Positions 1-64,000 of a stretch of 64,000 bases of DNA are shown here, one piece after another. The translations under genes and the position numbers were made by a program. Each line of letters begins with the position of its first letter. Within the stretch, counting starts at the first letter, position 1. Source of the DNA: TPA_inf: Saccharomyces (taxonomy: Eukaryota); NCBI GenBank assembly GCA_000146045.2, contig BK006938.2, forward strand, positions 96,001 through 160,000, written 5' to 3'. The notes under the pieces are model-generated. The model was not told the DNA's origin, made no database searches, and was given only the letters and a program-made list of their open reading frames with translations.

Positions 1-81
1 TTTTTGAGGAGAATGTTACAATATTTTACTAATGTCCTGAATAATATTTGATTTATGGCATAATAAAGAAATGCGAATTCG

Positions 82-1953
82 TTAATTTGTCAAACTTCGA
101 AGAGCATCAACTGCCTTCCTGAATCCCATTCTTGCAGCCCTCTGATAATATTGTTTGGCCAGATCCAAATCAACTTCACAACCGACACCTTTTTCGTAAT
201 AAAATCCTAAGGCAAATTCAGTGCGGGCTAATTTACCGTCTGAACACTTGCTGCTCTTCAAGGCCCAGTTGAATGCCTCTTTATTGTTTGGTTTCAAAAT
301 ATTTGGTGCTCCCGTTAAGTACCATCCACTTAAGGATAACATTGCCATCGGATTCCCCTTCGGCTGAGCAGCAGCAGCTTTGGAATACCAATATATGGAT
401 TTTTTGGCCACCACTGGCAACCCTAGGTCTCCAAACTCATAACAATTTCCTAATTTCCATTGCGCTAAAGGGTACTCAAAATCTTTGGCACATTGTTGGT
501 AGTATTTTATTGCCAGTTGAGAGTCTTTTCGTATGCCGTTCGCAAATAATAGGTTCTGGATTTCTGGCGGCAAAACACTGAATTCATATATTTTACCTAA
601 CTCATATAATGTTTGTGGAGAGTCACCCTTTTGGGCAGCTTTATCAAACCATTTAATAGCTAGCAATACATCAGTCTTTTGCATGTTCAGACCGTATAAA
701 TGGCTCATCCCTAATTTATACATACACGCAGAATTTGAACAAACTTCTGCGCCATGCTGGTAGTATTGGAAGGCCTTTTTTATGCATTGTTCTTTGGTTG
801 GTGATGGATCCAAAGAAGAGGTGCCCCTTTGGTATTCAAAGCATACACCTGCACGGTAGCATGCATCTGAATTGTTCAATTTCGCAGCTTTACAATAATA
901 TTCCAGCGCCTTTTCATCATTTTTAATAACGATGTTTTTGTTCTTTATAGGTAAATAGGGTTGGTGTGAATACAGCGTCCCCATTAAATACATGGCAGGT
1001 GGCCATTTTAAAGTTATCAATTTTGTGAGCACCTTGAATGAATGTTCCAAAATGACTTTCTGGTTTTTGAGCATTTCCTCAGGCTTTAAGCTTCTTTTGA
1101 GCTTCTCCGCGTTTATGTTATATTGCGATATGAAATCCTCATTAAAGGCATATGTAAGTAATGTTTCACACCATTGCATTTGTATCTCGGGGGTGAATTT
1201 TGAAGAGTCAGTAATTGTCTTCTTGTACACTTGATAGAAAGCCAATGCCTCTGGTGAATAGGAAGACAGTTTGTCCTCACCACCTGAGGACCCATTATCG
1301 TCTGTCTTCGCGCTCCCAGTGGGTGGTTGGTTGATTTTTTGTGGTGGAACAGGATTATTATTCAAAGGTCGTATTGGAGCTTTTTCCTCGGTTCTGTAAA
1401 CTTTTTCCTGCAGTATCCTAGATTCAGATTCCTCATAGGGTGGTGGCGCTGAGTTGTCCCTTACAGACTCTGATATTCGATTTCCACTGCTTATTGATGC
1501 ATCTTGTACAGCTGGTGAACCCAAACTCTCTTTTGTAGAACTAAAATTGAAAGGAAGTTCATACCTACTACCAGTACTGTTGGTGCCATTATTGGCATAT
1601 CCTATTTCACCTGTTGGCTTGGAATTAAAAATGTCCATGCCGTTATTACTATTTATGGTTACTGGAGTGCCTAATTGACCACCATCAGCATTCCCGTCTG
1701 TGAAATTCAGCGCACTCAAAGGCAGCGATAATGATGAGGAAGATGAAGGGGATGTAAAAGGAATAGCTGGTGTGAGTTCAACGATAGAGTCATCCACTGG
1801 ATAGGGTGCAGGCACTATATTTTGAGCTGGCAAACCATGCCTATCCGAATTGGCATTTCCCAATTTATGCGAGGACTCCCGCGCCCTTGCTGGTGGAAAC
1901 ATGTTAATGTGTTTGTCATAGAGGTTAGGTTGCGGTTGGCCCTGATTAACCAT
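82..1953 (-). CDS. ACK1: Sel1-like repeat protein (YDL203C), regulator of cell-wall integrity signalling
   Basis: 623-aa ORF. Complement of 1951-1953 is ATG. Multiple Sel1/TPR-like repeats (e.g. YRAGVCFEYQRG, LYELGKIYEF) in the C-terminal half and an S/P/N-rich N-terminal region. Length and neighbours match YDL203C. Confidence 0.85.
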   Translation of the reverse strand: MVNQGQPQPNLYDKHINMFPPARARESSHKLGNANSDRHGLPAQNIVPAPYPVDDSIVELTPAIPFTSPSSSSSLSLPLSALNFTDGNADGGQLGTPVTINSNNGMDIFNSKPTGEIGYANNGTNSTGSRYELPFNFSSTKESLGSPAVQDASISSGNRISESVRDNSAPPPYEESESRILQEKVYRTEEKAPIRPLNNNPVPPQKINQPPTGSAKTDDNGSSGGEDKLSSYSPEALAFYQVYKKTITDSSKFTPEIQMQWCETLLTYAFNEDFISQYNINAEKLKRSLKPEEMLKNQKVILEHSFKVLTKLITLKWPPAMYLMGTLYSHQPYLPIKNKNIVIKNDEKALEYYCKAAKLNNSDACYRAGVCFEYQRGTSSLDPSPTKEQCIKKAFQYYQHGAEVCSNSACMYKLGMSHLYGLNMQKTDVLLAIKWFDKAAQKGDSPQTLYELGKIYEFSVLPPEIQNLLFANGIRKDSQLAIKYYQQCAKDFEYPLAQWKLGNCYEFGDLGLPVVAKKSIYWYSKAAAAQPKGNPMAMLSLSGWYLTGAPNILKPNNKEAFNWALKSSKCSDGKLARTEFALGFYYEKGVGCEVDLDLAKQYYQRAARMGFRKAVDALRSLTN

Positions 1954-2471
1954 TGCCTACTGTATTAAAACAAAGTATTAAAACGTGGTGGTACACTCTG
2001 TACAAAAGAATAGAAGGAAATGAAAAGAAAACGGAGTTAAAATCTACTTCATAAAAAGAGACGCTTCCAAATCCAGTCTCTACCACGTTCTTGTATATAA
2101 TTTGAGCAACTCAAATTAAATTACCGGGATATCTGCTTATTCTACAAGCCATAGCATCCAGTGCTAAGGTTCATCTCAAGCCATCTTCAATACACTTGAT
2201 AATTAGTCGTCAATTTTAAAATTAGGTTTCGTTCTTGAAGGCACTTAACCTAAGCTTTTTACTATATGACCTATTAAACAAGTCTTTTTCATAGTGTAAC
2301 CTAACGTTTATACACTAATAACCCTAGGGCTTAGTAGAGATTCATACAGAAAAAAACGTAGAGTTATAGCAGTAAACTGAGAAAAGAAAGAAGGTTAGTA
2401 CAATTGAAGAGTAAGGAAAACAAAAGCTTTAGACCTTATTGGAAGTGCTTGGGCGCGGAGTGTGATTATAA

Positions 2472-3224
<753 letters not shown>

Positions 3225-3536
3225 AAAGAAAATGCCCGTAATTCGACAAGTTTTATAAAGGTTTTACTATTCAATCATGTACATACATCATCAAAAAATA
3301 AAAAGACAATGAAGCAATAACGGTAAATATACTTTAGTCTATGTATTGACGTCAAAATTACCTTTCTTTTACCTTTCTTACCTTTTTACATATCTCAGCG
3401 ACCGTTGAAAAAAAAAAAAAATGAAAAATTTTGGTGATGACTTCAGCAAAAAATTTCAGGATATTTCTGACATTTCACTTTATTAAAGCGCCACAAAAGC
3501 TGGATTAGTATAGATTCAGCAGTTCCCATAGGATAA

Positions 3537-4421
<885 letters not shown>

Positions 4422-4500
4422 CATAGATGTATAACTAGAACAATTTACCACATATACATAACTATTTCTTATGTTTATTTTCCTAAAATCCTTTATCCAA

Positions 4501-5067
4501 CTACAATCTACTAAGGCTTAAGCTATTTTCCTTTTCATTATTTAATAACTGTTCTTTCAGTTTACAGCTCCATTTATATCCGGTTAATTTTCTATTGCTA
4601 CCAACGATTCTATGGCAAGGTACTAACAATGCCAGGTTATTTGAGCCGCAAGCTCTTCCGACAGATCTTGCGGCAGTTGGCTTCCCTATTCTCTTTGCAA
4701 TATCACCATATGTTACGACGTGGCCGTGTTCCACGTTTAAAAGCTCATTCCAAACTTTACGTTGAAAATCTGTTCCAAACAGGAACTCAAAGGGAATAGC
4801 GCCCGATGGTAATGGCATTTTGTTTTCTAAACATATTGTATAATTTTCGATTGATTTCTTATATGTTTCTGCCTCTTTTAGTTCCTGTAAATCGTACATT
4901 GTATCCTGTTTCTCATGTTTCTTCAAGAAGCCTTCCACCTTTCCCAATAAAAAAAGCTTATCATTACCTAACGAGGCAAAAACAAGGTTTTGAGTCTTTT
5001 CCCTAAACACCAAAAATGCACCAGTCACTTCAGTTTCAATGAATGTATAGTAAAGCAGTTCCTTCAT
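4501..5067 (-). CDS. MGT1: O6-methylguanine-DNA methyltransferase, YDL200C
   Basis: Active-site motif PCHRIV. The upstream in-frame ATG at 5119-5121 would give 206 aa (ORF 4501-5121). I placed the start at M19 (ATG complement at 5065-5067), giving the 188 aa I recall for Mgt1. Confidence 0.8.
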   Translation of the reverse strand: MKELLYYTFIETEVTGAFLVFREKTQNLVFASLGNDKLFLLGKVEGFLKKHEKQDTMYDLQELKEAETYKKSIENYTICLENKMPLPSGAIPFEFLFGTDFQRKVWNELLNVEHGHVVTYGDIAKRIGKPTAARSVGRACGSNNLALLVPCHRIVGSNRKLTGYKWSCKLKEQLLNNEKENSLSLSRL

Positions 5068-5289
5068 CGTTGGTCCATTTAGATCAAAAATGCGACCGTT
5101 TTCAATTTTTTTTTTGTGCATATGCTATATCATTACTTGATTAATCTTCCTTGTTTCCACCGCATTTTAAATGCCCTGCCAGGCCAATAGCGCCGTGCCT
5201 TTTTTCTAATGACTATAATAAGAATATGTATGTAGGATAAAACTAAACATTTATACTTAGGATGAAGCAAATATTTTTATGAGGCCATA

Positions 5290-7353
5290 CTAGGCAACTG
5301 CCATGTCTCCAGGCGAATTCTGGCCTCCACCTGAACTGGGTTTATTCGCAGCAATGTTGTCGCTGATATTTGGATCGGTTCTGTTATGAAAACTGAAAAA
5401 TTCTCCAGTCCTTGATGGTCCTGAATCAGATGTAATGAAATAAACATTTTGTGCAGAACCGTGTGTCTGGTTCGATAAGTTTCCGTTTTTGGGTAGAATC
5501 TGCTCATTTTGAATAGATGAATAGGCTTGATTATTTTGTTTGATACTACTTCCTAGAGTGTTTATCTGATACGCGGAAAAAGATGGTGAGGAGGAGAATT
5601 CAGAACCGGTATCGTCAAAAACATCATCATGGTTACCGCTACCGTTTCCGGTAGAATCATCATCAGAATCTAACCTTTCGTCACGGGTTTCTATAGGAAA
5701 AATCTTCAGCACAAATATAATGGAAATAAAGGAAGATAAAGATGGAATAAGATAAAACTTCCAAGACAGACGGTCAATAAGTATAGGGGTTATTAAGCTG
5801 ACGAACCACTTAAAAATCCAATAAAAGTTTGAGACTAGTAGTATCACTGGGGCCTGTGACAAGTGAGGTAGAAGCTCAATGGTCATAACCCATCCTATAG
5901 AATCCCAACTGATGAAGTGCGTAAAAAGAAAAACAGCAAATAGTATTGATATATACCTCGTTGTGCTCTTGGGAAACCAGTCTGTAAAAGATATGGTAAA
6001 TAGCAATGCACACATCACAATCGAACCTAAGAGTACATTCGTTTTCTCTTTACGTTTCCGTAACACCAAGGGAACATATGCTAATATTACGATGCTGTAA
6101 ATTAAAGCATTAAGCCCCGTTAAATAGATAGATTTTCTTTCTCCTCTCCCCATTTGTTGTAATATTAACGGTGAGTAATACAAGAAAGCATCCACTCCAT
6201 TTGTTCGTGTGAGAAGTTGGAAACCTATCAACAATTTTATTATTGAAGAAAAATCCTTTAAGATATACGCATATGGATAGGAGTTTTTTTGAAGGTGTGA
6301 CTTTAATAATATGTCTCGTTTCAGGACCCTAAATTTCAACTGAGTTTGGTTTTCTTCGAAATTTCCATCATCGAAAACATTCGATATTAAAACCAATGCC
6401 TCTACGTCGTTCTTTTGCTTCAACAGCCACGAAGGGGACTCTAAAATAAGATAGAACGACATTAGGTTTAGTATTATTCCAAGTGCCACATGTGTTGACA
6501 AAGGGTATCTCCATGCAAAGCCCAAATATCTGAAAGCACAATTAATCCATATTCCGAATGAATACGCAATGACACTAGAGACGCATTGAATGGAAATTAA
6601 TGTCCGTTTTCTTATACAGGGAAGGGGAAACTCGAATTGATAAATTATTACCATAGAAAAGGCAAAGCCCATACCTACTCCGAGTAAGAATCTACCCAGT
6701 AGTAAACACCATTGGTTTAGAGCCAAGACCTGAACAATGGCACCCAAAGAGTATATCATTGTGCTTATTTGGAGCATTTTTTTCCTGCTACAAGGCTCCA
6801 GGATGCCAGAATAGACAAATAACGACGCCATGAACGCACCCAGATTAACAATGCTCACTATATTGCCCAGCGGAGAAGTAAGTGGGTAATGAAAATACTT
6901 CTGGAACGACAAAGTCATAACGTTACCAGATATGAGGCCTTGGTCCAACCCTGACAGCGAGGAAACTAGCACCACAAAAGATATAAACGAAGTACGCAAA
7001 ACTCGACTGGAATGCCTTTTTTTCTTACTTCGTAGTTGTGAGATTTCAGCCTGTTGTAGTAATTGGCGGTATGGATCATCCATTGATAATCTAGGGGTAT
7101 GTTCAGAAAGCGGCAAAACCACAGTAGCATCGCTGTCTCTATATAGAGAACCACGACGCGAGCTATGAGCTGTGATGTTGTTCTCAAATCTGAATATGTC
7201 GGGGTTCTTGTGGGGCAGTGAAGTTAGTGCGGTATCATCCTGTTTACTGTTAAAATCCTGTGCTAGCTGATGTGCCCTATCAATATGCGCCGAACTATTA
7301 GCTTCCTGAGTAAGTGGTTTATTTGAACGTGACATGTTTAACGGAGGTTTCAT
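5290..7353 (-). CDS. Putative major-facilitator (sugar-porter-like) transporter, YDL199C
   Basis: 687-aa ORF, ATG complement at 7351-7353. Hydrophilic N-terminus followed by multiple hydrophobic transmembrane stretches and an acidic, Ser-rich C-terminus. Length and position match YDL199C. Confidence 0.8.
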   Translation of the reverse strand: MKPPLNMSRSNKPLTQEANSSAHIDRAHQLAQDFNSKQDDTALTSLPHKNPDIFRFENNITAHSSRRGSLYRDSDATVVLPLSEHTPRLSMDDPYRQLLQQAEISQLRSKKKRHSSRVLRTSFISFVVLVSSLSGLDQGLISGNVMTLSFQKYFHYPLTSPLGNIVSIVNLGAFMASLFVYSGILEPCSRKKMLQISTMIYSLGAIVQVLALNQWCLLLGRFLLGVGMGFAFSMVIIYQFEFPLPCIRKRTLISIQCVSSVIAYSFGIWINCAFRYLGFAWRYPLSTHVALGIILNLMSFYLILESPSWLLKQKNDVEALVLISNVFDDGNFEENQTQLKFRVLKRDILLKSHLQKNSYPYAYILKDFSSIIKLLIGFQLLTRTNGVDAFLYYSPLILQQMGRGERKSIYLTGLNALIYSIVILAYVPLVLRKRKEKTNVLLGSIVMCALLFTISFTDWFPKSTTRYISILFAVFLFTHFISWDSIGWVMTIELLPHLSQAPVILLVSNFYWIFKWFVSLITPILIDRLSWKFYLIPSLSSFISIIFVLKIFPIETRDERLDSDDDSTGNGSGNHDDVFDDTGSEFSSSPSFSAYQINTLGSSIKQNNQAYSSIQNEQILPKNGNLSNQTHGSAQNVYFITSDSGPSRTGEFFSFHNRTDPNISDNIAANKPSSGGGQNSPGDMAVA

Positions 7354-7648
7354 TTTCTTGAAAAAGCTGAGATAGTAACAGGTTCCTCTGTAGTATTAAA
7401 TTTAGCGCTCTTCTTTATGTTCATTCTTTTTGTCCTGAAGTGGCCCAGAAGCCCTTCAAAGCAATCCTTTATTTTTTTAGAACTACGCGGCTGACGTCCT
7501 TACCTCGGTACGGTGATACAGCTATTACATTGGAAAAAGTAGTTAGTCAAAAAACAGGAAATAATACATAAAGTACAAACTCATATTGTTATACATTTTA
7601 TATTCACAAGCTGAATGCCAAGGAAAATAGACAAGAAGTTCATGTACT

Positions 7649-8551
7649 TCATTTGCTCAACAGGTTATCGAATCTAGGTATCAAAGATTGAGCTAACGCA
7701 AATGAGAAAACCAGTTTTGGACCCGTTGTTAGTAATTTAGGTGTTAAGCCCTTGAAAAACGCAGTTACACCTTCATTTTTCAGAGTGTTTTTGACGATTC
7801 TCAACCCGCTTTCAGGATTATCAAAATTCCTATTTTGAATTCTTGTCTTGATGACATCTAATGGAGCAGAAACGATCAGAGAGGAGCAAGCACCGACGAT
7901 GGAGGAGATGAAGTTTTGGGACCAAGTAGCTTGAGAATAATCTTTCAAACCCAAGATATACTCCTTGGCGAATGCATTACCACCAAAAAGGGCGAATGAA
8001 CCGGGAGCATTTCTGGCAGCCGTCCACCCCCAACCCCTATATAAGTTGAACAGGCCTTCGTCTCTCAAAATCTTGATGAAACCTCTACCTTTAAACGATT
8101 CGGGATTGGTCTGTCTCTTAATCTTCAACACGTCCAGCGGCAAAAGAACAATTTCACCAATACCAATCAAAGATCCAGCAGCGGCGGATCTCATTGCCTT
8201 ACCAGTCTTTTCACCGAAAAGATTATCAAAATCCTTTTTGTAGTGCTTATTCAAAAACTCGTTAGCAAAAGGCTGACCACCATATTTATACACTCTTTGA
8301 AGAACTTTGTATGATGCAGCGTAACCGAGACCCGGGAACAAGGTAAACAAACGTTTGCCCAAAGGTTCGCTGAAATGATCACGAAAAATAACACGATTCA
8401 ATTCCTGGCCAGAGGTTATTTTGGTGTGGTTGGACATCAGTCTTTTGGAAATGGTGTCCACAGGATGGAAGACGGCAATTTCCATTATGCCTGCAGAGGC
8501 GGACCCCAAAAGACGAGCTAATCCTGATTGTTTCTTATCGGTATGAGGCAT
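7649..8551 (-). CDS. GGC1: Mitochondrial GTP/GDP carrier (mitochondrial carrier family), YDL198C
   Basis: 300 aa, ATG complement at 8549-8551. Carries the tripartite mitochondrial-carrier signature, including PLDVIKTR. Confidence 0.9.
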   Translation of the reverse strand: MPHTDKKQSGLARLLGSASAGIMEIAVFHPVDTISKRLMSNHTKITSGQELNRVIFRDHFSEPLGKRLFTLFPGLGYAASYKVLQRVYKYGGQPFANEFLNKHYKKDFDNLFGEKTGKAMRSAAAGSLIGIGEIVLLPLDVLKIKRQTNPESFKGRGFIKILRDEGLFNLYRGWGWTAARNAPGSFALFGGNAFAKEYILGLKDYSQATWSQNFISSIVGACSSLIVSAPLDVIKTRIQNRNFDNPESGLRIVKNTLKNEGVTAFFKGLTPKLLTTGPKLVFSFALAQSLIPRFDNLLSK

Positions 8552-8916
8552 ATTTCCCTTTTCTAATACTTTGGAAGATGCTTTGTTTGATATATGTCTA
8601 AAGGCTAAATATTAACCATCAAAAGAGATACACGATTTATATAGTCACCTCTATATATCTATGTCGTCGCTTTGTAGAAAATGTGACAGCAAATGCACAG
8701 TGACTCACGAGTTTTTGTTTTCTCGAGCTTTATCAAGAATTGCGATCGTTCTTTAATTTTCATTTTCTTTTTTTTTCGGGCAGTGGCGGCGGTGCTACAT
8801 GCCATTGGTCTACAAGGAAACTGTGGCAGCGAAGATTAACGGTGGTATGTTTGCGATAGAGCTTCCTTTGCAGATAGGCGGATGCCGTAGTGATCTCTAC
8901 CGCTTCGTATTTATAT

Positions 8917-10494
8917 TTATTTATGTAGTCCTGAACAATGCTTTGAATCCGCCAAGCTTTGTGCCACAGGAGGAGTTGATGTGTCTAGTGTGACTGGTTC
9001 ATTTGCCACCAATTTTGGCCGATCGTCTTTCTTTGCAGTCTCTTGAGATTTGTCTTTTGAAGGAAGTTGAGGACTGTCCGTGGGCACCCTTGGCAGAGTT
9101 TTCAGAGTCAAAGACTTCAGGTTGGCTATATGTGGTGGTTGTAGTCTTGATAAGTAGGATTTCCTTGATGAGTAATCAAGGTTTAGTGTTGTGCTCTTTT
9201 CGGAATATGACTGCCCGTCTGGAGCCGCTAATAGAAGCCGTTGAGGGGTGTTGTCAATTTCTTGATGGTTCGAATGCTGGGATAAGAGTAGAAGAGGCGC
9301 ATATGTACTTGCCACAGCGGGGGCGAGTGGACACGATTTTTCGCTACCAAGTTTTTGGAATATGCCCAAATGGTGTTTGCGCTGGGCTGGTGGTAGCCGT
9401 TGAATTAATGATTGCACGTAACTCTGCAGTAGCTTGATGGTATTATTTTTTCTTTCTAAATGCAAGTGGGTAGTTCGGCTCCTCTCATCGGCCATTTTCT
9501 TATGCAACCTTAGATCTTGCAATTCCTGTTCCTGGATAGCGAACAAATCCTCTGGATTGTTTTCCTCAAAGGGGTCCACCAAAGTCACATTGGTGGGGAT
9601 TTGTACTTGATTTTGTGTTTCTGTTTCTATTTGCCCCTTTGTTTCTGATTGTTGCGATAGTTCTGCTTGTAATGCTTCGATAGTCTCCCTCTGGTTAGCG
9701 ATGCTTTTCTTGTAGGATAACATCGTGAGATTGGCTTTGTCGACCAGCTCAGGAATACATTTAAGATAGTCATCCTTTGCTTTAGCCTGCTTCTTCAAGT
9801 GCTCCAGTGATTTGGTTGCTTGTAGCAGTTGCATTTTCAAGTTATTCACTTTGATTTCGGAATTTTTTCTCACGTTATTCAGTTCTCGCCTCACTTTGGC
9901 CAGCTCTTTTGAGCTTTCTGCATCAAACACCTTGCTGTCTAAACTTAGTTCTAGTCCTTCGTAGTATTTTTCATGGAACGTGTGAATCTCATCTAACTTG
10001 GTGTTCACCGTGTTCTGGACGTTTTTGTAGTCCTGTAACTTGGCGCAGATTTCCTTCTTGAGATTAACAAGCAAAGTGTATTCATCGTAGTTGCGTTCTT
10101 CTTTGCTAGAGGGAAGTCGAACAAGTTCGATTCTCTTTTCAGCAGAGCTCTTGTGCGTTTCCTTTAACGCGTTGTTCTCATCCAGGATACTTTTCATTTT
10201 TCCATGTAAACTAGCCATCTTAATTTCATAGCCTATGATCTCGCCGGACAATAACTTGGCGCTAGACACTAAAGCGGCTTCATTTTCTCGGTAATGATTC
10301 ACTAAAGATTGAAGCTCCTTGACTTTGCTTTTCATCTGCCTTAAAGATGACTTCTTTTGTACTCTTGAGCTGCTGAGGCCCTTCGTCACAGCCGCATATT
10401 CCTTGTCCGAGTTGAAAGATGAGCTCGACTCCTGATCACTACCATCTATCACACTGCGAGTGATGGCATCCAAGACACCACGATTTTTTGGCAT
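8917..10494 (-). CDS. ASF2: Anti-silencing function protein 2, coiled-coil protein, YDL197C
   Basis: The track ORF of 527 aa begins with GTG (complement of 10498-10500 is CAC). The first ATG is two codons in (complement of 10492-10494), giving 525 aa. Long coiled-coil-type heptad content. Confidence 0.8.
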   Translation of the reverse strand: MPKNRGVLDAITRSVIDGSDQESSSSFNSDKEYAAVTKGLSSSRVQKKSSLRQMKSKVKELQSLVNHYRENEAALVSSAKLLSGEIIGYEIKMASLHGKMKSILDENNALKETHKSSAEKRIELVRLPSSKEERNYDEYTLLVNLKKEICAKLQDYKNVQNTVNTKLDEIHTFHEKYYEGLELSLDSKVFDAESSKELAKVRRELNNVRKNSEIKVNNLKMQLLQATKSLEHLKKQAKAKDDYLKCIPELVDKANLTMLSYKKSIANQRETIEALQAELSQQSETKGQIETETQNQVQIPTNVTLVDPFEENNPEDLFAIQEQELQDLRLHKKMADERSRTTHLHLERKNNTIKLLQSYVQSLIQRLPPAQRKHHLGIFQKLGSEKSCPLAPAVASTYAPLLLLSQHSNHQEIDNTPQRLLLAAPDGQSYSEKSTTLNLDYSSRKSYLSRLQPPHIANLKSLTLKTLPRVPTDSPQLPSKDKSQETAKKDDRPKLVANEPVTLDTSTPPVAQSLADSKHCSGLHK

Positions 10495-11207
10495 AAGCAC
10501 TCAGTCTTGGCCTTTTTCCCTCCTTTCTCCACTGATCGAAGCTGTGTGCAAAAATCGTCCCCGGTGTTTATTTATTTGTCCTATGGATAGATATGTTACT
10601 CACGCGTCGCGTCGCTCCTAAAGACATGAAAAGCGCTTTTACATCTTTGCTAATACTAGCATCGCAGAAGATCTTCTCCATTGCTATGCAACATACCTGC
10701 CTTGGTAGTTGGTTTCATAATTTACAATATACAAAGTTATATGCCCTCCGAGTCAAGGAAAAGATTGTCTTCCAAAAAAGGTGCAACTGTGCGTTTAGAA
10801 TTGGTGGAGAATTATGTGATATGCTTCTTCACCGTCCTCTGCTTCTGCCTAATACCACACTCATCAATTGACTGGAGATCTGGCCTATCTTGCTACTACT
10901 TCATAGATTTTTTTTTTTTTCATCTATCCCCTTCCATCCCCTTCTGGTTCTACCCCTTCAGCGTGAAAAATCACCATACACGATCAATCCGCCCGAGAAC
11001 GAAAAGTGAAAAGAACAAACAAGTCGTGTCAGATCCATTCCTCTATTCCTGTAGTCGGGTTGCATTCTGAATTTACACGTCACGAACCAGCACTATTTCG
11101 CTACTGTAGGTGTAGAACATTAGGACAAGGCAAGCTTCTGCGATAGACACTTTACTCACACATATTTCCCTTTGTTCCCGTTTGCTCTCCCTAATTGAAC
11201 AATAAAG

Positions 11208-14200
11208 ATGGTCAAACTTGCTGAGTTTTCTCGAACAGCCACGTTTGCGTGGTCACATGATAAAATTCCATTATTGGTCTCTGGTACCGTATCTGGTACG
11301 GTGGATGCTAATTTCTCCACTGATTCATCTCTAGAATTGTGGTCATTGTTGGCTGCTGATTCGGAGAAGCCTATTGCTTCCTTGCAAGTGGATTCCAAAT
11401 TCAATGATTTGGATTGGTCTCATAATAACAAGATTATTGCTGGTGCTCTGGATAACGGTAGTTTGGAATTGTACTCCACCAATGAAGCAAACAACGCTAT
11501 CAACTCCATGGCCAGATTTAGCAACCATTCTTCCTCTGTGAAGACGGTAAAGTTTAACGCAAAGCAAGACAACGTTCTTGCTTCGGGTGGTAACAACGGT
11601 GAAATTTTTATTTGGGACATGAATAAATGCACTGAATCGCCCTCCAATTATACTCCATTGACACCGGGTCAATCGATGTCGTCCGTTGACGAGGTCATTT
11701 CCCTAGCATGGAACCAATCTTTGGCCCATGTTTTTGCATCTGCCGGGTCGTCTAATTTCGCATCTATTTGGGATTTGAAGGCTAAGAAGGAAGTCATTCA
11801 TCTAAGTTACACTTCACCTAATTCAGGTATCAAGCAACAGCTGTCCGTTGTTGAATGGCACCCAAAAAACTCCACAAGAGTGGCAACGGCTACTGGTAGC
11901 GATAATGATCCATCTATCCTGATCTGGGATTTAAGAAACGCCAACACACCATTGCAGACTTTAAATCAAGGCCATCAAAAGGGTATTTTGTCATTAGATT
12001 GGTGTCATCAGGACGAACATCTATTATTGTCCAGTGGTAGAGATAATACCGTTCTTCTATGGAACCCTGAGTCAGCCGAACAACTGTCCCAATTCCCAGC
12101 TCGTGGAAACTGGTGTTTTAAGACCAAATTTGCACCAGAGGCTCCAGACCTATTTGCTTGTGCCTCCTTTGATAACAAAATTGAGGTACAGACTTTGCAA
12201 AATCTCACAAACACTTTGGATGAGCAAGAAACCGAAACTAAGCAGCAAGAATCTGAAACAGATTTTTGGAATAATGTTTCCCGAGAGGAATCAAAAGAGA
12301 AGCCAACTGTTTTCCATTTACAAGCCCCAACTTGGTATGGGGAACCATCTCCCGCAGCTCATTGGGCTTTCGGTGGTAAATTGGTTCAAATTACTCCAGA
12401 TGGTAAAGGTGTATCTATAACAAACCCAAAAATTTCAGGCTTAGAATCAAACACTACTTTGAGTGAAGCGTTGAAAACTAAGGATTTCAAACCATTAATA
12501 AATCAAAGACTGGTCAAAGTTATTGATGACGTTAATGAAGAAGATTGGAATTTATTGGAAAAGTTATCAATGGACGGTACTGAGGAGTTCTTGAAAGAGG
12601 CTCTTGCATTCGACAACGATGAATCAGATGCACAAGACGATGCCAACAATGAGAAAGAAGACGATGGGGAAGAATTCTTTCAACAAATTGAAACCAATTT
12701 CCAACCCGAGGGCGATTTCTCCTTGTCTGGTAATATCGAACAAACTATTTCCAAGAACTTGGTTTCTGGCAACATTAAGAGCGCTGTGAAAAATTCTCTA
12801 GAGAATGACTTACTAATGGAGGCCATGGTGATCGCATTAGATTCAAATAACGAAAGATTAAAGGAAAGTGTCAAGAATGCCTATTTTGCGAAGTATGGAT
12901 CTAAATCATCGCTCTCGAGGATACTATACTCCATTTCTAAGAGGGAAGTAGATGATTTGGTTGAAAATTTGGATGTCTCTCAGTGGAAGTTTATCTCTAA
13001 AGCAATTCAAAACTTATATCCAAATGATATCGCCCAGAGGAATGAAATGTTGATTAAATTGGGAGACAGGTTAAAGGAAAATGGTCATAGACAAGATTCT
13101 TTGACTTTGTACTTGGCTGCCGGATCATTAGATAAGGTGGCTTCAATTTGGTTATCAGAATTTCCAGATTTGGAGGATAAATTGAAGAAAGATAATAAGA
13201 CAATTTATGAAGCTCATTCCGAATGTCTAACTGAGTTCATTGAAAGATTCACCGTATTTTCCAACTTCATTAATGGAAGCTCTACCATTAATAATGAGCA
13301 ATTAATTGCCAAATTTTTGGAATTTATCAACTTAACTACTTCCACAGGAAATTTCGAACTAGCCACTGAATTCTTAAATAGTTTACCAAGTGACAATGAA
13401 GAGGTTAAAACAGAAAAGGCACGTGTCTTGATTGCTTCCGGCAAATCATTACCGGCACAAAATCCTGCGACAGCGACGACCAGCAAAGCCAAGTATACAA
13501 ACGCCAAGACAAATAAGAACGTTCCTGTACTACCAACTCCTGGAATGCCTTCTACTACTTCTATTCCTAGTATGCAGGCACCATTTTATGGTATGACACC
13601 AGGCGCCTCTGCAAATGCTCTACCTCCAAAGCCGTACGTTCCAGCAACCACCACTAGTGCTCCTGTTCATACAGAAGGTAAATATGCGCCACCAAGCCAA
13701 CCTTCGATGGCGTCACCTTTTGTTAACAAAACAAATAGCTCGACCAGATTGAATTCTTTTGCTCCTCCGCCTAACCCATATGCCACTGCAACAGTTCCTG
13801 CAACGAACGTATCTACAACGTCGATTCCGCAAAACACTTTTGCTCCTATACAACCTGGTATGCCTATTATGGGCGACTATAATGCTCAATCTAGCTCTAT
13901 TCCTTCACAACCTCCAATTAATGCTGTATCGGGTCAAACGCCACATCTCAACCGTAAAGCCAATGATGGTTGGAATGATTTGCCTTTGAAGGTCAAAGAA
14001 AAACCATCTCGTGCCAAGGCTGTATCTGTTGCCCCTCCAAATATCCTATCGACACCAACTCCATTAAATGGTATCCCTGCAAATGCTGCTAGTACCATGC
14101 CTCCGCCACCTCTTTCCAGAGCTCCCTCTTCTGTGTCAATGGTATCACCACCTCCTCTACACAAAAATTCTAGAGTCCCATCCTTGGTTGCAACTTCTGA

Positions 14201-15029
14201 GTCACCAAGGGCATCCATATCAAATCCATACGCTCCTCCTCAATCATCACAACAATTCCCAATAGGTACTATTTCTACAGCAAACCAAACGTCAAACACC
14301 GCTCAGGTAGCTTCATCGAACCCCTATGCTCCACCACCACAACAAAGAGTAGCAACCCCATTATCTGGAGGCGTGCCTCCAGCTCCGTTGCCAAAGGCCT
14401 CTAATCCATATGCTCCAACTGCAACCACTCAACCCAACGGTTCCTCCTATCCTCCAACCGGTCCGTATACTAATAACCATACCATGACCTCTCCTCCTCC
14501 CGTTTTTAACAAACCTCCCACTGGCCCCCCTCCGATTAGCATGAAGAAGAGAAGCAACAAGTTAGCTAGTATAGAACAAAACCCATCTCAAGGTGCTACT
14601 TATCCTCCAACCCTTTCCAGCTCGGCCTCTCCATTGCAGCCTTCTCAACCGCCAACTTTGGCTTCTCAGGTTAATACCTCCGCTGAGAATGTCAGTCATG
14701 AAATTCCAGCTGATCAACAACCCATTGTCGACTTCTTGAAAGAAGAACTGGCTCGCGTAACACCATTGACCCCAAAGGAGTACTCCAAACAATTAAAGGA
14801 TTGTGATAAACGATTAAAGATTCTTTTCTACCATTTGGAAAAGCAGGATTTATTAACCCAACCAACAATCGATTGTTTACATGACCTCGTCGCATTAATG
14901 AAGGAAAAGAAATACAAAGAAGCTATGGTCATCCATGCTAATATCGCTACAAACCATGCTCAAGAGGGTGGTAACTGGCTGACAGGAGTGAAGAGGTTGA
15001 TTGGCATAGCTGAAGCGACTTTGAATTAA
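11208..15029 (+). CDS. SEC31: COPII vesicle coat outer-layer subunit, YDL195W
   Basis: 1273 aa, ATG at 11208. N-terminal WD40 repeats (WD dipeptides such as LDWSHNN, IWDMNK, IWDLKA, ILIWDLRN, LLWNPE). Long Pro/Ser/Thr-rich low-complexity region from about aa 760-1150, then a conserved C-terminal domain. Confidence 0.95.
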   Translation: MVKLAEFSRTATFAWSHDKIPLLVSGTVSGTVDANFSTDSSLELWSLLAADSEKPIASLQVDSKFNDLDWSHNNKIIAGALDNGSLELYSTNEANNAINSMARFSNHSSSVKTVKFNAKQDNVLASGGNNGEIFIWDMNKCTESPSNYTPLTPGQSMSSVDEVISLAWNQSLAHVFASAGSSNFASIWDLKAKKEVIHLSYTSPNSGIKQQLSVVEWHPKNSTRVATATGSDNDPSILIWDLRNANTPLQTLNQGHQKGILSLDWCHQDEHLLLSSGRDNTVLLWNPESAEQLSQFPARGNWCFKTKFAPEAPDLFACASFDNKIEVQTLQNLTNTLDEQETETKQQESETDFWNNVSREESKEKPTVFHLQAPTWYGEPSPAAHWAFGGKLVQITPDGKGVSITNPKISGLESNTTLSEALKTKDFKPLINQRLVKVIDDVNEEDWNLLEKLSMDGTEEFLKEALAFDNDESDAQDDANNEKEDDGEEFFQQIETNFQPEGDFSLSGNIEQTISKNLVSGNIKSAVKNSLENDLLMEAMVIALDSNNERLKESVKNAYFAKYGSKSSLSRILYSISKREVDDLVENLDVSQWKFISKAIQNLYPNDIAQRNEMLIKLGDRLKENGHRQDSLTLYLAAGSLDKVASIWLSEFPDLEDKLKKDNKTIYEAHSECLTEFIERFTVFSNFINGSSTINNEQLIAKFLEFINLTTSTGNFELATEFLNSLPSDNEEVKTEKARVLIASGKSLPAQNPATATTSKAKYTNAKTNKNVPVLPTPGMPSTTSIPSMQAPFYGMTPGASANALPPKPYVPATTTSAPVHTEGKYAPPSQPSMASPFVNKTNSSTRLNSFAPPPNPYATATVPATNVSTTSIPQNTFAPIQPGMPIMGDYNAQSSSIPSQPPINAVSGQTPHLNRKANDGWNDLPLKVKEKPSRAKAVSVAPPNILSTPTPLNGIPANAASTMPPPPLSRAPSSVSMVSPPPLHKNSRVPSLVATSESPRASISNPYAPPQSSQQFPIGTISTANQTSNTAQVASSNPYAPPPQQRVATPLSGGVPPAPLPKASNPYAPTATTQPNGSSYPPTGPYTNNHTMTSPPPVFNKPPTGPPPISMKKRSNKLASIEQNPSQGATYPPTLSSSASPLQPSQPPTLASQVNTSAENVSHEIPADQQPIVDFLKEELARVTPLTPKEYSKQLKDCDKRLKILFYHLEKQDLLTQPTIDCLHDLVALMKEKKYKEAMVIHANIATNHAQEGGNWLTGVKRLIGIAEATLN

Positions 15030-15579
15030 TTCAGTCTCAAAACTTTCAGTACAAAAAGTGGCGTATTGGCCTTGTTTTTTTCTTATTATGTCTTATAGTA
15101 TTATATTTATATATTTATGTACTTATCCTTTTATGTTTAAACCTAATCAAGATCACAATTAGAACTAGCTTAACATTACTTCTCAAAACCAACCAATACC
15201 TCTTATATCTTTTTTACAGCCTTTCCCTTATGTTTTTACCATGTACACCTCGAGCGGCAAATCTCCGGGGAAATTTTAAACTTGCCGCATCGCACATTCT
15301 AAAGAACAAAAGGAGGAGGAACTGTCAATTATTCTATAATCTGGGGAAATTCAGTCATACTGAGAAAAACTAGACAATAGTCCTATCCTCGGCAAATTGC
15401 ATTGATAGTACTTACACATCGAGAGATCATAGGACAGATAAGAAGCATTTTATTGAAGAAAAACAGAGAGAGTCACTATAAGTTGACCTCACTATAGAAA
15501 TTAAAACAGAAAAGTTTTACTGAGGACCTTTTTAAACAGAAGGATATGCCTTTGTTGGCATAGAAAGAAGAATTTATAA

Positions 15580-18234
15580 ATGGATCCTAATAGTAACAGT
15601 TCTAGCGAAACATTACGCCAAGAGAAACAGGGTTTCCTAGACAAAGCTCTTCAGAGGGTGAAGGGCATAGCACTGCGACGAAACAATAGTAACAAAGATC
15701 ATACAACAGATGATACGACAGGTAGCATACGAACCCCTACGAGCTTGCAGCGGCAAAATTCTGACAGGCAATCTAATATGACATCCGTGTTTACGGATGA
15801 CATTTCTACCATAGACGACAACTCAATTTTATTTTCAGAGCCTCCTCAGAAACAATCTATGATGATGTCTATATGCGTAGGTGTTTTTGTTGCAGTTGGC
15901 GGATTTTTATTTGGTTATGATACAGGTCTGATCAACAGTATTACATCTATGAACTATGTGAAGTCACACGTAGCACCTAATCACGATTCATTTACCGCCC
16001 AACAAATGTCCATTTTGGTGTCATTTTTGTCATTGGGAACTTTTTTTGGGGCTTTAACTGCACCATTTATATCTGATTCGTATGGCAGGAAGCCTACTAT
16101 CATTTTCAGTACAATTTTCATCTTCTCTATCGGAAATTCTTTACAGGTAGGTGCTGGAGGAATCACATTATTGATTGTGGGAAGGGTCATTTCAGGTATC
16201 GGTATAGGCGCAATTTCAGCGGTTGTTCCATTATACCAAGCAGAAGCTACACATAAATCATTAAGAGGTGCTATTATTTCTACTTACCAATGGGCCATTA
16301 CCTGGGGCTTGCTCGTGTCAAGTGCAGTGTCGCAAGGGACACACGCAAGAAACGACGCATCTTCGTATCGGATTCCCATAGGGTTGCAATATGTCTGGTC
16401 GTCATTTCTCGCTATCGGGATGTTCTTTCTCCCTGAGAGTCCACGCTATTACGTTTTGAAAGACAAGCTAGATGAAGCAGCTAAATCTTTATCGTTTTTA
16501 AGAGGTGTACCAGTCCATGATTCTGGGTTACTGGAAGAACTAGTTGAAATAAAGGCAACATATGATTACGAGGCATCTTTTGGTTCTTCGAACTTCATTG
16601 ATTGTTTTATTTCAAGTAAAAGTAGACCAAAGCAAACTCTAAGGATGTTTACGGGAATTGCCCTTCAAGCATTTCAACAATTTTCAGGTATCAACTTTAT
16701 ATTTTACTACGGTGTCAATTTCTTCAATAAGACAGGAGTCAGTAATAGTTATCTGGTTTCATTTATAACCTATGCTGTTAATGTTGTCTTTAATGTTCCT
16801 GGTTTGTTTTTTGTGGAATTTTTTGGTAGACGTAAGGTGCTGGTTGTTGGGGGTGTTATCATGACTATAGCCAACTTTATTGTGGCCATTGTTGGGTGTT
16901 CCTTAAAGACTGTAGCGGCCGCAAAAGTTATGATAGCATTTATATGTCTATTCATAGCTGCCTTTTCTGCTACATGGGGTGGTGTTGTTTGGGTTATTTC
17001 AGCAGAACTGTACCCATTGGGTGTGAGATCTAAATGTACGGCTATATGCGCTGCTGCTAACTGGCTTGTAAACTTTATTTGTGCTTTAATTACCCCTTAT
17101 ATTGTAGATACTGGGTCGCATACATCATCATTAGGTGCAAAAATATTCTTCATTTGGGGCTCCTTAAATGCGATGGGGGTGATAGTTGTTTACTTGACCG
17201 TTTATGAAACGAAGGGTTTGACATTAGAAGAGATTGATGAATTATATATTAAGTCATCCACTGGTGTCGTGTCACCAAAATTTAATAAAGATATTAGGGA
17301 ACGCGCACTTAAATTCCAATACGATCCTTTGCAAAGATTAGAAGACGGAAAGAACACTTTTGTTGCTAAAAGAAATAATTTTGACGATGAAACACCAAGA
17401 AATGATTTTCGAAATACGATATCGGGCGAAATAGATCATAGTCCCAATCAAAAAGAAGTTCATTCTATCCCAGAACGTGTTGATATTCCTACTAGTACAG
17501 AAATTCTTGAAAGCCCGAACAAAAGTAGTGGTATGACAGTCCCTGTGTCACCTTCTCTGCAAGACGTTCCAATCCCGCAAACAACAGAGCCTGCTGAAAT
17601 TCGAACCAAATATGTGGACCTAGGAAATGGGCTTGGTCTTAATACGTATAATAGAGGGCCTCCCTCACTCTCAAGCGACTCAAGCGAAGATTACACAGAA
17701 GATGAAATAGGCGGGCCCTCATCTCAAGGCGACCAAAGTAATAGAAGTACTATGAATGATATTAATGATTATATGGCACGTCTCATTCACAGTACTTCTA
17801 CTGCAAGTAACACGACAGATAAGTTCTCCGGTAACCAAAGTACCCTTCGTTACCACACGGCTTCCTCACATTCGGATACAACTGAAGAGGACAGCAATTT
17901 GATGGACCTGGGAAACGGGCTTGCCTTGAATGCTTATAACAGAGGTCCACCTTCAATTTTAATGAATTCCAGTGATGAAGAGGCAAATGGTGGTGAGACG
18001 TCTGATAATTTGAACACAGCTCAAGACTTGGCTGGTATGAAGGAACGAATGGCGCAGTTTGCGCAGAGCTATATTGACAAGAGAGGCGGTCTGGAACCTG
18101 AAACTCAATCTAATATTTTGAGCACTTCTCTCTCCGTGATGGCTGACACTAATGAACATAATAATGAAATCCTCCACTCAAGCGAAGAAAACGCCACTAA
18201 TCAACCTGTAAATGAAAATAATGATTTGAAATAA
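15580..18234 (+). CDS. SNF3: Low-glucose plasma-membrane sensor of the hexose-transporter family, YDL194W
   Basis: 884 aa, ATG at 15580. Twelve-TM sugar-porter core with motifs [10 protein letters not shown] and PESPR. Long C-terminal cytoplasmic tail carrying two copies of the 17-aa motif DLGNGL(G/A)LN(T/A)YNRGPPS, at nt 17617-17667 and 17905-17955. Confidence 0.95.
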
Positions 18235-18671
18235 TTAATTTAATGTTATTCGATGTATTAATTAAGCGGACGTGCATTATAATTTTAATCATGTGAAAGA
18301 AATAATTGTAACTTGAGATACTACTCAACTTTTATAGATACACAATGTTTATCTTGACACACATTCAATTACATTACTTGATTTAATGCCTTTCCAAAAT
18401 TATGATCTTTTCTTCTATAACACTTTTGGATACTTAGCCGCCGACGGATACCATCTTCGGTCAACGTCGGAAGTCATTATAAACGAAAAGGTTTCCCAAT
18501 AGAAAAGTCCTGCAGGAGCCACGTATAACACTGGCTTGAATTATCAACAACTCTCGAAGGCGCTGGAAGAGAATTTTTACGCAAGTTAGTATTCGCATAA
18601 CATTAGTTGGCAAATTACACAATTTTTTGATACAATATATATACATATATTTTCCCCATTGTTTTTCTTAG

Positions 18672-19799
18672 ATGCCCACGATGATCAAAAAGGATGATAA
18701 AGCAATGGAGCCCCCTAATGAAAAACCGCATAGAAAGATCGAAAGAGATGATGTTCCAGAATCTTCCAATCACATCCCACCTCCAGAATCTGGTGTTTTA
18801 AAGGGCGGTAAAGTTAATTCAAAAACCAGAGCTTTAAAGGCCGTTACAAGTATCATTGCAGACGCCGATGAGAACCCTCAGAAGAAAGTGAACAATGAGA
18901 CGAATGGAGTCCAAAAGCAAAAGACAGAAGATTTGAGTAAAAGAATAGGTAAATTTGAATACCTTTTTTACAAGTTTTTACTTGTGTTGTTATACATCTG
19001 CTTCGGGTTGTTTCGGTACGGTCAATACCAATATAATAAAATGAAACTAAGAATATTCAGTATCATCTACAACCATGCATATACACCACAGTTGATTAGA
19101 CAGGACGTTATTCCTCTGAAAAAAATTCCTAAAAGGTTGGCCGCTATCTTGGAAGTCAAGCCAGTTGGCGACGTTGGCGGCGGTGTGACAGGTTTATTAA
19201 ATGACGCGAGTGAAATTGTTTGCTGGACTGTTTCAGCTGGTATAAAACATTTGATGTTGTACGATTACGATGGAATATTACAAAGAAATGTTCCAGAGCT
19301 GAGAATGGAAATTCATTCCAACCTGGCTAAATATTTTGGGCCAGCTCATGTTCCAAACTACGCTGTTAAAATACCTCATTCTAACAAGATATTCTACAAT
19401 CTAGACGGAATTGAAACCGAGACTGATGTAGGCAATGAGATAGAAGCTAACCAAGAAAAGGACAAAATTGCTATTGAAATTTCTTTATTGTCTAACAGAG
19501 ATGGTAGAGAAACGATTGTCGATCTGACCAAAACTATGGCTGAGTTATGTGCGGTTAACGAATTGAGCGTTTCTGACATCACAATGGATTTAGTTGATTC
19601 AGAACTGAAACAACTAGTTGGACCCGAACCAGATTTACTGTTATACTTCGGGCCTTCGTTGGATTTACAAGGGTTCCCACCTTGGCATATTAGATTAACC
19701 GAATTTTATTGGGAAAAAGATAACAACGAAGTCATATATTCGGTTTTCATCCGCGGCCTAAGACAGTACGCAGGATGTAAAGTGAATGTTGGTAAATGA
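18672..19799 (+). CDS. NUS1: Nogo-B-receptor-like subunit of dehydrodolichyl diphosphate synthase (cis-prenyltransferase partner), YDL193W
   Basis: 375 aa, ATG at 18672. N-terminal TM segment (FLLVLLYICFGLF) and a C-terminal cis-IPTase-like domain. Length and position upstream of ARF1 match. Confidence 0.85.
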   Translation: MPTMIKKDDKAMEPPNEKPHRKIERDDVPESSNHIPPPESGVLKGGKVNSKTRALKAVTSIIADADENPQKKVNNETNGVQKQKTEDLSKRIGKFEYLFYKFLLVLLYICFGLFRYGQYQYNKMKLRIFSIIYNHAYTPQLIRQDVIPLKKIPKRLAAILEVKPVGDVGGGVTGLLNDASEIVCWTVSAGIKHLMLYDYDGILQRNVPELRMEIHSNLAKYFGPAHVPNYAVKIPHSNKIFYNLDGIETETDVGNEIEANQEKDKIAIEISLLSNRDGRETIVDLTKTMAELCAVNELSVSDITMDLVDSELKQLVGPEPDLLLYFGPSLDLQGFPPWHIRLTEFYWEKDNNEVIYSVFIRGLRQYAGCKVNVGK

Positions 19800-20320
19800 T
19801 ACTTAAGAGCTAAACGAAAAGATAAGTATCTCGCTCAACCTTTTAATTTTGCACAGTTGAATTCTCGTCTGATACTTAAGAAAGTCATTGCCCACATATA
19901 TAACAGTAGTAATAATGATAATGATAGCAATAGTTTTAAGCTAGCTACTTAGTTGCATTTTTCAATAGTTTAGTAAAAAAAGTCACGCAATAAGCTCTCA
20001 AGAAGCCACTAATACCGTAATGATAGCAGTTTATTGTAGAAAAACCATGTTATTACCCTTCCCTTTTTATTTCTTTTCGCGTTGCAAATCACATATAACG
20101 AGGTGGCTTGTATTTGTCAAACCAAAAAAAAAAATGAAAATCGAAAAATGGAAAAACAGAGAGAGAAACGGAATCTTTGACACGTTCTCGATCCACTTGT
20201 TTATCGAGGTGGTTTTTATAAGTCTTACTAGATAGAAAGTTCATTTTGTTTTGAAACTTTTTGGAACCTCTGGCATTGAAGGTATAAGAAAGAACTCAAA
20301 CAGGTTTAATAGAATTAAAA

Positions 20321-20866
20321 ATGGGTTTGTTTGCCTCTAAGTTGTTCAGTAACCTTTTTGGTAACAAAGAAATGCGTATTCTTATGGTTGGTCTTGATGG
20401 TGCTGGTAAGACCACCGTTTTGTACAAGTTGAAATTGGGTGAAGTTATCACTACCATTCCAACAATTGGTTTCAACGTTGAAACTGTCCAATATAAGAAC
20501 ATTTCATTCACTGTCTGGGATGTCGGTGGACAAGACAGAATTAGATCTCTATGGAGACACTACTACAGAAACACTGAAGGTGTTATCTTTGTTGTCGATT
20601 CTAACGATAGATCGCGTATTGGTGAAGCTAGAGAAGTTATGCAAAGAATGTTGAACGAAGATGAATTGAGAAACGCCGCTTGGTTGGTGTTCGCTAACAA
20701 GCAAGATTTGCCAGAAGCCATGTCTGCTGCTGAAATCACTGAAAAACTAGGTTTACATTCTATTAGAAACCGTCCATGGTTTATCCAAGCCACGTGTGCT
20801 ACCTCCGGTGAAGGTTTGTATGAAGGTTTGGAATGGTTAAGTAACAGTTTGAAAAACTCAACTTAA
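20321..20866 (+). CDS. ARF1: ADP-ribosylation factor, small GTPase, YDL192W
   Basis: 181 aa. N-myristoylation start MGLFASK. G-box motifs [15 protein letters not shown] and NKQD. The chromosomal context (NUS1 upstream, RPL35A downstream) favours ARF1 over the near-identical ARF2. Confidence 0.9.
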
Positions 20867-21369
20867 AAATTCTAGAATATGGATCAAATACGCTTGTATA
20901 AACTAAATGAAACATAAAGATTAAGAACTTAAGAGGCCAACGTCGATGGATTTATTGACGATCACCAGCCAACACATATAGATTTTAGTGTAAAAGCAAT
21001 AAAAACCAAGATAATAAAATAAAAAAATACTGAAGAAGCCTAACTAGTATAAACTACTTTAACTAATAATGGCAATTTGATATAGAAACAAAGAAACATG
21101 ATATATTTAGGATATTATACAACGCATTTTCATTTGTTTTACAGCACCCCTGCGTGAATCATATATTGACGTTTCGCTCTCAGGTCCACCGTGTTCTCAA
21201 AAGATACTTTTAAAACCTAAAACACACGAAATCATATTATGATAATTCAGAATGATAGTGTGGTACTGTGTCAATTGACTGTTCAAGACTGAAGAGGATC
21301 TTTGATTTGTTGTTACTCAACAAATAATCTTCACGAAAACTTTCTCAATCTGGGGACTGTATTAATCTC

Positions 21370-21398
21370 AGACCCATACATATCTACACCCATAACTT
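21370..21398 (+). promoter_or_regulatory. Two tandem Rap1-like sites in the RPL35A promoter
   Basis: AGACCCATACATA and ACACCCATAACTT, both close to the Rap1 consensus ACACCCRYACAYM. They lie about 270-295 bp upstream of the RPL35A ATG, the usual placement for ribosomal-protein genes. Confidence 0.5.
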
Positions 21399-21663
21399 TT
21401 TACATTTAATTTTTTATCACATAATAGGTAGCTTAAATTGTAAAGTCGCAAAAAAAAATGGCAGCGCAGCCTCTCCGGGTGAACCCCACGACAACTTACC
21501 TGGCACTCCATGCACTAACGGGCGGGTTTGGGCAGGATTCCAGCATCAATTTTGCAAAATTCACACCTGAGTAATTCATATATGTAATATAATGTTAAGC
21601 ATACGCTGTCGATTAGCACTATTATTGACCGTAGAATAGGTACAGTGAGACAGTATATTCGAA

Positions 21664-22517
21664 ATGGTATGTTTGAGATGAACAAAATAATAAAGACTGA
21701 CAACTGCAGAACAGAGAGGATCATAGCAACCTAGTGCAAGAAAGAGCCTCGAAGCGTTAAACTTTTGGAACGTAATTCATCCGTTGGCTATGTCTATTCA
21801 ATACAGTTAGAATACGAAAGCTGTAATCAAGTATATCGGATTATTCGCAAGCAAAGAATCAAGGAAAAGAAAGTGAAAATAGCATACATCTTTAAATTCA
21901 GAGGTTTTGCTGAATTTTAATAGGGAAGTTTACGTTATGATTGTTGGCCGTAGATCGCCTAGCGTTTGACCAAATTTAATTCTCCTAATTTTTTTATTGT
22001 AAAAAAGCCTTCCAACGAAATAAATTAGTTATTGGTTTTTTTTCTCTGTTACGAGGGATATATGATGCCTGTGCTTGTTAGTTCATTATAAGTGCTAATA
22101 AAATACTAACGTTAATAAAAATTTGGAATATTATTTCATTTTTTATCCTATTAATAGGCCGGTGTTAAAGCTTACGAACTAAGAACCAAATCCAAGGAAC
22201 AATTGGCTTCTCAATTGGTTGACTTGAAAAAGGAGTTGGCTGAATTGAAGGTCCAAAAGTTGTCCAGACCATCTTTGCCAAAGATCAAGACCGTCAGAAA
22301 GAGTATCGCCTGTGTCTTGACCGTCATCAACGAACAACAAAGAGAAGCTGTTAGACAATTATACAAGGGTAAGAAGTACCAACCAAAGGACTTGAGAGCC
22401 AAGAAGACCAGAGCTTTGAGAAGAGCTTTGACCAAATTCGAAGCTTCCCAAGTTACCGAAAAGCAAAGAAAGAAGCAAATCGCTTTCCCACAAAGAAAGT
22501 ACGCTATTAAGGCTTAA
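21664..22517 (+). CDS. RPL35A: Ribosomal protein L35A (uL29), spliced gene YDL191W
   Basis: Exon 1 is the ATG alone (21664-21666). It is followed directly by the 5' splice site GTATGT (21667-21672). Branch point TACTAAC lies at 22104-22110. The 3' splice AG is at 22156-22157. Exon 2 (22158-22517) begins GCC GGT GTT AAA GCT, giving MAGVKAYELRTKSKEQLASQLVDLKKE..., 120 aa when spliced. The track ORF 22203-22517 'starts' at TTG inside exon 2. Confidence 0.9.
21667..22157 (+). other. RPL35A: RPL35A spliceosomal intron (about 491 nt)
   Basis: Canonical yeast GTATGT ... TACTAAC ... AG signals, with the branch point 46 nt upstream of the 3' splice site. Confidence 0.85.
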
Positions 22518-22706
22518 TTGGAAGTTCAATTATATACTATCATTATCTATAGTTCCAACTTTTCTACGTTTTTCTAGCACCTTTTAAATAATTGTTAAAT
22601 TAAAACATTTTCATCGAAAATCTTCAAAATATAAGACACATTGAGCGATGAAATAAGCCTTATTTGATTAGGGTCAATTTTGCAATTTATTCTATCACTT
22701 ATTCAT

Positions 22707-25592
22707 TCACTCGCTTGCTTTATGTTTTGCTTCTTCCTTTTTTTGTTTTTTGAAACAAAGAATCTTTTGCCTTAACTCTTCATTAGGTGTTACATCCTCT
22801 AGTTTTAAAGGCATTCTATTAAACGGGTCAGTAGAGTCACTAAGCAGATGTGCTTTGATCGTGCTTCTATCAATATTCATCTTGGATGCTGGTAAAATGA
22901 CAGGATCCTTCATAATTGTGTACATCAAAGGATCTAAGAACTCGTCAGGAACATCACCATACTCAAGATCTTCCTCTTCATCAGCCTTTCTTTGCTCTTC
23001 GGCTTTATTGGCAAAGTTCAATAGTTTTTCGATGAACTCTGGAGATGCTAAACCAGTTTTTCTACCAAGAATATCAACTGCGCGAACAAAGAGATTTCTA
23101 TTAAATGATCTTTCATCTTTAGCGACAGCACTGATGAACTCTGATTGCTCGGAAAGATTGATATAAACAGTTGTTAAGGCTTTCAACAAATCTTTTGGGT
23201 TGAATGAATAACTTTGTGGGTCTTTCACTTTTAGTTCCCCGCATTTGGGACCGACAAGTGACTCTAAGTTATAGTTTAGCATACTTGCCAGTCTATATAC
23301 GATTTCTGGTGTGACAAATGCAGCCGGTATATCCTTCGAATAGATTTCGAACAGTTTCATCGATTTATCGGCCAATCCACACGAGGACTTAGCTTGCCTG
23401 GAAGCAGACGCCAATCTTGTTTGTAGTTCTTTGTCCTCTTCCTCTCTTGTTGGTGGCGCGCCCCTTGCACGATTATCCAGCTCATTTTGGATATTATGCA
23501 CCTCAGCCAAATTACTTAGGCCTTCATCCAACAGGAAAGTCAAGTCATTCAACATACGAGCAACGAACCTCACAAAAAAGTCAGCATTGTTTTGAGACTG
23601 CCAGATCAATTGGTTTTTATAAGATGGTATCTTGTAATAAAGCTCCTCCAAAATTATTGATATGCTATATCTGCTGTTGAATTTATCGTAAAATTGTGAA
23701 GAAGAGCCTGTTTTTTCAACAATAACATAAAAGTCTAGTAGAGCATATAACAGATTCTTGTTAACTAATTCGTCGTGTTCGAATATATCCATCATGAATC
23801 CGGGGGAATTGTCTGTTAGAGGCATAGCACCAACGCTTAATAACTGCACTAATTTACCTTTTAAATGTGGGTTGGAAACCAATTCAGGACAACGGAGGAC
23901 CATTGTTGTAAACTCAACAAACGATCCCAGACGTGGATTTCTGAAGATTGGAGAGGTCTGGTACTTCGAAATGTATAGAGAATAGTTAACTGGACCTTCT
24001 ACAACAAATTCTGGATAGTATTTAAAAGGCACTGGAGCATGCGCTCTCAAAAAATCAGCGTTGTCCACGTTTTCAACACCTATTTGGTCCGGAATTAATG
24101 GCAATTTAATTTGTTTAAACGGAAATTCGTGTTCAGGATCCACAACACGAATCAAGAACGTAGATGCACCACAAATAAAGTCGAAAACCTCTAGTTGAAG
24201 AGATCTATGAGCGAAGAACCCTTGAAGAGCAAATCGCAAAGATTCTGTTGTTTTCAACGCCTTCTCCATCTTGGATAATTGTGCTGTAATGAATCTGGCA
24301 AAGACATCGTGGTTCGCAGCTATTTTCTTTACTTTTTCAATTTCTTCCTTTAACGCTTTGATTTCAGATCCCATCTTCTCTTCAAATGATAATGTACCTC
24401 CCAGACCATAATGCAAATAGGTTAATGTCAAGAAAAAGCAATCAGAGATGAAGTTTGGCTTAGAATCTGCTGTTTTTCTGTTCTTGTCATAAAATGCATC
24501 TGCCTCTTTAAAATCAGAATTTAATCGTGTTTCCCCTGATAAATCAATAAATAAACTTGGGTTGTTGAAGTAATTTGCGTCGATCTTGTCGATTTTCTTA
24601 TATGAAATATCTAGAAATGGTTGAGAAAATCTAACCAATAACAAAGTGATATTGGACATAAATCCGTTAGAGGATAGTTCTTTGAATGGTGGATGATCGG
24701 CTCTACGTAAATGGTTTTTATTAGCGATATGGGCAAAATAACTAATCATATCAGTCCTTGAGTTTAAGGAGCCACGAACAAGCTTATCGACAATAAAAAA
24801 GAGTCTATCTATGACAACTTTATGCTCAGCTTGTAGAGATTCATGGATCATGGCTGTCTGTTGTTTGGAACGCAAAAGGTTATCGCCGTAGTTCCGGATT
24901 GCCACAGCAGCTTCTATGGGAGAAAGAGATAAAATAGGCCCCAATATCGTTTTCCTTTCAAAATCCTGTGGTTTACAGCTATAGTCTGCAAAAAAACCAT
25001 CTATTTTAGTGAATATTTCTGCAATAGGTTTAAATGTAACAAATAACTCAAAAATGGTAAGAACGTTATTGTAAATTACAGATTCGTTCAAATCAAAATG
25101 GCTGACATGTTTATTACAGTATTCTAATAATGTCGGGAAAACAGCGTTAAGTAAATCCAAAGCGGTACCTTCTAATATGGCTCTTTGAATGATTTGGGAA
25201 AGGAAATCAGTATATGAGTTAACGTTAGAAACAATTCCAGTGATATAATTGATGAAAGCACCATTCATGCAAAAGTTTTCTATTTGTAAGGCAACGACAC
25301 CATAGCCAATGACAAGACGATCAATCTCTTGGAAAGTGGAATGTAATGACTCAGCATTTGGCTTGTTTTTGGTGATTCTTTTTTGTTGCTGATTACGGCG
25401 AAAGCAATCGTTCAAATATTCAAACGGTTTATCCAACTTCTCATTCTCGGTGAGTTGATATAATAGTAGCGTATCAATAAAATCAACTCCAAGAGTTGAG
25501 CCTTGAGGCACTTCCTCGGACTTCAATAGAGAGTAGCCACGGGTATCGGAAGGATCGGTGGTGATTTGTAAAATATCTTCTATGGCGGTCAT
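22707..25592 (-). CDS. UFD2: Ubiquitin chain-elongation E4 enzyme with C-terminal U-box, YDL190C
   Basis: 961 aa, ATG complement at 25590-25592. Ufd2 core with a C-terminal U-box region (…DEFLDPLMYTIMKDPVILPASKMNIDRSTIKAHLLSDSTDPFNRMPL…). Confidence 0.9.
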   Translation of the reverse strand: MTAIEDILQITTDPSDTRGYSLLKSEEVPQGSTLGVDFIDTLLLYQLTENEKLDKPFEYLNDCFRRNQQQKRITKNKPNAESLHSTFQEIDRLVIGYGVVALQIENFCMNGAFINYITGIVSNVNSYTDFLSQIIQRAILEGTALDLLNAVFPTLLEYCNKHVSHFDLNESVIYNNVLTIFELFVTFKPIAEIFTKIDGFFADYSCKPQDFERKTILGPILSLSPIEAAVAIRNYGDNLLRSKQQTAMIHESLQAEHKVVIDRLFFIVDKLVRGSLNSRTDMISYFAHIANKNHLRRADHPPFKELSSNGFMSNITLLLVRFSQPFLDISYKKIDKIDANYFNNPSLFIDLSGETRLNSDFKEADAFYDKNRKTADSKPNFISDCFFLTLTYLHYGLGGTLSFEEKMGSEIKALKEEIEKVKKIAANHDVFARFITAQLSKMEKALKTTESLRFALQGFFAHRSLQLEVFDFICGASTFLIRVVDPEHEFPFKQIKLPLIPDQIGVENVDNADFLRAHAPVPFKYYPEFVVEGPVNYSLYISKYQTSPIFRNPRLGSFVEFTTMVLRCPELVSNPHLKGKLVQLLSVGAMPLTDNSPGFMMDIFEHDELVNKNLLYALLDFYVIVEKTGSSSQFYDKFNSRYSISIILEELYYKIPSYKNQLIWQSQNNADFFVRFVARMLNDLTFLLDEGLSNLAEVHNIQNELDNRARGAPPTREEEDKELQTRLASASRQAKSSCGLADKSMKLFEIYSKDIPAAFVTPEIVYRLASMLNYNLESLVGPKCGELKVKDPQSYSFNPKDLLKALTTVYINLSEQSEFISAVAKDERSFNRNLFVRAVDILGRKTGLASPEFIEKLLNFANKAEEQRKADEEEDLEYGDVPDEFLDPLMYTIMKDPVILPASKMNIDRSTIKAHLLSDSTDPFNRMPLKLEDVTPNEELRQKILCFKKQKKEEAKHKASE

Positions 25593-26215
25593 GATCTATG
25601 GAATGAGGGTTCTACTTTCAAAGTTAACTTTTCCCCTTAAACAACTTGTGGTCAACTTTACCTTTCTATTGGCTGACACAATTCTCAAAGATATAATTAA
25701 CGTTTACTGTGGCAACAGCAAGTGGTTGAGTCTAAAAATGTGAATAAAATGGCAATTACTTAATGATTAACAATGATTGCGGCGTACACCTCTATTATTT
25801 TGTTGCCAATGGTTAGAATCTACCTTTGATCTTCAATTCACCTTTTGTAATAAAGACAGACTATCGCCTCTGACGAATACTGACAAAATAGCGTCCTCGA
25901 CGAAAGGATGAATCGTTAAGCGCAAAATAATATTGATATAATAAGAATATCGATTAAGAAGCGTTGGCTAGTGTCATATGCGGGTTAGCCTATCTGTTTC
26001 TTCTTTCTTTCACATACAACTCGACAAGTTTTGGCGTAGGCAATTGAGCCATATTGTACCAGCAAGCCGTGGTGACAGTATGTTGAAACGTGCATCTTAT
26101 AATGGGCGCACGATTTATTTTATTTTAATTAATTTTTTAGTTATTTCGTATCGTACTAACAACTAAGATATTCAAGTCTCTTCAAGTATATAAGGAGTTA
26201 GGGCAGAAGTAGGTG

Positions 26216-27589
26216 ATGACAGCACTAGATTCTCGAAACTGGGGATTGACACCCGCTATGGAAACGGGCTTGTTCCAGAAACCACAGGACCGTATCTTTA
26301 TAATAGAGCTGGAAAATTCCATAGTGTCATTCATAAACTCAAACACAGAATCATTTCAGCTAAGACCGATGAATTCATATTATAGGCTTCTATCGCACCA
26401 AATAGCTGAGTACCACAACTTGAACCATGTTTTGGCAAGAACTCAAGATAGTTGTGTGATTCTTTTCAAAGGTGAGAATTTCCAAAAGATTGAAGGAAAG
26501 CCACTCTTACAAGAGTTGCAGCTGAACAAAAAACCGGAAGAGTGTGCTTCCTCAAGTGAGAGTATTGAAAAATCGAACAATAACAGAATATTTCGAATCT
26601 TAAAGCGGAAAGAGGTAGGTAACGAGTGCGATTATAAAATCGATGGCAATACACGTACACCAAATAGCAATTTGACAGCCAATTCAAATAAGGACCAAAA
26701 AATCGAAATCGATGATAAATCTAGTACTGATTTGGAACAAGAAAGAATTGAGAAGGAAAGACTTTATGAACAACGTAAACAAGAAATTTTTGATAAGCTC
26801 AACAAGAGTGAAGACGATGTAAAGTCAACCAACAGTAGCGGTAGTAGTGATAGTGACAATGAATGGAGTGATTGGTTGAACGGAGATGACTCTAACACAC
26901 AAACTAGTAACGGTTCAGTTAGCTCTTCATCACCATTCAATTCATCTGTGACGACGATACAAGTAAACAAACCTCAACAACAATTTTATGATAGTCGAAG
27001 AGGAAGAGGAGGAAGAAGAAGAGGAACAAACAATTACAAAGATGCCTATAGAGGCCAAAGTCGTCGGAATAAAGAAAACGGCGGTTACCAATCGGGATAT
27101 TCTTCGCCATATCTTGTGTATCCTCCTCCCCAAATGGGTGGCAATAGTCTGCCAACCTACCCTCTAATGTATAACCCCGCTGGTCCTGCCCCCGGTCCTG
27201 CACCTTCACCCATGGTAATGGGCAATAACACAGTCTTCATGAACCCTTACATGTACAATATGAATCCCCAAGGGTCCTGTTCGTTTGGCACCCCAATCCC
27301 TATGTATCCCCCATACCAATATCAATATCAATACCAATATAACACTCAGTATCACAGCGGGCCATATAGCAATACACCAAGCTATAATTCTAACAATTAC
27401 ACAAGATCCTCAGCAAATAAGTACCACCATTTTCAAGGAAAAAATTCATATTCTGGTGCGATTCCGAAACGTAGTGATGACAGTAACAGTAATAAGAATG
27501 AGGGAATTCGTAGGGCTAGTGTTGAGGGTTCGCCGTCATCTAGGGATACTGATTCGGTAGAGATGAAATTTGATAAATTAAACATTTAG
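26216..27589 (+). CDS. RBS1: R3H-domain protein with a Q/N/Y-rich C-terminus, YDL189W
   Basis: The track ORF starts at GTG (26213). The first ATG is at 26216, giving 457 aa. The C-terminal half is low-complexity (RRGRGGRRRG, YPPYQYQYQYQY, N/S/Y-rich). Confidence 0.8.
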   Translation: MTALDSRNWGLTPAMETGLFQKPQDRIFIIELENSIVSFINSNTESFQLRPMNSYYRLLSHQIAEYHNLNHVLARTQDSCVILFKGENFQKIEGKPLLQELQLNKKPEECASSSESIEKSNNNRIFRILKRKEVGNECDYKIDGNTRTPNSNLTANSNKDQKIEIDDKSSTDLEQERIEKERLYEQRKQEIFDKLNKSEDDVKSTNSSGSSDSDNEWSDWLNGDDSNTQTSNGSVSSSSPFNSSVTTIQVNKPQQQFYDSRRGRGGRRRGTNNYKDAYRGQSRRNKENGGYQSGYSSPYLVYPPPQMGGNSLPTYPLMYNPAGPAPGPAPSPMVMGNNTVFMNPYMYNMNPQGSCSFGTPIPMYPPYQYQYQYQYNTQYHSGPYSNTPSYNSNNYTRSSANKYHHFQGKNSYSGAIPKRSDDSNSNKNEGIRRASVEGSPSSRDTDSVEMKFDKLNI

Positions 27590-27864
27590 CGTGAGGAGTG
27601 AACTATACATAGCGAAAAAATTACGTAACGGTTTATAGAAATTCTAGTATGAGAACAGTAATATATGAGAAAAAGTTGTTTTCACTTTGTGTTCGAAAAA
27701 ATAAGTATTTGAAAACGAAAAAATAGTTTGTATGTTTGTATATAAGTTGTTATTATCAAAAATTAGAGGGAAAAAGTAACTAAATATATATTAAAAAAAA
27801 AAAAAAAATAAATGTATGTTGGAATGAAATAGCGTAGTAAGGATAAAGGTGTAATAGATATATA

Positions 27865-28998
27865 TTATAAGAAATAATCCGGTGTCTTCCTGGTGACGGT
27901 TGGTTCACCGGGTCTCACAGATGGATCGTATTGTAAGAATTGCCTATTATGGTTTTCATCCACCTCCATAATAGCGGCCTGGTTACCACATCTATAACAA
28001 TAATTTGGAGCACTGAAAATGGTGACAACATTTTGCTGGTGAGACCAAGAATATCCTTCCATTACCAATTGGTGAGCTCTTGCTATTAGTGATAGGTCAT
28101 TAGTGTGATTGAATTGCTCACTGATGTCTTGACCAAAAGTGAAGCCTGCACCTCTCGGACTGATTCCCCATCCGCCTCTATCATCAGGATCGGACCATAG
28201 AAGGTCACACATTGGACCTTCGTGAGGCACTTCCTGTATTCTATTTAAATCTCTAACTTGATCTATTGTCTCTATCATGGGTGAGAGACCTCCATGCAAA
28301 CAGAAGATTTTATTATCCACCAAGGCAGTAACGGGGAAATAATCGAATAGATCGGTAAACATTTTCCACACGTTCGCACTGCCGTACTTTCTCAAACATT
28401 CGTCATAAAACCCATATACTTGGGTAATCTGCCTAGACTCGTGATTGCCCCTAAGTATAGTAATTCTATGTGGATATCTGACTTTCATGGCAACTAGGTA
28501 AGATACGGTCTCAACAGAATAATATCCTCTATCCACGTAATCACCCATGAAAAGGTAATTGGTGTCAGGACAAGGACCACCAATCTTGAAAAGTTCTAAC
28601 AAGTCATGGAATTGACCGTGTACGTCACCACAAATGGTAACAGGCACGTTAATTGGTTTAACATTCTCCTCGAACTGCAACACGTCCACCGCCATTTTAC
28701 ATAGTCGTGCTACATCGTCTTCTGATAGTGGCTCGCATTTACTCAAATGCTCAATCCATTGGTCAAGCTGATTTATATTTGTATTGGTCAGTTTTAGTGG
28801 TTTGGAGGATTTATGATCTGCTATACCCGAGGACCCCGGTTTAAAATTAAAATCTTCCAACTCTTCATCTGTGTCTTCGTCATTAGAACGCGCCTTCGTA
28901 TTATTTTTGCCGTCATCACTATTCATGTCTTCGTCGAGAGTCGGTGATAATTGATCTTCATCTGAACCATGCATAGGGTCATCAATTTCCATATCCAT
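27865..28998 (-). CDS. PPH22: Protein phosphatase 2A catalytic subunit, YDL188C
   Basis: 377 aa, ATG complement at 28996-28998. PPP motifs GDVHGQ, GDYVDRG and RGNHE and the C-terminal tail TPDYFL. An acidic N-terminal extension of about 70 aa is typical of Pph21/Pph22. The 377-aa length and context favour PPH22. Confidence 0.9.
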
Positions 28999-29615
28999 TT
29001 TTTTCGAATGAAAGCCAGTTATACAGAAGTGCCAATAATATAAAATTCAAAAAAAGACGTAACAGGAACAATAACCGGAAAGGAAAGAGAGCAGGTAGGA
29101 CAAGAAGTAAACGGGTTTGCGTGTTCTTGTTCGAACACTGTTTTGCAGCGGGCTGGTACCTTAAGAAGTTTGCTCTAGTTACAGCCCTTCAATTGGTTTT
29201 ATAAAATGGGGATGTCCCTTTGAAACTTTCCACGACTCTTTTCCACAATTCAGCGGAAAAGAAAATAATAACCTCTTCTAGATTACCCGGTCATGTCAGG
29301 GTAATACACGATTGTATTTCAAAGTGCACAACGACTATTGTTGTCGTATAAGCTTTTGGATTAATCTTAGCATTAATTGATACATAATTCCGCAAGAAGA
29401 AGTTTTAGGAGAATAGAGTTTCGCTTCTTTTATTAATATTCTGTCCTGTGTCACAAAATATTGTAATAATTTGGTGCGGTGTATGGGTTCAAGTTCCCAA
29501 AAAAACAACTAATTTGCGACACTTCGTAGTTCTGTGCTTTTATATGGAATATACTTGTGGACTCTATTCCTGGATGTAGATTTGCTTACAGATAGCCAAG
29601 AAATATTAGAAAAAT

Positions 29616-30449
29616 ATGCAGTGTAACACAAGTATAGAAGATGGTTTAGATGGGGGCGACATAACTTTCCCATCCTACAGCCCTGAAGCGGAGGCTCAAA
29701 ACAGATTCTTACCAAGAAGTGAGTTCCCCTCTGTGAGGCAACTCGTGATTTCGAAACAAAAAAGCAGAAGAAGAAGAGAAGAAAATGTATTTGTGGGAAA
29801 AATGGAGGACGTACTTGTAAAATGGAGGCCACCTGCATCTTCACATCGTGGCGCAATTGAAGCTATTAATGGCACGCATCCATATCAGCTTAGCACAGCA
29901 CAATTCAACTCGAGAAGATCGGATCCATTTGGTTCAACAAAGAGAGATGAATCCGTGCGTTCCATTGTAGAATCGTTTACCGATTGGTGGAAACGCAATT
30001 CCAAAATGTTTTTTCGTGACGAGGAAGAAGGTGTACGAACCGAACACAGTGCGAGTCAAGATGACCAAGAGTTGCAGCTTTTCGAAGAAGATCTCTTCTC
30101 ATTTCACCTAAGCCCAAATGATATGTCAACCAGGAACAGCGAACATCAAGTGCAAACACCGGTGCTTTTCCCGTACGAAGCTCCTACTCGAACAAAACAA
30201 AACCCAGCAGAAAGAAAAGTCATTGAAATTGGGGACGGCGAAGAACTCTCTATCTATCGAGATGTTTATTCCAATCCTATTCCTGTCAGCTACCTAGATA
30301 CCTTAAACTTGAACCACTCCATGTCTGTACGGCAAACACAACAGCAACAACAACAGCGGCAACAGCAGCAGTATGTAGACTCTTCATCGGCATTTCAATG
30401 CTGTACAGACTCCAATTGGGCGAGAATATTTTTTTGCCACCACGATTAG
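29616..30449 (+). CDS. Uncharacterised protein YDL186W
   Basis: 277-aa ORF, ATG at 29616. Poly-Q/CAA-CAG tract near the C-terminus ([13 protein letters not shown]). No recognisable domain. Position between PPH22 and VMA1 matches YDL186W. Confidence 0.7.
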
Positions 30450-30537
30450 ACTCCACTTTGCTTCTATAGTCCTATCTATTGTTCTTTTTATTCCTAGCAT
30501 AACCTTATTGTATTGTTCTTTTTCTTTTTCCTTTTTC

Positions 30538-30575
30538 TTTTTTTTTTTTTTTTTTTTTTTTTTTTCACATCTTTT
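30538..30575. repeat. 38-nt homopolymeric poly(dT:dA) tract
   Basis: An uninterrupted T run between the YDL186W 3' end and the VMA1 promoter. It creates the spurious poly-Lys ORF 30384-30590 on the minus strand. Confidence 0.95.
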
Positions 30576-30786
30576 TCCACGGCCGCTCAAAGGGGTCTCA
30601 CACTGGATTAAAAGCTGAAAACAAGAAATGGCTCTTTCGATAAGGTTGCAACATTTTGATTACTACGTTGATTAGAATAAAAAGTACCAAACACATTTCT
30701 CAAAGCATATAGATATCTAAGATTATAACGCAGGAGTCGTTCTTTCATTCTTAGAGTTAAAAAGCAAATAGAGAAGAAAAGAAACA

Positions 30787-33700
30787 ATGGCTGGTGCAAT
30801 TGAAAACGCTCGTAAGGAAATAAAAAGAATCTCATTAGAAGACCATGCTGAATCTGAATATGGTGCCATCTATTCTGTCTCTGGTCCGGTCGTCATTGCT
30901 GAAAATATGATTGGTTGTGCCATGTACGAATTGGTCAAGGTCGGTCACGATAACCTGGTGGGTGAAGTCATTAGAATTGACGGTGACAAGGCCACCATCC
31001 AAGTTTACGAAGAAACTGCAGGCCTTACGGTCGGTGACCCTGTTTTGAGAACAGGTAAGCCTCTGTCGGTAGAATTGGGTCCTGGTCTGATGGAAACCAT
31101 TTACGATGGTATTCAAAGACCTTTGAAAGCCATTAAGGAAGAATCGCAATCGATTTATATCCCAAGAGGTATTGACACTCCAGCTTTGGATAGGACTATC
31201 AAGTGGCAATTTACTCCGGGAAAGTTTCAAGTCGGCGATCATATTTCCGGTGGTGATATTTACGGTTCCGTTTTTGAGAATTCGCTAATTTCAAGCCATA
31301 AGATTCTTTTGCCACCAAGATCAAGAGGTACAATCACTTGGATTGCTCCAGCTGGTGAGTACACTTTGGATGAGAAGATTTTGGAAGTTGAATTTGATGG
31401 CAAGAAGTCTGATTTCACTCTTTACCATACTTGGCCTGTTCGTGTTCCAAGACCAGTTACTGAAAAGTTATCTGCTGACTATCCTTTGTTAACAGGTCAA
31501 AGAGTTTTGGATGCTTTGTTTCCTTGTGTTCAAGGTGGTACGACATGTATTCCAGGTGCTTTTGGTTGTGGTAAGACCGTTATCTCTCAATCTTTGTCCA
31601 AGTACTCCAATTCTGACGCCATTATCTATGTCGGGTGCTTTGCCAAGGGTACCAATGTTTTAATGGCGGATGGGTCTATTGAATGTATTGAAAACATTGA
31701 GGTTGGTAATAAGGTCATGGGTAAAGATGGCAGACCTCGTGAGGTAATTAAATTGCCCAGAGGAAGAGAAACTATGTACAGCGTCGTGCAGAAAAGTCAG
31801 CACAGAGCCCACAAAAGTGACTCAAGTCGTGAAGTGCCAGAATTACTCAAGTTTACGTGTAATGCGACCCATGAGTTGGTTGTTAGAACACCTCGTAGTG
31901 TCCGCCGTTTGTCTCGTACCATTAAGGGTGTCGAATATTTTGAAGTTATTACTTTTGAGATGGGCCAAAAGAAAGCCCCCGACGGTAGAATTGTTGAGCT
32001 TGTCAAGGAAGTTTCAAAGAGCTACCCAATATCTGAGGGGCCTGAGAGAGCCAACGAATTAGTAGAATCCTATAGAAAGGCTTCAAATAAAGCTTATTTT
32101 GAGTGGACTATTGAGGCCAGAGATCTTTCTCTGTTGGGTTCCCATGTTCGTAAAGCTACCTACCAGACTTACGCTCCAATTCTTTATGAGAATGACCACT
32201 TTTTCGACTACATGCAAAAAAGTAAGTTTCATCTCACCATTGAAGGTCCAAAAGTACTTGCTTATTTACTTGGTTTATGGATTGGTGATGGATTGTCTGA
32301 CAGGGCAACTTTTTCGGTTGATTCCAGAGATACTTCTTTGATGGAACGTGTTACTGAATATGCTGAAAAGTTGAATTTGTGCGCCGAGTATAAGGACAGA
32401 AAAGAACCACAAGTTGCCAAAACTGTTAATTTGTACTCTAAAGTTGTCAGAGGTAATGGTATTCGCAATAATCTTAATACTGAGAATCCATTATGGGACG
32501 CTATTGTTGGCTTAGGATTCTTGAAGGACGGTGTCAAAAATATTCCTTCTTTCTTGTCTACGGACAATATCGGTACTCGTGAAACATTTCTTGCTGGTCT
32601 AATTGATTCTGATGGCTATGTTACTGATGAGCATGGTATTAAAGCAACAATAAAGACAATTCATACTTCTGTCAGAGATGGTTTGGTTTCCCTTGCTCGT
32701 TCTTTAGGCTTAGTAGTCTCGGTTAACGCAGAACCTGCTAAGGTTGACATGAATGGCACCAAACATAAAATTAGTTATGCTATTTATATGTCTGGTGGAG
32801 ATGTTTTGCTTAACGTTCTTTCGAAGTGTGCCGGCTCTAAAAAATTCAGGCCTGCTCCCGCCGCTGCTTTTGCACGTGAGTGCCGCGGATTTTATTTCGA
32901 GTTACAAGAATTGAAGGAAGACGATTATTATGGGATTACTTTATCTGATGATTCTGATCATCAGTTTTTGCTTGCCAACCAGGTTGTCGTCCATAATTGC
33001 GGAGAAAGAGGTAATGAAATGGCAGAAGTCTTGATGGAATTCCCAGAGTTATATACTGAAATGAGCGGTACTAAAGAACCAATTATGAAGCGTACTACTT
33101 TGGTCGCTAATACATCTAACATGCCGGTTGCAGCCAGAGAAGCTTCTATTTACACTGGTATCACTCTTGCAGAATACTTCAGAGATCAAGGTAAAAATGT
33201 TTCTATGATTGCAGACTCTTCTTCAAGATGGGCTGAAGCTTTGAGAGAAATTTCTGGTCGTTTGGGTGAGATGCCTGCTGATCAAGGTTTCCCAGCTTAT
33301 TTGGGTGCTAAGTTGGCCTCCTTTTACGAAAGAGCCGGTAAAGCTGTTGCTTTAGGTTCCCCAGATCGTACTGGTTCCGTTTCCATCGTTGCTGCCGTTT
33401 CGCCAGCCGGTGGTGATTTCTCAGATCCTGTTACTACTGCTACATTGGGTATCACTCAAGTCTTTTGGGGTTTAGACAAGAAATTGGCTCAAAGAAAGCA
33501 TTTCCCATCTATCAACACATCTGTTTCTTACTCCAAATACACTAATGTCTTGAACAAGTTTTATGATTCCAATTACCCTGAATTTCCTGTTTTAAGAGAT
33601 CGTATGAAGGAAATTCTATCAAACGCTGAAGAATTAGAACAAGTTGTTCAATTAGTTGGTAAATCGGCCTTGTCTGATAGTGATAAGATTACTTTGGATG

Positions 33701-34002
33701 TTGCCACTTTAATCAAGGAAGATTTCTTGCAACAAAATGGTTACTCCACTTATGATGCTTTCTGTCCAATTTGGAAGACATTTGATATGATGAGAGCCTT
33801 CATCTCGTATCATGACGAAGCTCAAAAAGCTGTTGCTAATGGTGCCAACTGGTCAAAACTAGCTGACTCTACTGGTGACGTTAAGCATGCCGTTTCTTCA
33901 TCTAAATTTTTTGAACCAAGCAGGGGTGAAAAGGAAGTCCATGGCGAATTCGAAAAATTGTTGAGCACTATGCAAGAAAGATTTGCTGAATCTACCGATT
34001 AA
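30787..34002 (+). CDS. VMA1: Vacuolar H+-ATPase catalytic subunit A precursor containing the VDE intein, YDL185W
   Basis: 1071-aa precursor. The N-extein carries a Walker A motif (GAFGCGKT). The intein runs Cys284..Asn737 and the C-extein resumes [11 protein letters not shown]... Spliced Vma1 would be 617 aa. Confidence 0.97.
31636..32997 (+). mobile_element. VDE: VDE / PI-SceI intein (454 aa) encoding a LAGLIDADG homing endonuclease
   Basis: In-frame insertion bounded by G|[13 protein letters not shown] at its N-terminus and VVVHN|CGER at its C-terminus. The Cys1 codon TGC is at 31636-31638, the terminal Asn codon AAT at 32995-32997 and the +1 Cys at 32998-33000. Two LAGLIDADG motifs are present: LLGLWIGDG and [12 protein letters not shown]. 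Confidence 0.95.
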
Positions 34003-34406
34003 GATATATGTAGCATTTATCTTCTGGTATATTTGTTAGATGTCTTTTCTTCGTATTTCAAAAAATTTATATAGGCGTATGTTAATAAGATAAAAAATAA
34101 TTAAAGGAAATTAACAGATGTACCTCAATGAAATGACACAGTAACATAATACAAGACTTGCCAAGCACAATTACAATGATAAATAACTTTTGTTTTCAAA
34201 AAAACGGACAATTGATTAAACTATGTGAGACATATATAAAGCACTATATAAATAGTAGGCAATGGTTTACACCCCACCGTGAGATTAGTATGCAATTTAG
34301 ATCCATTATGAGGTAGAATAGAAACTAACATGTTAATTCATCAATGACATTACGATACTCTTGAAAGAATTTAAAACAAAATTAGAGTTATTTACTCATA
34401 ATCCGC

Positions 34407-34484
34407 TTATTTGGATCTGGCTCTCACCTTCCGTCTCTTTCTCTTAAGTCTTCTAGTTCTCTTCTTTCTCCACTTGGCTCTCAT
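34407..34484 (-). CDS. RPL41A: Ribosomal protein L41 (eL41), 25 aa, YDL184C
   Basis: The reverse complement reads ATG AGA GCC AAG TGG AGA AAG AAG AGA ACT AGA AGA CTT AAG AGA AAG AGA CGG AAG GTG AGA GCC AGA TCC AAA TAA. That is [25 protein letters not shown]. It is too short for the ORF track. Confidence 0.9.
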
Positions 34485-34870
34485 TTCGATTGAATCGATG
34501 TGGTCTGGTTCTTTTAGTACAAAATGGAACGGATATAAGATAAATGAGAGTTGCTTAGAAGTCCAGTTTTATAGAAGACGAGGTCAGTTTCGTCTTGTTA
34601 AAATATCGTCCATCTGCCATGGGGAAAAGTGAAACTTTCGGGTAGGGTAATGAGGCCAGCCTTGCCTGGGAAAAAGTTAGGGGTCAGTTACTTTTAAGAG
34701 TTCATTGATCGAGAGCGCGTGGAAAAAATTCTAGAAAGAAAGCTATAAAATGTGCGGATGTTTGTATATGTCAAAGGTGTACGGGAGCGCATCAGAAAAG
34801 TACAGTCTAATTTTCGAACGCTCAGGAATACCTGTTATGTATATTTACATGAGATAGTGGACAATCTACA

Positions 34871-35833
34871 TTAAATTTTGTTTTTCTCTTGAGATTTCGA
34901 TTCTTGAAGGATGACTTTGTTCAAGTCGCTTTCTAGTTCATGAACCTCTAAGAAATCTAAGATCAACGGAAGGGTTTTCTTGTTAAGTAGTAATTCTGGT
35001 GCACCTTTTGATTCCTTTTGATTGCCCTGCGTACGGCTGCTGGTCCCACGTTTATATACTTCCGTATATCCCAACAGTTCCCTGAATTCTAAATTTTGTT
35101 TTGAACTTTCCAGTAGACTCTTCAAGTGCTTAGCACCAAGGTAAGCTTTGATATTAACATAAGCTCTATAAGATAGGTAGAACCCTGGAACATTTGGTAT
35201 AAGCGGTATTAAAATTAGAGGAATTGTCAGCGGGAGACCTAAAAGGCAATATAAAGTCCATTTTTTGTGATAAATTAAGCCTTCTTGGTAGAGCTTTTTC
35301 ATTTGTCTCAAGCACTCATCAGGGCTAGAAATTCCAGGGGGATAATACACGTGTAAGGGTTGAGTATCGACCTGTTCTGCCTTTACGGTATAATCTTTCA
35401 ATGTGAGTCGAATCTCTTGGGTCTTATCTTTCTCTCCCTTAATTCTCTTCAATATATAGCTTTCACTTGGTATGGTTAACAGACTATTTTCTGACCAGGG
35501 TGTGCTATTTAACAGAGACTGCACCATGGACACTATTTTTTTATTATACGATTTAGGGGACTTTTTCAGTTTTCTCCAAAGCTTTGCTGATTTCTCAACG
35601 ATCCACTTTTCTGCTTTTAATATTCTAGACTGACTATTAAAGAGATTATCGGTATGCTTATAGTAAATGAATGATTCTTTGTCCGTTATTGGTATCACAG
35701 TCACTTTAACAGGATCATGCAGATATTTTTGGAGTGAAGCCTTTTCAAGTTTTGTTGAATACGCCCTCATTCCGTAGAACAGTCGAGAAGTGGCAGTTAT
35801 ACTAGTTGGCGGTATAAATATTGAACGTATCAT
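34871..35833 (-). CDS. Mitochondrial inner-membrane protein, putative K+/H+ exchange factor, YDL183C
   Basis: The track ORF of 326 aa begins at GTG (complement of 35849-35851 is CAC). The first ATG (complement 35831-35833) gives 320 aa. N-terminal MTS-like sequence (MIRSIFIPPTSITATSRLFYGMRAYS). Confidence 0.75.
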   Translation of the reverse strand: MIRSIFIPPTSITATSRLFYGMRAYSTKLEKASLQKYLHDPVKVTVIPITDKESFIYYKHTDNLFNSQSRILKAEKWIVEKSAKLWRKLKKSPKSYNKKIVSMVQSLLNSTPWSENSLLTIPSESYILKRIKGEKDKTQEIRLTLKDYTVKAEQVDTQPLHVYYPPGISSPDECLRQMKKLYQEGLIYHKKWTLYCLLGLPLTIPLILIPLIPNVPGFYLSYRAYVNIKAYLGAKHLKSLLESSKQNLEFRELLGYTEVYKRGTSSRTQGNQKESKGAPELLLNKKTLPLILDFLEVHELESDLNKVILQESKSQEKNKI

Positions 35834-36862
35834 CTTTAATCTAAAATACACCGGATGAAGTTTTGGTATTGTGATAAAATGATTCTATCGATGAAGAGCA
35901 ATGATATGGATACTGCTACGTTGAAAAGGAAAAATTTCATGGCTAACTAGTAACTGAAACTGTGCCAGATAGCACACCCTTTAGATACTATCTTGGCACA
36001 ATGCCCGATGCTTACTCCCCGGCGGAGACAGCCGTCAAGTCCATCCATCCAAAAGTGGAGGAAAAACAAGAAAATAAAGCTATCGAACAAGGAGCGTTGA
36101 AGTAAGAAAAACAAACGAAGAACTGAATAAACACAGCCTGCTTCAAATTATGGAAGGAGCTGTTACACATGGTAATTTTCTTATTTTTTTTGATAGATGG
36201 TGGAAAGTGGTAGCGTGGAAGTTGCGGATTATCACGACGTTTTATGGGCTCTAAATCGGTATAAGCTCAACAAATGGTTGAGGGCCGAATAAACGAAAAA
36301 TTATTAGACCATAATTGCTACCAGCTGAAAGATTATCTCATTATAATACGCTTGAAACCCTCTAAAATGTCATTCGTAGTTAAGTACACTTTTTTGATCT
36401 CTCCAAGGTTAGCCGCCCATATAAAAAACTCTAGGAACCAAATTTGGTATACTGCGTGCGCTTGAGATTCAGTTTTTGTGTAAATCGGTTGCTGCAAACT
36501 ATTTATATTAATGTTACATCGATGCAAGATTTTAGCCATGTTCCTAGTTTCTTGTCTATGAGCGTTTACTCAACCGAGACTCTTGTTTGCTATTATCTCG
36601 ATTCGACGAACAAACAGTTCCCTGGGTATTCGAACAAAGCACAGTTGGTGATTTTGTTTGAAACTACAGACGTGCTCTCTTTTACAAAATAAATTGTAGG
36701 AAGTGATCCGCACAGGCAGAGGGAATTACAGATCACGCTCCTCTCTTATGACTAATGCACTCAGCATTTTCTCTTCCTTATAAACTCCGTCCACAGTACC
36801 CGATCAGCTGGCTCATCGTTATTCTAAATTAACTGATGACTGATGTTACGTCTGCGTCAAAT

Positions 36863-36871
36863 TCCGCCGGA
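36863..36871 (+). promoter_or_regulatory. Candidate Lys14 activator site upstream of LYS20
   Basis: TCCGCCGGA matches the Lys14 consensus TCCRNYGGA. It lies about 570 bp upstream of the LYS20 ATG. Confidence 0.35.
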
Positions 36872-37436
36872 ATATTGCGTAGTTTTAGTAAGAAAAAAAC
36901 AAATTCCGACGGGAACTCTCTGCAAGGAAGTTTAAGCGTGGGTTACTTTGCTAGGTTGAGAAAAAGAATTCTTTAGAGGATCACACGTAGTAAAAGAAAA
37001 AAAAGATCTCTTCGCGCCACTCCCGGTTTCTCTGTGGATACGGCGTTACTAGCGTTGCAAGTGGCAAAAAAATGAGTAATGTCACAATGGCCTGGCCTTG
37101 TCCCACTATCCCTTATTCATGGTTGAAAAATATGACCAAAATTGCTGGGGAATTTTCTCTTCGGTAGTGGACGACGACGACATTAGAGCAATAGGCAATA
37201 ATTTAATTTGCGCTTTAGGTTCTTGCTGACGATGATGCGTGAGTAATATTATTACCAAGTTTTAAGGGCCTCATCGCTGGCCATTTTTTACACCTGCTTA
37301 AATACCCGATGATGATATATATAAATGATATTGGCTGCTTATCGATAAAGTGTATTTGATATGTTCCCGTTTAGTTTATTCTTGTTTCTTATCTACATAA
37401 CAAACAAAGGAAGGACCCTGTATTGTTTTCCTAAAG

Positions 37437-38723
37437 ATGACTGCTGCTAAACCAAATCCATATGCTGCCAAACCGGGCGACTATCTTTCTAATGTAAATA
37501 ATTTCCAGTTAATCGATTCGACGCTGAGAGAAGGTGAACAATTTGCCAACGCATTCTTCGATACTGAAAAAAAGATCGAAATTGCTAGAGCCTTGGACGA
37601 TTTCGGTGTGGACTACATCGAGTTAACCTCACCAGTAGCATCTGAACAATCAAGAAAGGACTGTGAAGCTATATGTAAACTAGGTTTAAAGGCCAAGATC
37701 CTTACACACATTCGTTGTCATATGGATGACGCCAAAGTCGCCGTAGAGACTGGTGTCGACGGTGTCGATGTCGTTATCGGCACCTCCAAATTTTTAAGAC
37801 AATATTCCCACGGTAAGGATATGAACTACATCGCCAAGAGTGCTGTTGAAGTCATTGAATTTGTCAAATCCAAAGGTATTGAAATCAGATTTTCCTCTGA
37901 AGATTCCTTCAGAAGTGATCTCGTTGATCTTTTGAACATTTATAAAACCGTTGACAAGATCGGTGTAAATAGAGTCGGTATTGCCGACACAGTTGGATGT
38001 GCCAACCCAAGACAAGTATATGAACTGATCAGAACTTTGAAGAGTGTTGTTTCATGTGACATCGAATGCCATTTCCACAACGATACTGGTTGTGCCATTG
38101 CAAACGCCTACACTGCTTTGGAAGGTGGTGCCAGATTGATTGACGTCAGTGTACTGGGTATTGGTGAAAGAAACGGTATCACTCCTCTAGGTGGGCTCAT
38201 GGCAAGAATGATTGTTGCCGCACCAGACTATGTCAAGTCCAAATACAAGTTGCACAAGATCAGAGACATTGAAAACCTGGTCGCTGATGCTGTGGAAGTT
38301 AACATTCCATTCAACAACCCTATCACCGGGTTCTGTGCATTCACACATAAAGCAGGTATCCATGCCAAGGCCATTTTGGCTAACCCATCTACCTACGAAA
38401 TCTTGGACCCTCACGATTTCGGTATGAAGAGGTATATCCACTTCGCCAACAGACTAACTGGCTGGAACGCCATCAAAGCCAGAGTCGACCAGTTGAACTT
38501 GAACTTGACGGATGACCAAATCAAGGAAGTTACTGCTAAGATTAAGAAGCTGGGTGATGTCAGATCGCTGAATATCGATGATGTTGACTCTATCATCAAG
38601 AACTTCCACGCAGAGGTCAGCACTCCTCAAGTACTATCTGCAAAAAAGAACAAGAAGAATGACAGCGATGTACCGGAACTGGCCACCATCCCCGCCGCCA
38701 AGCGGACTAAGCCATCCGCCTAA
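37437..38723 (+). CDS. LYS20: Homocitrate synthase, first step of lysine biosynthesis, YDL182W
   Basis: 428 aa, ATG at 37437. HMGL-like / isopropylmalate-homocitrate synthase family fold with LREGEQ and HFHNDTG motifs. The 428-aa length distinguishes it from LYS21 (440 aa). Confidence 0.9.
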
Positions 38724-39178
38724 CGTTCCCAAACCATTACATTATGTTCTTTCACTTATTACATACGATATATAGCATCTACATCTACATATCTAAATGA
38801 TGTTTTTTCCCATCTACTTTGTCCGATACGCATTAAAAGAAGAAGATTTACTCTCCCGTGATGCCGGGCCAATCAGACGCGCGCATTCGCGGCAGAATAA
38901 GGGGAGGCTGCTGCGGGTACCAAATATCCAGATATTCACAATTATGCCAATCAACTGTCTAGTTGCTGACACCCATCGTTTTCCACTGCAACGAGGTTTT
39001 GGGGCTAGAAAAGGCGTTAACAATCGTTAGAGAAGGAGGGGTTCATAACTTGACTTGTTGTATCTTGTTTAAAACTTTCTTTGAATTTGTTCGTGGTTGA
39101 ATTTGTTTTTGCTATCCCAAAGGAGTGCATTTTACACGCATTACTACAGCACACTTTTATACAGTTCCACAATAGAAT

Positions 39179-39436
39179 ATGTTACCACGTTCAGCATTAG
39201 CACGCTCATTGCAATTACAGCGCGGTGTGGCCGCAAGGTTCTACTCTGAAGGTTCTACCGGCACCCCAAGAGGGTCAGGCTCAGAGGATTCGTTTGTTAA
39301 AAGGGAAAGGGCCACGGAAGACTTCTTCGTTAGGCAGCGTGAGAAGGAGCAACTACGCCATTTGAAAGAACAACTGGAAAAACAACGAAAGAAGATTGAT
39401 TCTTTGGAAAATAAAATTGACTCGATGACCAAATAA
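39179..39436 (+). CDS. INH1: Mitochondrial F1F0-ATPase inhibitor protein, YDL181W
   Basis: 85 aa, ATG at 39179. N-terminal presequence followed by a coiled-coil C-terminus (EKEQLRHLKEQLEKQRKKIDSLENKID). Confidence 0.9.
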   Translation: MLPRSALARSLQLQRGVAARFYSEGSTGTPRGSGSEDSFVKRERATEDFFVRQREKEQLRHLKEQLEKQRKKIDSLENKIDSMTK

Positions 39437-39895
39437 TCATGCGTTTCCGCAGAAGCTTTTTTTTTTTTTTTTTTAGAATATTCTTACTCTTTTATAGTCA
39501 AACAGCAGAAAAACTATATAATAATACATCACACTGAGCTTTTGCATTTTCGATAACTATCATTCTAGTTTTCCTCTGGTTTGAATTTTCCTCTTGTCTG
39601 TCTGACTAATGTCACTCATTATTTCCACTTCGCGCAAAGTTCGTCCCAATGCGGAAAGGCATAGAAAGATAGGAACAGTGTGGAACATGGAAAAGTTCCA
39701 AATAACGTCAATAGTCCATACTTAAGATACGAAATTTCAAAATTCCTTCTTTTTTGTTTCAACAAGCTTAGCCTAACACCAAGAATATACTTAGCATCTC
39801 TTCGCATTCAAAATTTCTCTTCCATTCTTTGACGTTTTAAATCATACCTCGTATTCTTTACACAAAAGAAAGATACCTGTGAAATATATCTGAAT

Positions 39896-41539
39896 ATGGT
39901 CCGATTAAATCATGCAGCATCATATTTTATGCCTATTTTCTGCTCCACAAGGCCTCACATAGTGATACTTTCTGCGCTGTTTAGTATTTCACTGTTTTCA
40001 CTATTCTATGCGTCGTCCGAATTACTGCTACACCAGTATGATGATCCATTGATGTTCAAACCAAATTCGCAGGACTATTTCAGGACCTTTCTTTTGGGGC
40101 TTTTTTCACCATTTCTTTATTATTTCCTGAAGACCTTTCTATTCAATATAAATCAAAGGTTTTTAATATTGAACCTGATAGTGGATTTTCCTATCAACGA
40201 CGTCTTTATGCTTTTGATACTGATTGGTTTAGCGTACCCTCAGGTGCAAGATCACGAAGGCGGTACGATCAAGCATAAGGAATGTTCTTGGCACATCATT
40301 CCAAGACAAGCCTATATCTTTGGTATATCATGGGCCCTGGGTGAATTCACCATATGCATAATAGGGAATTTGTTTAACTACCAAGAAATCGCCGATCCAA
40401 ACATTAATAGTGGCTTCACACACCAGGAAAGCGCCAACACTTACTGTAACAATAATGATATGAGCCATAACGATGACTGCGGTTGTAGTACAGAATATCG
40501 CCCCAACGTCGTAGACAGAAGTGATATTACGTTGTCCAAATGTATTGAAGTAAGAAATGACTCATCTTCCATATCGAATAACGTATACTCGTCTGAGTAC
40601 CATCCAATCAAACCTCTACGTTCATCGTCATCAACTTATGGCAGCATACGACAGCAACCTCATGAAAATAAGAAGCAGCTGCATGTACCAGATAATTCGC
40701 AGGACGATACAATTATCATGATGAACCCCATCGACAATTCATTAAAGTTGACAACTCTAGATACGGGTGATTTGAGTTTCCCCATAGACGAAGAACAGCC
40801 CATTTTGAAGAAATCTTTTGGTTATACATGGGCAGTTCCTAATGAAAATACACAAAATACTACTAAAAGCTTCACACCGATAAAGAGATTTATTGCATTT
40901 AGCACGGCATACCAGTTGGTCACCGGTTTATTGTTAATGATATTGGTAGTTGGTAGTAATATCATGTTGACAATTGGGGAATCATTGATTCTGTCGATGT
41001 ATTTCGTCTATGTTCGCGGCCATGAAGGATTATTTACTCCCGTGGTGAACTACTTCGGCTCAAGAACCATTTCAAATTTCATCTTATGCGTAATAATTCC
41101 TTTCATATCTCTAAACTTCCTCATCAACACTTCGATATATTTAAGAAGAGAGCTAGACGATTGGTTTAATAATTCACAGGGGGAGTTTGAGGACGACGAC
41201 GAAAATACTATCAGTAAGAGAGTAGCTACAAATCAAGAGTACCAACATCCACTGAGTGCTAATTACATTTCGATGGATAGTCCTGATGTAATAAATAGCA
41301 GCCCGGGTCACTTCGGGATGAATTCAGGCCAGTTGTTAGGTAATACGACGTTATATTATGGTAGTTTAAATGGGGATGATGATGATATGACCAACGACTC
41401 CGCTTTACTAAGATTCTGCAAGAAGCTAGTCAAAAATTGGAGGGCTTTGGCAAGAAATGATTCTTTTGTACTTGGAGTAATGGTTTCTTGGAGTCTTCTT
41501 GTTTTTGTAACGGGAATACTTTCAACAGTTTATATATAG
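39896..41539 (+). CDS. Uncharacterised multi-pass membrane protein, YDL180W
   Basis: 547 aa, ATG at 39896. Hydrophobic segments at both ends with a hydrophilic middle. No domain recognised. Position matches YDL180W. Confidence 0.7.
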   Translation: MVRLNHAASYFMPIFCSTRPHIVILSALFSISLFSLFYASSELLLHQYDDPLMFKPNSQDYFRTFLLGLFSPFLYYFLKTFLFNINQRFLILNLIVDFPINDVFMLLILIGLAYPQVQDHEGGTIKHKECSWHIIPRQAYIFGISWALGEFTICIIGNLFNYQEIADPNINSGFTHQESANTYCNNNDMSHNDDCGCSTEYRPNVVDRSDITLSKCIEVRNDSSSISNNVYSSEYHPIKPLRSSSSTYGSIRQQPHENKKQLHVPDNSQDDTIIMMNPIDNSLKLTTLDTGDLSFPIDEEQPILKKSFGYTWAVPNENTQNTTKSFTPIKRFIAFSTAYQLVTGLLLMILVVGSNIMLTIGESLILSMYFVYVRGHEGLFTPVVNYFGSRTISNFILCVIIPFISLNFLINTSIYLRRELDDWFNNSQGEFEDDDENTISKRVATNQEYQHPLSANYISMDSPDVINSSPGHFGMNSGQLLGNTTLYYGSLNGDDDDMTNDSALLRFCKKLVKNWRALARNDSFVLGVMVSWSLLVFVTGILSTVYI

Positions 41540-41792
41540 CATATAAGTAACGACCGTGCACATATTAGGGTGTTCATATCTTGAAAAATCTTTATGTTAT
41601 CCATTTTACTTTAGGGGAGGTGGAGCTTAATAATAAAATTTACATAAGAACAACAATCTGTAAGTAATTATAAAAATATATTAAAGGGACATTTTAACCC
41701 TACTTTAAAAGTTTAACTACATCAGTGGTTCATCAATCAAAGGTTATGCAAGGTAGAAATTTGTCCAAAAGAAAATAGATCATGCATCATTC

Positions 41793-41930
41793 AATATGGA
41801 GCTCACACTGTATGCTACAATTTGGCCTCCATTCATAACTGCCAAGATAAAATTTGTTGGCAATATGGAGCTCACACTGTATGCTACAATTTGGCCTCCA
41901 TTCATAACTGCCAAGATAAAATTTGTTGGC
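41793..41930. repeat. Perfect 2 x 69-bp direct tandem duplication in an intergenic spacer
   Basis: The unit AATATGGAGCTCACACTGTATGCTACAATTTGGCCTCCATTCATAACTGCCAAGATAAAATTTGTTGGC occupies 41793-41861 and repeats identically at 41862-41930, followed by 5 nt of a third copy. Confidence 0.9.
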
Positions 41931-42290
41931 AATATTGAAAATTCTTAAATTAGCGCTGCGCGGAAACCAGCGTCACTAATTTTTTTTTTTATTGCTGCAC
42001 TAAAAAAAAACCAGCTCAAGTAGATAATCTTACAAGGGACAAGTAGTCAAGCCTTGCTTATTATAATTCTGTTTAACGGTGCAGTGAGTTTGGACATTCA
42101 TGCAACGTGGTAAATATGTGTCTCTTTGCTTCTGTATTTAAGCATTTGGGCAGCTTGCGGTCAGTAGAAGAGTGCATCGACATTCATAGATCTCTAATAA
42201 CATATATTTAAGTGGATATACGCAAAGAAAGGACAAGAAAACTTGTTTCGGTAACAGCATTATTAATTCTGAAGAAATACGCACAAAGAG

Positions 42291-43205
42291 ATGATTTCTG
42301 ACTACGATGCTCTTTTGCAATTCAACAAAAAACCTGTTTCGCAAGAAATGATTCAGTTCTTAGCCACTTCTACTGCTTCCATAATTAAAATCAGGGAAAA
42401 TAATAATCCAATCCAAGGATGTCGCCCACCAGACTTATCTATCTTCATTAAAAACGTGGTAATTCAGTCAAATGTTCAAACACCAACTTTAATGGCCACA
42501 TCAGTTTATTTAAACAAACTGAAAAGCGTAATACCAAAAAATGTGTACGGTATTAACACCACAAGACATCGGATATTTCTCGGATGCTTGATATTAGCTG
42601 CCAAAACTCTGAACGATTCTTCTCCCTGGAACAAACACTGGACCACGTACACAGAAGGTTTACTCAGAATACGTGAGGTGAATACCATCGAACGAGAACT
42701 ATTAGAATATTTAAATTGGGATGTGAGGATAACTACACCGGATTTGATTGATTCTCTTTCTTACTTCCTCGGGCCTATCAAGGAACAACTATTTTTACAA
42801 AGGAGACAAGAAATGCTGTTGTTCAATGCACCAAGTCCCGGCCAACTGAAAGAATATATAAATCATAGAAGACCGGTTTCGCATTCTAGAACTTCTTCTG
42901 CTATATCGGTTCCTTCACTGACATCCATGGCAACAGTTTCGACAACAGACTCAAGGTCTTCTCTACTGGCAAAATACCAACCGTCCCTACCGTTGGTGGA
43001 ATCTGACAACTTCAACAAAAAAAATCATGTGCCGTTAAGGAATAATAACGATATCTGTAATAATTTCAGGGCAGAGGAAAACATACACTCAGTAAACCAT
43101 ATTGATGTAACAATGGGAAGTTCACCAGTAATGTCGCATAAGCCCACAATTCACCAACGGTTAAATTTTACAAGGAGGGGCTGGTCATCGTTTTTCAAGC
43201 AATAA
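42291..43205 (+). CDS. PCL9: Pho85-family cyclin, YDL179W
   Basis: 304 aa, ATG at 42291. Cyclin-box region (…RIFLGCLILAAKTLNDSSPWNKHW…). Position matches. Confidence 0.85.
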   Translation: MISDYDALLQFNKKPVSQEMIQFLATSTASIIKIRENNNPIQGCRPPDLSIFIKNVVIQSNVQTPTLMATSVYLNKLKSVIPKNVYGINTTRHRIFLGCLILAAKTLNDSSPWNKHWTTYTEGLLRIREVNTIERELLEYLNWDVRITTPDLIDSLSYFLGPIKEQLFLQRRQEMLLFNAPSPGQLKEYINHRRPVSHSRTSSAISVPSLTSMATVSTTDSRSSLLAKYQPSLPLVESDNFNKKNHVPLRNNNDICNNFRAEENIHSVNHIDVTMGSSPVMSHKPTIHQRLNFTRRGWSSFFKQ

Positions 43206-43521
43206 TTCTAAGTTACTCGCCTTTTACAAGCTCTATAAATATTCTTTTCCGTTCTTTAGTTGTCTTAACTTTGTACAATATGAATAACCATCGTTTCTAG
43301 GCTACTAAAAAAACACCATACTACATAAACAAATATCTAATAATGAATACTCTTGGCATTCGTCTTGTTTCTCGAGGAATATCGGCCGAGTTTTTTTCAT
43401 TTTGACAGGTTATATAATTCAAAATCTATCTGACTCTGAAAAAGTGGTAATAAATGCATTGACAACTTCTTCTCTTTATTTTACAGACATTAATCCAGCA
43501 CTACAAGTGGCATATAACAAG

Positions 43522-45114
43522 ATGCTAAGAAACATTTTGGTGAGAAGTACTGGCAGCAATTTCAAATTTGCTGGCAGATATATGAAATCATCAGCTCTTT
43601 TAGGATACTATAGAAGAGTTAACTATTATTCGACCAAGATACAAACCAGACTGACTAGCGAAAACTATCCAGACGTGCATCGAGACCCTAGATTCAAAAA
43701 ATTAACGTCCGATGATCTAAATTATTTTAAATCTATTTTATCGGAACAAGAAATATTAAGAGCCAGCGAATCAGAGGATCTTTCATTTTATAATGAAGAT
43801 TGGATGAGAAAGTACAAAGGACAGTCCAAGTTAGTATTGAGACCTAAGTCAGTGGAAAAAGTTTCTTTAATCTTAAATTATTGTAATGATGAAAAAATTG
43901 CCGTTGTCCCACAAGGCGGTAACACGGGGTTGGTAGGTGGTTCTGTGCCCATTTTTGATGAATTAATTCTATCTTTAGCAAATTTAAACAAAATAAGAGA
44001 TTTTGACCCTGTATCAGGTATCTTGAAGTGTGATGCTGGTGTAATCTTGGAAAATGCTAACAATTACGTAATGGAACAAAATTATATGTTTCCGTTGGAT
44101 CTGGGAGCTAAAGGTTCCTGCCATGTTGGTGGCGTGGTTGCAACCAACGCTGGAGGACTAAGGTTATTGCGTTATGGCTCACTACATGGAAGCGTTTTAG
44201 GCTTAGAGGTGGTAATGCCCAATGGTCAAATTGTTAATAGCATGCATTCCATGAGAAAAGACAACACCGGTTATGATCTGAAACAGCTGTTCATTGGCTC
44301 AGAAGGTACTATCGGTATCATCACTGGTGTTTCAATCTTGACTGTTCCTAAGCCAAAAGCGTTTAATGTATCTTACTTGTCTGTTGAAAGTTTTGAAGAC
44401 GTTCAAAAAGTCTTCGTCAGAGCCAGGCAAGAATTATCTGAGATTTTATCCGCTTTTGAATTTATGGATGCTAAATCTCAAGTATTGGCCAAGAGCCAAT
44501 TGAAGGATGCTGCCTTCCCTTTGGAGGATGAGCATCCATTTTATATTCTTATCGAAACGTCAGGGTCAAACAAAGATCACGATGATTCCAAACTTGAAAC
44601 ATTTTTAGAAAACGTCATGGAAGAGGGCATAGTAACGGATGGTGTAGTGGCACAAGATGAAACCGAACTCCAAAACTTGTGGAAGTGGAGAGAAATGATT
44701 CCAGAGGCAAGTCAAGCTAATGGTGGTGTTTACAAATACGATGTTTCTTTACCACTAAAGGACCTATATTCTTTGGTTGAAGCCACTAATGCAAGACTTT
44801 CTGAAGCTGAATTAGTGGGTGATTCGCCCAAACCAGTGGTGGGCGCCATTGGATACGGTCACGTGGGTGATGGTAATCTACACTTAAATGTTGCAGTTAG
44901 AGAGTACAACAAGAACATTGAAAAGACTTTGGAACCATTTGTCTACGAGTTTGTTTCCTCAAAACATGGTTCCGTTAGTGCCGAACATGGGCTAGGTTTC
45001 CAAAAGAAAAATTACATTGGCTATTCTAAGAGCCCGGAAGAGGTCAAGATGATGAAGGATTTGAAGGTTCATTATGATCCTAATGGAATTTTAAACCCTT
45101 ACAAATACATTTGA
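43522..45114 (+). CDS. DLD2: Mitochondrial FAD-dependent D-lactate / D-2-hydroxyglutarate dehydrogenase, YDL178W
   Basis: The track ORF of 570 aa starts at TTG (43402). The first ATG is at 43522, giving 530 aa with an MTS-like N-terminus ([32 protein letters not shown]). FAD-binding PCMH domain ([16 protein letters not shown]). Confidence 0.85.
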
Positions 45115-45208
45115 AAATAAAATGCCAAGTTTTATAGTTATCTACATATGTATATATTTATCAATATTATATTCTACAATTGTGTATATTATATGGTAAG
45201 GGTGATAT

Positions 45209-45721
45209 TTAAGGAAGAAATCCACCCTTCTTTAAGGTTTCCACTGCACATGTTGAAATGTGTCTGAATCTTGATGAGCCCAAAGGCGTGCCACCATACC
45301 ATCTGGTCACTATTACCAAGACGTTGAATATGTTTGCTCTTTCAAGTAAGGTCAATAAACGCTGTCCAGCACCAGCTTCGCCACAGTCAGCACATCCTTG
45401 CTCAATGTTCTTTGGCTGCACCGTTATGTTCCTTGACTTGTTAACATGACTATTATTACTCTTATTTGCTTTATTGCCCTTCTTTTTCTGCTCTTGTTGT
45501 AAGTGCAAATTATTTGATACCTCGGCCGTTCTCCAGGCATACATGTGCATGTGGGATGCCTTGGAGACGCTTTTGTTGTTTTGCGTTAGTTCTTGGAGTA
45601 TGGAGGGTATATCCTTTTGATTTTGTAATGGGCAACATCTTGCTTGAAATTTCGATTTTCTATCAACTAAAACTTCTGATTCATTCCATATTTTCACTAG
45701 CTTACCAACATTCTTACTCAT
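45209..45721 (-). CDS. IMPACT/YigZ-family (UPF0029) protein, YDL177C
   Basis: The track ORF starts at TTG. The first ATG (complement 45719-45721) gives 170 aa. Conserved IMPACT-family core. Confidence 0.7.
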   Translation of the reverse strand: MSKNVGKLVKIWNESEVLVDRKSKFQARCCPLQNQKDIPSILQELTQNNKSVSKASHMHMYAWRTAEVSNNLHLQQEQKKKGNKANKSNNSHVNKSRNITVQPKNIEQGCADCGEAGAGQRLLTLLERANIFNVLVIVTRWYGGTPLGSSRFRHISTCAVETLKKGGFLP

Positions 45722-46096
45722 TTCTCCAAAAAATAGTAATACCAAACATCAATACCTATCTAAGAATCTGTATAATGTCTTTTCTAAAGGTTTTTTACAG
45801 CTGATGATTGATGCATGACTTATTTCCACAGTGCCGTATTTTCTCAGTTGCCGTTTTGGGTCTGCTTTTCACAATGCGAAGCTTTGTTGAAAAGAGCTCT
45901 AAGGTCAAAAACAATAGTAAGCTGATCGGTATTAAGTACTTGCCTTCCTGAAAATTGCTAACAAACATCCAAATATACCTTCCCCATAGTTGAATGGCAT
46001 CTAATAGAACAAAACCAGGTTAAGATAGGTTTTACTTTGAGTTGTTAAATACACGCAGAAAGCGTCTTTCCACATAATCTGAACATTTTGTTATCG

Positions 46097-48223
46097 ATGG
46101 CTACTGGCAGGATTCAATTTGCTGTTTCTACTCCCTGCAATACTAAGGGTAAACCGTCTGGTTATAGGTTATTTGAATTTAAAAACGATCGATTAGCACT
46201 GGTCCCATCAGAAAGAGGTTGTACAAAAGTAGATGTGAATGCAAATATACAAGCGTTTTGTTATTTAAGGCCTAATGGTAGAGACACGTCAATATCTCCA
46301 GACGCAACGCATATTTTGGACTCATGTGATTACATGGTGCTGGCTAAATCCAACGGATTCATTGAAATCATAAGCAACTATCAATACAAGATAAAAAATG
46401 GCCTGCGATTAGCGCCCTCTTATATCCTTAGATGTACTCCGGAAGATTTCGAATCCAATTTTTTTAGTGACTATATGATCGCTGGTCTTGAATATAGTCA
46501 AGGTTTATTATATTGTTGTATGTGCTCCGGTCGAATATATGTCTTTGTAATGAACCTTCCCACTGATTACATTCAGTATAAGAACATGTACAACCCCATG
46601 TTTCCAGATTGCTTTTTCAAAGTACATCACGATAATAATACAACACATTCTTCAGAAGAAGAAAAATTATTTGAAGGTAGTACGCGGTACACTGGAAGGT
46701 CATGCTCTAAGCATATCTGCTACTTCCTTTTGCCTATAGAACCATCCCATTTAAGATCGTCACCCGTGGTATCTTCGTTTTGCAATATGTATCAAGGCCT
46801 GCCCATATATAGGCCTTCGATGTATTTACATATAGAACGAGGTATTTCCACATTCCATATAAATCCATTAGACCGGTTTTGTTTCATGACAGTATCGCCA
46901 CGATCACCACTATTTATAAGGAAAATAATTTTACCATTGACTTATGTTACATTTTTAAGCACCTTTATCAGCCTAAAGAACAGTATACAGGGAGATACAT
47001 GCGGTGAGATACTTTCGTGGGACAACGTAGCGCAACAAAATGGATTTGGTTCTTTGTTCAGCTGGATTAGTAACAAGTTTACATTCGATACGGATATTAT
47101 AAATTCAACCATTTGGGATGATATTGTAAAATATTCTGGAACAGGAATGCTGGATTCAGGAATCGTCTGGAAACAGCGTCAAGGTCACGCTAAAGATGAC
47201 ATATATGAGTTATTCCACACTCAAGATATGCTGGGAAGTAGTCGCCGAAATTCTTCATTCAGTACTGCTAGCAGCGAACCGAGACCGCTGAGTCGAAGAA
47301 GGAGAGAATCTTTTCAAGCCTTAACTAGAGACGCTTTTAGAGAAAGAATGGATGTACCCTGTTCAACGAAGTGGGAATTAGATTCTTTTATCCGAGGATT
47401 AAGAAGGAATACATTTATGGTAGATTTTGAAATTGTTGAAAAGATTTCTCATAGAAATGGAAATGATGGGGTGAATGAAGATGATAACACTACAGATGAA
47501 AGTGATGAAACAATGACTTCTTTTCTAACAGATAATTACAAAAAGATGGACATTGTGTGCATCGATCATTTCGTCACGTTGAGTGCATTCCGACCTCGGT
47601 ACTATGATGAACCAATAATTAAAATCGATTCATTATCGAACAAAAATGGCTCTGAAAATGGAACTAATGAAGAAGAGTGGGCAGAAAGTCAAATGAAGGT
47701 GGATGGCCAAGTGATAGATGATGAGACAGCTCAATTCAAGCAGGCATTGGGAAATTTATGTTCATTCAAGAAATTATTTATGCTGGATGATTCTTTATGC
47801 TTTATATTGGACACACATGGAGTTTTGTTGATAAATAGATTTGAAATAAAAAATACCAAAAATTTGTTAAGGAATTCCAAGGATACTATTCGGATAATAC
47901 CCCATGATTTCGGATTGATTAATGATACAATTGTTATAATTAATGATATAGACGTAGGCACAGACAATGTTTGCGCCCTTACGTTTCACTTGGTGGTAAC
48001 ATCAATGGCAGGAGAGATAACTGTTCTTAAAGGCGAATTTTTCAAAAACTGCAGGTTAGGAAGAATAAAACTGTGCGATTCACTAAAGCTAAATAGAAAA
48101 GATCGGTTTGTCGACAAACTTGCTCTAATCGATTATGACGGTTTAAATGCACAAAAAAGAAGGTTAGATTACGATGAAAAGGACCTTTATACATTCATTG
48201 TGAAAAAGGTAAAAAGAGACTAA
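46097..48223 (+). CDS. Uncharacterised protein YDL176W (I believe this is the gene recently named GID12, a GID E3-ligase-associated factor; not certain)
   Basis: The track ORF starts at TTG (46088). The first ATG at 46097 gives 708 aa. No domain recognised by eye. Confidence 0.7.
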   Translation: MATGRIQFAVSTPCNTKGKPSGYRLFEFKNDRLALVPSERGCTKVDVNANIQAFCYLRPNGRDTSISPDATHILDSCDYMVLAKSNGFIEIISNYQYKIKNGLRLAPSYILRCTPEDFESNFFSDYMIAGLEYSQGLLYCCMCSGRIYVFVMNLPTDYIQYKNMYNPMFPDCFFKVHHDNNTTHSSEEEKLFEGSTRYTGRSCSKHICYFLLPIEPSHLRSSPVVSSFCNMYQGLPIYRPSMYLHIERGISTFHINPLDRFCFMTVSPRSPLFIRKIILPLTYVTFLSTFISLKNSIQGDTCGEILSWDNVAQQNGFGSLFSWISNKFTFDTDIINSTIWDDIVKYSGTGMLDSGIVWKQRQGHAKDDIYELFHTQDMLGSSRRNSSFSTASSEPRPLSRRRRESFQALTRDAFRERMDVPCSTKWELDSFIRGLRRNTFMVDFEIVEKISHRNGNDGVNEDDNTTDESDETMTSFLTDNYKKMDIVCIDHFVTLSAFRPRYYDEPIIKIDSLSNKNGSENGTNEEEWAESQMKVDGQVIDDETAQFKQALGNLCSFKKLFMLDDSLCFILDTHGVLLINRFEIKNTKNLLRNSKDTIRIIPHDFGLINDTIVIINDIDVGTDNVCALTFHLVVTSMAGEITVLKGEFFKNCRLGRIKLCDSLKLNRKDRFVDKLALIDYDGLNAQKRRLDYDEKDLYTFIVKKVKRD

Positions 48224-48483
48224 ATTGAGTTGCATAGATGTTAGCCATAATAGAAAATAGCGTATGAGGTAGCAGGAGTTATAAGACGTATTTACGTATA
48301 TGTATGTATATGTTATTATTATTACCTGTGATTGCACGAAGGCCTTTTTTTTTCACAACAAGAAGATGTAAGAAATTTACATGCTATTTTGATTAATGGT
48401 CGAATTAGGTATTGTCTTTAATCTTTCATTAAGAAAATATAATGTAACCAAGAACAGCTTGTTAAAGGGCTTCCTATTTAAAG

Positions 48484-49518
48484 TTATCTTCTTTTCCCCA
48501 AGGTACCACTCCTATATGGTTGATAAGAATTGTAGTTTCTGTAATTGGAAGAGTTGGAAATGCTGTTATTATCAACATAAGTAGAAGGGTTATATCTGGA
48601 GCCATACATATTCTCCGATATCGACGAGACGTTTACTTTTGTATTTTGATACCGTGAATTTTTACTAATATTATTATTGAGTGACAGCGTCTCGCCCCTT
48701 ATAGTTGGTTGAATGACATTAGACTTTTGATAAGGAGGAGGATGGAAGTTCGATGCTCTACGTTTATTTCTGCCACTATGAGAGTGATCGTTTTGGGAAT
48801 GTCTTTTATGGGAAGGTCTCGGTAGTGGATCCTCATCGTATATGGACTCACTAAATTGATAGTCTTCATTTTCGTCCGAATTTCTGTTCATGTGACGGTA
48901 ATATTCCTGTTTTAGCTCAACTGACAAATTAGAACCAGTGAACGCACTTCCATCCTCGTTAGGTACTCTAGATGATCGTTTTTCCTTGCAATCATCACCA
49001 AAGTGCCCCTTTCCACCGCAGTTATAACAGTATATAGTATGAAAGGGAAGGACCTTGGGCTTAGCCTTTTCATTATCATCTACTAAAATATATGCTCTCC
49101 ATATACTAGGACATCTTTCTTTTGAGTGTTTCTTACTCTTACAAAGAGTGCACTGAACTTTTTTCCATTTATGTGGACATTGTGACCTGTAATGACCCAC
49201 CTCATCACACTTTGAACACTGGATAGCCTTCGGACAATGTCGAGAATAATGATCATCCGTCGCCCCACAGTACGAACATATTATATGGGGACAATCCTTC
49301 TTCAAATGACCTCTTTGAGAGCAATTATTACATTTAGGTGCTGCCTCTTTAATGGCATCCTTGTCATCATCGCTTACGCCAAAATATCTACCCTGCCCTC
49401 TAAGAGCTCTTAATTCGTTGGGATTACTATTTACTTCCTCTATAGAAGGTGCTACAAGTTTATCTGGAGGAGTTGTGGGTGCCGTATCGACGACAAATGG
49501 TGCCGTATTTTTTTCCAT
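48484..49518 (-). CDS. AIR2: TRAMP-complex zinc-knuckle RNA-binding protein, YDL175C
   Basis: The track ORF starts at TTG. The first ATG (complement 49516-49518) gives 344 aa. Five tandem CCHC zinc knuckles: CNNCSQRGHLKKDC, CSYCGATDDHYSRHC, CSKCDEVGHYRSQC, CTLCKSKKHSKERC and CYNCGGKGHFGDDC. Confidence 0.85.
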   Translation of the reverse strand: MEKNTAPFVVDTAPTTPPDKLVAPSIEEVNSNPNELRALRGQGRYFGVSDDDKDAIKEAAPKCNNCSQRGHLKKDCPHIICSYCGATDDHYSRHCPKAIQCSKCDEVGHYRSQCPHKWKKVQCTLCKSKKHSKERCPSIWRAYILVDDNEKAKPKVLPFHTIYCYNCGGKGHFGDDCKEKRSSRVPNEDGSAFTGSNLSVELKQEYYRHMNRNSDENEDYQFSESIYDEDPLPRPSHKRHSQNDHSHSGRNKRRASNFHPPPYQKSNVIQPTIRGETLSLNNNISKNSRYQNTKVNVSSISENMYGSRYNPSTYVDNNSISNSSNYRNYNSYQPYRSGTLGKRR

Positions 49519-49825
49519 GACTGCGAGGAAGTGATGTAAGCTGCTATCGTTGTACAGGTAAGGTTTAATTCTCTCTGATGCTGCCAATAGTCATAACTTT
49601 TTTCGAAATGTTTCTTCCCATCCCATTAGTGTTTGAAGGAAAAAAAGGCACTACCCGGATCATGAATACATTTGATGGTAATAATATATATCACATTTTT
49701 AAGCATGTATTAGCTACTGGGAAAGGGCATTTTGAAATGGTATGTTTTCTTTAAGGATGAACTATATATATTACATGAAATATATTTCAGGTTTACGTGA
49801 AGGGTGAAAAAGGAAAATCAGATAC

Positions 49826-51589
49826 TCACCTGTAATCATTAGCGGGCTCGTTTGGATCAGTTTTAAAGATTTTGTCCGGGTTCATGATTCTCTTTGGGTC
49901 AATAGCTAGCTTAATCTTTCTCATCAAATCGACGGGTGCTTCACCTAATTCTTCGAGCAAGTACTCTCTTTTACCAATACCAACACCGTGTTCACCCGTG
50001 CAAGTGCCTTCTGCGTTCAGTGCTCTCTTGACCATTCTGTCAACAAGTTGGCTACAGGTTTCGTGTTCTTCAGGGGTTCTGTAGACGATGAATGCATGGA
50101 AGTTACCATCACCTGCATGACCAACAATGGCGTTGATCAGCTTACTAGCTTGCATGTCCTTTTTAGTTTCGTGAATAACCTTGTCGAACTGCGACACAGG
50201 AACAGCTACATCAGTTGTCCAAATTTTAGCTGATTTGTCTTTGCTCTTATCAGCGTCTAGCACAGACCATAGCGCGACCTTTCTAGCTTCCCATAATTCC
50301 AATTTTTCGTCATCATCTTTAGCAAACTGAAAACTGTTGCAGTGATTTAACTGGGCGACAGCCTTAACTTCATCCACAAGAGCATTGACAATGTTGGGAG
50401 ATCTCCCACCAATCTTGAAAAACATAGTTGGTTTCTCTACCCAATCACATCTGTCCGTGGATTCAGATGCGTTGATCAACTTCATCATATTTTCATCCAG
50501 TAACTCCATGGCGTTCAAATGAATACCACTCTGAGTCAGATTAGAAGCACATGCGGCCGCATCCTTGATAGTATCAAAGGATACCACCGCAACAGTTTCA
50601 GCTTTGGGCTTGACATGACACTTGACAGTAGCTTCAGTAACAATACCTAAGGTACCTTCACTTCCCACAAATAAACCATTTAAGTTATAGCCAGCGCTCG
50701 ACTTTCTGGGTCTTTTCTTCGTCTTGACAATGGTCCCGTCCGGCAACACTATAGTCATGTTTATAATATTCTCCTTCATGGTACCGTAACGGTAGGCGTT
50801 GGTTCCTGAACAAGAATTAGCAATGCAACCACCAATCTGTGCACCTGGACCAGGGTCACAGCCAAACATCAAACCGTGGTCGCTCAAATAGTCATTCAAA
50901 TCCTCCCAGGGTAGACCGGCCTGCACGGTGATGTCCAGGTCCAGCTTGTCAAATTTTACGACGTTATTCATAAACTTGGACAGGTCTACGGTTATGGTAT
51001 CTCCAATTCTTGTAGGCAGGAAGTGCCCCTCCAAGGACGTTCCGCCCGAGAAGGGTACAACTGGCATGTTGTTATCGTGACATATTTTCAAAATTTTGGA
51101 AACTTCTTCGGTAGTATGAGGGAATAATATAATCCTAGGTCTTTGCTCGGGAGAGGGGTGATGCGTGTTGAAGTAGGTATCTGAATGGGCGTCCAAATCG
51201 GATTTCGCATCAGAGTAGTTTTCAGGCTTGTTTCCCAGCACCTGCTTCAGGTCCTCAACAACCTTATCGATCTTAACCGGGTCGTGCAAATAGTCTGGTG
51301 AGTCCAATGAGGACAGCTTTAACGTAGAATTTACTGGGTCGATCTTTTTGACCATTTCCAGCTTCTCTATCAAATCTTCCTTAGTCTCCCTAGAATAGAG
51401 GTTCTTAGCGAACAAATAACCGAATAGAGTAGCTGAAGAGGCGATGACAGAGTATTTTAACCACTGGCTGCTGCTGTCGGTGCTGCCTGTGCCTGTTGAG
51501 GCGTATCTGTAGCATGATCTTCTCACCAGCCTTCCTCTAGGTTGTGCAATAGGCTTTATTAGCCTTGTGCAAGTACGCTTCCACAACAT
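49826..51589 (-). CDS. DLD1: Mitochondrial inner-membrane D-lactate:cytochrome c oxidoreductase (FAD), YDL174C
   Basis: The track ORF starts at TTG. The first ATG (complement 51587-51589) gives 587 aa, beginning MLWKRTCTRLIKPIAQPRGRLVRRS (an MTS) followed by a TM anchor. FAD-binding PCMH domain (VVPFSGGTSLEGHF). Confidence 0.85.
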   Translation of the reverse strand: MLWKRTCTRLIKPIAQPRGRLVRRSCYRYASTGTGSTDSSSQWLKYSVIASSATLFGYLFAKNLYSRETKEDLIEKLEMVKKIDPVNSTLKLSSLDSPDYLHDPVKIDKVVEDLKQVLGNKPENYSDAKSDLDAHSDTYFNTHHPSPEQRPRIILFPHTTEEVSKILKICHDNNMPVVPFSGGTSLEGHFLPTRIGDTITVDLSKFMNNVVKFDKLDLDITVQAGLPWEDLNDYLSDHGLMFGCDPGPGAQIGGCIANSCSGTNAYRYGTMKENIINMTIVLPDGTIVKTKKRPRKSSAGYNLNGLFVGSEGTLGIVTEATVKCHVKPKAETVAVVSFDTIKDAAACASNLTQSGIHLNAMELLDENMMKLINASESTDRCDWVEKPTMFFKIGGRSPNIVNALVDEVKAVAQLNHCNSFQFAKDDDEKLELWEARKVALWSVLDADKSKDKSAKIWTTDVAVPVSQFDKVIHETKKDMQASKLINAIVGHAGDGNFHAFIVYRTPEEHETCSQLVDRMVKRALNAEGTCTGEHGVGIGKREYLLEELGEAPVDLMRKIKLAIDPKRIMNPDKIFKTDPNEPANDYR

Positions 51590-51678
51590 TGTTCTTGCTT
51601 TTGTTTCCAGCTGGATCGGAATGATGTACAATATTTAAATTGCACTATAACACGGAAGCTCAAGAAATCTTTCCAGCC

Positions 51679-51710
51679 CACACACACACACACATATATA
51701 TATACATATG
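51679..51710. repeat. (CA)8(TA)5 dinucleotide microsatellite in the DLD1/PAR32 divergent promoter
   Basis: CACACACACACACACATATATATATACATATG, read directly from the sequence. Confidence 0.9.
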
Positions 51711-52190
51711 TAGTTCCGAGTGCAAAATCGCTAAGCGGTTATTACTGCACCAGTTGGGGCCAACTACGCTGGATCGACGTGGGATTGGCAGGGAAGAACT
51801 TCGAGGGAGGTGGTCGGAGAAGAGAGTGGGATGCGGGCGTGGGGGTCTGCTGTTACTTTTATCGGCACAACGGACCTGGGTTGACAAGAGCTTGAAGGCT
51901 CCAAGAGACAGCGACCGTCGGCGCCGAATGACGAAACTATGCTGTGTGTGACCAGGCGAACAACATTGAGAGAGTTGAGGAGCCGTACGGACAGCTGTTT
52001 GTAGTGATATTTCCTTGTTGTAACCAGACGAGTTCCTTTATAACGTTTTGAAATGTTTCATAGGGTTACCCTGACAGAGCGGTGGCTTATGTCAAAAAGG
52101 CTGACGCTGATACTAATGACGGTCAATGGAAGCATATGAGCAAAAGCAGCAGCAGCGTTAGCAGCAGCAGTAGCGTAAGACCAAGTTAGT

Positions 52191-53078
52191 ATGGCTACGT
52201 TCAACCCACAAAACGAGATGGAGAACCAGGCACGTGTACAAGAGTACAAGGTCTCCACTGGCAGAGGCGGAGCTGGCAACATCCATAAATCTATGTCCAA
52301 GCCGTCTCCCGTACTTCTTCCATTGAAATCCAATTCAAAGACAGTAGCAAACAACAATAATAACGGTAGCAACCAGGAAAAGGTTCCTCGTTTTGCAATT
52401 GGTAGAGGTGGTGCCGGTAATATCTTTCATGATCCGCACCTGACGAGATCCGCCCAACAACTGGACTCTAACGACAATATCAACTATAACGACGTGATCA
52501 ATGACATCGACGATTATATTTCCCCTATAACTTCGGATATGGTGGATGAAGGTGGGTCAAACCCGGTGACCAACACCAGGTCTCGTATCAGCGCTACAAG
52601 GAGCCATCAGTCTTTGCATGCCACCACTTCGTCTCCGAACAACAACGCCCCAATTGTCGTTGGTAGAGGTGGGGCAGGAAACATTTTCTTCAACAAAAAA
52701 AAGGTGGCCAGCAATGGTGGAAATGAAGAGGATGAGATACGAGGCGGCAATATCGAGGATGAGGATACTATCAATGCAAACGAGGACAACCTGTTTGTGG
52801 TGACTTCCAATGGCAATGCTTTGGCGGCAATCAAGTCCACGTCCAAGAAGCCTAAAAATAAGCTCAAGGGCAAAAGCGCACCGGAAAAATTTGCTATTGG
52901 AAGAGGTGGCGCTGGAAACATAATTTCTCCAAAGTCAAGCAGGAACACTATCAACCATAACTTAAACGATGATGATGAAGATAAGTTTAATTTGAAAGAT
53001 GACAATGGTAAAGAGAAGAAGAAGAAGAAGAAGAAGAAATCAGGGTTTTTCAGTTCTTTGAAAACTATGTTTAATTGA
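52191..53078 (+). CDS. PAR32: Low-complexity cytoplasmic protein with four GRGGAGNI repeats, YDL173W
   Basis: 295 aa, ATG at 52191. The motif (I/V/T)GRGGAGNI occurs four times, at about nt 52261, 52401, 52659 and 52899. Poly-Lys stretch near the C-terminus. Confidence 0.85.
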   Translation: MATFNPQNEMENQARVQEYKVSTGRGGAGNIHKSMSKPSPVLLPLKSNSKTVANNNNNGSNQEKVPRFAIGRGGAGNIFHDPHLTRSAQQLDSNDNINYNDVINDIDDYISPITSDMVDEGGSNPVTNTRSRISATRSHQSLHATTSSPNNNAPIVVGRGGAGNIFFNKKKVASNGGNEEDEIRGGNIEDEDTINANEDNLFVVTSNGNALAAIKSTSKKPKNKLKGKSAPEKFAIGRGGAGNIISPKSSRNTINHNLNDDDEDKFNLKDDNGKEKKKKKKKKSGFFSSLKTMFN

Positions 53079-53100
53079 AATAACATTCATCAGCAAAATT

Positions 53101-53116
53101 AATAAACTAAATAAAA

Positions 53117-53168
<52 letters not shown>
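53101..53168. repeat. (AAAT)n microsatellite, about 14 units
   Basis: aataaactaaataaaataaataaataaataaataaataaataaataaataaataaataaataaataa, lying between the convergent 3' ends of PAR32 and GLT1. Confidence 0.95.
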
Positions 53169-53202
53169 ATACGATCATAAAATAAATAATAACTCAAGCT
53201 TT

Positions 53203-56200
53203 TTAGACTTGACTAGCTAATTCTTTCAATAGTTTGTAATCACGTTGAACGATACCACCATTACTTGGTAGATACGTAGTGCCGTCCATTAGGAACTTAT
53301 CGACAGAGGCAGCACATTTTCTACCTTCTTGGATGGCCCAGACAATCAAAGATTGCCCTCTTCTACAGTCACCACATGCAAAAGTCTTTCCTCCATCAAT
53401 AGAGTATGAGGAGTCGTCGAGTGTGGCAATCGTACCACGTCTTGTCTTCTTAACTTCGTTATCGTTGCCATTGATCAATTCAGGACCCACGAAACCCATA
53501 GACAACAAAATGATATCGGCTTCAAAGATCTCTTCACTGTTGGGAATTTCTACCATTTGCCATACGCCACTTTGTGACTTCTTCCATTCTACGCGCACAG
53601 TTCTGATGGCAGTGACTTCACCCTCATCGTTACCGATAAATTCCTTGGACAAGATGCAGTATTCACGAGGGTCTCTACCATAATGCTCTTTCACTTCAGC
53701 ATGACCGTAGTCCACTCTCATGACACGCGGCCATTGAGGCCATGGATTGTCTTTGGCACGTTCCACTGGTGGCTCAGGCAACAATTCGAAATTCAAAACT
53801 GATGCTGCACCGTGTCTTACAGATGTACCTAAACAATCGTTACCTGTGTCACCACCACCGACAACAATTACTTTCTTACCTTGGATCTTTTCACGAATGA
53901 TTTCCAGATCTTTGTTCAATAAAGCTTTTGTGTTAGATTCCAACAACTGCATGGCAAAATCAATATTCTTCAATTCACGACCCTTAATAGGTAAGTCACG
54001 TGGAATGGTAGAACCGATAGCATACACTACTGCATTGTGCTTGTTCTTTAGCTCATCCATGCTTATGGTTTTACCAATTTCGGTGTTGGTAACAAAGTCA
54101 ATACCTTCGGCACTCAATAGATCAATACGACGTTGCACTATAGCCTTATCCAACTTCATGTTTGGAATACCATACATCAATAACCCACCACAACGGTCGG
54201 ATCTTTCATAAACAGTGACCGTATGTCCGGCACGGTTCAACATATCAGCACACGCTAAACCTGCTGGACCAGAACCAATGACACCCACTGTAAAGCCAGT
54301 GCGTGTACTTGGTGGACAAGGCTTAATCCATCCTTCCTTGAAAGCATTGTCAATGATAATTCTTTCAACCGATTTTATGCCGACTGGGTCTTCAATAATA
54401 CCTAGTGTACAAGCTCCCTCACAGGGTGCTGGACATACTCTTCCAGTGAATTCTGGGAAATTGTTTGTCTCTAGCAATTTGTCCAGTGCCAACTTCCATT
54501 GGTTCTTGAATAACAATTCATTAAACTTGGGGATAATGTTAGATAGGGGACAACCGGTATCAGATAAACAGAATGGTGTACCACAATCCATACATCTCGC
54601 AGTTTGATATTTGGCATCCTTCTTGGTAATAGGGTTAGTAAATTCTTTCCAGTCATTAACTCTGGTTCTTGGATCTCTGTGTGTCTCATGACGACGTTTG
54701 TGGATCATAAAACCACGTGTTTTTTCAATCCTTTCGCTATTCTTCTCTAGCTGTTTGGAATCTGGAACTGCATCTTCTAAATCAACAACCTTAGGCTCCT
54801 TCAAAGTGGCCTTATTTGAAATAGTAATACTCTTCTTTTTTTCTTGCTCTTTAGCTTTTTGATTAGCAATCAATAGAGTATTGACTTCGTCATCAACTTC
54901 TTGGTTCGATCTAAACTTCTTTAAGTATTCTGAAGTTGCCTTAGCCTTTGCCTTGGCAGCTTCTGCTTTCTCCTTCAACAAAACTTTCTTATAATCAGTT
55001 GGAATGACTTTAACGAAATCTTTCAAATAATGGTTGAAATTACCGAGAATCCTGGCTGCTAGATCAGATTGTGTGTAGTTCCAATGCTCCTGGATCAAAT
55101 TCTTAACAAACGCAATCTCGACCGGGTCACATAATGATTCTAACTCAACAGTATCTTTGTTAATCTTTCCAACAAAATCGTCGTAATCGGAAGTTAAACA
55201 GTATGCAATACCACCAGTAGCACCAGAGAAGGCGTTTAGGGATTCCATTTGTGATAAGACAATGGCACGACCACCAGTCATATACTCAAAGGCATTGTTA
55301 CCCTTAATTCTCTCAACAACGATGGTGGCACCAGAGTTTCTGACACCGAAACGCTCACCGGCACTACCTGAAATGAATGCAGTACCAGAAGTAGCACCAT
55401 AGAAACAAGTGTTACCAACAATTACATTTTCATCACTCTTGAATTTAGAATCCTTTGGTGGTTTAATGACAATAATACCACCGGATAAACCTTTACCAAC
55501 ATAATCATTAGCATCACCATTCAAGATAAAAGTGATACCAGAAGCTAGGAAAGCACCAAAAGATTGACCCGCTGAACCTTCTATGTTAACGACAACGGTG
55601 TCCTTTGGCAAACCATCTTCACCAAATTTCTTCGAGACTCTGTAAGATAAAGTAGAACCGAGTGCACGATCAGTATTGATTATAGAGGCGTCAATATTCA
55701 CTGGTAAGCCACGATCCAAAGTAACTTCAGCCTCATCGATTAACTTATTATCTAGACGGGTGTGGAGTTTGTGGTCTTGTTTCTTAGTGAACTTGGTTGG
55801 AACACCTGGACGAATAACATGTGCTGGGGTCAAAATAGGAGATAAATCGATATTTATGGCTTTGGCATTTACGTCGTCCCTTTTCTTTAATTTTTCAGAA
55901 TGACCCACCATTTCGTCAATGGTACGGAATCCTAACTTGGCCATGATTTGTCTTAAATCTTGGATCAAGTAATAGAAGAAGTTGATAACATGTTCGGGCT
56001 GACCCTTAAACTTACTTCTCAAATATGGATCTTGTGTGGCAATACCAACAGCACAAGAGTTCAAGTGACATCTTCTTAACATAACACAACCCATAGCAAT
56101 TAATGGAACTGTTGCCAAGGTAAAAGATTCTGCCCCTAATAAAACTGCAACAGCAATATCAAACCCAGTTCTCAATTGACCATCGGTTTGGACAACAACA

Positions 56201-59200
56201 TTACGTCTTAAATCATTCAAGACTAAAGTCTGGTGAGTTTCAGCTAGACCTAATTCCCATGGCAAACCCGCATATTTGACACTCGTCCATCTTGCAGCAC
56301 CTGTACCACCATCATGACCAGAAACTAAGATATGATCGGCTTTAGCCTTAGCTACACCAGAGGCAACAATACCAACACCAACTTCGGAAACCAACTTTAC
56401 AGAAATTCCCGCTCTTGGATTAGCACATTTCAAATCATAAATCAGTTGTTTCAAATCTTCAATGGAATAAATATCGTGATGAGGAGGAGGAGAGATTAAC
56501 CCAACATTAGGGGTGGAGTGCCTGGTTTTTGCGATATCCTTAGACACTTTGTGGGCTGGTAGTTCACCACCTTCACCCGGCTTAGCACCCTGAGCAATCT
56601 TAATTTGGATTTCATCAGCATCTGACAAGTAGTATGAAGTTACACCGAATCTAGCGGAAGCAACTTGTTTGATAGCAGATCTCATAGTATCACCGTTTTC
56701 TTGAACAGCAGAACGTTCTGCGTCTTCACCACCTTCACCACAATTGGATTTGGCCCCTAAACGATTCATGGCAATAGCCAATGTAGAGTGAGCTTCCATA
56801 GAAATAGAACCATAAGACATTGCACCTGACGCAAATCTTCTGGCAATTTCAGTCCATGGTTCAACTTGTTCTAGAGGGATACTGACAGAATTTTCAAAAT
56901 CTAATTCTAACAGTCCTCTTAGTGTACAGTCTCTAATTGCTTCCATTTCCTTCTTTACATATAATTGCCAAGAGACATCATTTTTGTTTCTGACAGTATC
57001 TTGTAACGAAGCAATTGCGGTTGGTTCGTTGACGTGTTTGTAACCACCATCCCTAAAGTGGTATTCACCACTTTCTGGTAAGTTAACAGATTTACTAATG
57101 GTTTGTCTGGATGGATAACCACGCTCATGTAAAGAAAAGGCATCTTGAGCCAAATACTCGAAAGTTACACCTCTAATTCTGGAAGAAGTACCTGTGAAAC
57201 ACAAATCAACAATAGAGTTATCTAAACCTAGGGCTTCAAAAATTTGAGCACCTTTGTAGGATGCTAGAGTGGAGATACCCATTTTAGACATAACCTTCAA
57301 GATACCTGCATCAATAGCGTGCTTGTAATTTTCTAGTATTTGCCCTTCCTCAAGTGTATCATTGTCATTGTTGACATTACGAAGTAGACCTTCTCTATTC
57401 ATTCTGACCAAAGTTTCCATGGCTAAGTATGGATAAACACCATCACAACCATAACCTAGTAGGACACAGAAATGGTGAATTTCTCTGGCTTCACCTGTTT
57501 CCAAAATCAAAGCAACTTGGGAACGCTGCTTGTTTCTGATTAGGTGATGATGAATACATGAAATTGCAATCAAAGAGGAGATGGAAACACGGTTGGCACC
57601 CATTTTCCTGTCAGTAATTATTAAGATCTTTTTACCATCATCAATTGCTTCGCTCGCTAACTTAGTGATTTTATCAATTGTGTCGGTATAGCCCAATAGA
57701 CCCTCACTCTTGTCGAATGTGATATCAATTTCTGCTACAGACCATGATGGGTAAGCAGCTTCAATGTTTTTCAAAGCTTGGAACTCATTCCAATGCAAAA
57801 TAGGAGATTTCAATAATAAACGATCACATTGAGATGAATGCATTTCCAAAAGGTTGCCTTGAGGTCCGACATAACATTCTAACGACATAACATTTGCTTC
57901 ACGAATTGGGTCAATTGGAGGATTGGTCACTTGAGCAAACAATTGTCTGAAATAATCATAAAGTAAGACAGGATTTTCATTTAAACAAGCCAGTGGCGCA
58001 TCGTTACCCATCGAACCTAAAGCTTCTTTACCTGTTAAAGCCATTGGAGTTAACAGAAATGTGACTTGTTCGAAGGTATAACCATTGGCCAATAGACGTG
58101 GGTCACTTTGAACTTTCAAAGACAATGAATCCTGTGATATAAATTCTTTAGGAACCAAATTAGCGGTTTTTGATAACAAGTCGTCTAACTTGATGACTTT
58201 GGATAACCAAGACTTAAAATCTTGTCTTTTTGAGATTTGAGATTTTAACTTTTTAGTATCGACCATTTCACCCAATTGAGTATCCACTAGGAATAAATCA
58301 CCTGGCTTCAGTTTACCTTTTTGAACAACCAATGAATTTTCGATAGGAATGACACCTACCTCTGAAGCACAGATAACTCTGTCATCACTAGTGATGTAAT
58401 AACGACAAGGTCTTAAACCATTTCTATCCAATATAGCACCACAGTAACGTCCATCAGTGAAAGTTAACAAAGCTGGACCATCCCAAGGTTCCATCAGACA
58501 TGCAGCCCAGTCGTACCATGCTTTTAGGTCAGAATCCATATCCTTATGATACGCTTCAGGAACCATCATCATAACAGCTTCAGGTAGAGATAATGTGCCA
58601 TTAATAGTCAATAGTTCTAAAACGTTATCCAATGCAGCTGAATCAGAACCACCTTCTTCGATAATTGGGTATAGTTTGTCTAACTCATCTTTGAAAGTTG
58701 CTGAATTCATCACACCTTCTCTGGAGCGCATCCAATTCTTGTTACCTCTTAAGGTGTTAATTTCACCATTATGAGCTAGCCAACGTAAAGGTTGAGCTCT
58801 ATCCCAAGAGGGGAAAGTATTAGTGGAAAATCTTGAATGGACCAACGCCATGTGGGATTTGAAATGCGCATTAGTCAAGTCGGGATAGTAGTTATACACT
58901 TGAGCTGGCGTCAATTGACCCTTGTAAACAATGGTGGTATTGTTTAGGGAACAAACATAGAACCAGTTTTCCAGTCCTATTTGAAGAGAGGCCTCCTTCC
59001 TTAAAAGATACAATTGAGTTCTAAATTTAGTTTCATTAAACTCCGGTTGTTTTTCATCATACAATGGAACCAATAATGGCTGTAGAATAGTAGGTTCACG
59101 AGATAATGCAACGTCTCCTAAAATAGTAGAATCTACGGGGACGTTTCTCCAACCTAATACGGATAAGTTGAAGGATGCAGCTAAATCCTCGAAAATCTTC

Positions 59201-59640
59201 TGACACTTAATTAAATTTTTCTTGTTATTTTTTTCGTTCTTCTTGAAGAAGACGTTACCTACGGCGTATTTGCCCATCTCAGGTATGTCTAGATCAAGAT
59301 CTAACTTGAATTCTCTTTTCATAAATTCGTGAGGAATACCTAGCAGAATACCGGCACCGTCACCGTTCCCATCAGATGAGACGGCACCACGATGTGTCAT
59401 ATTCACTAAAAGATATCTAGCGTCAGTAACAATCTTGTGAGACTGTTCACCATGCTTATTTGCTACGAAACCGACACCACAAGCGTCATGTTCATAATCA
59501 GGGTCGTAAAGTCCTCGTTTGTCCGGAATCACATTTGCCCAAGATTTATGAAGATGGTGTTCATCGTTATAGTTTTGAATTGTCCCACCTTCGTAAGCTT
59601 CTTCCAATGGATCGAAATTGTCTGATTTCAACACTGGCAT
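53203..59640 (-). CDS. GLT1: NADH-dependent glutamate synthase (GOGAT), YDL171C
   Basis: 2145 aa, ATG complement at 59638-59640. N-terminal class-II glutamine amidotransferase (…HDACGVGFVANK…), a central FMN/Fe-S glutamate-synthase domain and GXXGG-type central domains. The C-terminus is a fused small-subunit-like NAD(P)H-binding domain (GVIGSGPAGLACA). Confidence 0.97.
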   Translation of the reverse strand: MPVLKSDNFDPLEEAYEGGTIQNYNDEHHLHKSWANVIPDKRGLYDPDYEHDACGVGFVANKHGEQSHKIVTDARYLLVNMTHRGAVSSDGNGDGAGILLGIPHEFMKREFKLDLDLDIPEMGKYAVGNVFFKKNEKNNKKNLIKCQKIFEDLAASFNLSVLGWRNVPVDSTILGDVALSREPTILQPLLVPLYDEKQPEFNETKFRTQLYLLRKEASLQIGLENWFYVCSLNNTTIVYKGQLTPAQVYNYYPDLTNAHFKSHMALVHSRFSTNTFPSWDRAQPLRWLAHNGEINTLRGNKNWMRSREGVMNSATFKDELDKLYPIIEEGGSDSAALDNVLELLTINGTLSLPEAVMMMVPEAYHKDMDSDLKAWYDWAACLMEPWDGPALLTFTDGRYCGAILDRNGLRPCRYYITSDDRVICASEVGVIPIENSLVVQKGKLKPGDLFLVDTQLGEMVDTKKLKSQISKRQDFKSWLSKVIKLDDLLSKTANLVPKEFISQDSLSLKVQSDPRLLANGYTFEQVTFLLTPMALTGKEALGSMGNDAPLACLNENPVLLYDYFRQLFAQVTNPPIDPIREANVMSLECYVGPQGNLLEMHSSQCDRLLLKSPILHWNEFQALKNIEAAYPSWSVAEIDITFDKSEGLLGYTDTIDKITKLASEAIDDGKKILIITDRKMGANRVSISSLIAISCIHHHLIRNKQRSQVALILETGEAREIHHFCVLLGYGCDGVYPYLAMETLVRMNREGLLRNVNNDNDTLEEGQILENYKHAIDAGILKVMSKMGISTLASYKGAQIFEALGLDNSIVDLCFTGTSSRIRGVTFEYLAQDAFSLHERGYPSRQTISKSVNLPESGEYHFRDGGYKHVNEPTAIASLQDTVRNKNDVSWQLYVKKEMEAIRDCTLRGLLELDFENSVSIPLEQVEPWTEIARRFASGAMSYGSISMEAHSTLAIAMNRLGAKSNCGEGGEDAERSAVQENGDTMRSAIKQVASARFGVTSYYLSDADEIQIKIAQGAKPGEGGELPAHKVSKDIAKTRHSTPNVGLISPPPHHDIYSIEDLKQLIYDLKCANPRAGISVKLVSEVGVGIVASGVAKAKADHILVSGHDGGTGAARWTSVKYAGLPWELGLAETHQTLVLNDLRRNVVVQTDGQLRTGFDIAVAVLLGAESFTLATVPLIAMGCVMLRRCHLNSCAVGIATQDPYLRSKFKGQPEHVINFFYYLIQDLRQIMAKLGFRTIDEMVGHSEKLKKRDDVNAKAINIDLSPILTPAHVIRPGVPTKFTKKQDHKLHTRLDNKLIDEAEVTLDRGLPVNIDASIINTDRALGSTLSYRVSKKFGEDGLPKDTVVVNIEGSAGQSFGAFLASGITFILNGDANDYVGKGLSGGIIVIKPPKDSKFKSDENVIVGNTCFYGATSGTAFISGSAGERFGVRNSGATIVVERIKGNNAFEYMTGGRAIVLSQMESLNAFSGATGGIAYCLTSDYDDFVGKINKDTVELESLCDPVEIAFVKNLIQEHWNYTQSDLAARILGNFNHYLKDFVKVIPTDYKKVLLKEKAEAAKAKAKATSEYLKKFRSNQEVDDEVNTLLIANQKAKEQEKKKSITISNKATLKEPKVVDLEDAVPDSKQLEKNSERIEKTRGFMIHKRRHETHRDPRTRVNDWKEFTNPITKKDAKYQTARCMDCGTPFCLSDTGCPLSNIIPKFNELLFKNQWKLALDKLLETNNFPEFTGRVCPAPCEGACTLGIIEDPVGIKSVERIIIDNAFKEGWIKPCPPSTRTGFTVGVIGSGPAGLACADMLNRAGHTVTVYERSDRCGGLLMYGIPNMKLDKAIVQRRIDLLSAEGIDFVTNTEIGKTISMDELKNKHNAVVYAIGSTIPRDLPIKGRELKNIDFAMQLLESNTKALLNKDLEIIREKIQGKKVIVVGGGDTGNDCLGTSVRHGAASVLNFELLPEPPVERAKDNPWPQWPRVMRVDYGHAEVKEHYGRDPREYCILSKEFIGNDEGEVTAIRTVRVEWKKSQSGVWQMVEIPNSEEIFEADIILLSMGFVGPELINGNDNEVKKTRRGTIATLDDSSYSIDGGKTFACGDCRRGQSLIVWAIQEGRKCAASVDKFLMDGTTYLPSNGGIVQRDYKLLKELASQV

Positions 59641-59970
59641 GCTTTCTTTTCTAATTCTTTTTCTAGTTCTTCAAAATAAATAAATGGCAAATAGATTAAG
59701 AAAAAAGAGAGAGTAGAAAGACAAAAATAAATAAAAAAAAACTGAAGCAGAAAAATAAATAAATAAGTTAAACGTTAATCACTACCTCAATGAGCTAAAA
59801 GAAGGGGAAGAAAGAGCAACTGAGAGTATCCGTCTGCGTAGTATAGGACTGAGATAGCAATTTCCTATCTTCCTATGATGTGGAGACGATTAGTTTGGTG
59901 TGTTATCAAGTAAGATATAAGAATTGATTAATTTGGTAAGAAATGAAACAATAGGACGAAAAATACAATA

Positions 59971-60112
59971 AGATAAGGAAGACCATCAGAACTTATGAAT
60001 GACTAAGAAAAGCAGTTTATATTTTTTTTTTGGGCAATTTATTGCTTCTTTTTTTTACGTTTTGCGGGCATCACGTTCGTCGTGACATATGACTTGAAAA
60101 ATGTGCAAAAGC
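59971..60112. promoter_or_regulatory. Two GATAAG motifs in opposite orientation in the GLT1/UGA3 divergent promoter
   Basis: GATAAG lies on the + strand near 59971-59976 and CTTATC (GATAAG on the - strand) near 60105-60110. This is the core site for Gln3/Gat1-type GATA factors. Only the hexamer is matched, so support is weak. Confidence 0.3.
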
Positions 60113-60317
60113 TTATCGGAGCCAATCGGATTGACGCATTAAAACCGAAGTGTATTAGGACCAAATTTGCGCTGTATAGGGTTGAACGGTAGGGCTACCA
60201 GGGTCTGAGTCATCAAAGAAAAAGAAATTACAATAAGAGTCTTACTTAAGATGATATAGAATTGTTGTTATTGTTCATGTATGGATGCCAAGAAAACAAA
60301 GTTTTTTAAAGTGAGGT

Positions 60318-61904
60318 ATGAATTATGGCGTGGAGAAGCTGAAATTGAAATATTCGAAGCATGGGTGTATTACTTGCAAGATCAGAAAGAAGAGATGCTC
60401 TGAAGATAAACCTGTGTGCCGGGACTGTCGTCGATTAAGTTTTCCCTGTATCTATATATCAGAATCTGTTGATAAGCAGTCTTTGAAAAAAATAAAGGCA
60501 GATATACAGCACCAGTTGATCAGCAAGAAAAGAAAGCATGCTCCTGACAGTGCTCAGAAAGCGGCCGTGGCCACCCGTACTCGACGGGTCGGTAGCGACG
60601 AACAGGATAACCAGGTATATTTGTCAAAACCGCTGGAAGATTGCATTTCTCAGAAGCTGGACTCTATGGGATTGCAGCTGTACAACTACTACAGGTCTCA
60701 CCTTGCAAACATAATTTCCATCGCGCCCATGAACCAGAACTACTATCTGAACATTTTCTTGCCAATGGCCCACGAGAATGATGGTATATTGTTTGCTATT
60801 CTTGCTTGGTCAGCTAATCATTTGTCTATATCATCATCAAATGAGCTGCGAAAGGATGAAATATTTGTCAACTTGGCGAACAAGTATACATACATGTCGT
60901 TATCGCATCTAAAGACAAACGAGGGCTCAAGTGCCTGTGCTAAACTGGGGTTTCTATATTCACTAGCACAAATCCTAATCTTATGTGGTTCAGAGATATG
61001 TCAGGGTGATGTGAAATTTTGGAAGATATTATTGAATATAGGAAAAAATTTGATCGAAAACCATGTGGGCAAGGATGTCTCACGGATACTAACCACTACT
61101 ACAGAAGAACCCTCCCTAGAGGAGAGGATAATCTTCCCCAATTTCAATTCCGTTGTTAAGTACTGGCTGATTGTGAATTTTATATATCATGATATTTTGA
61201 ATTTCAATACAACGTCCTTCCCGATCGAACAATACGAGAAATTCTTCCAAAGGGATCAGAACTCTTTACCCAGCTCAGCCAACTTTATTGAGTCAATAGA
61301 CTCGCCAATTGAGGAAATAGACCCTTTAATTGGCATCAACAAGCCTATTTTACTACTATTGGGACAAGTCACAAATTTGACGAGGTTTTTGCAGACTATG
61401 GAACAGGAAGAAATGCTAGAGCATGGCGATAAAATTTTGAGTTTGCAAGTCGAGATTTATAAATTACAACCTTCGCTTATGGCGCTGGAACATTTGGATG
61501 ATGAAAAGAAATTTTACTATTTAGAACTATTCGAGATAATGAAAATTTCTACCTTAATGTTCTTTCAATTAACTTTATTAAAGATTGACAAAGATTCGCT
61601 GGAACTACAGATACTGAGAAACAAATTGGACTCGAAGCTAGACAAGGTCATCGGAACTTTTTTGGAAGGATCGTTATGCTTCCCACTTTTCATTTACGGT
61701 GTATGCATTCAGGTAGAAGATATGGAGAAAAAAATAGATTTGGAAGCCAAATTTGACGACATTTTAAAACGATATAAATGTTACAATTTCCAAAATGCTA
61801 GATTATTGATACGGAAAATTTGGCAAAACGAGGCTGATGGCATCAGTGAGCATGACCTGGTCCACATGATTGACGAATTAGATTACAATATTAATTTTGC
61901 CTGA
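60318..61904 (+). CDS. UGA3: Zn(II)2Cys6 transcriptional activator of GABA-utilisation genes, YDL170W
   Basis: 528 aa, ATG at 60318. N-terminal binuclear cluster CITCKIRKKRCSEDKPVCRDCRRLSFPC. Confidence 0.9.
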   Translation: MNYGVEKLKLKYSKHGCITCKIRKKRCSEDKPVCRDCRRLSFPCIYISESVDKQSLKKIKADIQHQLISKKRKHAPDSAQKAAVATRTRRVGSDEQDNQVYLSKPLEDCISQKLDSMGLQLYNYYRSHLANIISIAPMNQNYYLNIFLPMAHENDGILFAILAWSANHLSISSSNELRKDEIFVNLANKYTYMSLSHLKTNEGSSACAKLGFLYSLAQILILCGSEICQGDVKFWKILLNIGKNLIENHVGKDVSRILTTTTEEPSLEERIIFPNFNSVVKYWLIVNFIYHDILNFNTTSFPIEQYEKFFQRDQNSLPSSANFIESIDSPIEEIDPLIGINKPILLLLGQVTNLTRFLQTMEQEEMLEHGDKILSLQVEIYKLQPSLMALEHLDDEKKFYYLELFEIMKISTLMFFQLTLLKIDKDSLELQILRNKLDSKLDKVIGTFLEGSLCFPLFIYGVCIQVEDMEKKIDLEAKFDDILKRYKCYNFQNARLLIRKIWQNEADGISEHDLVHMIDELDYNINFA

Positions 61905-62063
61905 GCAGCATATATTTTCTTTCCCCGCCCCCTGGGTGTCTTAAATTATTGTTTCACCACACAAACATATATATGTTCTTTTTTTTTTTTGTAGGACGTA
62001 CGGATTCAAAAACAATTTATACCTATACAATGTAGAAATGCTAACGTTGAGACATAGAAGTAA

Positions 62064-62735
62064 TTATTTAATTAACCATTTTAGGTGATTATTTTCAGGG
62101 GTGTCCGAGTCCACCTCTACAACATCCACCTGCCCGGTTTGATACCTGTAATCGCCTGTCTTGGAGTCCTCCACAAAGCTTATGCTTCTCTCAGATTTCC
62201 TGCGTGGCCTATCCATTATGGCTGCTCCTGCATACGACGTGCCAGTGCCGCCAATCATATCTATATCATGATTGCTTTCCCCGTCGCTTGTACTATCTTC
62301 ATTCGAGTGGACGTCATGAGCCCATACAGATTTATACCGATTTGCTCTCGGAAATTCATGGCCATCTAGCACTTGTATTCTTTGGTAGTGATCACTATCA
62401 TTATCCTCGTCACTCTCGTCCCTTTCACAAACGGGGCTTTCCCTTCTCTGCTTTGCAGTCCTTGTTAATTTAGTCTTAGACTTCATTTTAGCTCTTTTAT
62501 TAGATTTTGTCTTTAATTTGCCCTTGATCTTCAAAATTAACTCATCAAAGTTGTCCTCGTGTGCATCATATACCACCTTATATGATTGTTGGTATTGTGT
62601 GGCGAATAAGTCCTGGTTCCAGGCAAAACCTTGACTTTGAGATACAGATATTTTAAAATTTGGCCTTATTTCTGCACTATATGTAAATACCGAACTGGTA
62701 TTTGAGTATACAATAAGTTTCTCCTTATCCTCCAT
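62064..62735 (-). CDS. UGX2: Uncharacterised protein YDL169C
   Basis: 223 aa, ATG complement at 62733-62735. Acidic and basic stretches with no recognisable domain. Position between UGA3 and SFA1 matches. Confidence 0.75.
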   Translation of the reverse strand: MEDKEKLIVYSNTSSVFTYSAEIRPNFKISVSQSQGFAWNQDLFATQYQQSYKVVYDAHEDNFDELILKIKGKLKTKSNKRAKMKSKTKLTRTAKQRRESPVCERDESDEDNDSDHYQRIQVLDGHEFPRANRYKSVWAHDVHSNEDSTSDGESNHDIDMIGGTGTSYAGAAIMDRPRRKSERSISFVEDSKTGDYRYQTGQVDVVEVDSDTPENNHLKWLIK

Positions 62736-63576
62736 GACTCTTCAGTAGCGGTTATGAACACGATATAACTATCTGCATTTAACGCTGGTACTGATTTCAA
62801 TTTATCCTTATCAAATGATACGCTCTTTCCCTTTAAAAAGCGCCCTTACCTCGTTCCGAACGGCGCTAGTAAGAATTTCATCAAATTGCCCTTCTTGTGG
62901 GGGGATGCTCATCACAGACTACTGAATATGCATCACAGAAAAGACAAAAAGAACCATTAACATGATTCTGCATATATTTGAATGATTAATCCATGGTATT
63001 GATTTAAGGCGGTAAGAAGGAAAATTTAAAATTTGGATATTACCATCTTCTTCTACACTCATATATATTCCTAATTTCCTTTGCATCAGGTCAATCGTGA
63101 CAGTTGTTGCTTATAAATGCGATTATTTTCTGCGTAATATCCATAATTACTTCAAGAACCCCTTAGGTGACAACCGAAAGTCAGCAGTCACTTAATAGTA
63201 TTTAGTGTCAGAATTTGTTGGCCTATTTTCTTACATTCACTATATAATACTTACGGGGCTAGTTTTATTTTCTACCACAAATAAAAATAAAGCATCTTTT
63301 AATTTTCTTCCCTTGAATGGCTTAAGTGCCTCAGTCGAATGGCAACTTGGTTCCATTATTATCAACTGTATACTATTATAGAGGCATTTTTTTCAATAAA
63401 GACATGCGGTGTGTGGGTCTTTTTACCTCTGTAAGTTACGTAATAATGGAATTTCATAGAGGAAGAAAGATGAAAAAATTCACTTATAAAGGGAAGGACA
63501 TCCGTGTGCTTATACCAGCTTGAGAAAGTACTGACCCTTGAATCGTTAAGTTTACTTCTACAAAATCTCCAAGTAA

Positions 63577-64000
<424 letters not shown>

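Follow-up and report, generated by a model that had tools for sequence, protein, structure and literature searches.

An intein identical in sequence to PI-SceI/VDE interrupts VMA1 in a 64,000-nucleotide stretch of Saccharomyces DNA

The window, that is, the whole stretch of 64,000 nucleotides that was analysed, contains VMA1 (TFP1), a gene encoding the catalytic subunit A of the V-ATPase, whose reading frame runs through an N-extein, an intein and a C-extein (Table 1). The precursor scored 1107.4 bits against the NCBIfam model TIGR01042 (V-ATPase_V1_A; cut-off 779.9), a full-length match of the kind that identifies a V-type ATPase subunit A equivalog, and this match fell into two stretches, one on each side of the intein. 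A 100% match was also found between the precursor and the 1071-aa PDB chain 9cop_A. The Pfam domains ATP-synt_ab_N and ATP-synt_ab_Xtn, together with the beginning of ATP-synt_ab, were detected in the N-extein, and the insertion point lies shortly past the Walker A loop, in a segment that ranks among the most conserved of Vma1. The host gene had been described as essential in a previous interpretation of this DNA (hereafter, the sequence-only reading). However, null mutants of vma1 can survive under some conditions, being sensitive to pH and Ca, and "important, highly conserved" is a more accurate description than "essential". Long poly(A) and poly(T) tracts were observed at positions 27790-27808 and 30539-30566, including a run of approximately 27 T residues that precedes the start codon of VMA1 by about 220 nt; tracts of T are characteristic of promoter regions in yeast.

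Table 1. Coordinates of VMA1, its intein and the two halves of the disrupted homing site, numbered from the first letter of the window.
Feature	Position	Strand	Description
VMA1 (TFP1) precursor ORF, complete	30787..34002	+	1071 codons plus stop; N-extein, intein and C-extein in a single frame
N-extein	30787..31635	+	Vma1 residues 1-283, ends ...AIIYVG; holds the Walker A loop GAFGCGKT
Left half of disrupted PI-SceI site	31624..31635	+	12 nt, ATCTATGTCGGG
Intein PI-SceI/VDE (Sce VMA)	31636..32997	+	454 codons, precursor residues 284-737; Pfam Hom_end_hint, Hom_end, LAGLIDADG_3
Cys1 codon TGC	31636..31638	+	Nucleophile of splicing step 1 (N-S acyl shift); mechanism from PMC4031507
Block B NATHEL	31861..31878	+	Asn76 and His79, activating the N-terminal splice junction
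First LAGLIDADG motif LLGLWIGDG	32266..32292	+	Intein aa 211-219, Asp218
Second LAGLIDADG motif LAGLIDSDG	32590..32616	+	Intein aa 319-327, Asp326
C-terminal splice junction His453-Asn454 / Cys+1	32992..33000	+	CAT AAT then TGC, in-frame translation
Right half of disrupted PI-SceI site	32998..33024	+	27 nt, TGCGGAGAAAGAGGTAATGAAATGGCA
C-extein	32998..34002	+	Precursor residues 738-1071 (mature 284-617); starts CGERGNE

The Pfam content of the neighbouring open reading frames comprises Sec31, an 884-aa sugar-transporter-like protein, Arf, Ufd2, R3H, a PP2A-type phosphatase, Mit_KHE1, homocitrate synthase, a Sel1-repeat protein, an L10-like ribosomal protein, a tRNA-methyltransferase-like protein, an O6-methylguanine methyltransferase, an MFS transporter, a mitochondrial carrier and a cyclin, as well as two FAD-linked oxidases (D-lactate-dehydrogenase-like), an Air2-like zinc-knuckle protein, a 2145-aa glutamate synthase and a fungal transcription factor. 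This set of genes fits a Saccharomyces chromosome arm, and the gene order and lengths presumably correspond to the left arm of S. cerevisiae chromosome IV, from YDL195W to YDL169C, with VMA1 as YDL185W. Between a 547-aa ORF (39896..41539) and the cyclin-like ORF of 304 aa (42291..43205), an exact intergenic tandem duplication of 69 nt was found at positions 41792-41929. Its two copies (41792-41860 and 41861-41929) are 100% identical, and the initial 6 nt of a third copy come directly after them; this perfect identity suggests that the duplication is either very recent or a strain-specific or assembly feature. An (AAAT)n microsatellite occupies positions 53106-53170, just downstream of the glutamate synthase ORF.

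The segment interrupting VMA1 translates into 454 residues in frame with no stop codon, beginning with CFAKGT and ending with VVVHN, immediately before CGERGNE of the C-extein, so that every coordinate and junction residue proposed in the sequence-only reading for this interruption was exact. Comparison with PDB sequences revealed 454/454 identical residues (E = 0, 1025 bits) with crystallised PI-SceI (1dfa, 1vde, 1lws, 1lwt), which bears out residue for residue the name that the element had been given. Near-identical matches were also obtained with the engineered variants 1ef0, 1um2 and 1jva, and 1gpp, the isolated splicing/DNA-recognition domain, matched intein residues 1-182 plus a second stretch. 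Similarly, the whole profile of Pfam PF05203 (Hom_end_hint, positions 1-228 of 228) aligned with intein residues 1-453 with an E-value of 7.4e-91, and within this span Hom_end (PF05204, 4.5e-66, in two stretches) and LAGLIDADG_3 (PF14528, 1.4e-08) were recognised. The identity to PDB entries and the E-values of the two strongest Pfam matches exclude a chance match for the intein. As judged from these profile matches, the architecture is that of a large nested intein, in which a Hint splicing domain is split by an endonuclease domain. When the intein alone was compared with NCBIfam, only the RNA polymerase A'' model matched, far below threshold (17.5 bits; cut-off 783); the seed sequences of that model probably include an intein, and the match was set aside as uninformative.

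All the residues that define a class 1 intein were found in the element. Position 1 is a cysteine, block B provides the polar residue at B:7 and the histidine at B:10 (N76-A-T-H79), and the C-terminal His453-Asn454 pair is followed by a cysteine at +1; the Hint fold is indicated by the match to the whole Hom_end_hint profile and by the identity to solved structures. The junction hallmarks initially noticed, namely Cys at position 1, a C-terminal His-Asn and Cys at +1, are therefore all there. The residue at B:7 is an asparagine, whereas threonine is commoner at this position (nomenclature as in PMC4031507); the same asparagine is present in the crystallised protein, and both Asn76 and His79 are kept in every aligned relative that covers the region. 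The GC content of the intein (0.407) is similar to that of the exteins (0.428 and 0.404), with a flat profile and no signature of foreign origin or recent arrival, as expected of a long-resident element, so that base composition is uninformative here.

The endonuclease motifs could likewise be located. The two LAGLIDADG motifs reported from the raw sequence are both present, each ending in an acidic catalytic residue as in LAGLIDADG endonucleases, and the Pfam matches to LAGLIDADG_3 and Hom_end span intein residues 302-407, around the second motif. In the alignment, Asp218, Asp326, Lys301 and Lys403, which we take to be the catalytic residues of PI-SceI, are all kept. On the opposite strand, an ORF of 101 codons with a TTG start (32262-32567, -) lies entirely within the endonuclease domain and was taken as a chance ORF.

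Removal of the intein restores a contiguous, conserved host protein. In-silico deletion of residues 284-737 generates a product of 617 aa that is 100% identical, in a single 1-617 stretch, to the mature yeast A subunit in PDB entries 5bw9, 6o7v and 3j9t. Without gaps through the junction IIYVG-CGERGNE, the spliced product also aligned with 6wlz_A, a chain of 617 aa that ranked next among the A subunits of the PDB and likewise lacks the insert. When the unspliced precursor was used as the PDB query, the non-yeast V-/A-ATPase A chains aligned as two stretches, with residue 738 placed directly after the part that precedes the insertion. This was the orthologue alignment proposed beforehand as a check, and the 454 residues do drop out exactly between ...AIIYVG and CGERGNE...; neither of the outcomes that would have contradicted an intein was observed, as both LAGLIDADG motifs could be found and the conservation of the ATPase does not extend to residues 284-737.

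The sequences flanking the intein are those of its own target. Once fused, the 12 and 27 nt on either side match base for base a 39-nt PI-SceI site introduced into a cloning vector (oligos HSP478/479/484, PMC2632748), and the resulting empty target contains ATCTATGTCGGGTGCGGAGAAAGAGGTAATGAAATGGCA. A full-text search of the literature with the 20-mer GTCGGGTGCGGAGAAAGAGG from the target gave no match, a shorter 11-mer being the one that retrieved the vector oligos of PMC2632748, and nothing useful on the PI-SceI recognition sequence was obtained from PMC10899782. No intact 39-nt site was found on either strand of the window, where the best residual match, with 10 mismatches, is the right half-site in place; the allele carrying the intein should therefore not be cut by its own enzyme. 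As in other homing endonucleases, the target is long and asymmetric, extends over the insertion point and is lost once the element is inserted. Judging from this comparison, the element sits exactly within its own recognition sequence and splits it, the arrangement by which homing elements are defined.

The search for other mobile elements gave negative results. No tRNA genes and no Rfam matches were detected in the window, and Pfam revealed no reverse-transcriptase, integrase, transposase or Hint domains in the other ORFs of at least 150 aa. No terminus of a Ty1 delta LTR was found in the window with a single 23-nt probe. Thus, as far as the tRNA, Rfam, single-probe Ty1 delta and Pfam searches reach, no mobile system other than the intein is apparent in the window, as had been proposed. 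In some fungi, inteins are also hosted by a small number of further nuclear genes, among them that of glutamate synthase (PMC5784728). The glutamate synthase ORF of the window (53203-59640, -, 2145 aa) was found to contain neither a Hint nor an intein domain, and the window therefore includes two known intein hosts, one of them occupied and the other empty.

A large protein collection yielded only 17 relatives of the intein, the identical sequence not being among them. The nearest, P0001 (584 aa, from a Logan assembly), shows 85% identity, carries a chitin-binding domain (PF02839) between the LAGLIDADG motifs, has His453 replaced by Gln and Met at +1, and is surrounded by non-native flanks; it is an artificial construct, probably an intein purification-tag vector sequenced in some run. 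The natural VMA1 relatives share 33-43% identity with the intein and are all located at the VMA1 insertion point (...YVG/CFA...VHN/CGERGNE), and more distant relatives are found in DnaB-type helicases. Four of the VMA1 copies come from Kickxellomycotina (P0004 from Coemansia furcata, P0005 from Linderina macrospora, P0006 from Coemansia helicoidea and P0008 from Coemansia sp. RSA 1824), and their NCBI names are just "V1 sector ATPase subunit A, partial". The residue aligned with Asp218 is replaced in all four (by N in two, by A in one and by C in one), and Asp326 is also replaced in two of them, while the splice-junction residues are kept. From these substitutions, the Kickxellomycotina inteins are probably splicing-competent and endonuclease-dead. 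Kickxellomycotina are not among the clades with VMA1 inteins in Table 1 of the 2018 survey of eukaryotic inteins (PMC5784728), and a full-text literature search combining intein and Coemansia returned just one unrelated paper, on the plant MutS gene family; these inteins may already be documented in databases or in the literature. A tentative suggestion, which we consider rather doubtful, is that they represent a wider known host range for the VMA1-a inteins together with further decay after fixation, or ancient vertical inheritance in early-diverging fungi.

The degeneration apparent in these relatives bears on how the intein of the window itself should be read. An element that still splices but whose endonuclease is dead and whose homing has been lost would correspond to a late stage of the homing cycle, and such decay is presented as the expected fate after fixation in PMC1654191; it appears to have taken place in Kickxellomycotina, where the Asp218-aligned residue is N, C or A. 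In the window, however, Asp218, Asp326, Lys301 and Lys403 are retained and the identity to PI-SceI in the PDB is complete, including 1lws and 1lwt, so that decay of this copy is very improbable.

Even less credible are the two readings in which the segment would not be an intein at all. Its removal as RNA, by the spliceosome or as a self-splicing intron, has no specific support beyond the generic expectation for a eukaryotic intervening sequence, whereas the 1362-nt segment is an unbroken in-frame ORF, its boundaries (GGG/TGCTTT and CATAAT/TGCGGA) do not follow the GT...AG pattern, neither GTATGT nor TACTAAC occurs within it and no Rfam intron matches it. Furthermore, the whole 1071-aa precursor has been deposited as 9cop_A and the segment is reported in the mRNA (PMC5784728), making an RNA intron extremely unlikely. 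The least probable explanation, with a chance close to nil, regards the segment not as a parasite but as a functional domain peculiar to the A subunit of this lineage. Its location in a conserved region beside the P-loop domain and the occurrence of relatives at the identical site in several fungi could be viewed in that light, but other V-/A-ATPase A chains in the PDB lack the segment and align straight over the junction, the mature yeast V-ATPase structures hold a 617-aa protein without it, and the segment itself has the Hint plus LAGLIDADG endonuclease fold.

The best explanation, to which we give a probability of roughly 98%, is that the element is the S. cerevisiae VMA1 intein (PI-SceI/VDE/Sce VMA), a class 1 intein with a nested LAGLIDADG homing endonuclease. 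Nothing was found that speaks against its identity with PI-SceI/VDE, and the assessment of the element as well described rather than novel was correct, this being the founding textbook intein of S. cerevisiae.

Transcription and translation of VMA1 would give a single precursor of 1071 aa, from which the Hint domain would excise itself through an N-S acyl shift at Cys1, transesterification to Cys+1, cyclisation of Asn454 with the help of His453 and a final S-N shift, releasing a mature A subunit of 617 aa and a free endonuclease of 454 aa. The four steps (N-S acyl shift, transesterification, Asn cyclisation and S-N shift) are those described in PMC4031507, and self-excision at this locus is proposed on the basis of the literature (PMC4031507, PMC5784728) and of the V-ATPase structures in the PDB, which contain the mature chain of 617 aa.

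Where one of the two VMA1 alleles of a diploid lacks the intein, the enzyme would recognise some 30-40 bp over the empty insertion point and introduce a staggered double-strand break there during meiosis. Repair from the homologue carrying the intein would then copy the element into the empty allele, resulting in super-Mendelian inheritance, and the occupied allele would be immune because its target is split by the insertion. VDE has been described as leaving a staggered break with 4-nt 3' overhangs and as homing in the meiosis of heterozygous diploids (PMC7282813), and site-specific cleavage and gene conversion in vivo are attributed to Gimble and Thorner 1992, as cited in the same article. 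Splicing, cleavage and meiotic homing are thus ascribed to this intein from the literature, the copy in the window being identical to the experimentally active protein. Published observations on this sequence include the formation of a 69-kDa Vma1 and a 50-kDa VDE from a single ORF, cutting of the 39-nt site in vitro and inheritance of approximately 4:0 in tetrads of VDE+/VDE- diploids.

The importance of PI-SceI/VDE is historical and practical. It was the first intein discovered, revealing that through protein splicing a single gene can give rise to two stable proteins, and it serves as a model of selfish, super-Mendelian inheritance in the eukaryotic nucleus. Both the meganuclease sold as PI-SceI and the self-cleaving purification tags based on inteins are derived from it. 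The present analysis indicates, in addition, that the intein and its exact boundaries are recognisable from raw sequence alone.

Among known systems, the closest is PI-SceI/VDE itself (1vde, 1dfa, 1lws, 1lwt, 1ef0, 1jva, 1um2, 1gpp), which is the same molecule and agrees with the element in host gene, in insertion point (after Gly283 and before the Cys of CGERGNE) and in reconstituted DNA target, and no differences were detected. The other fungal VMA1-a inteins (P0002 and P0007 from JGI fungal material, and P0004-P0006 and P0008 from Coemansia/Linderina) have the Hint plus Hom_end architecture in common with it, although P0002 and P0007 contain an extra 40-60 aa, approximately, between the two LAGLIDADG motifs in comparison with the intein of the window. 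HO and WHO, described as the closest relatives of VDE, are also LAGLIDADG endonucleases in an intein-like scaffold that generate 4-nt 3' overhangs (PMC7282813). Compared by description, they lack exteins and intein motif G and bear a C-terminal zinc finger, whereas the intein of the window has exteins and motif G (HN/C) and no zinc finger. Finally, the fungal Prp8 inteins (PDB 6mx6, 6owu, 6mwy) gave a weak match (E ~3e-5) over the first 50 residues, which form the N-terminal block of the Hint domain. They are likewise nuclear, fungal and inserted in an important conserved gene, but their host gene differs and the detectable likeness is confined to the N-terminal splicing block.
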